Made by a program: the position numbers and the translations under genes | Assembly: GCA_976226885.1 (NCBI GenBank) | Contig: OZ320316.1 | Span: forward strand, 80,290,001-80,354,000 | DNA: 64,000 nucleotides | Direction of reading: 5' to 3' | Source of the DNA: Iphione sp. A-MEVVRFRX5 | Taxonomy: Eukaryota | Notes under the pieces: generated by a model | Told to the model about the DNA's origin: nothing | Database searches by the model: none | What the model saw: the letters and a program-made list of their open reading frames with translations, nothing else | Part shown: piece after piece, positions 1-64,000 of the stretch | How the letters are laid out: the number at the start of each line of letters is the position of its first letter | Numbering within the stretch: the first letter of the stretch is position 1

Positions 1-226
1 TTTCCTGTGTAGAAGTTGACACGCCACTTTCAAATCTTAGTTCACTGCGCATCCCCACAAGCAAACCTAGCCCCCCCAAGCAATAAAATACGAGTCCCGA
101 GATAAATGTTCTGACATTTAGGCCTCTCTTTTACTGATTGCCTCGTCCAAAATGACAAATTTGATACACATTGTACAACTGAAATTCGCTGTACTATGAC
201 CTGAGGCTGTTGAATCACCATATATA

Positions 227-1380
227 TTTTTTTTTTTTAAACGTTTATTTCAACTGGAAAAAAATAGGCCATTGGCCTTACAAATCCAGTATCAGTCATC
301 TTTTACAAGTGCAACATTCACAGTACCATATTACAATAGTCTGATCTTACATCACAGTTTATCATATGCATGATGATAGAAAATACAGAACGATACAATG
401 TAGCAACATGTGATTTGATATGATGTTCTGATGAGATGAGATGTTGGTGAAATATTGCACATGGCCCAGAATTTGGTAAATTTCTCGGTTAGTTGTACGA
501 TTCCAGTTGTGCTTTATTTTTATGGTAAAGGTCAATTTTATATGTATCCAGGTGAGGGGGGAGCATGCTCCTATTTGCAGGTCATTTTCCGTCTTTAATC
601 TATCCACATTTTGAATGTTTTTAGGGGACCCTTTGGTTTTCTTGTTCCCACTTATTAAGTAGGAAACGTTTCAACTTCAATTTTGATGGTTTTTTCTTTA
701 CAGACAGGGGGAGGTAGTTCCAGACTCGGTTTGCGTTGTACCTTACAGATCTCTTCACAGATTCGAATTTTGGTCTAACTTGTCGTACTGATTCTGTCAC
801 GATTGAGCGAGTCCTGATTCTAGGAGTATTGTCATTGTTATTCACCATTGCCTGTACGATCTTACTGCATATAATCCAATAAAATATTCTTGCCTGATCT
901 CATACCGTAGAATATTTAACTTGTCATAGATAACTTCAATAGGAGAAGTCCAGTCTAAACTGCAACATCGTACTAGGCTGTCGAGTATCCTTGAGATGCA
1001 TTTAAAGCCCCTTGATGTTCTATTGTTCATTAATAAGAGCCCGTACTCAGAGTATGGAATAATGAAACCCTTTAAGGTTAGTTGGGCACTATTCCATGTC
1101 ATCATGTGGCGATTTCTCTTATACATCCTGACTTGCGGTTTCAGCTTGTTGATTATCCCTATCATATGTGATTCCATAGTTAAATGTTTATCTAATATTA
1201 CTCCCAGGTACCTCACACTGCTAGATTGTTTGATTTTTGTATCATCCTGGTATAGAGTTACGTTTGAATTTTTATACGCACTTCTCGAGTGTGTAAAAAA
1301 TATGAAGATGACACCAGCCCAGTTATCATGTCGGTCCAAAGGAAGTACTACATGTTCATTGAAGTATCTTTAAAAATAAT
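227..1380 (-). mobile_element. 5'-truncated, decayed CR1/L2-like non-LTR retrotransposon (RT C-terminal region, 3' UTR and poly(A) tail)
   Basis: ORF 842-1339 contains VRYLGVILDKHLTMESH (RT thumb motif). After a stop and frameshift, ORF 621-848 contains RSVRYNANRVWNYLPLSVK, the typical CR1/L2 C-terminal W-N-x-L-P motif. On the - strand, AATAAA (244-249) is followed by an A12 tract (T run 227-238). Confidence 0.85.
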
Positions 1381-2921
1381 CTTTGAATGATAACTGAAAT
1401 GGAGGAGACAAATCCAGCAAAGAATAACTACCATAATGACGTAATATATAAGGAGCCATGTGATCCTTTTGCCAACCAACAACTTCATGTACACATAGTG
1501 TAGGACCACACTGATATATTTCTACCGTATTTTACATGTACTCTCATGCGTTCTTTAAATGAGTAAGTGAACTAATTTGACTGAGTTAGTGTCACTTATT
1601 TTCTAATTTACATTTTATTCCATCGCTTACATGGTGCACACATTCACACAATCAGCTCATATGAATGTTGATATTCTACATGGAGAATCCAGAGACTCCA
1701 TTTCGCTCCATGTTAAACGGAAGGGATAACTACAAAACTAGCCTGTCGAGGTCCGGCTCATAGGGTATACTTCTGCAGGATCACAAGCTTCGGAAACTGT
1801 CCTTCAGTCTTGTTCTTTGTGGCTTGTCAATCTGTACTGTTGCACCCTAGGAGGCCAGCACTGTGTGGTAGTCCTGTGTTAATATATCCGAGTACCCTAA
1901 TAACAGCTCAGGTCAGTAGCATTTGCTCAGCTTGTGTGCATAACTCGGGTTCTAATCTTGCTCCTTTTAAAGGAATTCTCGGCCGTATAATTGCCTTACT
2001 GTTTTTGATTATTTCAATCATGAAGGGAGCTGGACTAGAAACATTTTCCATCCCCCAGCCATAGAAAGAGCGCCTGGGTGGATGCTTAATGGGAAGCAGC
2101 CATCTGCTAAATTTCTCTTTAGAACAAAGGAATTATGGTGCACTCCGTTCACATGAGCTCGCAAGCCTTTAGTTAGAATTGTACCAATTCTAAACTGAAC
2201 TTTTCAAAGCCTATCTCATCTTTTGGAGCCAGAAGGAGAGGCCGCATGTATGACTGGTATAATTAGAGGTTAGCCGAACCCAATCAAGAGTTTGAGAACG
2301 CGGCATGTTCTCATGGGAGTTAAGCCAAGTGGTAGCTGGTCATGATACAACTTTTATACCGAAGGAATTTTTAGTTTAAATAAGAGATGTGCGTGTATAT
2401 ATCAAGATCCCCACGTATATTTCCACACTTGTAACGAATTTATATACTGGAATCATTTAGATAAGTGAAGCTTATACCGAATAAGGGGTAGTTTGAGGAA
2501 AAGTCTTGAAATGGTGGAGATTATTGGAGGGTTTACTTGATCAGAGACGGCCGTCTAACTGGTAACCCCTCTTATGAATTAAGATGCTGTTTAATCTCTG
2601 AGGAATAAACGCAGTAGTCAGCAATTTCCCAAGGGTAATTCGCTTATACTTCATAATAGCAAAATGGCTCTGCAGAGAAATGCCTTCGTGTTTGCCTTTT
2701 ACAAAGTGCTTTCAATGATAGAACATTTATATGTAATATCTTGTTAATCATAAGTATGTGTATATAAAAAATCTGCGCGGATGTTTATTCTTATATTTAT
2801 TGAGTGTGGATGTAAAGGAAGTCGAATAATGTCCTCTTTCACATGACAGTATTGCAGACATCGGCAATGTAATACATGCACTCTCCATCTTAGCAAGAGG
2901 TTATAACCGTTTTTGTTTCAG

Positions 2922-3132
2922 GCGTCTTTTGGCAATTGGCCGATGTCCACTACGATGCCAATTACAGCGAGACAGGCTCACAATACAACTGTCATAACGT
3001 CGGCGCCGATGACAGCAAGGACAATGGCCGCTACGGTAACTACAGATGTGATGCTCCCTGGAGACTGGTGACCTCAGCCATCCAGGCCATGCAGCAGATA
3101 GAACCGGAGCCCGACTTTATCTTGTGGACGGG
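2922..3132 (+). CDS. SMPDL3: SMPDL3-like acid sphingomyelinase-like phosphodiesterase, first coding exon visible in the window (5' exon or exons not found)
   Basis: Acceptor tttttgtttcag|, donor GG|gtaagt. Translates (G)VFWQLADVHYD...NYRCDAPW...EPDFILWTG. Carries the DxH metal ligands and the WTG(D) motif of calcineurin-like phosphoesterases; G-x-F-W-x-x-x-D-x-H-x-D matches SMPDL3A/B rather than SMPD1. Phase 1 in, phase 2 out. Confidence 0.93.
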
Positions 3133-3185
3133 GTAAGTATGCTGTAAATGATATCGAGTTGATGTCACTATGTAGCCCGCCGTTT

Positions 3186-3235
3186 TAGAGAGGAGCCATT
3201 TTAAGAAGACATGTCGTGGGGAATGTTACCATAGT
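3186..3235 (+). repeat. Possible solo remnant of an Academ-type terminal inverted repeat in intron 1
   Basis: TAGAGAGGAGCCATTTTAAGAAGACATGTCGTGGGGAATGTTACCATAG aligns by eye at about 38/52 positions with the reverse complement of the element's right end at 47331 (TAGTCAGGAGCCATTTTAAAA...TTTGGGGAATTTTAGAGTAG). No partner end was found. Confidence 0.4.
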
Positions 3236-4025
3236 GCGTTGTTGTATAGTCCAGCATGTGGCGACAATGGTTGTCTATACATGTACATGCATTTTTTCCA
3301 TTTATTTACGTATTATTTGTACGATGATACAGTAAAGATGCAAGAACGGGGAGCGAACAATACTTGCTCTGCCTTGTCCCTGACTGTTCCTGCACCATTT
3401 ATAACGTTCTGTTGTGCACCCCGTTCACAAACAGACAAGGAAAGACGCATGTATGAATAATCAGCATTAGGCAAAAGGTGCAGATATAAGGGTGCACTAA
3501 ATGTAGATTCAGATCTGTCTTCCCTCAGCGCAAAATTCTGGCTTCATTGTTATTCAAACTACCAGAAAGGCATGCAGGGTTGCAATAAAATCTGTTGGTT
3601 CCATTAGCGAATATTTATGTGTACAGTGATCATCCTTCGCCTGACAAGGTGCCATTAAGTGGGCAGGGATGGAATAGGCTAATCAAGGTATGATATCGGG
3701 GAATGGACTAAAACAAATGCGGCGCATAATAATCTGGTGACGAGCTTCAAGCGTGTAGTGAGTTTGTATGTTCGTGCGAATGTACACTTACCTAGGAACT
3801 ATACATGATTCTGTTTGTTTTATCTAAACTTCACATGGCATTACTTTTCATATGTTTTGACAAAACAAGTCTTTTCTAAAGTATTTACTATCGTGCAAAA
3901 AAGTTGAAGAGAATTTCTGGGTCGGCACACAATGTGAAGATCTTCAAAGCTTGCCGAAGACACTCGGGCACACTGGAGCTAGTAGAAATTAGCCAAATAG
4001 TGAGAATTCCTCTCTGTTTTGGTAG

Positions 4026-4273
4026 AGATACCGTCCCGCACGTGCCCGACGACGAGCTCAGTGCCGCGAAGGTCTTCACCTTGGTCAGGAACGTAACTGA
4101 CCTGCTGCGCGACGTATTCCCCAACGTCACCATACTGCCGTCGCTAGGCAACCATGACTCATGGCCAGCCAATCAGGTGCCGCTCCCCACGGACAGCTAC
4201 TATACGGACATCTTGGAGTACAGCGGCTGGAGAGAGATGCTGGACGATACGACCAGTGCCACATTCACCAAAG
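4026..4273 (+). CDS. SMPDL3: SMPDL3-like phosphodiesterase, internal exon
   Basis: Acceptor ctctgttttggtag|, donor AAAG|gtacct. Completes WTG-D and translates DTVPHVP...LPSLGNHDSWPANQ...TFTKG, containing the GD and GNHD motifs. Phases (2 in, 1 out) fit both neighbours. Confidence 0.93.
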
Positions 4274-4955
4274 GTACCTCGTAGAGCGCCAGTCTTCCTG
4301 TCCTACATTTTTTTTCAGCAGAACCTTCTCTCTATAATCGACATATGCCACGGCTGCGAGTGAAAGAATATTACCTTTCACATCCTATTGAAAACGTTTC
4401 AAGTTCAACAAAGCCTGCTGTAAAAGAAAACGAGAACAATGGGGAAATATGGACGTGGTGGGAAGAAATTGAATTGCACATAACGTTTGCCTTTGCTCGA
4501 CAGGCATTTTGAAGTCTTAGCAGTGGCCCTTGATGATGTAACTGCTTAAGACACTAACAGACTCAAGAGCGCAGATTCACAGTACTTTGCATTGTGGCGG
4601 CTTGTATCTAGAAAGAACGTCTTATGGTCTATTCATGTGTATAATAGTGGAATCCTCTTTGACCAAGCATTGTGTGTAACCCAGGCGAAAGAAGGCTTCA
4701 TTTTTTCTTTCATAGTGCTTTCATAATGCCACTGATTTGATCAGCAGTAGAATATTGCCGACTCAAATTGTTGTCAGAGCAAATGTGTGTATTATACTTG
4801 CGTGAGCGGGAGCAGAAAAATGGGCCGGCGTTGACTTCAGGGGTTTGCGTGCCCCAAGTGTCATGTTTGCCCGTAAGGCTTGGCTCTTCCGCCCCCGGAC
4901 GCGATCAATCTGTAAGCTGTTGTACTGACACTCGACTTGGCCTCTCCCTCTCTAG

Positions 4956-5119
4956 GCGGCTACTACACCACCCTGCTACGACCAGGCCTGCGGCTCATCA
5001 ACCTTAACACCATCCTCTGGTATGAACAGAACCACTATGCCTTCAACAGACCCGACCCGGCCAACCAGCTGGCCTGGCTGGAGGAGCAGCTCGCCGCAGC
5101 CAGACTCGCCAAAGAAAAG
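4956..5119 (+). CDS. SMPDL3: SMPDL3-like phosphodiesterase, internal exon
   Basis: Acceptor cctctccctctctag|, donor AAG|gtagga. Translates GGYYTTLLRPGLRLINLNTILWY...DPANQLAWLEEQLAAARLAKEK, the ASM/SMPDL3 GxY...LNT...DPxxQxxWLExxL segment. Phase 1 in, phase 0 out. Confidence 0.93.
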
Positions 5120-8100
5120 GTAGGAGCAGTATGCGAGCACTGGCATTGTTGGCAGGGACCTGTGGACAGCGCTCCAGCTGCTCGCTGTATTGTCCCCATT
5201 TTTTGTTCTCGCCAAATTTAAATATTCGCGATCCTAGTGGTGGAATTGTTTAGGATTCAGCCCCACAACATTGTATGCATTGCACGTGTAAATGCTCTCC
5301 ACCGAATACAAAGAACACAAATTTCGAGATTTCTTTGGATCCTTTGAAAAGCAAGTTTTAAATTTTGCCGGCGAATTGAAATGTTTACATTTTGAAGAAG
5401 TGGCACGAGTGATCAAAATAGCGGTCTGTTAAAATCTTCAGATTGAGTGTTTTCCTATATACTTGTACTTTATATTCTATACATTGATTATGTATTAATG
5501 CACCTAGGATCTGAATAGCTAAAGAGTTGGGTTGGGTAAAATTCTACACAGTTTAGTAGGTTCATATCTGGCCGTAAGTTTGTTGCACGTTTGTCAGTTA
5601 ATGGAACAACATATCGAATCTACCACGGTCTGATATATGAGAGAGATGGATGCCTTTTCTCTAGTTTCGTTTTGTGGTTCAATGAATGTTTACCATCTCC
5701 TGTCAAAGGAAAACGCATTCACATCTAACAGTTCGACAACACATGGACGTATGTATGTGTGTACGGACTGAGTACCTAACTTGCAGTTTTACTTTTAGCC
5801 GTGCACCATTATTTTCAGGTACTGAAATGCGTAATTAGAGGAAACTACGATAGAATTGATGATGGTACATGTATAGTTTGGGAAAGTCGTACAAAAAGGG
5901 GGTTCTTAGTAAAGTAGAGTGTATGTATTTTCGCTTGCTCTAAAGGAATTCTTCTATGTTGGAAATCCAGAGCAGGAAAGAAACCATATTGCGTTTGTCT
6001 CCATTAATGAGTATTTCAGTTTTCTGGGTTTTTGCTCCAATTTCTGATGCATTGCGAATTTCAGACTGAGACATTTAATTGAAAAGGGACATTAGAAGCA
6101 GTGCAAGAGTCACACAAGATGACGTAATGAGGTACTTTGAAGTGGAAATATTAATACTGATAGATTTGTCTAGTTTGTCTGGAAGCTCGCTTAAATCCTC
6201 CACATAAGCGTACTGATTTGGGACCAAAAGGTCTTGAGCAATTTCCCCGATTGCCAGCAACATTCCTCAAAGTTAAGGCGCCATTTTTAATATTGGCTTT
6301 AAGAGTATAGGGAGGTACGGCAAGGGTGTGTTCCGTAATGAAGGTTTCCCGCCACTGTCAGGCGGCTGCGTGGGCCCCAAGCTTGGCAGCCCTCAGCAGC
6401 ACGGACGCCAGTAACCAGCTCTCGCCCACCTCGGAAGGAAATTGGATTAAAGACAAGAAAATGCCTAATGAGCGGTAGTGTTAATGTGATGAGGCGGGCC
6501 AGTAAAACCCCACCGATGGGCGGCATGTCGCCCTAATGAACCTGCTTCCATAGCTGTAGTATTACATTGCGCTTGGCTCGGCTCAGCATTGCTTGAGCAA
6601 ACTGTTCGGCATCGTATCTGGCTATATCATGGCGAAAGTGGTACGTGCCCGACGGACGTGATGCGATTTTTTTTGGCAAAGCAGGTCGGTTATAACAGAT
6701 GTTCTCCTGTAAAAGCCGTGCATTAAGAGAACCCGCGAGCCATGGATATGGATTTTAAATCATTATTTAAAAAAAAATTCCTCCAAAAACAACCCATCAT
6801 GAAAATATGCCTTTAGTAAGGCTAACAAATTTTATCGTTCGTGTTGGCGCTCATAACTATGTGCTTACAATTTAATGTAAAGCCACGGCTGATGGGTTCG
6901 CCCCACCACCTCGCGTTTGGAGGAAGAATTCATGATTGAGTTCACACAGGCATCAATCGTCACCATGGATTTTCGATAAATCATAAAACGAGAGCCCTTT
7001 TCATAGTATTCCGCTGAAGTGCCATCGAGGAAAAGGACAATATTGTATTGATTGTAAACAAAAACATTCATCACAAAAGTTGTTGCGATAAAGTGTCTGC
7101 CATCACACGGTTTTTCCATTTTCTGGCTGATCCTTGATGTGATTGTGTAAGCCATAGTGGAGGCAAACAAACCATTTGCATGTAATTAATTTTTTTTTGC
7201 AGTCTGGCCTTTCTTTCAGCGTTCCCTCGCATTATATTTGAAAATGTATGTAGATCAATCCATGCTGACAAATATCGTTTCCCGTCATTGTAGCTAGTTA
7301 TAGAGGACTCGATAGGTGTTGCAGCCCAAAGACTAGTAATTTTCCGTTCGTCGCGTTATTCTGGATTGTTATTTATCCTGAAATTTCATAGCATTAAAAT
7401 TGCGTCTGTCTTTTCGTGGTAGTTATGTCTGTGGGAAAAATACCTGTCGAGCTCTGGTACTGCCAGGCCATAGATGCTGGTGAATTATACATTATTTACT
7501 AGACATCGTTACCTCAACAGCATATATGCTGCACTGAACACGGACAAGCATACAATACTGTGTCCATTTGCAACATGCGTGGGAGCGGCATCGCAACCAC
7601 CTGCCGCGTGGAGCTCGATAATAAACGAAATTGGCATCTGTCATTGTTAGCATTGTTAGTACATTTGCTCTCTTATATATATATAATTTTTATATTTAAA
7701 TCTCGTTTGGCCCCAGACTTGTTCCTTTTTTTTCACGTCGACCAGATTTCAGAGATCACCTACCTCCGACATACATAGTCATATTTGGATATCATCGGAC
7801 AGTGAATATTCAGTGATAAATATGCAGCATTCATCAGCTTCCTTTTCTGTAATGCAAGCCTTACAGTAGGTAACTTCTAGCTAGGTAACCTGCAGTTGAC
7901 ATTTCGATAGTCACCACTACAATACCGTGTTTTCTCCCTTTAGATCATTATAGGTAATCCTGCAATGAAAATGAGTCATTTACATTCTTATAAATATTAC
8001 AATATATCAGGTTTCTTTCAGCCGCCGGTGATGGGTCATTGTTTATTACAGGCACATAAGACCATTGTGTCCTTAAGGCCGGTCATCCTTGCCCATTTCT

Positions 8101-11100
8101 TTGTCCACTGAAGACTGCATAGTCGTGAATAGTAGACATACATGTACTTTGCTCGTGCTATAACAGGAAGGACTAATACCCTACCAAGAAGTGAAAGTGA
8201 GCAACTTCTCGTTCTCCGTACATTTATAGTTTTTAGTTTTTTTGGAGAATCTGATGTTGAAATTTCACAGGTCCTATTCGTTGGGTATGTACCGGAGATT
8301 ACTGCACAAAGTGCTTGTATACCCAGGCTGAACGTAGGGTGAAAAGCACCCATGGAAATATTCTGCAGTAAACCAGACATATTTCTGTGACTTATAGGCC
8401 CCAATTGCATCATATATCTTAACGTTGTCGGGGTCTAGGTGGCCTATTGTCTGGAAGGCTGCGTCGAGGGGGCTACTTCGTTGATCGGGTGGAGCCTTTC
8501 AGAAAGATAAGCTCAAATAGATTTCGCCACCTGGGCCACCGACACCCTGAACTCCAATATAGATGCTCTCAAGACAGTCTCCGTATCGAATGGCGCTTCT
8601 TATGGGTCCACACGAGCCTCAGGGGTGAGTTGTAATCCGTAAGGCTCCATAAAGGTCTGTACATGCTATCAGGGTAGCTTCCAAAGGGATCTGTATCGGG
8701 GATGAGGTGTCATGCTCACATATCACAATGGTTAATGACAATATAGACCGTGGGGTGCGCTGGTGGAAAAAATGACTCCTTTTTTGACTCGCCCCATCAC
8801 ATCTTGACGTTCTGGCTGGCGTATTGCAATCCGTCTACCCACTCTTCCCACTGTCAGCTTAATTAACTTACTTATCCGCGCGTCTGTGAGCGGCTAAGTG
8901 GATGCCACCTAATTGGGCGCGAAGCCGGCGTCATAATACAACAAGGCACCGACGGAGGCAAGCCGCAATGCACTGGCCACCGGTTTCGCTGTGGCTTTCT
9001 GCAAGTTTAGGAAGGCGTCTCGTGTTCTGATCTAACAAAGCCCCTTTCCATTGGCCCTAGGGCTTGAAGAACAGCTGGCGCTTGTATCTTCAGCTACTAT
9101 TGCCGAAGGCAGTCATGTTACAGTATTGAACGCTTTCCCTCGGCCGAGACAGACTTTCTTTCCCTCCCATGTTTTCTTCGGGGACATTCTTGGTAAGTAT
9201 ATTTCCACAGAATATAACTGGTGACAATCGGGGCACATTAAAAAAACACCCAGCTTCAATTTATCGGGAGTCTATGCTGGGTAACCAATCGGAAGGGATA
9301 TTCACCGCTCGAATCCACCCTATGCCACATTCTATAGCCGCTGGCTTTGAGTGGCGCGACAGTCAGGTTGTATGTATTCGTTCCAGCCAGAGGAGCAGTA
9401 TACATGTATACCTCGCGGCGCCCTAAGCGGCCGCCGGGTCGTCCGCCTCGAGTGAAAGAAACACGTGGGTTTGTAGTTCAGCTCGACAGGCGCAGTTTGA
9501 AACTAGGAATTGGCCAGTGGGGGCTAGCGAGCGCGTTGACACGAGTGAATATTATCTGTATTGACTCGACGCCGTCTTATTGAATCTAGCCCTCACATCG
9601 CCGGACGCGCTCGCCCGGTGGACTGGAGCACATTTCCAGAAAGGTCGCCGATAAAGCCACCTGTATAACAAAAATGATGGCACCCAAGGGCGACCTTGGG
9701 AAGCAAGGAGCATTTGTCTTCCGTGTAAAAAGGCCGCAAATGGCAGGATGACCAGGCCTTTTCGACCTTGCTTTACATTTCGGCGTTCTTTACAAGCTTT
9801 AACTTTGCATCCAGCCCATATCAACTATTTGCAACCCGCAGATTCTAAAATATGAAACTAACAAGCCTCTTTTTATTGCCTGCCGCTTGGAGCTGGAGCG
9901 TCGTTTCATTTCTCGCTTGGTTAATCTATTATTTCCTATTTATCTAGCAAGGAGAGCTCTCCAATATGTGCAACTGCTGCAGCACACATATGGGTGGTTT
10001 GCCAGTTAAAGGGAAACGTTTCAGCCGGTGTACGTAATCTTAATTATCGATCGACAAGAAAAACGGGAGATGTAATTTGTATTTTCCCACGTACTCCTAA
10101 CGTATGTTTCGCTGTGTACTTGCCGCACGTTAAGGACAGTAATGTTCCTCACTCAGTTGTTGGTCACGCTGCTGCTAATACTACTGCACATTCTGTTCAA
10201 GAGGAGATTGTGCGCGAAAGGCAGTCACGCCAGGAGCCGCGCTGGCCCGAGTTGCTTTTATCAAATTACAATGATGGATTCAATGAGCAGGCTTCAGCGC
10301 CCTTCCTGTCTACATGGACCTCACCGCCTCGCTCGGTATAAGGGGTCACCTGCTCACCCTCATGGGAGCTGCTCGCTCCCACCCTGGACCACGTTCAGGC
10401 CTCACCAGCTCCATAATGGTCACTGTACAGCGGTGACAGTCACGCGCCAGATTTCTGCCGACTATAGCCTTGTTCTGGGCGTGTCTGTCATCTACAGGGA
10501 ATTAGGGATGACAAATACTGCGTTCCTGCCACCCAGAAATAACGTCTATAGCACTGATGATAACATACATTGATTCGGAGAAACTCATCTAGACGATGCT
10601 GTTGCCCCGTGTATGGTCCACACAGATACTCATCAACTGTTCAAAAGTTAGATTATTGTGTACTATTTTCTTACTTTTGGTTTTCGTGTTAATTTTTAAT
10701 GTAGAAGATCTCTCTTGAATCAATTTTTCTTACCCAGCTTGGAAATACCAGTTCACAAAGCAGTTTATGGTAGACATTATCAAACCTTCTCTTAAAACAT
10801 ACTGCATCATTATCGTTTGCTGGACCAAAAGTGGAATGCACACGGATCATCGTTTCAAATGGTGACGCAAATACCAATATTCGTTCTATAGTAAGCCACA
10901 CAAAAATTCGACGATGCCTCTGTGACTGTTGATCTAGCAATATTGGAGTGACAGGCCGGTCAGGCGAAGAGAGCGCCCGGATACAGGTAGACAAATTGTT
11001 TTCGGCAGGTGCGGCTAATATGGGCCATGACATTGGCGAAAGACAGTAAGGAAACGGTTTTCGAATCGGTCAATGTATCTTGTGATGCAAGCATGACACC

Positions 11101-14100
11101 ATCATGTAAGGACGCCGCCAGAGTTTGGCCTGCCGCTTGGCACTGTTAGATAAGGGGGAGCGTCCGGTGATATATGCGGTGGGCCGGACGTTTGGGCGCA
11201 GACCTGGCAGGTAGCGGTGGATTGGTGAAACGGACCGTCTGGCTTGATGATCGGCCAACCACATGGCCCATCAGTCCCATTTATATCTAATGTATCCACG
11301 CCGGTCTACTGTTTCAGCCATCCTTTCGCTTGCATGCATGGCACTAACGCAGGGAATCTATCATAGGCTGTCAGCCTCGTGAAGAGGCAAGACAGCCATT
11401 GAAATGGATGGCCTATAAAAGATCTGGTTCTTCGACAGACCGTTGCGGCGTATGATGTTGAGGGGTAATCTGTTTTGCTGGCAAGAATGACTTTTTTTAT
11501 ATTCACTCTAAACAACTAGTTTCAGAGAAATATCTGTTCTCATTTTATCGTCTGTAAACGGGGGATAGGAAGCTAAGGTCAATCATCGACAGAAAACGTA
11601 TCATCTTACATTTTGGGCAGAGCGGATAACGTAGGCAGTGGGCCCTCTCGGCTGCATGCTAAGGCCTAGTGACGCTGGCCTTTTAGATGTCTAGCTTCTT
11701 CTGTCGACAATTCCATTTCGGACGATTTCTAGGACGGCCTGGGTTAGGGGTGAGCTAGGAAGGAGGAAAAATTTGATATATCACGTCAAACGTACTCTAT
11801 TGATTTACGTGGGCCCCCCTAACACGGCCTTCTGCGAGAACATCAGAAGCCACACCCGAAGCCACTCGAAAGGCACATGGCTTCAGTGGATTGTAAAAGC
11901 CTGCTTGGCAGATAAGGTTGATCGAGATAGCTCACGCTGCCGTAGGCTTTCTACGGTGGCTCTGGTCATTTAAAAGCAAAGTATTGCTCATATAGTCTAG
12001 ATGTAATTTTGTATGCGTCGTGCAAATCAGTGATCAGTACGTGTTTTCCGGTCTATATAAAAGCAAATTGATTGATAAAAGGAAGATGCTGTAGTGACGT
12101 AAAATATGTTGTATGATAAGTCTTATCTGGAAAATATACTCGCTACATCTGATAATACAATAAGTGCTGTTTAGATTGCATGCGTACAAGGAAAAGACGC
12201 TGATTGAGACAGTCCATGCCTCTATGTGCCGCACCGGTTCCATCCACAAGCACCCAACGGTTCGATCAATAGATTGATCTAAGGATATGATTGAAATAGG
12301 CGAACAACCATTGAGCCTGCGATGATTGTAGTCACGCATCCTTTGATCTGGTTTTCTGTCGCCATATTTCGCGTCAACCACGTATATGTGGCCGATAAAA
12401 AAAATAGAAAACTAGTGGGCTGTTGTTATACCAAATTGTTATTAATCGTTGGCGAAATTCTATTTTTGAAAATAGAGATTTTCATGAAAAACACGAGCCA
12501 GATTGAAAATGGTCGGAAGGCAACACCACCCCCTGCTTTCAGCTTACTACGCCTAATAATAAGACTATATATATATAAGTTTAAGTATCCAGAGCTTTGT
12601 TTTCTGAAGAAGCAGGTCACAGTCTGTACCGTATATCAATATTTGATCGCATTTCATATTAATTATACATTGTGTGTAAAGTAGAAGTAGCCGATTGGTT
12701 ATGGACATCACACTCACGTCATGTCAAGCACACATGATGCCAACCATGGCTTGGGAACAATTGACTGCACGGTACAAAGCTTTGTTCTCATTCAGAGCAT
12801 TCTGTCTAGCATTGCGTATGGCTATCATAGCATCCCCATATTTACCTTTATAGCATGGGGCTGACTTGACAAGGCAGTGTTCTGCTTACAATTATGTCGT
12901 AATATAATTCTTAACAATGAGAACAATCTGGCTGCGAATGCATAATATTGTATGATTTTTGCCAGAATAAACAACGTTAAATATATAAAAGTCCATGTTC
13001 TTGCATGTTAGGACCCCATGGCACACGAGACAGCTAGGTTTCTGTGAAGACTGAGGGTCGTGTGGCACGCGGTGACGGGCGGGCTCACAGTGCCCAGTCA
13101 TTTTCATCCCTATCCTTGAGCTGCTCACTGAAGCCTTGTCAATATGAAGTTTGAGGCGAGTAGCTCAACCACTCAGGTGCCTATGGTCAAGTTCCCATTC
13201 GCCCCCCCCCCGAATTGACAGACACCATAACGCGGGTCGTGGCCCTAATATTAAAACCTGCCTCGTCGTTCGGTGGGTGTGTTAAGCGTTAAGATGGTCA
13301 GTGTAGAACCCCTGTCGACCCTTCCATTGGCCAGGCATTAGCGTCCACGTCCTCGTGGGCGCTGTTACATTAGGCGGGCTTTCACCTGGCATATGACCCC
13401 GCCAATATCGTCAAGTGTCGTCACCGAGAAGACCCTGGAGGAGGTCACGTGCGCCTGGGCAGGAGGAGAGGAGGGCGGCAGGAGAAGGAGGAGGAAGGCT
13501 GGCTGGGCACATGACGGAGTGGGGGGAAGCCTGGACCAATAATGGTACCTCAGGCCTCGGGAGGAGACCGCACGGCCAGCGGCTCCTGCGCCATCCCCCG
13601 CCCGTCTCGTGCACCGGCTCTTATAGTCAAATTGCGTTTCCGTGATCTGATTTGGCTATGATGTTGTTTGTCTGAAGGGAGCCCTAATGGATTCAGACAG
13701 ATAGACCAACTCCTTGAAGAGTGCTCTCCACTGTCTACTTCTTTCTCCCTCTCAGACATGGAAGACGCCTGGTGGCTTACAGACAGCCCCCTTTAGTTTG
13801 AACAATGCGTCTAAGGGTTCTTCTCTGATTCTACTGGTTGATTGATGATATAGTTCTTTTACTCAGATAATATCCTTTTGTGTCCTAAAGAACGGCCATG
13901 AACGCAATCCCCATTATGGGCTATGTATTCATTTCCCTCCAATCTCATAGTGGCATTAAGACATCACATTAAGCAACGGGCACAGCAGGGGCTCATCACG
14001 CATGTAATGTCTTTCAAAGGAAAGATGGGGTGGGAGGCGATGGGGTGATCTGATGAAGGGTGCCAGAGCGTGACTTCATTTCCTTGCCGCGTTCGTTTTC

Positions 14101-17100
14101 CCGCGACGCGCGTGACAGATCGGCGGGCGGAGTACGGCGGGCGGCGGACGGCAAGCCGCTGGTGCTGGGCGGGGGTCGCCCGTAACGCGGTCGCGTGCAC
14201 ATACCACAGGCGTTAGAACATCAGTCAGGTATTGTCGTCATCTAAAATGAGCAAAGTACAAGACAGAGTCACATGTGTGCCGCACGATTGTCCATCTTTA
14301 TCACGCGTGGCTTTAGTGTATGAAGATTTTTCTCTAAAGCAACGTGAGATACGGCATTGGAGTGCAGCCAAGTGATATAAATTACCGTATTAATGTAAAG
14401 ATTGCTTTGCCTGTTCATGAAGTAAACGAAACTCATTCATCATGAACTCAGATAAAAACTCCTTGTGCACTGAATTTTGTAAGAGCATGTAGTTTACACG
14501 TCTTTATGGCCATTAGAATCAGTAGACAAGTCGGCAGCATAGTACTATTTAAATTCATTTGATATCTTCTGGCGTATTTATCACGCGCCTCTTCCTTACA
14601 TAAATTATCGAGTTACTGCACTGCTGTCAATGATCTAGAAGGTAGTTGTTAGACTGACGGGCCCCGACCCGCGAAATGATAACTGCTGTTATTGCACGAT
14701 GGTTGGAGCCACTCCTCTCTACCCGACACTGATCTGGCGTGGGCAGGGCACAATTAGATAAGGTTGGATTTATCATGAAAGGATTGTGGCATACGGGCGG
14801 CGGAGGCCAGGTTTTATGGGCACCTAAACTGGATCTTCTAGCGGCGCTTGCGGCGCCGGGATGGGCCCGTAGATCAACGTGTATGCATGGCACGTCAGGC
14901 GGCGTGCCCGCCAACTGTCGCAGAGATTTAACGACCCCCAACCTCCTGTCGTCCCCGCGCGTTAAGCCTCGCCCTCCGCTGGGTTCGTCTCGCCCGCTCT
15001 TTTTGCTCGATTGGCACTAAGATGGCAATCGAGATGCCTAATGCAGCGTTATGCGCCTCTTTTGGAGAGAGAGAATGGGGCGGGTTAGCGGCCGTCGATT
15101 CTATGAATGTGCCATCCCCACCTCGTAACACCCATCCACAATCGACTGTTGTCTGCTGCACCAACTACCCAAATTATTTCTTCTTTCTTTTCTGCCTGTA
15201 AAGTTGCAGTGGCCCTCTCAGTTGGCACCTTGGAAAGTGTAATCGAAGTATCGCATGTCTGTGCTATACTTCGGGTTGCTCCAAATGGTTTCGTGCCCGT
15301 AGGCAGCTTTTCCTGGCGCATAAATCCTAATACCACGTCAAACTTAGTACATATAACCATCAGTTAGTCACCCTTGATTTATCGGCCATGATCATTGCGG
15401 AAAATGGGCTGTACCCGGCCTTTTCCCCGCTCGCCTCCACCATCCACACCCCTACCACGGCTTTCACATACCATATTTCCACCCTCTTAACCCCCTTAGA
15501 TGTCGTTAACATCGTTCGTCATCAGCCGCCGTGTCCCGACACACCATGTCTGCAGACCTGACCAGCAATATTCCCTTCTAGCCTTTGACTGTAGCTTTTT
15601 TCGGGGGTATTGCCTCATATCGTGTCGGCAGTCGTTTGCCGACCGCCGAACTGTAATGAAGCCGTCAAGGGCCCCCTGGCGGAGCTCCGACCACCACATA
15701 CCGACAGCGGAACCGGAGTGGATAGAGTATCACTGGTGGCCTGCCGATGTTGGTAATTATTGGCTGCGCAGTCTTGGGGAAAACGCGGACAACCTGAAAT
15801 ATTGGTTTTGTCTGTCCACGTAAGGCTATGGTTTGTTTTGCGCTATCTAGATCATATCATGCTATATCGTATGGAGTCTGGACAAAAAACTGGGTTGTTT
15901 ACTTTGACATTTATCCCATATACATTGACATATAAATGTACCCAGACAAGTATGGCATTCATTCCGGCCTTATACGTTGCGTATTGATGTTGCAACCCTG
16001 GCGCCAGGTAGTTCTCCTGAAAAAAAGAGGTCAATCCCAGGAGATCTACATTTTGTAATATAATTCAGAAGCCGTTCCACGAAAGCGAAATTCGAGAGCA
16101 GAAGTCCACATTAGGTGACGACCATCACTAACAGCTCCAATCATGACCTGCGCTGATTGAGTTCCGGGCTGGTAATAAAAAGCAGCATTAATCAAATGTC
16201 AGTCCCTCTTACACCTCGAAGTCGGTCGTTCTGTGCCAAGGAGACCCATTTACTACAGGGTGTATGGGCTTCCTGAGCGACACCGCCTCCAGTTAGAAAC
16301 AATTTCCGCACTTTAACAAGCTGCATGTGTTCTACGAGTTGTACTTAGTATGCGGGTTGCTTTCTCCACCCAGATATCTTGTAATCCGACAAGTCATTCC
16401 TATGGTCCTTGTCGGCGTATTTCGTGTGGCTTCTGCCCCCCCCCCCCGCTCCCACGTGATTCTTATTCTGAATAGTGAAGCCATTTATTTCTGCAAGTTT
16501 TAGTCAGATGGACAGTTTTTTTATGTCGTTTCATCTCGTTGATATCAACGATACCAGGGATATATTGATCTCAGACTATTTCTTTATATACATGTTCATA
16601 TATCTTCTCTTCATCAGATAATGTAGCTCTATTCATTGGTATATCAGTCCATGAAATATTATCTTTCAGCAAATTCTTTATCTCATGCAATTTTTTGCTG
16701 AGCATCACTTGTGAGGACGATTAATGTTTCGGTCCATCGTAAATATTTTGGAAGCCTATTGCGTCATAGTTTCTACATCAGCAACCAGTACTTAACGTGG
16801 GAATACGGTGAGGCCAGCCTACAAAAGACTGGAAGCAGCCGCTTACTACTTCGGTAATATATCGCTGTCTGAGGCCCACCTGGAATGAATTAACGAGACT
16901 GGGTAGAAAACGGGATAAAAATATGGATGATACTGTGAGAGGACTTGATTGTGTATTCAGCTCTGTTACTAAGCGTTCGCTAGACGTTAATGAGCCTCTT
17001 GCATTCGCCGTGGAAGGGCCTTTTTTTCAGGAGGAATATGCCTTGATCATATCATATCGACGTAGGAGTAGCTATAATACGGTTTTTGAAGGCGTAGGAA

Positions 17101-20100
17101 ATGGGAGAAAAAATACTGTGATGGCTGACTCTGTGATCGACAATAGGTGGCGCGGCGCTTTAGCTTTTCCACGTCCGTCGAATCGGGGGAGGGGGCGTAA
17201 AGAAAAGAGCAGGCAAAGTTTGAAATATGGCTGCGGATGACAGGAGACGCTCCAGTGCTTAGAGCTAGGGAGGCATTGATGTCCTTACAAAGCGTCAGTC
17301 TCTTCGGCTGTGCGATCAAGTATATAATTGATTCGTTCAAAAGGAGAAACCACTTGGATCCTTTTCTCGCCACCGCAGGGCAACATGGCTCTAATGGAGT
17401 ATGCAAATGGCGGCACCTCATTAGTGGCCTTTATTCTGTGCTAATTAGATTTTTAGCCCTGCTCGTACCGGTGGGGTCTAAACTGATGGCCAGAATGGTC
17501 GCTCATCCTTATGCTGCATCGACTTCCACCAGCTCCCCCGTGGTCCAGACCAGTTGCCGCTAGCCACTGCCGACTTCGCCCGCCTGTAATCCGACTGCCG
17601 CCTCAGGCACCAACAACTGGGCAAAGGTATACCCAGAGATGCCATGCAATCTAATCAGGCTGGGACGGTCCTCGTACATACTGGTGGAAGTTAACTTACG
17701 GGGCCTTCTGGTTCAGTCTTGGTGACAAAATCGATGCGAAACGTCTCTAAAAATACAGTCATAGCTTGTAGAGAAATGGGACTTGAATTTTCCACGACAC
17801 ACGACGAATACATGTGCGTCTACGTTTTATAAAATACAACAGGAATTGATTTACGTGAAACTGTTTGGTATTTCCCAAAATTGCTATTTTGGTTTGGTGG
17901 TCTACTACGTCACACCCTCTGTATGGACTGTCACTGCCATATAGTTTGTATATGTTGGTCGTGACTGTCCTAGCCAGTACGTAGGGTATCTAATATCTAT
18001 GTCATTTTTCGTATGTTAGAGTTGTTTCCTCTTTTTCCGGCCCATGTACCACTGGTATGGTCATTGCATCCCCTATCAATGGCCCTGACATCATCCCAGT
18101 AGTGCTTTCCGGCTGGAATTTGCGAGCATCGAAGCATTAAAGAAGACGACACCGCCCCGCCGACTGCCCCGCCATCGATCATTATTTGAAAGTGGTGCCG
18201 AAAGATTGGGACTAAATGGTGGACGTTGTAAGGAAGACAGCTACGGGGGGACTTTAAGTTGCAGGGGGGCCGATGGTAAATGAGCCGACCACCAGCTCGT
18301 GGCGGCCAGCGAGGCAGCCATGGCCCTCTCATCATAGCGTCTTGGCCTGGCCATTGCGGCCTGAGCCCTTTGTTGCGCAGATCAATTTAAGCGTTTCCAG
18401 GCTGGGGACGAGCAAGTCCAATGCGCGTCCACACAGGCTTGAGCGACTCGTGGAGGATGTTCCACTGGCCGGAATTAAAGGGCAATTTCGTCGCCGCTCA
18501 TCCGAGCGCTTAGCTGTATGTGTGTTTGAGATAGGACGAGCTTTCCATTGGCGGCACAGGCCACTAAGGTCAACAGCTACTATGTTTCCCTCTTACTTGA
18601 CCCTTTACTAGCGATGGTAGTCCCTAAGTCTATTCCTGTCAGCCATGTTGGGGGAGGGGGGGTCATTTCGCAACATGTCAGTTGTAGTTGTCGAGAAAGT
18701 CTGTATGAATAAATGGGCTCATTTATTTAGAGTAAGATGCAAAGGGGAAACACTCATCATTTCGCCCGAATATCATAGTAAACATATTCTGGCGAAATAC
18801 TTGAGGATAACTCAAAGAGTTAATATTCAAAAAAGATTATGCCATGAAAACTACAAATCATACCTCCTCGACATTTTCCTTGCGTTTTACGACAGTCTTG
18901 TTTCTCCGTCGGAGCTGTTATTTGTTCAACGTCTTCCGCATGTCGCTTGCGGCTTGCGACTTGCAGCCTTTTAATCAGATGAATAGACAACACAGCAGAG
19001 AAGGGTTAATCTGGCTGTCGTCCTATGTACTTCCTTGGAGCTGCCGGAGGTTGTTTTCCCTTTCGATGGCCATGCACCACTGGTCGCTTATTGGGCTGGT
19101 GTCTTCGACCATTCGGGCTTGAGCAGGCGAAGGGTGATTGCATTAGTCGAGTCGCGAGGCGGGCGTGCCCTAAAAGCAGGGCCCGGCTGTGACTACAGAT
19201 TCACTATGTCATGCTATCCTTTGGTAGCTTTTAAAAGAGGACAGAGTGTTTCCAAAAGAACAAAGAAGGACTCGATTCAATAGCCATCCGGTGAGCTTTG
19301 CTGTTCCAACAACACACCACGTGAATGGCAAGAGGCAATTAGCCGTGGATGGAACGCTGTGTAGTTGTGACATAACTCTCTGCCGTTAGACGCCGTATTT
19401 ATTTGACAAATGGAATTCTGTATAATTCATTGCTCAGTTTTCGCAAAAAGCATCTTTACTGCCTTCTGAGTAGTGTTAGGGCGCCGTCCGACTCGTCCTC
19501 CTGCAAAATACTTGCTATGGGATTTACATCCTCGGTCAGGATTGTCGTAATCTCTTTTTGGCCGCTTTTTGGACGAAGCACATCATGAAACGTCATTTGG
19601 CTCAAGTCTTTCGGCTTTTTTACCTTTTTAAGTACGGCACTGTCTCGCCCGTGGGGGTAAGAAGACTTATGCCAGATGGGATCGGGCTCCAGTGCAAGTC
19701 ACTGCACCATTGAAGGGAAGCATAATCCTACTGTGGTGTTCATATCACTAACGGGAAGTATTCAGGCACTGAATATGTCTTTCCGACGTAGACTGTGTCT
19801 AAACACGTGACCTTCACTTGTCACTTATATATCATATATTCAGTATTATTTCCACCAATGCTGAGTATCTTGTGGAAAGGGTGTCATCTTCAAAGGAAAT
19901 AAGATTACTCTATTAACGTTGCCAGTCGATTTTGATATTTAATCAAACGCATTTTATCACATGAAGTTTAATCTGTACTCTGCATGAATTACCTAGTGGG
20001 ACGTGTGGCTGGAAGTTCATGGGGATCCTGACTTTTCGTGAAGCTGGCTCCTATATTAAGGACAAAGGAGACCTCGAGATAAACTTGAAAATGCACCCAA

Positions 20101-23100
20101 CTGTTTGGGACGGTCGCAAGCATTGACCCGTGTGATTGTTGCTGATATCCTGTCAACTTGTCTTGGCGTTGATTCTCTTCAGTGGTACATCTCCAGGAAA
20201 GATAAGCCAGTAGTGAATGTGGTCCGTTTAAATATTACATGCAGTTCTATGATGGGAGCTTTCAGTAGGGCCCGAGATGCACAAAGGGAAGGTGTGCGCA
20301 ATAGATTAGTGAGGGGCTGGGTAAAATGAAGCTGAGATCAGATGCACACGGAGAAATCCCTTTTGTCAATCTTTAGGCTCCGTACAAAAGCTTACGGTGA
20401 TAGCGTTGGGGATTTTATAATTTGAGCCTTTTATTTCACATGAACCTTTCTTCATGAAGGTACATGTAAATCGAATGCAGTATTGCCAAGAATTGTCGAT
20501 AAACAAGACATTCTAAAATGAGCAAACTACATAGTGTGTCCCGAACTGTTAACATCGATATTGCCGCCCCGTTCGGAAAATAGAGTCTTTGTTGTGCTAC
20601 TTAGTATACATACGATTGATAAGTTTTCTGCCATCGATAATCGGCTCCAGTGGCGTCCGAGAAGCTTTGCCTACTTAGTGCGAGCCTATCGACCGGTCGA
20701 CAACCCGAGCCTACTCGAGGAGCGACGCCCAGGAGTGGACCTGCCACGGGGCTTACCATCCGGGGGAGGAGGGAGACCTAAGCCTTCGCCAGTGTCAATA
20801 TTTCATGACACGTGCGTGCAGCGGCCTTCGTTGAAGAGGTCGGCAGAGACCAAGCTACATGTCCTGAGAGTCCACGCAAAGAACCCAAAGTGGCAATTAC
20901 TTTCTCGGAATTTGTTATTGCATGTAATTTAAGGTATGTTCAGTTCGAAGAAACTTCGAAGCTTATTTCCGCATTGCTGCAAAAATACACAAGTAATCTT
21001 TTATCAACTGATGCTCTGCAGTGCATGAAACACTTGATTGTCATAATATGAAGTGATATTCATTGAATGCAGAAAGGGGAACTTCGGGTAATTAAATGTT
21101 TTTCACCACAAGTTCATGATGGGCCTCAGTCGGGCAAATTACGGCAGTATGAACGATTGGGAACACTCCCCGCTCCGGTTTCGATATTAAATTGGAAATA
21201 TCGATGCCTTCTTAAGTTAATTTGCTTTTAAGGGAAATATAATTCACGTCTAATTGGTGGTTTCCCACACGTGAAGGAAGAAGTGTTTTTCCATCCAATC
21301 CACTGATTTGCATTCTGTCTGACAGCTTGTTTTGTATCCACTGGCCAAAGGGGTGAGTACATGCGAGACCTGTCAATAGGCATTAGAAGCATCCTGTCAG
21401 GTCCCAAAGCCTATGGCTTGAACATGCTAAGGGAGGCAAGCACTCATTGTGATAGGCAGTATTTTGCTGCCAGCCAGCGAAGGATATTGCCACTGGGTTG
21501 AATATCTAATATCGTTGCTCTTTGCTTCCATCACAAGTTATGCTGCAGAACCCAGAAATTTCTTTATTGTAGCCTCATTAAGAAAAAACACAGGTATATA
21601 TATATATATGTATAAGTATAAATAGGATATTTATATATATGTGTATTGTAGCTAACAACAACTGTGTTTCCTAGAGAGTAACTATGTTTCCTTGGATACT
21701 ATGACATCATCATGCCATTGTGTCAACCGCTATCCAGCTACGAATTTAAATTATACCTTATGTAATTAAGGTCGTCAGCTTGTATTCTCCAAACTGCCAT
21801 TTTGTGTCTTCAATATATATGTGTATATGTATACTTTTTTCCATCCTTGTTGATCAGCCAGCAAATCAGTTAGGCAGTTATGCATAATGTTGATAAAAGA
21901 CTAGTCTGTGGATTTAGTAGTTGACACTGGGTTTAGAAAATATTAAAATTGTTCGTTATTCTGTGGTAGTGATGATTTGACAGAGATAGAGAACGATTAT
22001 ATTTTTTAAATAAAAAGACCTTTATCTGGTGAGCACCGAGAGAAGGTTTAATTTGGTTTTATCTCGCACACACGTAAGGTTTACACTGAATGCAGTTATT
22101 CGGAGCCAGCCTTCCCAGGTAAATGACTGCGGTAGAATTATCAAGAAAGGTATTATGGAGGCAAACTTTATCGCTTTGCTATGTTTCCTTACGACTGAGC
22201 ATGACGAGTGTCAAGTCTATTTATCTTTGTGATAAGCAGCCCTCCTTGTCTTTATTTCCCTGCCTGTAACAACATTATCTATGAGCTGGGAGGCCCTTGT
22301 AGAATGTGTGGTCGACGCTTGCTCCGTCTAGCGGCGGGCCATCCCGACGTTATCGGCGAGCGTCATCAGTCGCGACGATTGATCGTTCGTCGGCGGCCGC
22401 ATATCGAGCAGTGACCAAGTCCCCAGGCGCCCCCTAGCGCCTCGGCAGCAGCACGGTAGGTGGCGCGCGCTTGCCAACCGCCGAATCCGGCGACTTCGCC
22501 CCAAAAGGCGGGCCATCCATGGTGACCACGCGAATGAAAGGCAATAAGAAGCCATCGCGCCGTCACGGGTTGACATGCTCAATGGGCCCGCCTTAATGGG
22601 GGCAGTATGTAAAGTAACGGGTAGGCCTTTCCTGCATATCAGGGCAGCGTCACTGTAGGTGACAAGTGCATTGAGTGAATAATGAAAAAAAAAAATCACA
22701 ATACGCCCGTGTGGCGACCGCCTCAAATGTCTGGCAAGAAGCGGCAGACAAGCCGGCCGCGCAACTGCATCATAATGGCTTTGAGTGAAGGCCATGGGAA
22801 TTCAACAGTGCTCTTAGATGCCTTTCCTGGTGGCGCAACTACTGGGTAATGGCGGGTCGCCCATCGCTCAACGACCATCTCCACGCCAGCTCCTACACGA
22901 CCTTTAGCACCGTTCCATCATGAAAAAAGGTCAGTTTGCTTACAGTAGCTAACATGGCCATCTTCATTGGTTTCCAGTAAGACCCTGTAGTCTAGTGGCT
23001 AAATATTTGATTAGTTTTAAAATTCTTTTAAAACGCCACGCGCCTCTCTTGTTATCTAGACTTATCCATCTTATCTCTACACAGTAGCTTCGTTGCTAGC

Positions 23101-26100
23101 ATTAAATGATATTTGTTGCTATTTTACAACTAGTTCGGTGTTGATATAAAGGGTGGTGCGGCTTGATTAAACAATTTCACGGTTTCCAAGTCGAGACAAT
23201 TAAGTTTGCGAGTGACCAGATATTTGAGTAGCATCTCACTCCATTGGCGTCTTCGCATACGAGCAAGGCGATACGGCATCCAGGCTACACGTTTCATTTG
23301 CCTACCTAGCAAACATTTAAACAGCCAGTCTGTCGAAGCTGGAATCATATCAAGATATGAGGGTTAAAAGGGTTGCACAGTCTACAACACTGCCTAGTAC
23401 AAACACAGGCATTTTCAGCTTACCAGTTGTCTGATCAGCAGCAATCCAATGTTCTTGCCCCGCTTAAAGCAAGTGGAATGTGTTCCAGAACCACCCCATC
23501 AGTGTTTATCCATATGTCAATAGCACTTGAGCACTTCATTTGTTCATTTCTCACACGTTGGTGAGGAAACAGCATGGAGGCGGGACGTGGAGTACACCCG
23601 CACATAACCTAGTGTGGCGTTGTGGTTAGAACCAGCCTAATGGTGTTTTAATGGCCTTTGCATCTTGAAGTGTTTACCTTCAAACATTTATGCGCATAAT
23701 CGTGCTGAAGATTTATTTACCCTGCGGAGAATTCAAAATGATTTCAACCGGTCGTTTTTCCCCGAAAGCGGCCTTTGAATGAATAATTCTCTAATACAAC
23801 CGGGAGGCCTTCCATGATCTTCAAGGAAGTTCGGAAAGAAAACCCAGCTTTTCATTGGAAACTGAGTATTAGAGATTAATTCATTTTGAATGAAGTGCCC
23901 TTCAAGACAGTGCAACGGCCCATCCAAGCAGCATGTGCCGGGCATACACAATAGAAGCCACTATTCCAACGAGCACGGCCCGCAACAGACCTCGGGCGCA
24001 ATTCCTTCAGCATCAAAGACCGCGGCAATCGACTGCGGTTCCCGGGGGGGCTTCAGCCCGTCGTCTGCCAACACAAAAAACGCATTTCCCGCCGCGCGTG
24101 CTGTATGGTTCAGTAATGGGTTTTGTGGTAGGTGCCCTGCCCCCTGATGAATGCACTACGCCCCGGAATTCCTCCGTTTGTTGTCCAGCATAATGGCGAC
24201 GTGGTGGACAGGTGCCGGAGGCGGCAGCCAGTTCGGCTGCGGGTGACGAGCGCCTCCCGCCGCTGCAGCTCGCCTCGGCCAGGAGTTTAAATATTTACCC
24301 ATCGGATGTGTCCCGGATAGAAACGTTGCTATTTCATTTTTAATCATCCGCTACACGTTTTATTGTTGATAACCGCCTCTGAAATTGATAGGCTTGGTGA
24401 TAAGATGGATACGGTCATTTCTTAAAAGGAAATGCTCCATCCGTGGCTACCGCATGCAGTTCGACCAATACCATTTCAGGTGGAAGCAGGCATTGTCTAA
24501 GGGGCATGTGTCAGAACCCCTCGACTGATGGTGGCTGGCAGATACTGGGAGCCAAGTCATCAAGATATGATCATGACTACAGCGCAGAGGCGCTGGCGGC
24601 TCGGGCCGGGCACCGCCTTACCCACAGATCGATGGTGGCTGTGTCCAATCCGATACCAATTCATCTCCTGTCAGTAAACCGTCTGTTTACTGGGCGTGTG
24701 ATGGCCACATCGATTGACGCGCGTGAGCGTATTTCACGAGCGCCAGCAGCCGGCTCTGACCAGCTCTTTATTCATGGACGCTAATGAGAGGCACTTTAAA
24801 ATCTCCAGCTGGGCCTGAGGTGTAATCCGTCAAAGTGACTTTTCTTATGAGCGCGTCTTCAAAATGTGAGTAGCGTCAAGGCGTCAGGGCTGGGGACAGA
24901 CAAGGTGGGATCTTAGGGGTTTAACGAGTGGATAGAGGGATGTGCGAGAGAGAAAGAGGGAGCTTGGTTGGAACGAGCAAGCCACTCCACAGGCACTGAC
25001 TTATTATCCCACTTTTCAAATCCCAATCAGGACTTCAAGGAAATTTCGGACAAAAATCGCCCGAATCCATACGGAAACGATTAGGGCCGACGTTGAAAGT
25101 AGAAACCAATAGGCGGCTCGGAGTCGTAATTAAAGACCAGATCAGACGGCTGGCGAGAATGGGGCGTCTTTTTTCGATGCTTTCCAGCCTGCTGATTAAT
25201 GGAATGCCAGCCTCTGTTTACGTCACGACGGTTCCCAGCGCCACCGCTCTTAAAACGGGTGGTCCGCGAACGTTAAGCAGTGGTTTAAAAAATATCGCGC
25301 ACGTTTGAATATTAAGAAAATCTTGGCGTGGATGAAGGATACAAATTGGATTCGCACGTGAAATATTTGCCTCCTTGAAGCATTGATTCTGTTTTACAGG
25401 AGCTTAGGGATTTATCATTATCTTGGTTTCTTTTTTTGTTATTGTTGATCGGATTTGGATCTAAATCCAGAAATACTGGCTGCTTGTTCCTTTTATTGTC
25501 GCACCCCAGGTTTTACGCGGACGGCCCTGCGTGAAAGCTCAAACATGCAGAAGCAATATCTCTCGTATTATCATGAATCACGGCAGAATTTAATACACTC
25601 TGCATTGTGCAAGTGTGTGTGCTTGTGTGTGTGCATGTGTCTGTGTGTGGGCATAATAAATATCTATGAAAAAGTGATGCTTTGACGTTCCAAGAGTTAT
25701 GGTGCCAATATCCACTGGATGACATATTCAAACAGGGAAGTGGATCTCACGCCAGAACAGAAGCCATGCTCTGGCAGAATTGCTAATGCACTTTAAGTAT
25801 GATAATACCGGCTTATATATTCCGCGCCTTCTCGGAGCAGACGAGAGTAACCCTCACAGGAGCAGCTCGCAATGGTTCACAGGATGACCTCAGCACAAGT
25901 ACGTTTATTGACCCTTATTATACAAAGCCATCAACATTCATTCTTTCGGCATACATCCTGACGATGCACTGACGGTAAATAGACGCATCCATAGCCTGTG
26001 GACGAGGTTTTAGTATCGGTTAGGGCATCGATTCCGCATTTCTATGTAATAATGAATAATCTTGTGTCGCGCTTGGGAATGGATGCTGGTACCGGCTTTG

Positions 26101-26749
26101 TCAGGCATAAACACCGATAGCGTCATGCTTTGTCTTTAGCAGTCGTCAAGGTCAATGCAGTCCTTTCTACACTATCTCTCAGGGCAACTAAGACACCATT
26201 GGCAGTCCAAAACCCACTCTTTTCATTGACACAGGGAGGGTACGTAGCAAGGTCTCACTGGCTTTTACTTTGAATTGACGAGTATTACATCGTATGACAG
26301 GGAGATAAGGAGGCATTTGCCAGCATATCCATCATTTCAGTGTGCATCTGTTTCATATAAAAGAGTTGGCTCCGTCTTCATTCATCACTTAACGTCAAGC
26401 TGTCTGCATAGATAGTAATAGAATTTTCAAGGTAATCGTATGGAATGCAGTGTAATGTTATATCCAAGGTAACAGCTGTCAGGGGGCATCGATGTGCATC
26501 AATTTCACATGTCAGGCTCAAGTATAGTGTTGGCAGATTCTTGGGCGCACACTACTATCACATATAAGCTAATGTCTCCGGTCGAACCAGCCACTGCCCT
26601 AAGCGGCAGACCGGCCTAGGTGGATGTGTATATATGGCGTGGTCACTACTGATGGCCCTACAGTCCACCAGTAGTTACCAACTTGCTTGATGGATCATCG
26701 CCGCAGCTCGTTTGCTTCCCTCACTGCCGTTAAAACACCTTCTAGTAGG

Positions 26750-27005
26750 CCCAGCACGCAGGCGCCAAATGAAGGAGATGGCGCCCACCAGCGGCGCCCG
26801 CCGAAGTAGAGCGCGCCTTAACGTCGCATTAGTGACCAGACGCCTGAAAGCAGCGAGCGGAAGTCAGGCCGGCGCCGCCTCTAACGCCGGGGCCACGCGC
26901 GGCCGAACAGTGGCCGACCAGAATTGGATGCCCGGGTGCCATCGAGCGCGACATAGCCTGACCACTTCCTGTTTATTCATCAGGTACCAGGCGGCCATAT
27001 TAGCC
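26750..27005. promoter_or_regulatory. CpG-rich patch with ETS-like and YY1-like motifs inside the large intron (promoter-like)
   Basis: Dense CG dinucleotides. GAGATGGCG (26775-26783) and the reverse complement of GGCGGCCATATT (26990-27001) resemble the YY1 core ATGGC; CGGAAGT (26858-26864) and CACTTCCTG (26963-26971) are ETS cores. Motif match only, no expression data. Confidence 0.3.
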
Positions 27006-27181
27006 CAAAAATGATGTAGTTTTTTTTTTCAAGAGAGAGCTACGCAGTTGCTATTTTGTACATCGTGTCACCGAGGAGTATTGAGTGGAAAATATGTGTT
27101 CGTCACTGTAAAAAAAATTCTGGTTTGTTTCCCATAGACTTATCTTTAAACAAAGCAAATGTTACCAGCATAACGATTGGC

Positions 27182-27198
27182 TAATAATAATAATAATA

Positions 27199-27230
<32 letters not shown>
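27182..27230. repeat. (TAA)n microsatellite
   Basis: Near-perfect TAA/AAT run seen directly, with one interruption. Confidence 0.95.
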
Positions 27231-27232
<2 letters not shown>

Positions 27233-28373
27233 TCTTATCCCTTAGGTAGTAATACATGGTAGCTTCAGTTTTTAAAGTAGAATATCAAAAAAGTACAGGT
27301 CTATTCATATTCACTAAATTAAATTTGTTTCTGTGGGTGCACCTGACATCTCATATTTGTCTGTGATTGCTGAGTAACAAGCGATGTAGTGCTTTGTTGT
27401 AAGAATCATAACTACGCATGTCACTGCTGGATAGATTGTTCCCATTACGGACATTTTGGCAGTATACATACATTGCGGTGTTTTAAGGGGATACACAAAT
27501 TAGAACGCTCGTGTTGTGGTCTGTTGATACCATTGTCCTGAAGGAATTATCATCTTGCAGCATGGGAAATATGTGGTAGCAACATATGCACCTTTATCTC
27601 CACACTTTACGAAAAGCTTTATATTTTTATCTGTGACGATGAGGTTTTCGGTAAAGAGGGCCACGTCTCAGGCTTTTCGCATAGCAGTGGATCGCATATG
27701 ATGATTTCTAGTCATTCCTTGCTTTGCATTCGTACAAATTATACTATATGGGTATACCCATGCATTACTTGTAGATATACTCCATTATAATTCCATCATT
27801 GCAAGAGACGAAACTATTGCAGTGTGAAAGTAAAATGAGAAATAGTGGTTCGTGTATTCAGTGAATTCGGCATTCCGATTTGTGCGTCCATATGTTACTC
27901 TATGGATACCTAAAGGAGTGATTCTCTGTACATGAGTGGTTTTCTCTCTAGCTACCTTGTATAGTGGATCTTTACAACTTTAAGCCTCTTTATTTATTAT
28001 AGCCCTACTTTGGGTTATGTGCTCAAAGATTTACGTTATCTGTATGGCTTATCATATGGGGTACCCGTGATATTAAACATATAGGCCTACAAGTGATAGC
28101 GTCCAAAATTTTAGACCACGGCGGAGTTAGCAGGAAAGGAAATATATGTCCATATGTATTTCTCTTGTCCATTTGCTGGTTCTTGAAAGGATACTTCACA
28201 TAGCAGCATACTCGGGACCTATCGATGTGAGTGGGATAAGTCGCACTAGGAGCTTATCTCATTACACAGTCGGCTCCCAAGAGACGGCGCTTAAAACCAC
28301 TCGCAGCGTTGAAGAGCCCCTGGCGGAAAGAGAAGGAATCTTTTCATACCTGACTAGACTGTCCTCGTAGAAA

Positions 28374-28418
28374 GGAAGTAATTGGTGGCCCTGCCCTGAG
28401 ATTGGTTGCTATGGCGAT
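28374..28418. promoter_or_regulatory. Candidate ETS + double CCAAT (NF-Y) + RFX X-box module about 220 bp upstream of the fourth visible exon
   Basis: AGGAAGT near 28374, ATTGG at 28381-28385 and 28401-28405 (20 bp apart), and GTTGCTATGGCGAT at 28405-28418, close to the X-box consensus GTTGCCATGGCAAC. Confidence 0.35.
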
Positions 28419-28641
28419 GAAGTTAGTTGGCATGCAGTCCGAAAGAAGCGCGTTTGTCCCCAGCTGGTATAGGAAAATACCTTTAACATTATAAACTTTT
28501 GTTTTTTGTAACAGCTACTGGTCCTCTAGTGGATTGGTGTGAAAATGGTTTCGTTATATGGTCTATTAACGCCGCGCCTGTGATTTGTAGACACTACGTT
28601 ATTACCTGTTTCCTTTTTTTCGATCGCCTTCGACCCGGCAG

Positions 28642-28831
28642 GTCCTGCTCTCCGGTCACATCCCGCCGGGCATGCTGGCCCGGGTGGCGCACTTCTCCTG
28701 GTACGTGCCGCAGTTCAACAGCCGCCTGGTGGCGCTGCTGCAGCAGTACCATGACGTCATCACGGCGTTCATCACGGGTCACGAGCACACTGATGGCTTC
28801 CACATAATCAACGGCAACGAGGGAAATCAAT
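28642..28831 (+). CDS. SMPDL3: SMPDL3-like phosphodiesterase, internal exon
   Basis: Acceptor tcgacccggcag|, donor T|gtacgt. Translates VLLSGHIPPGMLARVAHFSWYVPQFNSRLVALLQQYHDVITAFITGHEHTDGFHIINGNEGNQ, with the GHxPPG and GHxHxD metal-binding motifs. Phase 0 in, phase 1 out. Confidence 0.92.
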
Positions 28832-29251
28832 GTACGTGTCCTAGAATTGTTAGACTTAAAGGCCACATCGCCATGATCACTTGAAACAGCTGCGCGTTTA
28901 TAATTGTATTCCGTGTATAATAATTTATAATTGTATTCATACATAATGTGGCAAAGGTATGTTTTCGTCGTGCTGAGCCATCGCCATGCCATCTGGCTTT
29001 GAATGATATGTCAACGTTATTACAATGCATATGAAGTATTTGATGAATAAGCAGTCTTGAGAAGATTATGTTGAAATTAAATTAGTGCTATGTCGTTTGA
29101 AGATTGATTATCCATTGTTCCTACTTACCGTAGCTAAAATTGAAAAAAAACGAAACCCGTTGCCTAAGATCCTACGTCATAACGAGAAGTATGCCACTAT
29201 ACATGTTGATCTCCCTTTCCTGTGAAACCGAATTCTTTTCCTGATGTATAG

Positions 29252-30000
29252 ATTCCCCACTGGTCCCTGTACTCATGGCGCCTGCGGTGACGCCCTGGCG
29301 CAGCACCATCCCAGGCATGGGCGCCAATAATCCAGGCATCCGGCTTTACACCTATGACCGGCGCACCGGAACGCCCTTGGACTTCCGCCAGTTCTTCCTC
29401 AACCTGACTGCGGCCAACGGCGCTGCGGCCGCCGACTGGCAGCTGGAGTACCGCGCTAGCGAAGCGTACAACCTGAGCGCCCTGACGGCGCGCGCTCTGC
29501 ATGGGCTGGCCTCCAGCTTCCTCCGAGCTGACGACGAGTTCTTCAAGCGCTACTACGCCTACAACACCGTCTCCTATGACCTCCGCTCGGACTGCTCCAG
29601 CGAGTGCAAGCAGTCGCACATCTGCGCCATCCTCTTCGTCGACTACGACCAGTACCAGAAGTGCATGCACAAGTACGAGCGCGAGCACCTCGTTCCCTAC
29701 CGCGTCCACCACGCGGACGGCGCCAACGGCTCGGAGGCGTCCCTGGCGCCGGCGGTGGTGGCCACTGGGCACCGAGCCAATGTGACGCATCTCTTCCACG
29801 GACACGCCCCGCACCCGTACCCGCCGGGCCCGCGGCCGGCGCCGCAGTACCACAAGGCCGGCTATATGCACTACGTCATCTACGGGCTGGTGTCGCTGGT
29901 CGTCGTACTCTTTCTCATCATCACTCTCCTCTGCTGCTGTTTCCGACCCAACAATCGAGTTGTGTACTTCACCCAGCCTAGGTATGTCCTTGTCAGCTAG
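29252..30000 (+). CDS. SMPDL3: SMPDL3-like phosphodiesterase, terminal coding exon: end of catalytic domain, C-terminal disulfide subdomain, His-rich stalk, TM helix and tail
   Basis: Acceptor ttttcctgatgtatag|; the phase-1 join gives YSPLVPVLMAPAVTPW...NNPGIRLYTYD...DWQLEY...DCSSECKQSHICAI...YQKCM, matching the SMPDL3 C-terminal motifs. Hydrophobic YVIYGLVSLVVVLFLIITLLCCCF follows at 29872-29943; TAG at 29998-30000. A strong donor AG|gtatgt at 29981/29982 means the last few codons could be intronic. Confidence 0.9.
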
Positions 30001-30774
30001 ACTGGCAATGCCGGGCCCAATGCTGAGTGAGGTAGGCCACTCTTCAGGGCGATCGACCGGTAGAACTGCAGGTCGCTCTCATACTGAAGGGGCACTTACT
30101 TACAGGTACATCCTGACCGAGGTATTATGTCTCATGATATTCTTTTGCCTTTGTCGTAAATTTATCTATTATTTATCCTAGATATGTTCAACAAACACTT
30201 AGCCGCCTAATTTATAAACCCCTCTTTTTAGTCATAGCTGGCACTCACTTTACTGCCAACCCTCTACTACGACCGCTACTCCTATTTTGGAGGAAGCAAG
30301 TGGACATTATGTTACATGATCAGCATAATGTAATGAGGATACCATTGAAGAAAGATGACATTTTTTAAAGAACCCAGAGGTTTCCTAACAGGTGGAGATG
30401 TCCGTGCGCCTGTGTGTCCATCTTCCATGCATGTTCATGGAGCTGTTTATACAGAGTTTAGAGGAAAACATGGATCAACAGGGATCAGTGCAAACACCAG
30501 CAGATGTATTCATGTATTCTAACCCTATGCCGCCGGTTCTCTGGGGTGTGATGTGTGTATTAAGATTGGGAGGTACTGTTCTGTCACATGACATTCAGGA
30601 CAGCACCGCGACATAGTTTCTGTCATGCACTCGATAAGCAATGTTAATTGCATTATTTTAAAGTAAGTAAAAGTCAATTCCAAATTAAAAGGGTCAAGAG
30701 TCATGAATTATGCTTTATAATGAAATTATAAAAATCATAGGACTAAAACTTGACAGATTTTCATGATATGTCAG

Positions 30775-30861
30775 TGTATCCTCAGGGATACAAACCAGCA
30801 TTACCAGGTTGTATCCGCAAGAGATACACGCCGGTATACATGGTGTATCCTCGTGGATACA
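30775..30861. repeat. Array of three interrupted palindromes TGTATCC-N4/5-(G/A)GATACA at about 34-35 bp period
   Basis: TGTATCC-TCAG-GGATACA (30775-30792), TGTATCC-GCAAG-AGATACA (30810-30828), TGTATCC-TCGT-GGATACA (30844-30861). Confidence 0.85.
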
Positions 30862-33800
30862 TTCCAGCATCAAATTATTAAGGCAAACACTGTCCGTGCA
30901 CCGTGCACCAGTCTGTCTGTCTCTGTCCGTATTTCCCAAGACACACAGAGACACGGCACTAGTTAAGCATAGATGTAAAAAATATGGCAAAATATAGGCC
31001 CACGAAAACAAAAGGTACATAGAGACTGGGCCTAAAAGATGGAAAGGGAAAAGTGTAAAGGTTATGTGAACTGTGCAATGATGTGCATTGTATCTGTTAC
31101 GACCTTTTGGTTTTATTGTGTATGGCGTAAACTACCTGTGAATCATGCCGATTATCCTTGAATTTTTAAGCAATACAGTATTTAATTTTAGTCAGATCCT
31201 TCCAGTTTCTCTCGGAGCTTGCTGTCAACAAGTACGTCAAATTCCTGCATTTTGCATCTCATATAAACAATTATACATGTACATGCACATATGTACGTTT
31301 ATTTAAATGGACAAGTCCACTGTGTTCACATGTACATGGATGTAATCAAGTGTGCATGCATGTATATACGTACACGCTTAGGTATACAGGTGTGTATATG
31401 ATTTTGTGTACAGCTCAACACATTCTGATGTCAGTAGTTCTCACCGTAGACGTTTGAAGGACAGTTTTTTTCGATTGTAGATATATTAAAAAGAAACTTA
31501 GGCTAAACTAATTGTCCACACTTATGATTGTCATGCACATTTATAGACTACTTTTTTTCAGTGGGTGTTCTTATCGCCACGTCTCATAGTACTTTTATAG
31601 GCTACATGGAGAACAGTCCCGGAACTGTCTCGGGAACGCCAGCGCAAATATTGCCTAAAACGTTTGTTTTTGTGGACAGTTATCAGACCATCTTGCACGT
31701 AGTATGTAAACCGACGGGGAAAACAGATGTATATGGGCTGTCAGCCTAAATCGCTGAGACTTCTCAAGGTGGCGGTTGTGTAGTACCACATAAGACCACT
31801 AGGGGACCGCTGTCCAAGTTGCGGTCTACATAATATTTAAACTAGATATTTTTTATAGTATTCCCCACACAGAGTATGAGATTAAGAAGAAAGATACAAA
31901 AAGTTTGCTAATATAGAACCCTCGTTCATCAAGAAATACGACTGCATTTAATATAACTCCTAGTGAAATCCGTTTACACACACGGACACGTTCCTGTGTG
32001 TAATGTACAGAACTTTATGCTTTTTCTCTAATTGTCTCAGTTCAACTGAAACCGCCAAACTTTCCTTTGATCCAGTATTATAGATGAATTTAAGCCATGG
32101 TATGAAACTTTCTATGTACAGTGTGCATGTTTCCAGTTCCATACAGTTCGAAAAACTGTACTTGAATATGGTGTATGCTTCCTACATGTTAGCACCTAGA
32201 GTCCAATCTTGATGTCATTCGGTTAAAAGATAGAGACAGTATTATACGTCCAATTATGAATGATTATGTGTGTTTTAATATGAGTGCTAAAAAACAACTG
32301 TAAATATCTCAGTATTGATCCTAAACGTCTGTCATGTTTTGAAGAGCCAGCTCTAATATGTATGCATTCCGCTAGATGGTAGATAATGTACGAGGACTGT
32401 ACATTACGGGTTATAATGGACGAGTCGCCAATGTCATTAGAGAAGCCCAAAGAGAAGTTCTTAATGATGAAAGTTTGTTGTTGATACATTCCTGACTATA
32501 TTTATAGTTGTGGGATCGAGATCGCCTAGTGAACTGACTATATAATGCGCGAAACATTATCTAAAATTGAAGCACTATCTACTCGAAGCGTGAATTCAGC
32601 ATGCAGATTTGTATTATAAAATGCTACTACTTCCAAGCCGTTGTTCAGTGTTCAACTTGTACATATCAGTTTTGTATTTTAATGTTGACTGTATATAGAG
32701 TAAAGTCGTGTCAGTAATTGTCTCCGTCTATTGCATGGCCCCAGGCTTCTAACATAACTCACGTATAGAAATACCGAAGTAGTACATGTACTTTGAATCT
32801 GAAAGTGCGCGGCTTTCGAGATAATTTCTAAAACATTCAAATGAATTGTAAATGCGAGTTTTTTGCAATAAATCTTTGCATACAACATATTTGCTCATCT
32901 TATTTCCGCAACAAGACATTGGCAAAAATAATATCAATGGCATCCATATGTAATTCAATTGCACGCAGGTTTTTTTTTTTCGAAAGATATTTTTAAAGCT
33001 AGTAACATACGTCCTCGTCAATGTACATATACTGATCGTAAAGCTACCTTCCAACGGTACTCTGATGTCTTCTTTCAATATTGTAGATCTACATACAAGA
33101 TTGTAGTTCTTGTAAAACGAGGGAACGAATATTGACTGGACTTGCCAGGCTTTTCGTGTTATACCGCCGGCAGCGGTCGGGAAATCTAGAATGAATCACA
33201 TGCCAGTGACAAGCAGTGAAGAATGCAGCAATGCTCCGGTATATATGTATAGTCTGTACTGAAGGTAAACACTTCAGCACCAAATGCAAGAAAACAGGAC
33301 AACCATTTCGGTATGACGGGAGATCTTGGCAATCAGTTAGCAACTTACTGTACAAAGGTCAATTTTCATGACTGTGTTTACAATTATTTTATTGATTTGA
33401 GGTATGTGTATACATGCTATTAGAATCGATGTGGACTTCAATGTACGATGTACTTCAAGCAAAATATATGATTGAAGGGTTTCAGAAGGAAGCGTTTACA
33501 CATGTACAAGAAGGGTAGAAGGAGGGTTACTGTTTGAAAGCACACTAATGAATATGAAACACTGTAATCACTTAAAACCCGAGAGGGAAAGAAATAAGAA
33601 CTTCTCCGTAAATACATGCTTTATTATTAACGGACGGAGAATATAATATGAACAGAATCTGGTAAAGAACCTATTTTCTCCGTTGTTATCTACCAAACAG
33701 CAACGCATTTTACAAAATATCATCTGTGAAATGATAATTTCTGCAATTCCAGATACGAGAAACAGTCGTTCTTTGGGAAAGATGCATCACGATTCTGCTC

Positions 33801-36800
33801 ACAATTTTTCGTTGAACAACAACCGCCGGGACAACTGCTCTTGAAACCAACAAAAGAGGCTTCTTTATCGAGCAGAGACCGCCGCGGAGTCCATAATATG
33901 TCGTGTCCATGTAATGTATTGATCTGAATATGCAGGTTACGTGCCGGACAAGCGTCGCCCTGCCTAGGGGACAGCAGGGCCTGGCAAGGGCGCCATTGTG
34001 AAACAGTGGGATCATAAACACCTGCCTGTGAACGATCATTTATTCTCTATCTAGGCAGCCTGCCGTGAACTACAAGTGTGCATTATTGTTCGGGGAGATT
34101 AATACAATCCTTCTATTATCCTTCTGACATTACTCCGAGGTCGTAGTTAAGGCGTAGGTAATTGATCTCGAGACGGATTATCTGTGTACCGAAGTAGAAT
34201 ATATATTCATTATTTTCCGGGGTTTGGCTGCCAAACTACACGTGCAATTTGTCTTCCAATCCTAAGCAAGGAACGTAATAAAGTATTATCCAGACTTTAC
34301 TTGATTCCATACAGTATCATTACTCTTAAGACAAAAAAGTTGAGCTGATTAGCAAGAAGAGTTCAGCTGGTTGGCATCTATGGACGGACTTGATTTGAAT
34401 GTGCATTAACAAGTGCTCCCGCTTAACTTTCGTGCCAAACTACTGCTCACGATGATTCCAGTGTGCTAATTAGCCTGGTAATGTTTTAAGTGCCCCCCTC
34501 CTTCTCTTGGAACCTCTCACCTATTTTACAAGTGTTATAAGCGCCTTTCGATACATGTACTTTAAGCCGCGTGTTGAACATTGTTGCTCCTTTCATTCAA
34601 GGAGCACTGTGTCCCTCTGTTGCTCCTACTCGATGAAACATTCTCAATGAATAAAGAAGCAGAGGTCGTTTTAAGAGAGAAACTTAGTGACTCAAATTAA
34701 AATGCGTTCGTCAGATTTTCTCATTTTACTTCTATCGCATATGGGTGGATAGCTCGCCCTGTTATGTCTATAACAGTCCAAAGCAGCTGCCAACCAGCAA
34801 GAAATTCATGCAAGTCACTTAAAGAACCGTTATTTCCGGGTAGACGACCCTGTGATTATGACGTACGTGTAATGCTAAGCATCGACGGAATAATGAATGG
34901 TAGGAACTAAACATGAAGTACTGCCTTTGTGGGCACAGCATGAAAGATGTGGCCTCGGCAAATATGCAACATTTATGCCGACTTTATCACATTCCCAATC
35001 CTAGTGGTGCCATTCTTATGGTTTAGTTAATTTTACAGCACTGTAGGTAATGGCCGGTGTGCCAGTTCCGGAGAACAGGCCACCCTTGGCTACCCTTCGG
35101 CAACCGAAAACAGAAGAAATATGTAGAGGCAACAGATGAACAGCTTTGTAAACGAATATAGTACTAGTTTAATCATTGCTTTCAAGCGCTGTATGGAAAT
35201 AGGACACACAGTAGCTCAAATTGTGTATTTAGACCAGACCAAATGCTAATACATGCACATGTAGATGTACACACTCGGTAGCCAACAGAGCAGGAAGCTT
35301 AATCACGTCTTGAACCATACATGTACATGTTTATTACCTTGGCAATAATTGTATATCTGAATTGAAAAAGTAAAACAGTGATAGAAAAACAGGGTCTCAC
35401 TCATTTGTAGTTCTGTGTTTATTTTCGCATTTTGAATGTACATATCGGCAATTATCTGTATAAATCTATAAACCACGTAGCACAAACTGATCTCTTAGTT
35501 ATCAGAAGATCTTGCTGCCTTTGATACAATTGTAAATGGGACCGAGGTTAATCTGAAATTAACAATATGGGTATCACCTCATATTCATATCAGAGGATCA
35601 TCCTGCAGTAATCACTCTAAGCACGTGACATTAAAACCCAACTTAATCATCTTTCAAACAGACTCGTGTTTCTTCTGTATTACAACACTTTTTCTGGACG
35701 CGAAAGTCCTTCGTACCACATTTAGTTTTCACAGCTTTTAACATTTCAAAAGTAGAATGGAAATGCTATATATTAGTGTTGTCTTGTCCATCAAACTGTC
35801 ATATTCCTCTCTAGAGACCCCTTTGGTTGTCATTGTACAACAGCCCTAAATGTGATTAATTAATATGTATTAAAATGTTAATACTTAAGTATACAATTTC
35901 TCGGATAAAGAATTATATCTTCGGAGAAGACTGAATTAACTTAGAGAGAGCAAAAACATCAGAGTTCTTGGTAAGTATTAGAAATCACACAAGTGAGCCA
36001 CTTCTTGAGTTTAAATCGAAAATAAAGCAACAGTCATCTAACCGACATTAAATGAAACCTTGGGCCCACTACTGTATTAGGAATCCGGACAGGGCGTCTG
36101 GTTTTGTTTAGACTATGCGAGTGTTTTAATAATATAAAAAAAAAGTAGAGATATTAATGGCACATGCTATTTCATATCTCCATATATGTTGTAGCAGAGG
36201 TTACGGCTGGAGCAATTAGGATGTGACATCTACATTTCACAGAAGCTAAACGTGTTGAAATGGGGTCCAGTACTGCCCCTTAGAGAGCGTTGTCTCCGCG
36301 AAAAATAGCACTTTCTTTGTATACTTTTAGTCATTCTTATCATGGATGATTCTACTCTAATGAAGAAATCCATGGTCAGGTGGAAAGATATTTGTTATTA
36401 TTTTAACATAGTTCCCAGGATCATTTTCACAGTACAGACCAAGGGCTGAAAAACAGGCTCTTTTCCTGTCACACAGAACCCAAGGTATCACTTAAAGACA
36501 AGTAGAGGTTAACACCTTGGTTGTGTTCCTTGATATTTCTTCTTCCAGGAAAACTTCTTTATCAGAGGTACACTATATTTCCTAATGATTTTTAATCTAT
36601 CATTTTATTAATGTCCTTTGCCCTTGTAGCAACATATATACCTGTTTGTCGTCTTCCTTTCCAGTGAATTCTAAGCAAAATATTTTGATAAAGGTGATCT
36701 AAGACCGCAAAGTTTACATAAAGCCTTCGTTGTATGGAGGTTTTCTCTTATAGAATTCGTATACATGTATAAGGTTTTACATGGACAGACGGGAGCTTGA

Positions 36801-37638
36801 CATTGATCCCCTGTATTCATACGGCTTTGAAGATTGACTTCAAGATCAGCATGTTGATGGAAGATTTTTTCGTTCATCCAAGAAGTAACGTCAAAATGCT
36901 TTTTGAAGCCTCATTATAAGCGTACACGTATTTATATGTCGTATTAACAATTTCTCGAATATAGATTATCTAAAAGTGGTATAGTCATGACGTGTATGCC
37001 TCTAATCAAGTTGACTATAATACAGACACTAAATTCTAATGTCTCTTGCATAATTGTGGAATTTGTGATGGTTGTTGTATTGTTTAAATCATAACATATT
37101 TTCAAGTAAGGGGCCCTTTCTATGCACATGGATTTTAATCTGCTTGTGGGGCGAGACCCAGTGGAGTCCACATCCAACAGAACGGGTGGCAGGGAGGGGT
37201 ATCCATGTATGCAAATTGTTCTCTTATCCTCTGTAGAGGCAAAAAAACATCAGTTGAAATAGGATGAGTTTGTGTGTATGTGTTTGGGTTTTGTGCAGAT
37301 TTTGTTGAATTCTTGTTAAATCTGCCAAATTGCATGTTTTTTTAAAAAGCAGATCTCATTGAATTCCTGTCAAATTCTATTCTGTTCTGTTCTATTCTTT
37401 TCTCTGCCCTGCAATACACCTATCACAATTTTCACCCGCTTGCGGGTAGACCTTGTCAGATTTTCAATCCACATGCAGGGCCAGGGGCGAATGGTTTGCA
37501 CGCCTCTGTTAAATATAGAGAGTTTGATTGCTCTGTCTGGCCCTGCATGTGGGGCCGGAAGGTTAACGCACATGGACAGGGCCCCAAAGGTACGAAGAGG
37601 TATGTAGCCTGCAATGTGTTCAGACCTTCATGTCATTA

Positions 37639-37970
37639 GGCCAAAAAAATAGGTGTGTTTCTGGTAACCCACCCCTACCTAGTAAAATCTTACCCTACAT
37701 AAAAGTTTTTTGGCCCCAAAGAGTTTCCAATGCTGAATTTTCTTAGATACATGTTTTCACAACACAGGTTTTTGGTAAATTCAGTAGAAAAACAACAAAA
37801 TCTATGGAAATTCAGCAAAAAAAGTAAATTATTCAAAATTCTTCATATTATCATTATTATTATTATTGAAAACCAGAGGAAGAAAGTGGAAAGAAAATTT
37901 AAAAAATACCCTCTCCCTACCAAGGTTTTTGGGTGGTCATTACCAGAAACACACCTATTTTGGGGGGGCC
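37639..37970 (+). mobile_element. PIF/Harbinger-type MITE, copy 1
   Basis: TIRs GGCCAAAAAAATAGGTGTGTTTCTGGTAA ... TTACCAGAAACACACCTATTTT..GGCC, flanked by TTA on both sides (TWA TSD is typical of Harbinger). The interior matches the copies at 45752 and 52125 in reverse orientation. Confidence 0.85.
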
Positions 37971-38206
37971 TTACATATTTAACACACTATGGAGGAATAC
38001 TGGGAGATTTGTTAAGCCCTACTGTAATTTGTTGACAACCAGAAGATAACTCACAGACATAGGAGCATCACAGAATGTCAGAAGGTCACAATGAAAATTA
38101 GGGCTCCGCCTAAGAATGTCTGGTATAGGAGTTAACCTGCAGGTTAACCTGGACCGCTCATCAATACGTTAGCATTATTTCCTATTTGTACCGCAGAAGG
38201 TGAATC

Positions 38207-39877
38207 TCACGTAGAGGTGGTGGGTACGGGAGGTTCGGCCGCCATGGGTAAACTCTCCCACAGAGGGGATATACACGGTGCTTCCAGCGGAGGCGTTTTG
38301 CCCAGTGTCCCATTCGCTACGTGCCAAGCGTAGAGTTTCCTGGTTGCTAGTGGCGTGTGGCCGTGCTTCATGGCATGGATCTGACCGCCCAAGTGGCCGA
38401 TACCAATGCCGGAGCTATCACTGCGGGCCGAGTCGCCGCGTTCTCGACCACCACCAGCCTCGATGAACGTTGCCGACCGGTGGTTGATGGACGGAAGGGA
38501 ACTTTGTCGGTATGGGCTCGGATGGATGCGTGGTAACGGCGATGCAGGCGAGGGCGACGGGGGTGGCAGCATCGTCACCGTCTCGTCCGTCGTCACGCCA
38601 CCGGAAGCGTCGGACCGCGCCAGAAGTGATCGTCGATTGGTTCGTGTCGCACTGCGAAGCCTTCGATGGTCTGTACCTGCGGACGGTCCCGCGGCAATAG
38701 GCAGTCTGTTCTGGAGTGGGCCACCATAGGACATCGAACCAGAGGCATTTCTGATATTGACATTGTCATAGGAGGCAGACTTGGGCTTGTAGAGAACACC
38801 AGGTTTGAGATCATCCATGGATGCTGATTTAACTCGCTGTAGTGACGTCGTACTCTGACTTGTAAATCTCTGCAGTCGCCGGGCTTGAAGTCGACTCTGC
38901 AGCGACCCGGCACCACTTTGGTAATGTTCCCCTGATTTGCAGGTGAGAACTGCAGACTGGATTTTTCTGTTGGCCTGCCGTTGTGCGTGAGCCTCTGGCT
39001 TCTCATCAATAACATCACCACTCCCCGATGCAAGCTGTCGTTTCGAGGTTTGCATATGCTTACCATGAATTTTCTTGGTTGTAGTATTTTCGCATGGCAC
39101 TATTACTTTGGAATTACCCTCACTAGTGTCTCTTTTATTCTTAATACTCTCCCGATTATTTCCTTGATAAGCTCCCGAGTCCTTGCTTACATTCTCCTTC
39201 GAAACCCTGTCGTTTTCTCCTTGCTCCTTTTCGGAACTCGGCTGTTCTCCTCCTCGATTTGAGGCGAATGCGCCAGACTGACCCCGCTTTCGGGGAGCAG
39301 GCTTTGGGGCCGTCGGGCTTGGCGTGCCCTGGATGCAAAGACCCCTACCCAGTGTCTTCATGGCTGGCGTTCCGAGGCGTCCAATATTATGGAACCCTTT
39401 GGTTAAGGATCCGAACGTCGAGAGACCGGGCGGATCTGCCGGACGCGAGCACGAGGCGGAGGTGGCCGGGCGCTGGGCTGGGGAGAGCCTGGAGGGAGCT
39501 GCTGGAGCGAACCCCTCGATGGACATGTCAGAGGTGTCCCCAACCAAGGTCTCAGGGTCGCACGGCACCAACTCCTCCAGGCGGGGACCGTAGTCAATGG
39601 GTATGAAGATAACTCGTACGAGCAGCTCATCCTCCGGGAAAGTCACCCTCTTACCTGATTTGCTCTCCCGCCGAATAAAAGAGAGTGAGTCATCGGTAAC
39701 CACCGAGAGGTTGTCCTCCGACGGGGGCGGTTGCTTCCAATTCTCCTCACTAGAAGAAGAAGCCTCGACAGTTTCAGTCTCATCCGAAATGTTGTCGTCA
39801 TCATGTGTAGGAGTTATTGGTGGAGTTGGGTCCAAATCATCAGACAGTAATTCGCCCATATCTTCATACAACTCCAT
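38207..39877 (-). CDS. Uncharacterised 556-aa Ser/Pro/Arg-rich, largely disordered protein with a putative PP1-docking RVxF motif; single coding exon as seen
   Basis: Longest ORF in the window, uninterrupted. The ORF track starts at GTG 39889, but the first ATG (39877) is in a good context (gccATGG); TGA at 38207-38209. Acidic N-terminus, KRVTFPEDELLVRVIFIP at residues 76-93, and a more ordered C-terminal segment RKLYAWHVANGTLGKTPPLEAPCISPLW. No family recognised; additional 5' exons are possible. Confidence 0.75.
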   Translation of the reverse strand: MELYEDMGELLSDDLDPTPPITPTHDDDNISDETETVEASSSSEENWKQPPPSEDNLSVVTDDSLSFIRRESKSGKRVTFPEDELLVRVIFIPIDYGPRLEELVPCDPETLVGDTSDMSIEGFAPAAPSRLSPAQRPATSASCSRPADPPGLSTFGSLTKGFHNIGRLGTPAMKTLGRGLCIQGTPSPTAPKPAPRKRGQSGAFASNRGGEQPSSEKEQGENDRVSKENVSKDSGAYQGNNRESIKNKRDTSEGNSKVIVPCENTTTKKIHGKHMQTSKRQLASGSGDVIDEKPEAHAQRQANRKIQSAVLTCKSGEHYQSGAGSLQSRLQARRLQRFTSQSTTSLQRVKSASMDDLKPGVLYKPKSASYDNVNIRNASGSMSYGGPLQNRLPIAAGPSAGTDHRRLRSATRTNRRSLLARSDASGGVTTDETVTMLPPPSPSPASPLPRIHPSPYRQSSLPSINHRSATFIEAGGGRERGDSARSDSSGIGIGHLGGQIHAMKHGHTPLATRKLYAWHVANGTLGKTPPLEAPCISPLWESLPMAAEPPVPTTST

Positions 39878-42800
39878 GGCAAGAAACACATTACCTTACA
39901 TCCTTCAGGTGTCACTATTGCTAGCAGAGGGGCTTCATAAGTGTAGTGTATATGAGCCGTTGTTTTCACACATGCACCTGTTGTTAGTTAATGTTTGGAG
40001 TCCAGTGAGTATATGTGGCCTGCAACGGTTTACGTTCGACTGCGCTCTATCGGATCACACTGGCCGCTTCAGTAAGGCTATGGGAAACTTAAAACCAGGT
40101 CAGACTTCAATATCCTTAACGTGCGGACGTGTGGATCCGATTCCTTCGCCAACAGCTCAATCGTGTCATAATACTGGGTAACCGGTATCAGCATTCCACC
40201 CATACTACGGTACCTCGCCCCACACTCCAAGCAACCTTTGATGCGCACCTACTGGAAGATCACATCAAGTGGTGTACTTTTTTCAAGTGTAGCAATATCA
40301 GTGTAGTCGAGCGAAGACCCAACATATATCTCGAGCCTAATTCGTAGTTGGATTGCAGTACATGTACTGAGTAGTGGGATCTGTGTTCTGGTAGTGGCGG
40401 CGGAGGTGGTCCTGGCGCAGCTGACGGGCGTGTGAAGTCTGCCACTTTGGCCTGCTAGCCTATTGGCATGTCAACGACAGTGTGGGCCTTCAGGGACCGC
40501 CCTGCCACCTCTACAATGTTCCTCCTGCCTGGTTGTGGCCGATAGCTCGCGGCGGCAGTCTGCTGTAGGAGCGAAGAGGACGTGTGTGTAGCGGGCCTTC
40601 CTAAATTCCTACCACCAACCAGCAAACATCAGTAGATGACCGCTGGGTCTTGATCCCAGCAGCCGTGCCCATTACCTACCGTTTGATCCGCACCTGATCC
40701 CGTCTTGATCCCTCAAATAGAGGGTTTGGGAAGTCGGTGGAGGGGCGCAATCGACGCAGGAGAGGGCTGCATCGGGGTCTGTAAGTGTCCTCGAGGGTAG
40801 TGGAGCATGGCCAGGAATGATGGTTGCAAGATCCTCCCAGGCTGACCCTGCCGGTCATTATTGTAATCAGTAGTGCCCATTCACGGCTATTAGGCGGCAT
40901 CCAAACAAACGGTAGCCAGACCTCTTCGTGGCTTTTAGGGCCACCACGAACTTGTTGGCATAAGGCATTCCCCGGTCATGCCTCCACATAATGCTTTACG
41001 TGGCGCACACAAAGCCGCGGCTTGGCCGCTGATTGGGAGCATAGCAGGCAGATTGCGGCCTAGCCAGACTTAAGTGGCAGGAGTTTATTATGATTCAAGC
41101 CCCAGTAATAAACCGTATCTAATGACTAACCATTTTAGGCATAGGCCATCCAATACCGGAGAGATATCACTTTATTGCTCGCATGTCGAGAATGTGACAT
41201 ACTTCGTACAATATTATGCACGGCCTCAACGATGGGTATTTGCGTTCCTCCTTAGAAGAGTACATTGTACTCACCAACCCACAAATCACGTATAACTGAT
41301 GATATCATATGGAAAGCCTGCTTGATGGGAGGCAGTGTTGGTTTGCAGGTGTATAGGGTCTTCTCACTGTCCCACTGAAAAAAAAACAATAAAACAATGC
41401 GTGAATTAAAAAGTACATGTGTATAGTATTTCTAAATGAGAGTACATGCATTGTGAAACAAATAGACTCTAAAATGCTAAATCGGTGAAAATTATAAAGA
41501 TGTAATCTTAAAGAAAATCAACACATTAATTAAGGCTGGCGAAAGATACACATATCATAGTCCCGTTTTCTTTTTATTTAAGTGAGTGAGTGGCAGAAAG
41601 GGCCGATTGGCACTTTATGTACATGTACGTGGTATCATTACGTAAGAATATAGGTAAATCGGTACGTTATTGTTTGCAAAGAATTAACGAGAAGCTGTGA
41701 ACAATAGACTTTCATACCCATGACGTAGGTTCTCTCATTATTGGTTAATACATTATACTCGTCGGAGGGGTCTGACCATTGTTTGAACAAGTCCGTTTCT
41801 TTGTCCCTTGTAGCCAGCAGGAAGAGTGCCTGTGACTTTATTCCGACTGCAACCATGTACAGCCACAAACTGACCCTATAGCACTGCCTCTTACAGGTAG
41901 GCAACTTACACGACTTCGGATGGATGCCAAATATGTCGAACTAATCTCTGTTAATTCCATCCGTATATATTGAATGTTGTCTTAACGTGCGAGACCTGGG
42001 TACGGCCCGTGGATTGTGAAGTGTTACTCTTCTCCCCAGTGCAAATATAACAATAATATAGCCGAAAGGAGGATGCCGATGTAGACATTGCGGGTTCAGT
42101 CTGACTATAGTGCAAGCATTTCCTACTCACATAGCCAAAGCTTGAACAGGGTAAGTACGTGTGTGTTTCTTCTCAACTCTATCCACTTATTTCTCCACTT
42201 AGGAACACAGTGCTAATTGCTCTCAGACCCCTGAAAAAGTTGTCATCGAAGGGTCTCAACAAAGGGGGTCTACAAGAAAGTTGCATTAGGTTTCCTTCCT
42301 GTTTTTTGCTGTGTACCGCGGATACCGCTTGTGGCACCTCTGGTTATCAACTAATGTACAGAGATAGTTATAGTCATGTGTATATGAATTGAATACATTT
42401 GTGTTTTTTCCAGCTGTAACTATGGCTGCGTGCAGTTTCATCAATATAGACTGGTTTGACCTGATGGATAAAGAGTGTATGTCATCGTCTTTTTTACAAG
42501 TGGTGCATATATTAATTTTCTACAGAAAACTGTGTTATCTTACCTTACTATGACAAAGAATTTGGCTGTTTTGTTCCTGATTTGTACATTTGAAGCTTTA
42601 AATAACACTCACACATCTCTACGTATATTGAAGCTATAATTACACTGTCCAAGACTAACAGAGCTTTGGCTGCTTACAGTCTCGGTTTTCCTTCTGTGCT
42701 GAAGACCTATGATTTCTGTCTTTGAGCTGATCGACAGATACTCCTTCCGAACGAATGTGTAAAACAACGAAGGGATACTTGGTTCTATGAAACTACTCCT

Positions 42801-44714
42801 AAAATGAACCTGTATACAATATGTACCTAGAGTGAACCATTGTTTACTAAATGGGGATCTTTTCAACCAAGTTTGTGTGGTTGATGTCTCAGATGTAAAG
42901 TTCATTTGCCCTTGTCCATTTGAATACAAATGAGCACATAACTTATATCTGTTTATATTGTATCTTTGATAGAAATCCAATAATTTTCCGAGAGACTGAA
43001 ATTAATGAAAACATGCCGATAGATACATCTCCATGACATTCAAATGATTCCGGAAACTTTCTGCAGCAAGCGATACAACGACATTCCTGACCCCCAGATT
43101 GGGCTTTGTGGTTATACTCATGTGATGTAGTAGTATGTAAGCATTCTAGGTACATCAAAGATGGATGGTCGGTTTAGGACATTACACACAAGTGTATTTT
43201 AAGGGACTTATGTACATGTGTATGAGCATCAGGGTCAGCATATTTACTTTGACTGCACATTAAGTTTACATGCCCTAAACGTTTCTTTGAAAGAAAGAGT
43301 AATAGGGCTTAAGCAAACCGCTCATATAGCAGAGCACCTATGCTATGAACGCCACCTAGTCAGGAGCTATTTCTAAGAAAGCCCTCTAGAAATGTTTTAA
43401 GGCATTTTGAAGTAGAATTCGGCATACAGGACAGTTGATTTTAAATAATTTGGATGTGCTGAATCCAAATCTGCTGTATGTCAAGCTGTAGAGAGCTAAA
43501 AATTGAAATGGCCACTAAATCAGCCATTAATGTTCATAAGTATTTAAATAAACACCCTAGAAATATGTGTGAATAGTCAAATTTGGTAAATGTGGGTCAA
43601 GGAATCATTCACAAAGTTATTGTGGCAATCTGATAATATCTTGACCATCAAATCCAATATGGGACTTTCCCCCTCAATTTCAGATGTGAAATTATCAATG
43701 ATACAAAGGCCATGTTTGGAATTGAAAGTAATAGCTACAAATTCCATAAAGAGGCCAAGGAGTCAAGAAAACAAAAGGGTATATTGTATGAAACAAGCAT
43801 GAGAGAAATGAACCTAATTTGTCAAAATACCTAAATTAACCAACATAGCAACAAAGAACCAGGCCACCGAATCCTTTGTGACAACAGTAAAAGTTAGCCA
43901 GGAACAGCTTATTTGCTTTGTTCAGTGGAGGTTGTTAACAGAGGAAGAAGGAAAATACCACAAACAATTTTATAAAATATATTTATAAAATATATTTAAG
44001 ATAAAAATATTTTATCTTTGCCAACCTTTATGCAATTGCAAAATTTTGTGAAACAGCAGTAACAGTGAGAGTTGACAGATCCAACCTGCAAAGGCTTACA
44101 TCTTCTGAAGCAGGGAGTCAAGTAGACCCAGCACAGCTACTAAGCCATGAACTTTTGTCTGTGCCTATTCTTCAATTGGGCATGACGTCACAGGTGCTGA
44201 TAAGATTGGTACCCTTAGTCAAATATAGGTCAGAGAGCCCAGTGTGGAGGTGAAAACAAGTGGACTTCTCTCTTTGAGTCATTGTACTATTTTGTCTGAT
44301 AATTATAATTTGGTATTGACTTCAATGCTAACTCTGACAGTATGATTAAGACACAAGTAGAACTACCTTAAGATGAAGTGCAAATGTCAAAATTATTATT
44401 GGTTTGTTTTTACCAGGCTTTAGAGTTCACATTAGAATATATAGAAACTCCCTGATTATCACCCACTTTTCACCTCTGTAGTATTTTTCCTGAATTATGA
44501 CTTTTAACAACGACTATAAATTTAGACACTAATCTGGCCATTTAGGTTAACCATAAATATATGTATATATCCCAAAGAATATAAAAGACACTTTAGAAAT
44601 CTGTACCAAAAAGGGTTTGACAGCCCATTGTTTACATCTTACTGGCCAAAAGTACCCGGATTCCCCACCAAGAATAGGCCTTTCTAAAATGAAATATACA
44701 TTGAGAACTGGATA

Positions 44715-45580
44715 TGTCACTTCCCATGGATGAACTGTGCAAATGAGTAACATTCAGTAAGAATGTTGCTGTCAAACCAGAATCAACTCTCTTACTAGAT
44801 GGTCAGGCTCTTGTGAATGCACTGGGAAGGTACAAAGCAGCAATTGCAAAACATTGGGAGAATTTTACTAGACATTTTGCAGATTATATATTCCAAGGGA
44901 AGTAATTATGAAAGGATTGATGTTGTCTTTGACAGATATGAAGCATCCTTAATCAAGGAAATGAGAAAAGGGAGAGAGGGGCTATCAAATCTGTAGAATA
45001 ATAGAGACACCAGAGATCCCTTTGCCACATGATTGGCAAGGAATTCTTTGTGATCCTTCTAACAAGGCTGAACATGCAAAACTATTGTCAAATGAAATAA
45101 TAAGGACTACTCCTGAACAGCATTGTGTAATCACAGCTGGAGGTTTGCAAGAATCTACAGGTGTTTCATGCAACAAGCAACAGGTAAATGTTGATACCTT
45201 AAAGAGTACATAAGGAGACAGGCACTCAAGTGATACTGCACTGTCTCCACCCAACATCACCTGAAATCACAGTGTGGTCATGGAATACAGATGTGTTGTT
45301 TTTCCTACTGGTATATTTTCCTAGTGGGAAAAAGTGTTTATGAAGGCAGGGACAAGCAGAAAACAGAAGTTCATCCCATTAAAGGATGTACTGAATAGCT
45401 GGAATCCCACCACCAGATGGAAAATCATAGAAAATGGCATGTAACCTGTGCTAATGACACATCAAGCAGTACCTGATTCATGCTTAGAATTGGTCAGATG
45501 CAACTGTACAAGATATGCCACCAGCCATTGTGGTTGCAGAAAATCTGGACTGAACTGCATAGGTTCTTGAAGATGTCATC
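44715..45580 (+). pseudogene. Frameshifted, stop-riddled C-terminal part of an Academ-type transposase (XPG/PIN-like nuclease region and Cys-rich CXC domain)
   Basis: In order across frames: LLDGQALVNALG, RIDVVFDRYEASLIKE, PLPHDWQGILCDPSNKAE, HKETGTQVILHC (decayed HEEADTRxxLH), NTDVLFFLL, VFMKAGTSRKQKFIPL, then W...PVLMTHQAVPDSCLELVRCNCTRYATSHCGCRKSGLNCIGS*RC. Confidence 0.8.
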
Positions 45581-45751
45581 AACATTTCTTGAAGTTTGAA
45601 GTTGAAGCTTTTATTTGTCATCTCCGTGTACAGAGCTCTACATGACTGAATGTATTGAAGAAGGAACAGGTTGACAGTTATTGACACAATAAAGATGATC
45701 ACAGACAATATCAGTGAATTTTACTGTCAGCATGTGTGATAGAAGTCCTTA

Positions 45752-46084
45752 GACCAAAAACATAGGTGTTTTTCTGGTTACGACCAGAATCCTAGGTAGG
45801 GAGGGGTGTCTGTTTTTCAACATTTTCCACTTTCTTCTTCTGGTTTTCAATAATAATAAAGATAATATAAAGAATTTTGACCAATTTGGATGAGTTTTAC
45901 AGTTTTTGCTGAATTTCCATGGGTTTTGTTGTTTGTCTACTGGATTTACCAAAAACATTTGCTGTGAAAACACATATCTTATTAAATTAAGCCTTGGAAA
46001 CTCTTTGGGAACAAAAACTATTTAGGTAGGGTAAGGTTTTACTAGGTGGGAGTGGGTAACCAGAAACACACCTATTTTTTTGCC
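45752..46084 (-). mobile_element. PIF/Harbinger-type MITE, copy 2, nested inside the Academ element
   Basis: Reverse-oriented match to 37639-37970, with TIRs GACCAAAAACATAGGTGTTTTTCTGG ... CCAGAAACACACCTATTTTTTTGCC. Flanks are TTA and TAA (one mismatch). Confidence 0.85.
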
Positions 46085-46629
46085 TAAAGGGAGTGCCTAC
46101 CTGAACTTCAAGCAATATAATTTCCCTCTTAACTCTCTTATTTAGTTTATACATGATGGTGAAAGCTCTCGCACATCATAGCTCAAAAGAGCACCACAGG
46201 CAAGCGTACACTTGGATAGTGAATCACAGTAAAGCAGCTGAGACTCCAGCAAAATTTACCATTCCTGGGTTCAATAGAACATCGTCCCCACAAATCAACC
46301 TAATTTACATCTCTGATACTTAGAAACTACTTATTCATCACAGCACACGTCACTTATGTATCACATCTGTCATCACCAGGATAATTGGGCACGAAAAACT
46401 GCATCACAGTAAAGCAACATGGGATACCATCTCCAACACGCTGGTGCAATCCTAACCATCTAGCATATATAATACATCCTTACTCAATTCATCACTAGCA
46501 TAATCTCATACGACAGCAGCAATTTTTTAAATTTCATTTCATTGTATCTTTTACCAGGAATATATTTACTTATCATCAGGACAGGGTTCTTCCTTATCTT
46601 CCTGGGATAGCATACTACCATCTATTATT

Positions 46630-46866
46630 GAGAATTGAGAAACCAGAATAACCAGGGTCATCCCCTACTCTTACTTTGAATAGGTTTCTGGGGGCTTCTT
46701 GTGCATAGGGGACAGAATTCTATATACCCACAGCCTTTTTATGAGATGTGGAACACTCTGGGTTGGGGCTACAGTAAATCTGTCTGGTTGTGACCAATAG
46801 TCCCAAGCCCAGCCTGTGACCTTTCAATCAGTTGACTAGTGCTCTACATGAGCTAACTCCCCACCC
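46630..46866 (-). mobile_element. Decayed tRNA-derived SINE nested inside the Academ element
   Basis: The - strand starts GGGGAGTTAGCTCATGTAGAGCAC...GGTCACAGG (A-box-like head with degraded B-box) and continues GCACAAGAAGCCCCCAGAAACCTATTCAAAGTAAGAGTAGGGG, which resembles metazoan SINE central-core sequences as I recall them. Family assignment is unverified. Confidence 0.5.
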
Positions 46867-49348
46867 ATTTGAGGCTGGGTACCAATGCAAAAGTTCTAGA
46901 TGATCCGTGCACAAACCTTTCACAACTGGCTTTTACCCAGTGACATTTTAAAACATAGATCAACTAGAGAGTCTTAGGAATAGTACATTTTGTCTACTAG
47001 ACTCTCTTCAAACTTAATATGGATAATTAAACGTCACCATACAGGAAATACATATTTTGAAACCAACAGAACAATACAATATCAGAACAACAGGGCCATG
47101 TGTACTCAGTTTTGTGCCAGAATATACAGTTTTTAAAGGATCTCTTTCTTGCAAGTGATTAATTTGGTAACCATTTTGTTTTTAGCTCTCTAGCACTAAA
47201 AACAAAAAATACAGTTTGACATACAGCAGATTTGGATTCAGCATACCCAAATTGTGTAAAATCGACTGTGTGACAAATTCTACTCTAAAATTCCCCAAAC
47301 TTCATCATTTTTTTAAAATGGCTCCTGACTAACCACAGATATGATAAAATACATGAAGAACATTTCAATAGAGTTATGAGATCACTTCTCTGTACTTTAT
47401 CGACATATGTATATGGCCTTCGGGAAAAGTACGCCTCAAAGAATCAGGTGTACATACCATAACCTTGGCTAAAATTGTGAGATGAACAGGGAGGGGCGGA
47501 CAAACGAAAACCTGGCTGCCTATGAATGATTAAAAGTACAGAGAATGTTTCATTCTGTATACAACATTTGTGCGAGCTAATCAAGCCTTCCCCCTGGTCG
47601 ATTTATAATCTAGAGGAAATCATTTTGTACTTCTTATCCATGGGGTGGACGCGCGGAAGTAAATACTGCATATGAATACAGTTGTACCTATAAATCAACC
47701 TATTGAAATTTCCTCTTATTTTTTTAGTTTTTTACGGGCAATCTGTGTCAAAAACATTGAATCAAATAAAGGTAGATTTCAGCAGAGTAGATTGTTTGTA
47801 TGTCAAAGCCAGCATTGTTGTAAACACCAATCAGCAATGGTTGTTTCTTTGCAATTCGCGTAAGAAAACAGCAGCTGATAGTTAATACTTGGCCTATGTT
47901 TATGAACGTTTCAAATTATATGAACCTATTTTGCTTCTCTTGAAAATTATATCTGTATGGCCCATTAAGTGCAAAGCGGTCAGGAAGTTCTATATATTCG
48001 CTGACACTGCAGCAGTGTAAAATATGATTTATTTAGAGAAATATAGCCAACTTTACTTTGGAAACTCCCTTTAATCGTCTAGTAAACACACGCAGGGGTC
48101 TCTTGCCCCCTAGCATGAACTGTAAAAGCCTATAGAGGTGTGCTGAACTCCGACAGGCCCAATACAAATTAAAAAGTAAATATTAATCCTAAACAGAACT
48201 TGAACCTCTCTATAATGTAAAGATTTCCGTGGTTTCCATGAGCAAGTCTGCCCACAGGCATTTGGTTCTTACCTTTTCATTTTCTCCTTCACGTATGCCA
48301 GTCGCATGCATGTATGGATTTTGAATTTGGTTTTGTTTCGTTTACATTGCTTTCTTAAACCTCAACCGCGATGGAAAGAACCCTTTCAAGGAGGATGTTT
48401 CTACATACTTCTGAAAGGACCTCTGCGTCTGGGAACATACCCTTTCCAATAATATTTACTTTTACCTTGACATTAAGAAGTGGCAAATTTGCTTTGAACT
48501 GTAAATGCCTGGCCACTCTGCAGAGAACGCGCAGGTGCTTCGCTCGATAAAAAGGACTATGAATCGCAGTAATGGCATACTTCTGACTAGTTCCTAAATG
48601 CATGATATATGTTAGCTTTATTAGGCCACCATATATGTGCATGTGTATGGAGAGACTTGGGATCGTCTTTTAGCAGTGCGCCTTCTGCACTGTTGGTATC
48701 TGGTCATCAAGTAATGATAAGTGATCGATGGTTCTGTTCCAATATGAAAAACAAAAATAGAGAGACTATGTTGCAGTTTAGGCATGTCAGAAATAACATT
48801 TTCAGGTCTGTCGTAGGAATCCCATTACATTCCCACAAATAACATCGTGGCAACATTGTGCTGATGCCGTAACGATATCGTGGCGATGTTGTAGTAATAT
48901 CAAAAGGATTGTTGCTGCTATTGCATCAAATAACCGCATGCCATCATCGGATGACATATGCCTTCAGTTTTTGTCTTCATTCCCTGTTTTGCTTGGATTA
49001 ATGCTATTTTCAATGTACCAAAGTATGGAAGAGTCAGCGCCAAGATGTGTATGTGTACAGAATGATTCTTGAATGCCCACTCAGCCTACTTTTTAATTTT
49101 GAACTGTGAGGACGTTATTAGAAGGTTATGTTATAGTCAAATGTTACAGTGCTACAATCTACATTTAATTAGCCAGTACCAAGAGTCCTTGATAAAGAGC
49201 TTTTGTATAAATATTTAAGGCCTAGATTTGGAGTTCTGGAATTAACTGGACCACAAGACAGACAAATAAATCATTTCACATAAAAGCCGTCGCTATAATG
49301 GATTATACCTAATTATATGCCTAATATTGCTCTTATGAAGCTATACGC

Positions 49349-50625
49349 AACGTTTATTTGATGACAGTGCATTTTAGCTTCCCCTCCCCCCATAGACCTT
49401 GTTCTACTTACATATGTTTGTAGTGATTTCTGAGTATTCCTTACGATTGTGAGACTGGACTTTACGTAACATCTCCCAGTTGTATTGTACATGTAGTTTG
49501 TTCCAATGTATACTGCCTCTGTATAGAGTGTTCGATTTAAAGCTCTCCTTCAATGGTTTCGACCTGGTAAGCGTCCAGTTCCGTTGCCTTCCCCTCTTGA
49601 TCACATAACCACCCCTTCACCCATCCCCCTTGTGCCAGCTTATATATAAGGTGTAAGATCTTCGTGTATCTCCTAAGTTTAAGCATTTCATACTTCGCAA
49701 TTGCCACACACTCGCTATTGATCCGCTCTCCTCCGGTCCATCTTTGTTCTTACCCTTCTGTAAAAGAGTGTCTTACAAAAGCACCTCCACTATTTTCAGT
49801 ACCTCTATTCCGTACACATTAATTGGAAAGTAACATGGTTCTATATTTTCTCCTTAGTGCACTGGGTGAGAATACCTTTTAACTTGAGCATATAGCAATT
49901 TTTTCCCATCGTCTGTAGATTCCATTTATATGTTCAACGAATGAAACAGTTTGGTCAGTGATCACACCTAGATACCTGAACGATGCTAGAGTTTAAATAG
50001 TTTTATTTCCCAGTGTTTGTGCGACATTTGTGCTGACTGGGAATTGTTAACTTTTTTGCAATTACATTCATCTTGCTTTTATCCTACCATTGTTTGATAC
50101 GATGCAAGTCTCCTTGTAGTTGGGGATTTACCTCGATTATAGTGCTTCTGTTGTTTACCGCTGCTATATAGTCTGCATTAAACATTACTCTAGTTTTATC
50201 ACACGCTTGTATGATCCCATTTATGAATATCCCCAAAAGCAGTAACCCACGTAGATCCCTGCGGTACGCCGGATCTTGATAGTTTCCAAACGGTTAAACA
50301 ACCGCTCACATTTGTCCTCTGGTATCGTCCCCTTAGGTGTTCTTCAAACCATGAAAACTCTTTTACAACCACGTGCCTCCAACTTTACCAATGATGGCAA
50401 GATGATTTATCGAATGGAAAGCTTTCGTATAATCTATGTAGGCAACTATTACTTTCTGTCCTCTGTTTAACCCCTTGTCTATGTGTAATAATAAGGCTGA
50501 TATAGAGTCTTGAATGGGTCTCCCTTTTCTGAATAGATATTAACTTGCAGTAAATAGCTGATTGCTTTATACGTAGTCATATGATTAGTTGTGGACCACT
50601 CGTTCCATCAAGTTTGAGAAAATGG
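49349..50625 (-). mobile_element. Decayed CR1/L2-like LINE fragment (reverse transcriptase and 3' end)
   Basis: Minus-strand relics in the expected order across stops and frameshifts: ERVVHN...FRKG, VAYIDYTKAFHSINH (DxxKAFD), SGVPQGS, FNAD (decayed FADD), FRYLGVITDQ, YRGSIHWNKL, then AAATAAACGTT at 49349-49359. Confidence 0.85.
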
Positions 50626-50734
50626 TCAGAACTCTGATCGGCCTATAATTCCCTATTTCATTGACGTTGACGTTGACGTTAGCTGTTTGGCATATTGAAG
50701 ATGCCGGGGCTTCGCCTATATGGCAGCCCAATTA

Positions 50735-51362
50735 CATGGTGTGCAGCGTGTGACAGGCACTGCAAAGTACAAGTCACTCACCCCCTCTCGCCAGGGTTAC
50801 AGTGGGCTGGGATACCCACCGGTGTGCTGCACACTTGCTCAACCGACCTAAGTCGGCATAGGGATCGAAGTCCCAAGAGGTAGACGCGTCACTCACAGTC
50901 GGACGTTGACGGGAGGATGTCAGGCAAGATCTAACTTTCCACTGCCCACCACAAACGGGATGTCCTCAGGGCCCCCCCCCCTCCCCCCCCCCTCCCCCCC
51001 CCCCCCGCGAACTATATTTAACGTCGGGCTGGGGGAAAATGACAGCAGGCAATCTCGGAAGTGGCTCAGGCGTCCATGACGATGATTGACAGGTGCCAGT
51101 GAGTATAGGGTGAGTGGGTGCTCAACCAAGCGTAAAGTGCTGCAAGTGCACGGTATGCCCGGGCGGATACGGGTTGAATCTGTGCACTGACGCCCCCACC
51201 GATAGGGTTACAGTGGCTCAGTGACCACCAGCGCGCAAACACTTCATGGTGCAGCCAGGCGTGACGGGTCACTGGGGTCCAACGCCCAGGGCCACACCAC
51301 TCACCTCTTATGGCAACAGGGTTACAGTGGTTTGCTAAGGCCACCGGTGATCTGGTCTGCAC
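50735..51362. repeat. Degenerate GC-rich repeat with three identical AGGGTTACAGTGG cores, interrupted by a poly-C tract
   Basis: 13-mer at 50793-50805, 51204-51216 and 51318-51330. Copies 1 and 3 also share upstream CATGGTG...CACTCACC and downstream CCACCGGTG...TGCACA. C10-T-C10-T-C13 lies at 50972-51006. Confidence 0.7.
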
Positions 51363-52124
51363 AGTAACAATGTACATGTCCACAGAAATAAAGGTTCCCA
51401 CAATAATATAACTGAGGACTAGCACCAAAAGGCTTACAGGCTGGTCATACCAACGGCCCTGCTTGTACGTGTCACACTATAGAAGAGTCCTGCTCACCCT
51501 CTCTGCTGGCACCTACCTCTCAAAGCACGTCCGCACAGCTCCACTCCCAAGAGAGTCCTAGATATTTCATTTGGTCCCTCGCCCTTATAAATCAGTGTGA
51601 CAGGCGCCTGGTGCCATATTCATGGTATGTTAAGGCCGAGGGCCTCTAATGATGGAACTAGTTACAATGTGGCAATATGCTCAGCCAGGCTAATTTTTTC
51701 AGTTATAGATTGATAAGAACCGAAATATCTGAATGGATGGTCACACATAGAATGTAACAGGGTAGCATTTGTAAGGTTCTTGGTTTTCGGACAGGGGAAC
51801 CAAGAAAGCTCGAACATTTTTCTCTCTATGATCAGTCAAATAAGTTTACATTGAGCATGATATAAATCTGGATAACTGACACTCAACCACTTATTTTCAC
51901 TGTGCTGAAAAAATTGCTCACTCTTTATCATTGCGAAGAATGTCGTGCAAGATACATAAATTAGTTACGGGTGTCGGTCACCTGAGATCCAAACCAGGCA
52001 CCATTGAAGCTGGTTTTCATGCAACCATATTATCTAAATTTTGTAATACATCTGATATTTTGATTGCACACGAACATCCTATATAACTGAAAAGTGCTAA
52101 AACAGTTTTATTGTGGTCCATTTA

Positions 52125-52444
52125 GACCCCCCCCAAAGAAAAAATGGGGGGGGGGTGTTTCTTCTGGTAACTACCAGCCAAAAGCCAAGTAGGAGGGGGT
52201 ATCTTTTTTTACAAATCTTTTCCACTTTCTTCCTCTAGTTTTCAATAATGAAAATATGAAGAATTTTGACTAATCTGCATGAGTTTTACAGTTCTTTGCT
52301 GAATTTCCATGGATTTGTGTTGTGTAAATATGTATCTAAGGAAATTCAGCCTTGGTAACTCTTTGGGCCAAAATTCTTTTAAGATAGGGTGAGGTTTTAC
52401 TAGGTAGGGGTGGGTGACCAGAAACACACCTATTTATTTTGGCA
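52125..52444 (-). mobile_element. PIF/Harbinger-type MITE, copy 3
   Basis: Reverse-oriented match to copy 1; ends CCAGAAACACACCTATTTATTTTGGCA; TTA on both flanks. The left TIR is distorted by C and G runs. Confidence 0.8.
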
Positions 52445-55400
52445 TTATGGTTAACTCATTGTATAATCATTGTGAGGAGTCATACTACGAGGGATATACA
52501 TGCATATTCCAAACAGCCTCTTAAATCTAGTAGTCTCAATGAGCTCAATATGCAACATCTTAGGAGCGCTTTTCCCAGTCATATTCTGTCCAAATTTTTA
52601 TGATTTATGCTTGGTGCATAATTGGGCTGTGACGGGTGGACTTGATAAAGAATGCTGAGCAGCAAATACATGGATTTGCACTCACAGATTGTCTTTAATG
52701 TTTAATGGCTGGAGGACAATACGTTTTAAGTAACTTGAATGTGTTAGGTGTAATCACATCTACTGGGCATGGTTTGCATATAAAGGAACATTCTATTTAC
52801 TTTTATCATTTAATAGCCCCACCTGAACATCTCCTTATGTATGTTGCCATCATTTATCTACAGAAGAAGTCATTATAAAGACACAAGCACACCACCAATC
52901 AGCAGGTCATGGTCAGCTTGTCCTCAGCAAAACAGACTGTACGACATGAATACGTACCGTATCTGATATTCAGAGTGATTAGGTTTGTCATTCCTGAGGA
53001 AGAAGCTCCGATAAGGACGTTTAGGGTAGAATTAACTTTAAAACCGTACAGTCTACCTCCTACTGTTGCATGACGATCTAATAATTTTCTCTTGTAGAAA
53101 TCAAAAGAAACTGGACACACATCCCCTTTCGACCCAGTTGCTATGTCTTAATGAGGTTTGAATGAGGGTTACCTCTCGAGCTTTAACAAGCCCGCCATCA
53201 TTTGACGTTTCACTGCCATGTATGCGTGTGTGTGATAGTTCTGGACCTCACTAGTGAATTGTGACGTCATATTTCAACTGCAATTGCCCTTTCTAGTCTG
53301 ACTAGTCGTTGGTTGTATATATATATTATATATATATCTTGAAATAAAATATTTTATGTAGCGTCTGTTGCAATAATTTAGTACAGAGAAACATAAGAGT
53401 AAATTATAGGGAACGATGTTAGTTTTCGGGCATACATTATGAAACATATAAAGCGACGTGGATACTGTATACATGCACAGCTGTATCTATGTAAGATAAA
53501 TAATGCCCATGTCATCATATGTCAATTGCAAACATACCCACCTTTGTCTCTGACGATGAAATATTTCTTACAGTCCTACTATATCAAGATATTTCACGCT
53601 AACCAGGCCTATTCTGGCAAATGTACATTGTAGGATTCCGTTTTTATGGTTATATCAGGACTCACTGTGCGCAGTGTGATCCATACTGGGCTTGGCATTA
53701 AATCCTCATTACCTTAATTTGCTATTGATTATTAGTCAATACAACAGTAGTACATGAACAACAATGGGAACCTCTCGATTAGCAATAATATAATAAATAT
53801 GAACGTGATGTATGGCTTATTAACTATTCTCAAAGTTGCCACTGTAGCCTAGACAAAAATTTGATTCCCATATTTTAATATGGAAACCAGTTCAATTTTG
53901 AACCAAACATACAGCAGTGGTCCTTGACATTCCGGCATGGCTGTGGATCTACTATCCGTTATCAATGCTATTTCACCTGTTTGAATGTAGGACACAGATG
54001 GCAGACCCATAGATAAGGATAATAATTAAGGAAACATAGTACTAGTGAGTTGAAATTCTGCCATCAATTCTGTCTGCAGTGACCCATAGCGCTGGAGGCC
54101 TACTCGATCATAACGGTCTCAGGACATTTACAGTGAAGGGGTTCTGATCATCATTATCATATACATTTAGAGTAGTATCTTCCCATAGTCCCGATGTTAG
54201 ACGACTGCACTGAACGCACGACTCGTTATAATACATTCGTTGTATAACACAGGTACAGGTACGCATTAACAGACAGATATGTAAGTTTATACGTGTTTTA
54301 CTGAAGTGGTACCTCATGGCATCAGTTGTCTGTGCAAAGCGTTTTGATAGATTGGAGATTCTTTTGTTGTAGTGCAAGATCCATTTCTCAAGATTTGTAG
54401 TTATTAAAGTATAAAAGAACCTACCTAACACACAGAATTTATACTATCAAGAGGTAGATACCATAGAAATAGACTTTTGGATGAACCAACAGTCGCCCTC
54501 TACAGGAAAGAATAGGAACCGAGTTTATAGCGTTGTGGGAGACACCTATTGGACTTGGACGGGAAAATGTGCAGCTGGGCTGATTTTAGTTTAAACAGTT
54601 TTCGGAATCGGTGTGGTGCTGGGTGTAAAAATATATTATCACTTGGCAAGCAGTTGCTAAGATGACCACACAATGTTGTTTCTTGATTTTTTACATTTCC
54701 TTTTTTTTATTTTCATCTTGAGTTATTTTTCACAAATGTAACCATTTCTGAGGAAAGCTACTACCGCCGCCAGCGGGACGGTCTGCAAGTCTCTGCCGTA
54801 GGATGCTACTTATTTGGATCATTGCAACGTTGTGTCTGGGACACAGTTCTTAACCTAGCGACGTGCTTTATTTTCTGCAGAGCTGGGCACCCAAGTAAAA
54901 GTTGTCGCATTTCTTTATTTCCTTGTCGCAAATTACTATTTATTTCAACACTGAATATAGATGAGGAGCCAAAGAAAGTTGTCGCATTTTTGAATCCCTG
55001 TGTCGCTCGTTTTTTGCGAAATGCGACAGGTTGCCTAGCCCTGTTCTGTTAGCAGCATAAAGGAAATATATCGACAATCATTCAAAGTAAATGTATTTTT
55101 GGATCAAATAATTCCTAATATACACAGGCCCGTGCAGGAAGTTTTGTCGGTGCTATCGAACAATACCCCCAATACCTCACAGCTGGACCTCCTCGTGACC
55201 ATCTCAATGCAGGTCTGTATGTAGGAATAGTCGGGGGCGAGGGGTGAGGGGGTATCAGACGATACCCGCGATACCGCCTTGGTTATGGGCCTGATACAAT
55301 GGCTCAAATTGGAGTATTATATCACTGAAAAGGCATAGGAAGCAAACAGCTCGTCTGTACCAGATGCACCTGTTAGGGACGCATCTGGATGGGAGGCGTT

Positions 55401-57385
55401 ATCTCCCTTTTGGTTGGGAAGAGTTATCTCCCCCCAAACGATCGGTGAATTAGACCACTTACTTACTCAACGGAGTGCAGTGAAACCTTGAATTGCGACA
55501 ACTCTCCAATCAGGATTACTCATTATGGACAGTGATGATACTGAATGGACCTTTATATATCACCTTTATATTCTTCCGCTACTCATAAATCGCCATAATG
55601 GTGGGCAATTCTCGCATAGTGCCTTTGCTGTCTGGTTTAGGGCTTTTTTCTTATTCTATGTGAGGTATACGCTGCTGCAGCCAGCCAAAGGCTGAAAGAA
55701 CAAATAAGAGGAAAAAAACGACATAGGATGGTAGGAAAGGGAGACCAACCAACCAACTAACCTTTTTGCCCCTATTGTTGGCTCCCAGGAGGAATGCCTA
55801 CATTTTAGGGTTTTAAGTGAACCCCAAACCTCTCTGCGTCTATATTTCTGCCGTCTATCACCCTGTCTCTTACCCCCACGTCCCCCTCTTGACATAAGTG
55901 ACAATATATCACATCTCTACATGTTACACCTGTAAATTGCACCTGTATGCGATTATGGTGTATGTGTAGCCTAATAATATTTCTGTCCTATTACTGCCTC
56001 TCTGCTGTACTGTTTTCAGGTTGCATTCTGTCCTTCGGGACTTCTTTGGTTTGTGTTTACTCTGGTCTGTCCTGATTTCAGAATTTGATATGCAGTGCAA
56101 ATTTCACATGTATCTATATAATAATACGCAAAAGGATGCATTTGTATTTATTTTAGCTCTTTCAGATGTATCCAGATGTTATGCAAACAGAAACAAAAGT
56201 GTATCTCAAAACCATCTGGTACGATTTTCCTATGCAAACGAATGCATAGTCCATAGTCCTCTAGAGTCAAAGTCATGTGGTCACCATCTGGTACTATATC
56301 ATCACACATCTCTATGGTGGATTTTTATACCTCATTAGCATAACGTTTATATGGACACATGGATACTGCCATAGGCTGGTTTTACATGTACACATTGTTC
56401 ACGCTCACGGATCCATTAACAGGAGTGCATTTCAGACAAGTCTGTGGGACATAATGATTACCAGATATGTAGGTGCAGGTAGATACCATAGAAATTTACC
56501 AGTTATGCATCCATTTGCCTGATAACACATAATGGATGAGAAACGCAACCGTGTCCGTACGTGTTGTGATTGGATACATATGAATCACTTATCAGTCCTT
56601 AGGTATGCGCTGTTACGCAGCATAAAGCAGGACACAAAACAGACTCATATAAAAGTGGACAAACTGTTCTCTTTCCTGGTGTATTCTATGCCTGGTCAAT
56701 CTTAAAGGTGATTTTCCACGAATTACCTTTACATGAATAGTAAGTCATACAAGAATACAAGAAGTAGACTACTCCCCTACCAGCAGTGTACCACATCATT
56801 CTAATCTCAATGTAAAGATATGCAGACAAAGTAGGGTACAGTAGAACCTCACTACTAGGGACATCCAACCCAAGTGATCTCCTAGACGTATGATACTTTT
56901 GGCTAGAACCATATCATATGACCTTGTTACAAAGAACCGTTTTAATAATTTTCATTTTTCCATGACTTTTTCATTTTCTTGTCTTGTTTCTTGTCTTAAT
57001 TATTCCACATCTTAATTAAAATGTTATATATCTATGTGATATTTGTTAAAGTTATCTGAGTATAAAATAATTAAGTGGCAAAGGAGTCAAGGTGCCAAAT
57101 GGTCATTTTGTCAATGTCATGGTGCAAAATTAAATAGTTTAGAATACCTCACAATTAGAGAGGGTATGCAATGATCAAGGTATAAAATGGCCATGGAGCC
57201 AAACTTCTGAGGTGTGAAATAGGAAGAGAACCATACATATGACTAAGTATAAAGCTGCCTAAGTTCAATATAACCTTAATTATAGTGTTGCGACCAGATC
57301 TCTACATACTGATGTCCACTGCAGAAGGTTAAGTTTAAGATGTTTATTCAAGGAAGTCCAAACCTCATCTGACGGTGGGCTCTGC

Positions 57386-57402
57386 GGGGGGGGGGGGGGG
57401 GG
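57386..57402. repeat. Poly-G tract (G17)
   Basis: Seen directly. Confidence 0.9.
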
Positions 57403-59037
57403 TGCTCTATTTATACACAAATGTTGCATGCAGAGCCAACTAACTAGAACCACTCACAAGGAGCAACTTAGAACAGCTCATGTGGAGCAATAATGGTGTG
57501 GTCCCAACTTTATGTACAGCATGTGCGGAGCGAGTCAGCGCTGCTCCGCTACAATAGGTTCAATATACCTAAGTATGTCTTGAAGTAAAATCATCTTTCT
57601 ACAAGTATAGTTATTTCACATAAAATTAAGAGTGGTCAAATTAGTCTGGTAGATAAGGTGATGGAATCAGAACTGAAGGCAGATGTGTGGATTCAAATTC
57701 CCAAATGAGCTAATTTTCTACTTTTTCATTTTTCATTGTGAGATGGGTATAGGTTGGTGAAAAGTGATGTAAAAATGTAGGTTGCTGGGAATCTACAAAA
57801 TTTTGTTGCCATAACATAACTTACCAACATTGCAACAACAAAACTGCTACATTACAACAATGTTGCTAGGATGAAATTTTGTTACCTGGGCTAGTATCAG
57901 TGCTATCAGAGCCAGGGTGTTCAAATGGATAGTAAAACAGTTTGCAAGTTGGAACATTTGATAAATGAGAGCAGTAACACAAAGAGCACGATGTACTTTT
58001 CAAATTCTAATTGTACCATGCCAAGCAACCTTTCATATGCCAAACATTTAAACTTCATGAGTTCCAATCAGATGAAGAGCCCCACCTACAACTTGGAGAA
58101 TAAGTAACAGTCTCGTGAGCAGAAAGTATTGTAGGCTGGCTAGAACTGTATACTGTACAGCAGAGAAAGATTACATAGAATGGTAGACAGTACCACAAAG
58201 CAGCTGAGTGCTTAACACTATCAATATTGATGTCTTTAGCCACCCACCATGATAGAAAAGAAGTGTACTCAGGGATAAAAATTGTAACAAGTCTTAGTAT
58301 TCTCTTGACCGCAGTGTCCTTTCTATTGATTTTAGGGATGCATTGCTGTAAAAGGAAAATGATTTCTTACGTAGATAACAATCTTTCAATAACCCATCAA
58401 TGGAAAGGGGTATTTAAGTCAACAAATATGAGGAAAATGATATACATGTATTTGGTTATTGTTAGTTAATCAGAAAACATATATTTAACATATGATTAAC
58501 AAAACGTAAAAAACTAAGGAAAATCATCAGAATTGAACATTTTTCAGAATGTGCTGTTAAGCAGCTATTTTTACATGGATTTCAGTTTTGGAAAAAAACG
58601 TATCTACTTTTAATTCAATGAGATCTTTATGAAAATGTTCTTATTCTCTCGTTATAGTAAATTCAGATATTTATATAGATCAATCCTTAGTATATCGTAA
58701 CACGTGACGCACATTAGCTTATTTAGAATTAAGTGAAACAGAAAACTTAAAGTTTCCATAGTATTAGGCTAGAGCGTTTGAGGCTTTTTGCCCCAATATT
58801 GTGGTCATCCCCTTCTAAGAATCATGCATACTGGTTATTATATCACTGCTTCGGTACTTATTCTGTCCCCGGAATAATAATTACTGGAATAATATCTACA
58901 ATATATAGAAACGAAAGATAACCGAAGCTGCATAATTATTATCTTCAAACTCTAATCAAATGGTCATCTTGCCGTATAGTTTGATGAAGTACTACATTCA
59001 GAACGAGGTTGTCTTCAATAGAATTGACTCGAAATTG

Positions 59038-59044
<7 letters not shown>

Positions 59045-59083
<39 letters not shown>

Positions 59084-59465
59084 TTCTCCTTCTCTAACAA
59101 TTACTCTCTATCTCTATCCTTGTCTCTTTATCTCTATCTCTACCTGTCTCTATATTTATTTTGATAACTGTCTCTATCTCTATATATCTATCTCTATCTC
59201 ACTTTATACGTATTTCTCTTTATCTATATATCTCTCAATGCCTCTCTTTTGTCTCTCTCTATCCGTATCTCTAACAACCTCTTTCTCTATCTCTAGTTCT
59301 CTATCTCTGTCAATCTCTATGTCACTCTGCCTCATCCTCTACCAGTCACTCTTTATCTTTATATCCCTAAAACTGTATCCATCTCTATTGCTAATAATCT
59401 AATGTCTCTGTATCCCTCTATCTCTCTCTGTCTATCTCTATTTCTTTGTCTGTCTGTCTATCTAT
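59045..59465. repeat. (CT)n microsatellite followed by a degenerate CT/CTAT low-complexity tract
   Basis: Perfect CT run at 59045-59080, then about 380 bp of degenerate TCTCTA/TCTA units. Confidence 0.9.
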
Positions 59466-59880
59466 TCATCAATGTCACTGCAACTTTACTATATTTACTG
59501 ATTTCACCACACTGTAACTACATCTTCACCACTTTCATCACACTGCATTGCAACTGGCATGTCTGCCCTGAAAGTGGCAAGTCACACTACACTTTCACAG
59601 AATCAACCAATGAAAAACATTCTTGCAAATGATGTACACTGTAACCAAAGTGATGGCCAGCTTGGCAGAAAGGCAAAACAAACACTCTCCGAGTGAAAAA
59701 GGTAAAACTTGGACAGCCTAAATTGTAATCATTTAACATATACTACTATCCACCACCTCCTGGATGACAGCCTTACCCTATACCAGGCAGCAAAAAACAC
59801 CCAGGGAGGTTTTGGCATTTTGTTGCAACCCTATATCAGGCAAGGAACTTTGTGAAACTACCAATACACATCTCGCATAA

Positions 59881-60200
59881 GGCCTAATTTAAAAAAAGTT
59901 CGATGTTTCTGGTAACCCAAACGACCCTACATTAGAGCTAGTTGTAAGTTATTATTTTTTTTCTTGTTTTTTGAATAACTTTAGAATGAATAAAGATACA
60001 TGTAGAGACATGTTCTATACCCTGAATTGTTCTTTAGGTTACTACCTTTCATTTGACATTAAAATCTAACCAGTATACATAACATTACCATACGCATCTT
60101 CTGCATTAAGAATCCTTAAACATTGAAAAATAGAAAAATGACCTCCACTGACCCCCTATTTTTTCAACTTGTTACCAAAAACATAAAACCTTTTTAGGCC
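59881..60200 (+). mobile_element. PIF/Harbinger-type MITE, related subfamily (same TIR type, different interior)
   Basis: GGCCTAA...GTTTCTGGTAACCC at the left and GTTACCAAAAACA...TTAGGCC at the right, with TAA on both flanks. The interior does not align with copies 1-3. Confidence 0.7.
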
Positions 60201-62278
60201 TAAAGGAGAAAGCAGAAATAAATCTGTAATTCCTGATTGAACACAGTTATGGTCCATTATGTTTTATCTATGCCCTAAAATGTGTTTGATTTAATATCAG
60301 TGTATGCTTAAGGCAAAATTGCAATCAGCAACTTTCAATTTACATCCTCAATTAATTTTGATATGTTCAGTATTTATCATACAAACGATCTGGATGATAA
60401 ACCCGGTTAATTTTGTCTTCAAGATTAAGATTACACTTATATGACGCTATTTAGTTACTGTTGCATTTAAATGATTTGACAATTTATTTGAAATTTGGAA
60501 GTACAAACCGTTTCTTCTCTTTCGGCCATCTAGCTTGTCTTTAGTCTCTGTCAGCTGCATTTATTGCAATCCCTGCATACCCACCTCTGCCCACTTGTGG
60601 ACTCGCTCTCATACCAGTGAGGGAGCACATCAAGAATATCAAGTGTTGGGACCCTTTCCGTCTATTGAAGGAAAAATTTAGATATTCCTGGCAAATTCTC
60701 CTTGGGATTAAAGTTGAGATATTTGATACCAAAGCCAGTTCACAGAGTGTTGGATATCGGACTCGATATACATGTATACTGCATTTCTTATATAGAATAC
60801 GATTGATGACTACATTTCACATGAGAACATTGCAAAGATTAGGGATTGGTTATAAATTGCCGTTTTGTTAATCCTAGAAATTGAATACATATACTTCAAG
60901 TGGCTTTTTTTTATTTTTTTAACTATGAAACTCTCTGCACATGGCGGTTTAGAATCAGTTCCTTCAGGGGCCATAATACGTGACATTTATCAGAGTTCAT
61001 CCTCTTCGACTTCTAATTGAGGACCTATTCCCAGATAATTAATTAATGACACGAATTTTCCATTGGTTCTAATTTGGTCCGGATTGAATTCCTGAACTTG
61101 CACGCGATGGCGTTACAACCTTGCCGTTTTTTCAGTCTGGTATAGGTGATTTGTGAAGAAATGTCTCTAACTGGTGATGTAAATTTAGGCTAATCATAAG
61201 ATGTTCATGGCTTTCCTAGAAACTAATCTGATTGTCATATCTCCAATTCATACAAGAAAATAGCTGATACTTGTTAATTTGGTAGAAACAAGTGTAAGAA
61301 TTTCGATACCAGGTTTACCTGATCGCTTTAAGAAGTTAGCGCGACTCTTGCACCACTCAAATATGCCGGCTAGAGAATGAAGTTATATTAGTTTAAAGTA
61401 TACATGGGAAACAGGCTACGAGTGACCACAGCAACATGTAGCGTGATCAATGTAAGCTGGCTGTTGTCTTGCAATTGCTGCTGAGTTAATCTACTGGCCA
61501 GCATGGATCAATGACACCTTATTCGGGAACTTGTCCAACATTGCCATTCGCTATCCTTGAAAAGGGATTAGTTGCTCAAGTGCCAACACTTGTGGCTGAG
61601 TTCATGCTTAACATGGCCCTGGCCTCCTAATGACTTGCCATTTGTACGATGTTTCAAGGCCGTCCCACGCTGAGTAATATGATACTGTGATCTCTGTATG
61701 GCCGGCTCTGATTACATCATCGAGACTTGCTTAGTCGGCAATGAAAGGCAGCTGGCTCTGAGAGGTGATCAATGCCAACTGGTGGCGGCCCCTGGTGGGC
61801 GCCAGTGAAAGCGTCTTTTTGAGTGCAACCTGTTCCCCTGCCGCACACCAGCCCCGAAGAGGCCTCTATTATGTAGGTAGCCACAGGGCAGCCGGCCTTG
61901 GGCAAAGGTAAACAATCCTCTTGGCTACTAAGTGGTCATACTATGGCAAGGCCTACAGGGTTTGGATGGAGACTGCGCAGCCGGACACCGTGATGGGGAA
62001 CCCGTCGTAAACGTGGTCACCACAGTTTGAGCAGTGGACCACCTTGCCTTCGCGCACGTCCCTTCCAGGGTCATGTCTCCAAACAGTGAACCACAGGGCA
62101 GGCAAGCCCAGGTACCAAGGGATGGGACCCCTATACCCAAGACCGACCGTTTTCTCCCTGTCCTCGTCGAGGAAGGCTCTGTACAATCGGAGATCCCGCA
62201 GACCACTCAACACCGAGACCGGAGCAAAAAACTGAGCATGCTACAACTATCTCAATTCTATTCGGTTCTTGTTGACAG

Positions 62279-62562
62279 GGGCGTCCAGTCGGCGCCCACA
62301 AGAACACTGTTAGTGGCGCCGTCTAGAAACGTTACCGTCACTGAATGTTTGTCAGCACCGTTGTCACCAGCACCACACATCGATAACGCGACATCAGGCA
62401 GGGGCTGTGTCACATCAAGGTCTGCCGCAGTTCCTCAGGTGACCTGCACTACCATTACCAGCCACGTGAACGCTAGGGATAACACAGGAAATGAGCGCCG
62501 GCGCACCGTCAAGATCAAGGCGTTGTATCATCGACCTGTACGCAAAGGCTTTGGCAAGAAAG
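62279..62562 (+). CDS. Candidate internal exon of an unidentified + strand gene
   Basis: Acceptor-like ttcggttcttgttgacag| and donor AAG|gtaacg bracket 284 bp within the 62034-62795 ORF (GVQSAPTRTLL...ERRRTVKIKALYHRPVRKGFGKK). The other two + frames are closed. No homology recognised. Confidence 0.3.
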
Positions 62563-63632
62563 GTAACGTTTTCCCTCATTTCCGTATCAGTATCAGTAGC
62601 GCATGCGTCTATTACGGTTTCTTAGTTCAAATGCTTAGACTTCCTTTATCCTACATTCTGAACCTACTCTATAGCATGTACATTCACTGTACTCATGTTT
62701 ATGTCTATAATAGGATTTCTACTCCATATGCAATTCACGTACTAATCTTAAGACTATCGTTCGAAAACATTTTATTGGGTCAAGACTCGAGTTGATATGG
62801 GCATTCGTCGTGGGAGAGGAGGTTTCTGTTTTTCAAATCAATAGGAAGTTCTGACAGGAGGGATAGATCTCGTCTCTTTTGCTACTTCCCTCTTCCTCCG
62901 ACTAATCTATACTGTACCCCGCTCTCTTATTCCTGAGCTCCTGTTCTCTGTCTCCCTTCAGTCTTTTTCGGCCTCTGTTAGTGACTTCTGAGATCGAATG
63001 CCCGTACATCGTTAGGGTGTAGATGGGCGCAGTGCCTCTCTCTCTGTCTCTCTGTTTCTGCCTTTCTTTGTCTCTCTGTCTCTCTTTTCACTGCATAGGT
63101 TTCTTCAAATCTGGGAATTACTGTTTCCCTGATCAATGCTTTGCTATTATTAAACATCGCGAATACACTAATACACTGTATTTGGAAAGATTGCAAAGGT
63201 CAGAATGAAGAGAGGAAGACATGTGAACGCCTTTGTTATACTTGAAGAATATATAACTTCATTGGTTGAGTTTTGCTGCACAGGTTATTTCGCTAGGCAC
63301 TATGGTATAAGATTAATTGATACAGAAAGAATAGCCTTTAGATAGAAGTATACTATTAAAATTCAATCAATATTAAATCAGTTGACCTTCACTCTGAAAG
63401 CAAGTGCACTGGCATTGAATGACTGTTGACATTTTGGAAAGGTTACATATTATTAATGTGTAATTGTGTTAACATATATATAATATAAATACAGTAGACT
63501 CACAAGTTAGTGTCAGACCAGAAAAGCAGCTGGCCGGAAATTCTGTGGAATCAAATTTTTCCTTCTAACATCTAATATTGAGGGATATCAGGATTGCAGT
63601 CGGATCACAAAACCAGCCACCTCACACTGTAG

Positions 63633-63727
63633 TTGCTTAGTTTTGGGAATGAAAACAACATATCGAATCAACGATACGGCCAGTTATAGAGTTTAGATCC
63701 CTAAATCACTGAACCAAAACTAAGCAA
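63633..63727. repeat. Perfect 14-bp inverted repeat with a 67-bp spacer
   Basis: TTGCTTAGTTTTGG (63633-63646) and CCAAAACTAAGCAA (63714-63727). Confidence 0.75.
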
Positions 63728-64000
63728 AGCCTCAGACTGCAGTCTGTCAGGATGCGCACATATCCTGGACTGGCCCTCAGCAACTCCAGCCAGCCACACA
63801 GACCATGACACCTCACTGAAACCAACCCCAGTTTTTTTATTAGTTTTATTCGATCTTATGTAACTTTAATCAAGCTTGCTGCCTACTAAGAGATAATTCA
63901 AATATGCCAATGTTTTGACAAGGACTGCTGTTTGAAAACTGTGGAATTTGAATATTATCAGGTATAGGCGGTCAAAGGTTTATTGCAGTCGATTTTGCTT

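What the first reader, a model, noticed from the sequence alone, without database searches (positions are those of the whole stretch)
29662..30000. SMPDL3 phosphodiesterase with a type-I membrane topology (TM helix, CCC and cytosolic tail) instead of the secreted or GPI form
Seen: after the conserved C-terminal disulfide subdomain (C..C....ICAI...C) the frame continues through a stalk into a hydrophobic helix of about 24 residues (YVIYGLVSLVVVLFLIITLLCCCF) and an 18-residue tail, RPNNRVVYFTQPRYVLVS. All metal-ligand motifs (DxH, GD, GNH, GHxPP, GHxH) are intact. Established: mammalian SMPDL3A is secreted or lysosomal and hydrolyses nucleotides (reported to include cGAMP), SMPDL3B is GPI-anchored and dampens TLR signalling, and GPI signals end in the hydrophobic segment with no polar tail. 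Inference: this is an active, transmembrane, possibly palmitoylated (CCC) ecto- or luminal phosphodiesterase with a Tyr-based sorting motif (YVLV, YxxPhi). That would be a membrane-tethered nucleotide or cyclic-dinucleotide clearing enzyme of a kind I do not know from vertebrates.
Basis: partly seen in the sequence, partly recalled or inferred. Interest (0 to 1): 0.75.

Follow-up and report, generated by a model that had tools for sequence, protein, structure and literature searches.

The report
Membrane-spanning SMPDL3-like phosphodiesterase with sorting tail
The window holds the last exon of an intact animal gene for an SMPDL3-like zinc phosphodiesterase held in the membrane by a transmembrane helix and a short, very conserved cytosolic tail, a form shared by molluscs, annelids, ribbon worms, a barnacle and a sponge, so it is real but not a one-off.

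Summary
29252-30000 is the terminal exon of a gene of at least six exons. After the ASMase_C subdomain it encodes a His/Pro-rich stalk, a 24-residue hydrophobic helix ending in CCC, an 18-residue polar tail and a stop codon.

- **Enzyme:** exons 2-6 splice in frame with canonical GT-AG sites, and all metal-ligand motifs are kept.
- **Not a GPI signal:** against three orthologous contigs the tail has 0-2 amino-acid changes despite near-saturated synonymous change. The helix and tail are more constrained than the enzyme's own C-terminal subdomain.
- **GPI-like paralogues:** three in the same genome end in a bare hydrophobic segment.
- **Sorting motif:** 47 of 50 distinct TM-tailed relatives carry YxxPhi in the tail, usually [RK]YxxPhi about 13 residues from the membrane.
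- **Separate clade:** with tails removed, the TM-tailed bilaterian proteins form a supported clade (98/97). It excludes vertebrate SMPDL3A and SMPDL3B, amphioxus and Owenia's GPI-like copies.

The form is common in invertebrates and is auto-named "SMPDL3b". A 2026 paper notes a C-terminal TM segment in a fluke homologue.

Substrate, palmitoylation and trafficking are inferred. Exon 1 and transcripts of this species were not found.

The parts
461..551 (+). Candidate exon 1 (Met plus a weak signal-peptide-like segment, phase-1 donor CAG|GTGAGG that would restore the conserved Gly before VFWQ). Uncertain; a second candidate lies about 1.1-1.2 kb upstream of the window start.
   Evidence: Scan for ATG-to-phase-1-donor ORFs in the window and 20 kb upstream. 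No transcript or orthologue evidence.
2922..3132 (+). Exon 2: start of the metallophosphoesterase domain (VFWQLADVHYD ... ILWTG), with the DxH metal ligands.
   Evidence: Acceptor AG at 2920-2921, donor GTAAGT at 3133. tblastn with ten full-length homologues, E 1e-13 to 1e-20.
4026..4273 (+). Exon 3: completes WTGD and carries GNHD.
   Evidence: AG at 4024-4025, GT at 4274. tblastn E down to 8e-22. Motif scan.
4956..5119 (+). Exon 4 (GGYYTT ... NLNTILWY ... AKEK), followed by an intron of about 23.5 kb.
   Evidence: AG at 4954-4955, GT at 5120. tblastn.
28642..28831 (+). Exon 5: GHIPPG and GHEHTD metal-ligand motifs.
   Evidence: AG at 28640-28641, GTACGT at 28832. tblastn. Orthologous exon is 81% identical in L001 and L011.
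29252..30000 (+). Exon 6, the terminal coding exon, with the stop at 29998-30000.
   Evidence: AG at 29250-29251. Spliced exons 2-6 give 520 residues with no stop. They align collinearly in one alignment to the intron-free 525-aa ORF of L012.
29260..29679 (+). ASMase_C helical subdomain with conserved cysteines.
   Evidence: Pfam PF19272 3.2e-37. PDB SMPDL3B/3A matches. pLDDT above 90.
29665..29871 (+). Stalk of 69 residues, His/Pro-rich, with 2 N-glycosylation sequons (NGS, NVT).
   Evidence: Predicted disordered. A long His-rich stalk is typical of TM-tailed forms (median 42 aa; 57% have at least 3 His) and not of GPI-like forms (median 13 aa; 2%).
29872..29943 (+). Transmembrane helix of 24 residues; CCC at 29932-29940 on the cytosolic edge.
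   Evidence: Hydropathy 3.2. AF2 helix with pLDDT up to 98. pN 0.04-0.09 against orthologues. Cys in the last 6 helix residues in 37 of 50 relatives.
29944..29997 (+). Cytosolic tail of 18 residues; PRYVLV (YxxPhi at 29983-29994) one residue before the C-terminus.
   Evidence: Tail identical in two orthologues and 17/18 in a third, with pS of 0.6-1.1. YxxPhi in 47 of 50 relatives versus 15 expected.

Best explanation
The window encodes a single-pass type I membrane protein of the SMPDL3 branch of the acid-sphingomyelinase-like, two-metal phosphoesterases. Shown here: the gene is intact over exons 2-6 and keeps every metal-ligand motif. The catalytic and ASMase_C domains are followed in the same exon by a flexible His-rich stalk, one transmembrane helix with three cysteines at its cytosolic end, and an 18-residue tail. 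The helix and tail are translated and are under stronger purifying selection than the enzyme's own C-terminal subdomain. The protein belongs to a supported clade of TM-tailed invertebrate proteins that is separate from vertebrate SMPDL3A and SMPDL3B and from the GPI-like paralogues. Inferred: a signal peptide in an exon 1 I could not fix places the glycosylated enzyme domain outside the cell or in the lumen of endosomes and lysosomes. The conserved [RK]YxxPhi near the C-terminus is a tyrosine-based signal read by clathrin adaptors. The enzyme would then be endocytosed from the surface and delivered to endo-lysosomes, as lysosomal acid phosphatase is. The juxtamembrane cysteines are candidate palmitoylation sites. 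The substrate is unknown: nucleotides as for SMPDL3A, or a membrane phosphodiester.
For: Gene model: canonical splice sites and an in-frame 520-residue product. All five exons match ten full-length homologues. One collinear alignment covers residues 3-519 against the intron-free 525-aa ORF on the 1,894-nt contig L012. Family: ASMase_C at 3.2e-37; PDB SMPDL3B at 6e-31, SMPDL3A at 7e-28, ASM only 8e-10; all metal motifs align with bird SMPDL3A and 3B. Topology: hydropathy 3.2, basic residues after the helix, 7 N-x-S/T sequons all on the N-terminal side; AF2 gives a single helix, a disordered stalk and a disordered tail. Selection: tail pN 0, 0 and 0.05 at pS 0.60-1.12; helix pN 0.04-0.09; ASMase_C pN 0.20-0.31; stalk pN 0.29-0.33. 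Motif: YxxPhi in 47 of 50 distinct relatives (shuffled mean 15, maximum 26 in 2000 shuffles); [RK]YxxPhi in 33 (mean 3.7, maximum 11); median 13 residues from the helix. Contrast: same-genome paralogues on C1 (two) and C2 end in 19-24 hydrophobic residues with no tail. Clade: 10 rows, 9 of them strictly TM-tailed, UFBoot 98 / SH-aLRT 97, on a tree built without stalk, helix or tail.
Against: No transcript evidence exists for this species; no RNA or DNA run was listed. Exon 1 and therefore the signal peptide are not identified; two candidates remain. TM and GPI predictors were not available, so the call rests on hydropathy, charge, AF2 and conservation. The 50 relatives are phylogenetically related, so the motif counts are not independent events. 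YxxPhi is a short motif, and adaptor binding, palmitoylation, localisation and activity are all untested. The Tyr lies 13 residues from the membrane, a spacing more typical of endocytic signals than of direct lysosomal signals (recalled knowledge, not tested).
Confidence: 0.75

Rival explanations
1. The hydrophobic segment is a GPI-attachment signal, as in mammalian SMPDL3B. The helix and tail would be cleaved off in the ER.
For: The closest solved relative by sequence is GPI-anchored SMPDL3B. GPI-like C-termini dominate the wider family (46 of the first set, 76 of the second).
Against: An 18-residue polar, basic tail follows the helix. The tail has no amino-acid change in two orthologues at near-saturated synonymous divergence, which is not expected of a discarded signal. 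The stalk is long (69 aa against a median of 13 in GPI-like forms). Same-genome paralogues show what a GPI-like end looks like here. The gene sits in a clade apart from the GPI-like forms.
Confidence: 0.04
2. The helix and tail are genomic but are not in the main product. The dominant mRNA would end or splice before 29872, giving a secreted enzyme.
For: No RNA data exist for this species. The nearest poly(A)-like hexamers are 0.7-2.9 kb downstream, so the 3' end is undefined.
Against: Domain, stalk, helix and tail are one uninterrupted exon. The helix and tail are the most constrained part of it. Intron-free contigs of 1.5-2.1 kb from other species carry the catalytic domain and TM tail in one ORF (P0010, P0210, P0211, P0214, P0218, P0221, the Argopecten cluster).
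Confidence: 0.07
3. It is a type I membrane enzyme, but the conserved tail is not an AP-type endocytic or lysosomal signal. It could bind another partner (a PTB-type adaptor at the FxQPxY stretch, which resembles FxNPxY), direct polarised sorting or ER export, or signal. The very conserved helix could mediate oligomerisation or a partner contact.
For: Conservation extends beyond YxxPhi in close orthologues: the whole VVYFTQPRYVLVS stretch and the helix are nearly invariant. That is more than an AP signal needs. Pro or Arg before the Tyr is widely kept.
Against: Across distant members only the [RK]YxxPhi core survives while its flanks vary. That is the pattern expected for a minimal YxxPhi signal.
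Confidence: 0.14

Closest known systems
SMPDL3B (vertebrate, GPI-anchored)
   Same: Same domain pair (metallophosphoesterase plus ASMase_C). It is the best PDB match to the last exon (9k2e, 6e-31). All metal motifs are shared. Both are membrane-attached with the enzyme outside. Databases auto-name the TM-tailed proteins 'SMPDL3b'.
   Different: The anchor is a transmembrane helix plus a conserved cytosolic tail, not a GPI signal. The stalk is long and His-rich. Bird SMPDL3B groups with amphioxus and GPI-like invertebrate forms, outside the TM clade, so the name is not an orthology statement.
SMPDL3A (vertebrate, secreted or lysosomal nucleotide and cGAMP phosphodiesterase)
   Same: Same fold and metal site. 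About 37% identity to bird SMPDL3A over 410 aligned residues.
   Different: SMPDL3A has no hydrophobic C-terminus (P0106). It lies outside the TM clade. Its cGAMP activity (Hou et al. 2023, cited in PMC13268100) was not tested for this clade.
Clonorchis sinensis SMPDL3A with a C-terminal TM segment (PMC12841337, 2026)
   Same: An invertebrate SMPDL3 with a predicted C-terminal transmembrane helix, proposed to hold the enzyme on a membrane.
   Different: There the hydrophobic segment is annotated as residues 470-498 of a 498-residue protein, so little or no tail is described. No conserved tail motif, cysteine cluster or pan-invertebrate clade is reported. I did not have its sequence to place it on the tree.
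Lysosomal acid phosphatase (ACP2/LAP), by mechanism only
   Same: From recalled knowledge: a soluble-type hydrolase made as a type I membrane precursor. Its short tail carries a Pro-x-Tyr-x-x-Val signal that drives clathrin-mediated endocytosis and delivery to lysosomes. The PRYVLV tail here has the same layout.
   Different: Unrelated fold and family. The analogy is inference and was not tested.

Membership tests
SMPDL3 / acid-sphingomyelinase-like phosphodiesterases | Calcineurin-like metallophosphoesterase domain with the two-metal ligand motifs (DxH, GD, GNH, GHxPP-type His, GHxH) | tested here: met
   ADVHYD, WTGD, GNHD, GHIPPG and GHEHTD are all present and aligned with bird SMPDL3A/3B and invertebrate homologues. 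Single exons are too short to reach Pfam Metallophos alone, but the collinear homologue P0010 carries PF00149 plus PF19272.
SMPDL3 / acid-sphingomyelinase-like phosphodiesterases | ASMase_C helical C-terminal subdomain with conserved cysteines | tested here: met
   PF19272 at 3.2e-37, profile positions 3-141 of 143. Cysteines are nearly invariant in alignment A2. The AF2 model is confident.
SMPDL3 (as opposed to SMPD1/ASM) | No saposin domain or Pro-rich linker before the catalytic domain | tested here: inconclusive
   Exon 1 was not identified. In all full-length clade members the catalytic domain starts 22-38 residues after the Met, leaving room only for a signal peptide. PDB matches to ASM are much weaker (8e-10).
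SMPDL3B | GPI anchor: C-terminal hydrophobic signal with no cytosolic tail | tested here: not met
   An 18-residue conserved basic tail follows the helix.
SMPDL3B | Orthology with vertebrate SMPDL3B | tested here: not met
   Bird SMPDL3B groups with amphioxus, outside the TM clade, which has 98/97 support. Deeper branching is poorly resolved and the tree is unrooted.
SMPDL3A | Soluble, secreted or lysosomal, with no membrane anchor | tested here: not met
   The window protein has a TM helix. Bird SMPDL3A (P0106) has no hydrophobic end and lies outside the clade.
Type I membrane proteins with a tyrosine-based (YxxPhi) sorting signal | N-terminal signal peptide, one TM helix, basic residues on the cytosolic flank | tested here: inconclusive
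   The helix, the basic flank and luminal sequons are present. The signal peptide of this gene was not found; it is present in orthologues.
Type I membrane proteins with a tyrosine-based (YxxPhi) sorting signal | YxxPhi in the cytosolic tail at least about 7 residues from the membrane, and binding to the AP mu subunit | not testable with these tools
   The motif is present 13 residues from the helix and is conserved in 47 of 50 relatives. Adaptor binding needs an experiment.

The most novel reading that the evidence does not exclude
The TM-tailed clade is an invertebrate surface or endosomal hydrolase for extracellular immune nucleotides (cGAMP-like cyclic dinucleotides or ATP). It would be recycled by its Tyr signal and play the role that membrane-bound ENPP1/ENPP3 and secreted SMPDL3A play in vertebrates. 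It would have been lost in the deuterostome lineages sampled here.
Probability: 0.1. Interest if true: 0.75.

Novelty: new variant of a known kind. Interest (0 to 1): 0.4.

Why it matters
The SMPDL3 enzymes studied so far are secreted or lysosomal (3A) or GPI-anchored (3B). This gene is one member of a third branch that appears old, is transmembrane, and has barely been described. Its helix and cytosolic tail are more conserved than its enzyme domain, which points to a specific trafficking or partner interaction.

The branch is hidden in databases under the name "SMPDL3b". Recognising it would correct functional inferences for molluscs, annelids and other invertebrates. It also gives a defined target for asking what these enzymes hydrolyse at invertebrate cell surfaces or in endosomes. 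For this single window the gene is an ordinary member of that branch.

Tried and rejected
- **RNA evidence:** two searches for public runs (kind rna on 28600-30300, kind any on 29252-30100) listed nothing. Read laying could therefore not be used.
- **Exon 1:** a scan of the window and 20 kb upstream gave two plausible candidates and no way to choose. The ORF at 1062-1227 was rejected because it lies antisense to a longer ORF that looks like a retroelement remnant.
- **Pfam on single upstream exons:** no hits, because the pieces are too short.
- **Domain-only tree:** 152 rows on 136 columns was too poorly resolved to place the same-genome paralogues. I rely on the full-length tree.
- **Organism identity:** the closest homologues (71%, 63% and 57% identity in the last exon, and P0010 at 51% over the aligned full-length columns) are unnamed metagenome or Logan contigs. 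From the named clade members I infer a spiralian-like invertebrate, unproven.
- **Literature:** five searches found only the Clonorchis paper for TM-bearing SMPDL3. Two of the searches were too loosely set to be informative.
- **Artefacts excluded:** one mammalian 'TM' call (P0302) and several insect or myriapod long C-termini look like gene-model read-through and were not counted.
- **Spliced protein:** it has no reference, so it was analysed only in scripts and not sent to the database tools.
- **Human sequence:** a human SMPDL3B entry (P0316) appeared in the hit list. It was left out of all scripts and not pursued.

Full report
**1. What is in the sequence**

The stretch 29662-30000 lies inside one open frame. 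The frame runs from the splice acceptor AG at 29250-29251 to TAG at 29998-30000.

The first 143 residues of this exon match the Pfam model ASMase_C at 3.2e-37. The best solved relatives are SMPDL3B (9k2e, 6e-31) and SMPDL3A (7e-28). Acid sphingomyelinase itself scores only 8e-10.

After the last conserved cysteine (29662-29664) come four parts:
- a 69-residue stalk (29665-29871) with nine His and two N-glycosylation sequons;
- a 24-residue hydrophobic segment (29872-29943);
- three cysteines at the end of that segment (29932-29940);
- the tail RPNNRVVYFTQPRYVLVS (29944-29997).

**2. The gene**

Motif scans and tblastn with ten full-length homologues place four upstream exons on the + strand:

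| Exon | Coordinates | Content |
|---|---|---|
| 2 | 2922-3132 | DxH; start of WTGD |
| 3 | 4026-4273 | completes WTGD; GNHD |
| 4 | 4956-5119 | NLNTILWY region |
| 5 | 28642-28831 | GHIPPG, GHEHTD |

- All introns are GT-AG, and the intron between exons 4 and 5 is about 23.5 kb.
- Spliced with exon 6, these exons give 520 residues with no stop.
- That product aligns in a single collinear alignment (residues 3-519) to the uninterrupted 525-aa ORF of a 1,894-nt Logan contig, L012. This validates the model end to end.
- A more compact orthologous locus (L002) shows the same five exons in the same order.
- All metal-ligand motifs align with bird SMPDL3A and SMPDL3B.
- Exon 1 (Met and signal peptide, joined in phase 1) could not be fixed. 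Two candidates remain, one at 461-551 and one about 1.1-1.2 kb upstream of the window start. Full-length relatives all begin with a typical signal peptide 22-38 residues before the catalytic domain.

**3. Transmembrane anchor or GPI signal**

Four lines of evidence point to a retained helix and tail.

(a) Form. The helix is followed by a polar tail that starts with Arg. All seven N-x-S/T sequons lie on the N-terminal side.

(b) Structure prediction. AlphaFold2 on an alignment of 37 sequences gives a confident ASMase_C fold, a disordered stalk (pLDDT 51-60), one helix at exon residues 206-230 (block pLDDT 84-98) and a disordered tail.

(c) Selection. I compared codons with three orthologous contigs whose last exons are 71%, 63% and 57% identical:

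| Region | pN | pS |
|---|---|---|
| Tail | 0, 0 and 0.05 | 0.60-1.12 |
| Helix | 0.04-0.09 | 0.47-1.03 |
| ASMase_C subdomain | 0.20-0.31 | 0.62-0.94 |
| Stalk | 0.29-0.33 | 0.60-0.79 |

A signal that is cut off in the ER would not be the most constrained part of the protein.

(d) Internal contrast. The same genome has three further SMPDL3-like last exons, two in tandem on C1 and one on C2. They end in 19-24 hydrophobic residues with no tail, which is the GPI-like pattern.

TM and GPI predictors were not available, so this conclusion rests on the evidence above.

**4. How common the form is**

An exhaustive HMMER search with the last exon found 911 relatives. I classified the best 150 representatives plus their cluster members by what follows the ASMase_C domain.

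- About 50 distinct sequences have a strongly hydrophobic helix, a basic flank and a tail of 8-45 residues.
- 46 are GPI-like and 33 have no hydrophobic end.

Named TM-tailed members are:
- annelids: Owenia;
- a nemertean: Lineus;
- bivalves: Argopecten, Mya, Mytilus, Saccostrea, Sinanodonta;
- gastropods: Haliotis, Patella, Lottia, Gigantopelta;
- cephalopods: Octopus, Sepia;
- a barnacle: Pollicipes;
- a sponge: Oscarella.

Capitella (annelid, partial sequence) has a hydrophobic segment plus a 23-residue tail, but it failed my strict criteria and I left it as ambiguous.

In this sample the vertebrate, amphioxus, hemichordate, sea-urchin and coral entries were GPI-like or lacked a clear hydrophobic end. 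One mammalian 'TM' call looks like a read-through gene model.

Several TM-tailed proteins sit as complete ORFs on intron-free contigs of 1.5-2.1 kb. These are most simply read as mRNA-derived, so the TM-tailed isoform is expressed in other species.

**5. Conserved tail features**

Among the 50 distinct TM-tailed sequences:
- 47 have YxxPhi in the tail. Shuffling each tail gives a mean of 15 and a maximum of 26 in 2000 trials.
- 33 have [RK]YxxPhi, against a shuffled mean of 3.7 and a maximum of 11.
- The Tyr lies a median of 13 residues from the helix, with a median of 4 residues after the motif.
- 37 have Cys within the last six helix residues.

These sequences are related, so the counts show retention of the motif and not independent origins.

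TM-tailed forms also share a long His-rich stalk: median 42 residues, 57% with at least three His next to the membrane. GPI-like forms have a median of 13 residues and 2%.

**6. Phylogeny**

I built a tree from 42 full-length proteins cut at the end of ASMase_C, so that stalk, helix and tail could not influence it (IQ-TREE, LG+C20 PMSF).

- The window protein pairs with P0010 (100/99).
- Both lie in a clade of ten rows with UFBoot 98 and SH-aLRT 97.
- Nine of the ten are strictly TM-tailed: Owenia, Lineus, Pollicipes, Haliotis, Mya, Argopecten, Octopus, P0010 and the window.
- Bird SMPDL3B groups with amphioxus. Owenia's GPI-like copies, sea urchin and bird SMPDL3A all lie outside the TM clade.
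- The sponge TM form sits next to the clade with weaker support (88/89).

The tree is unrooted, so it cannot say whether the tail was gained or lost.

The reading I favour is an old paralogue, at least protostome-wide, distinct from both vertebrate genes. The database name "SMPDL3b" is therefore a similarity label only.

**7. Mechanism**

Shown: an intact two-metal phosphoesterase is tethered by a real helix with a conserved tail.

Inferred from established cell biology (recalled, not tested here):
- YxxPhi signals in short tails of type I proteins bind the mu subunits of clathrin adaptors and drive endocytosis and endo-lysosomal delivery.
- Lysosomal acid phosphatase uses a Pro-x-Tyr-x-x-Val tail in this way, and PRYVLV has the same layout.
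- Cysteines at the cytosolic end of a helix are common palmitoylation sites.

In close orthologues the whole helix and the VVYFTQPRYVLVS stretch are nearly invariant. This leaves room for a further partner. The FxQPxY stretch resembles FxNPxY but is not canonical.

The substrate is open. SMPDL3A hydrolyses nucleotides and reportedly cGAMP (Hou et al. 2023, as cited in PMC13268100). Nothing here tests that for this clade.

**8. Prior knowledge and novelty**

Within the paper library, the only description of a TM-bearing SMPDL3 is the 2026 Clonorchis study. It reports a hydrophobic C-terminal helix at residues 470-498 of 498 and proposes membrane positioning. It does not mention a tail motif or a wider clade.

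The first half is met: the form is common. The second is barely met: it is scarcely described.

I rate the finding a new variant of a known kind. It is real and well supported at the sequence level, and of moderate interest.

**9. Limits**

- No RNA run of this species was listed, so expression and transcript ends of this gene are unknown.
- The organism is not identified.
- The spliced protein could be analysed only in scripts.
- A human SMPDL3B entry that appeared in a hit list (P0316) was excluded and not pursued.

Noticed in passing
G000:C1:35993289-35993753 (L004), G000:C1:36010465-36010914 (L005), G000:C2:53660088-53660695 (L006/L007): Three further SMPDL3-like last exons in the same genome: two in tandem about 17 kb apart on C1, and one split by an intron on C2. 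All end in a short hydrophobic segment with no tail (GPI-like). The C1 pair is 71% identical to each other and very divergent from the window gene.
   Followed up: partly
window 29665-29871 and homologues: TM-tailed SMPDL3 proteins share a long His-rich juxtamembrane stalk (runs such as HHHH or HxH before a P-x-Y-M motif) that GPI-like forms lack. It might bind metal or sense pH. Unexplained.
   Followed up: partly
window 5120-28641: The intron between exons 4 and 5 is about 23.5 kb, whereas the orthologous gene on contig L002 spans exons 2-6 in about 6.3 kb. The intron content was not analysed beyond an ORF listing.
   Followed up: no
window 842-1339 (-): A 165-aa ORF with a stretch (RYLGVILDKHL...) that recalls the C-terminal part of non-LTR retrotransposon reverse transcriptases. 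Pfam gave no hit at E below 0.01. It overlaps, in antisense, a hydrophobic + strand ORF that I rejected as an exon 1 candidate.
   Followed up: partly
window 38207-39889 (-): A 560-aa open frame rich in Ser, Pro and Gly with no Pfam family. Another first-stage note (s1-325217) flags a PP1-docking-like segment at 39581-39652. Not examined here.
   Followed up: no
window 25590-25700 and about 27200-27245: Simple repeats: a TG/CA-type microsatellite (translated as CVCLCVCMCLCV) and an AAT/AAC-type run (translated as a poly-Asn stretch) inside the large intron.
   Followed up: no
P0009 (Owenia fusiformis, 615 aa): This annotated GPI-like SMPDL3 protein matches the ASMase_C query twice (residues about 299-458 and 437-587). 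This suggests a tandem C-domain duplication or a fused gene model.
   Followed up: no
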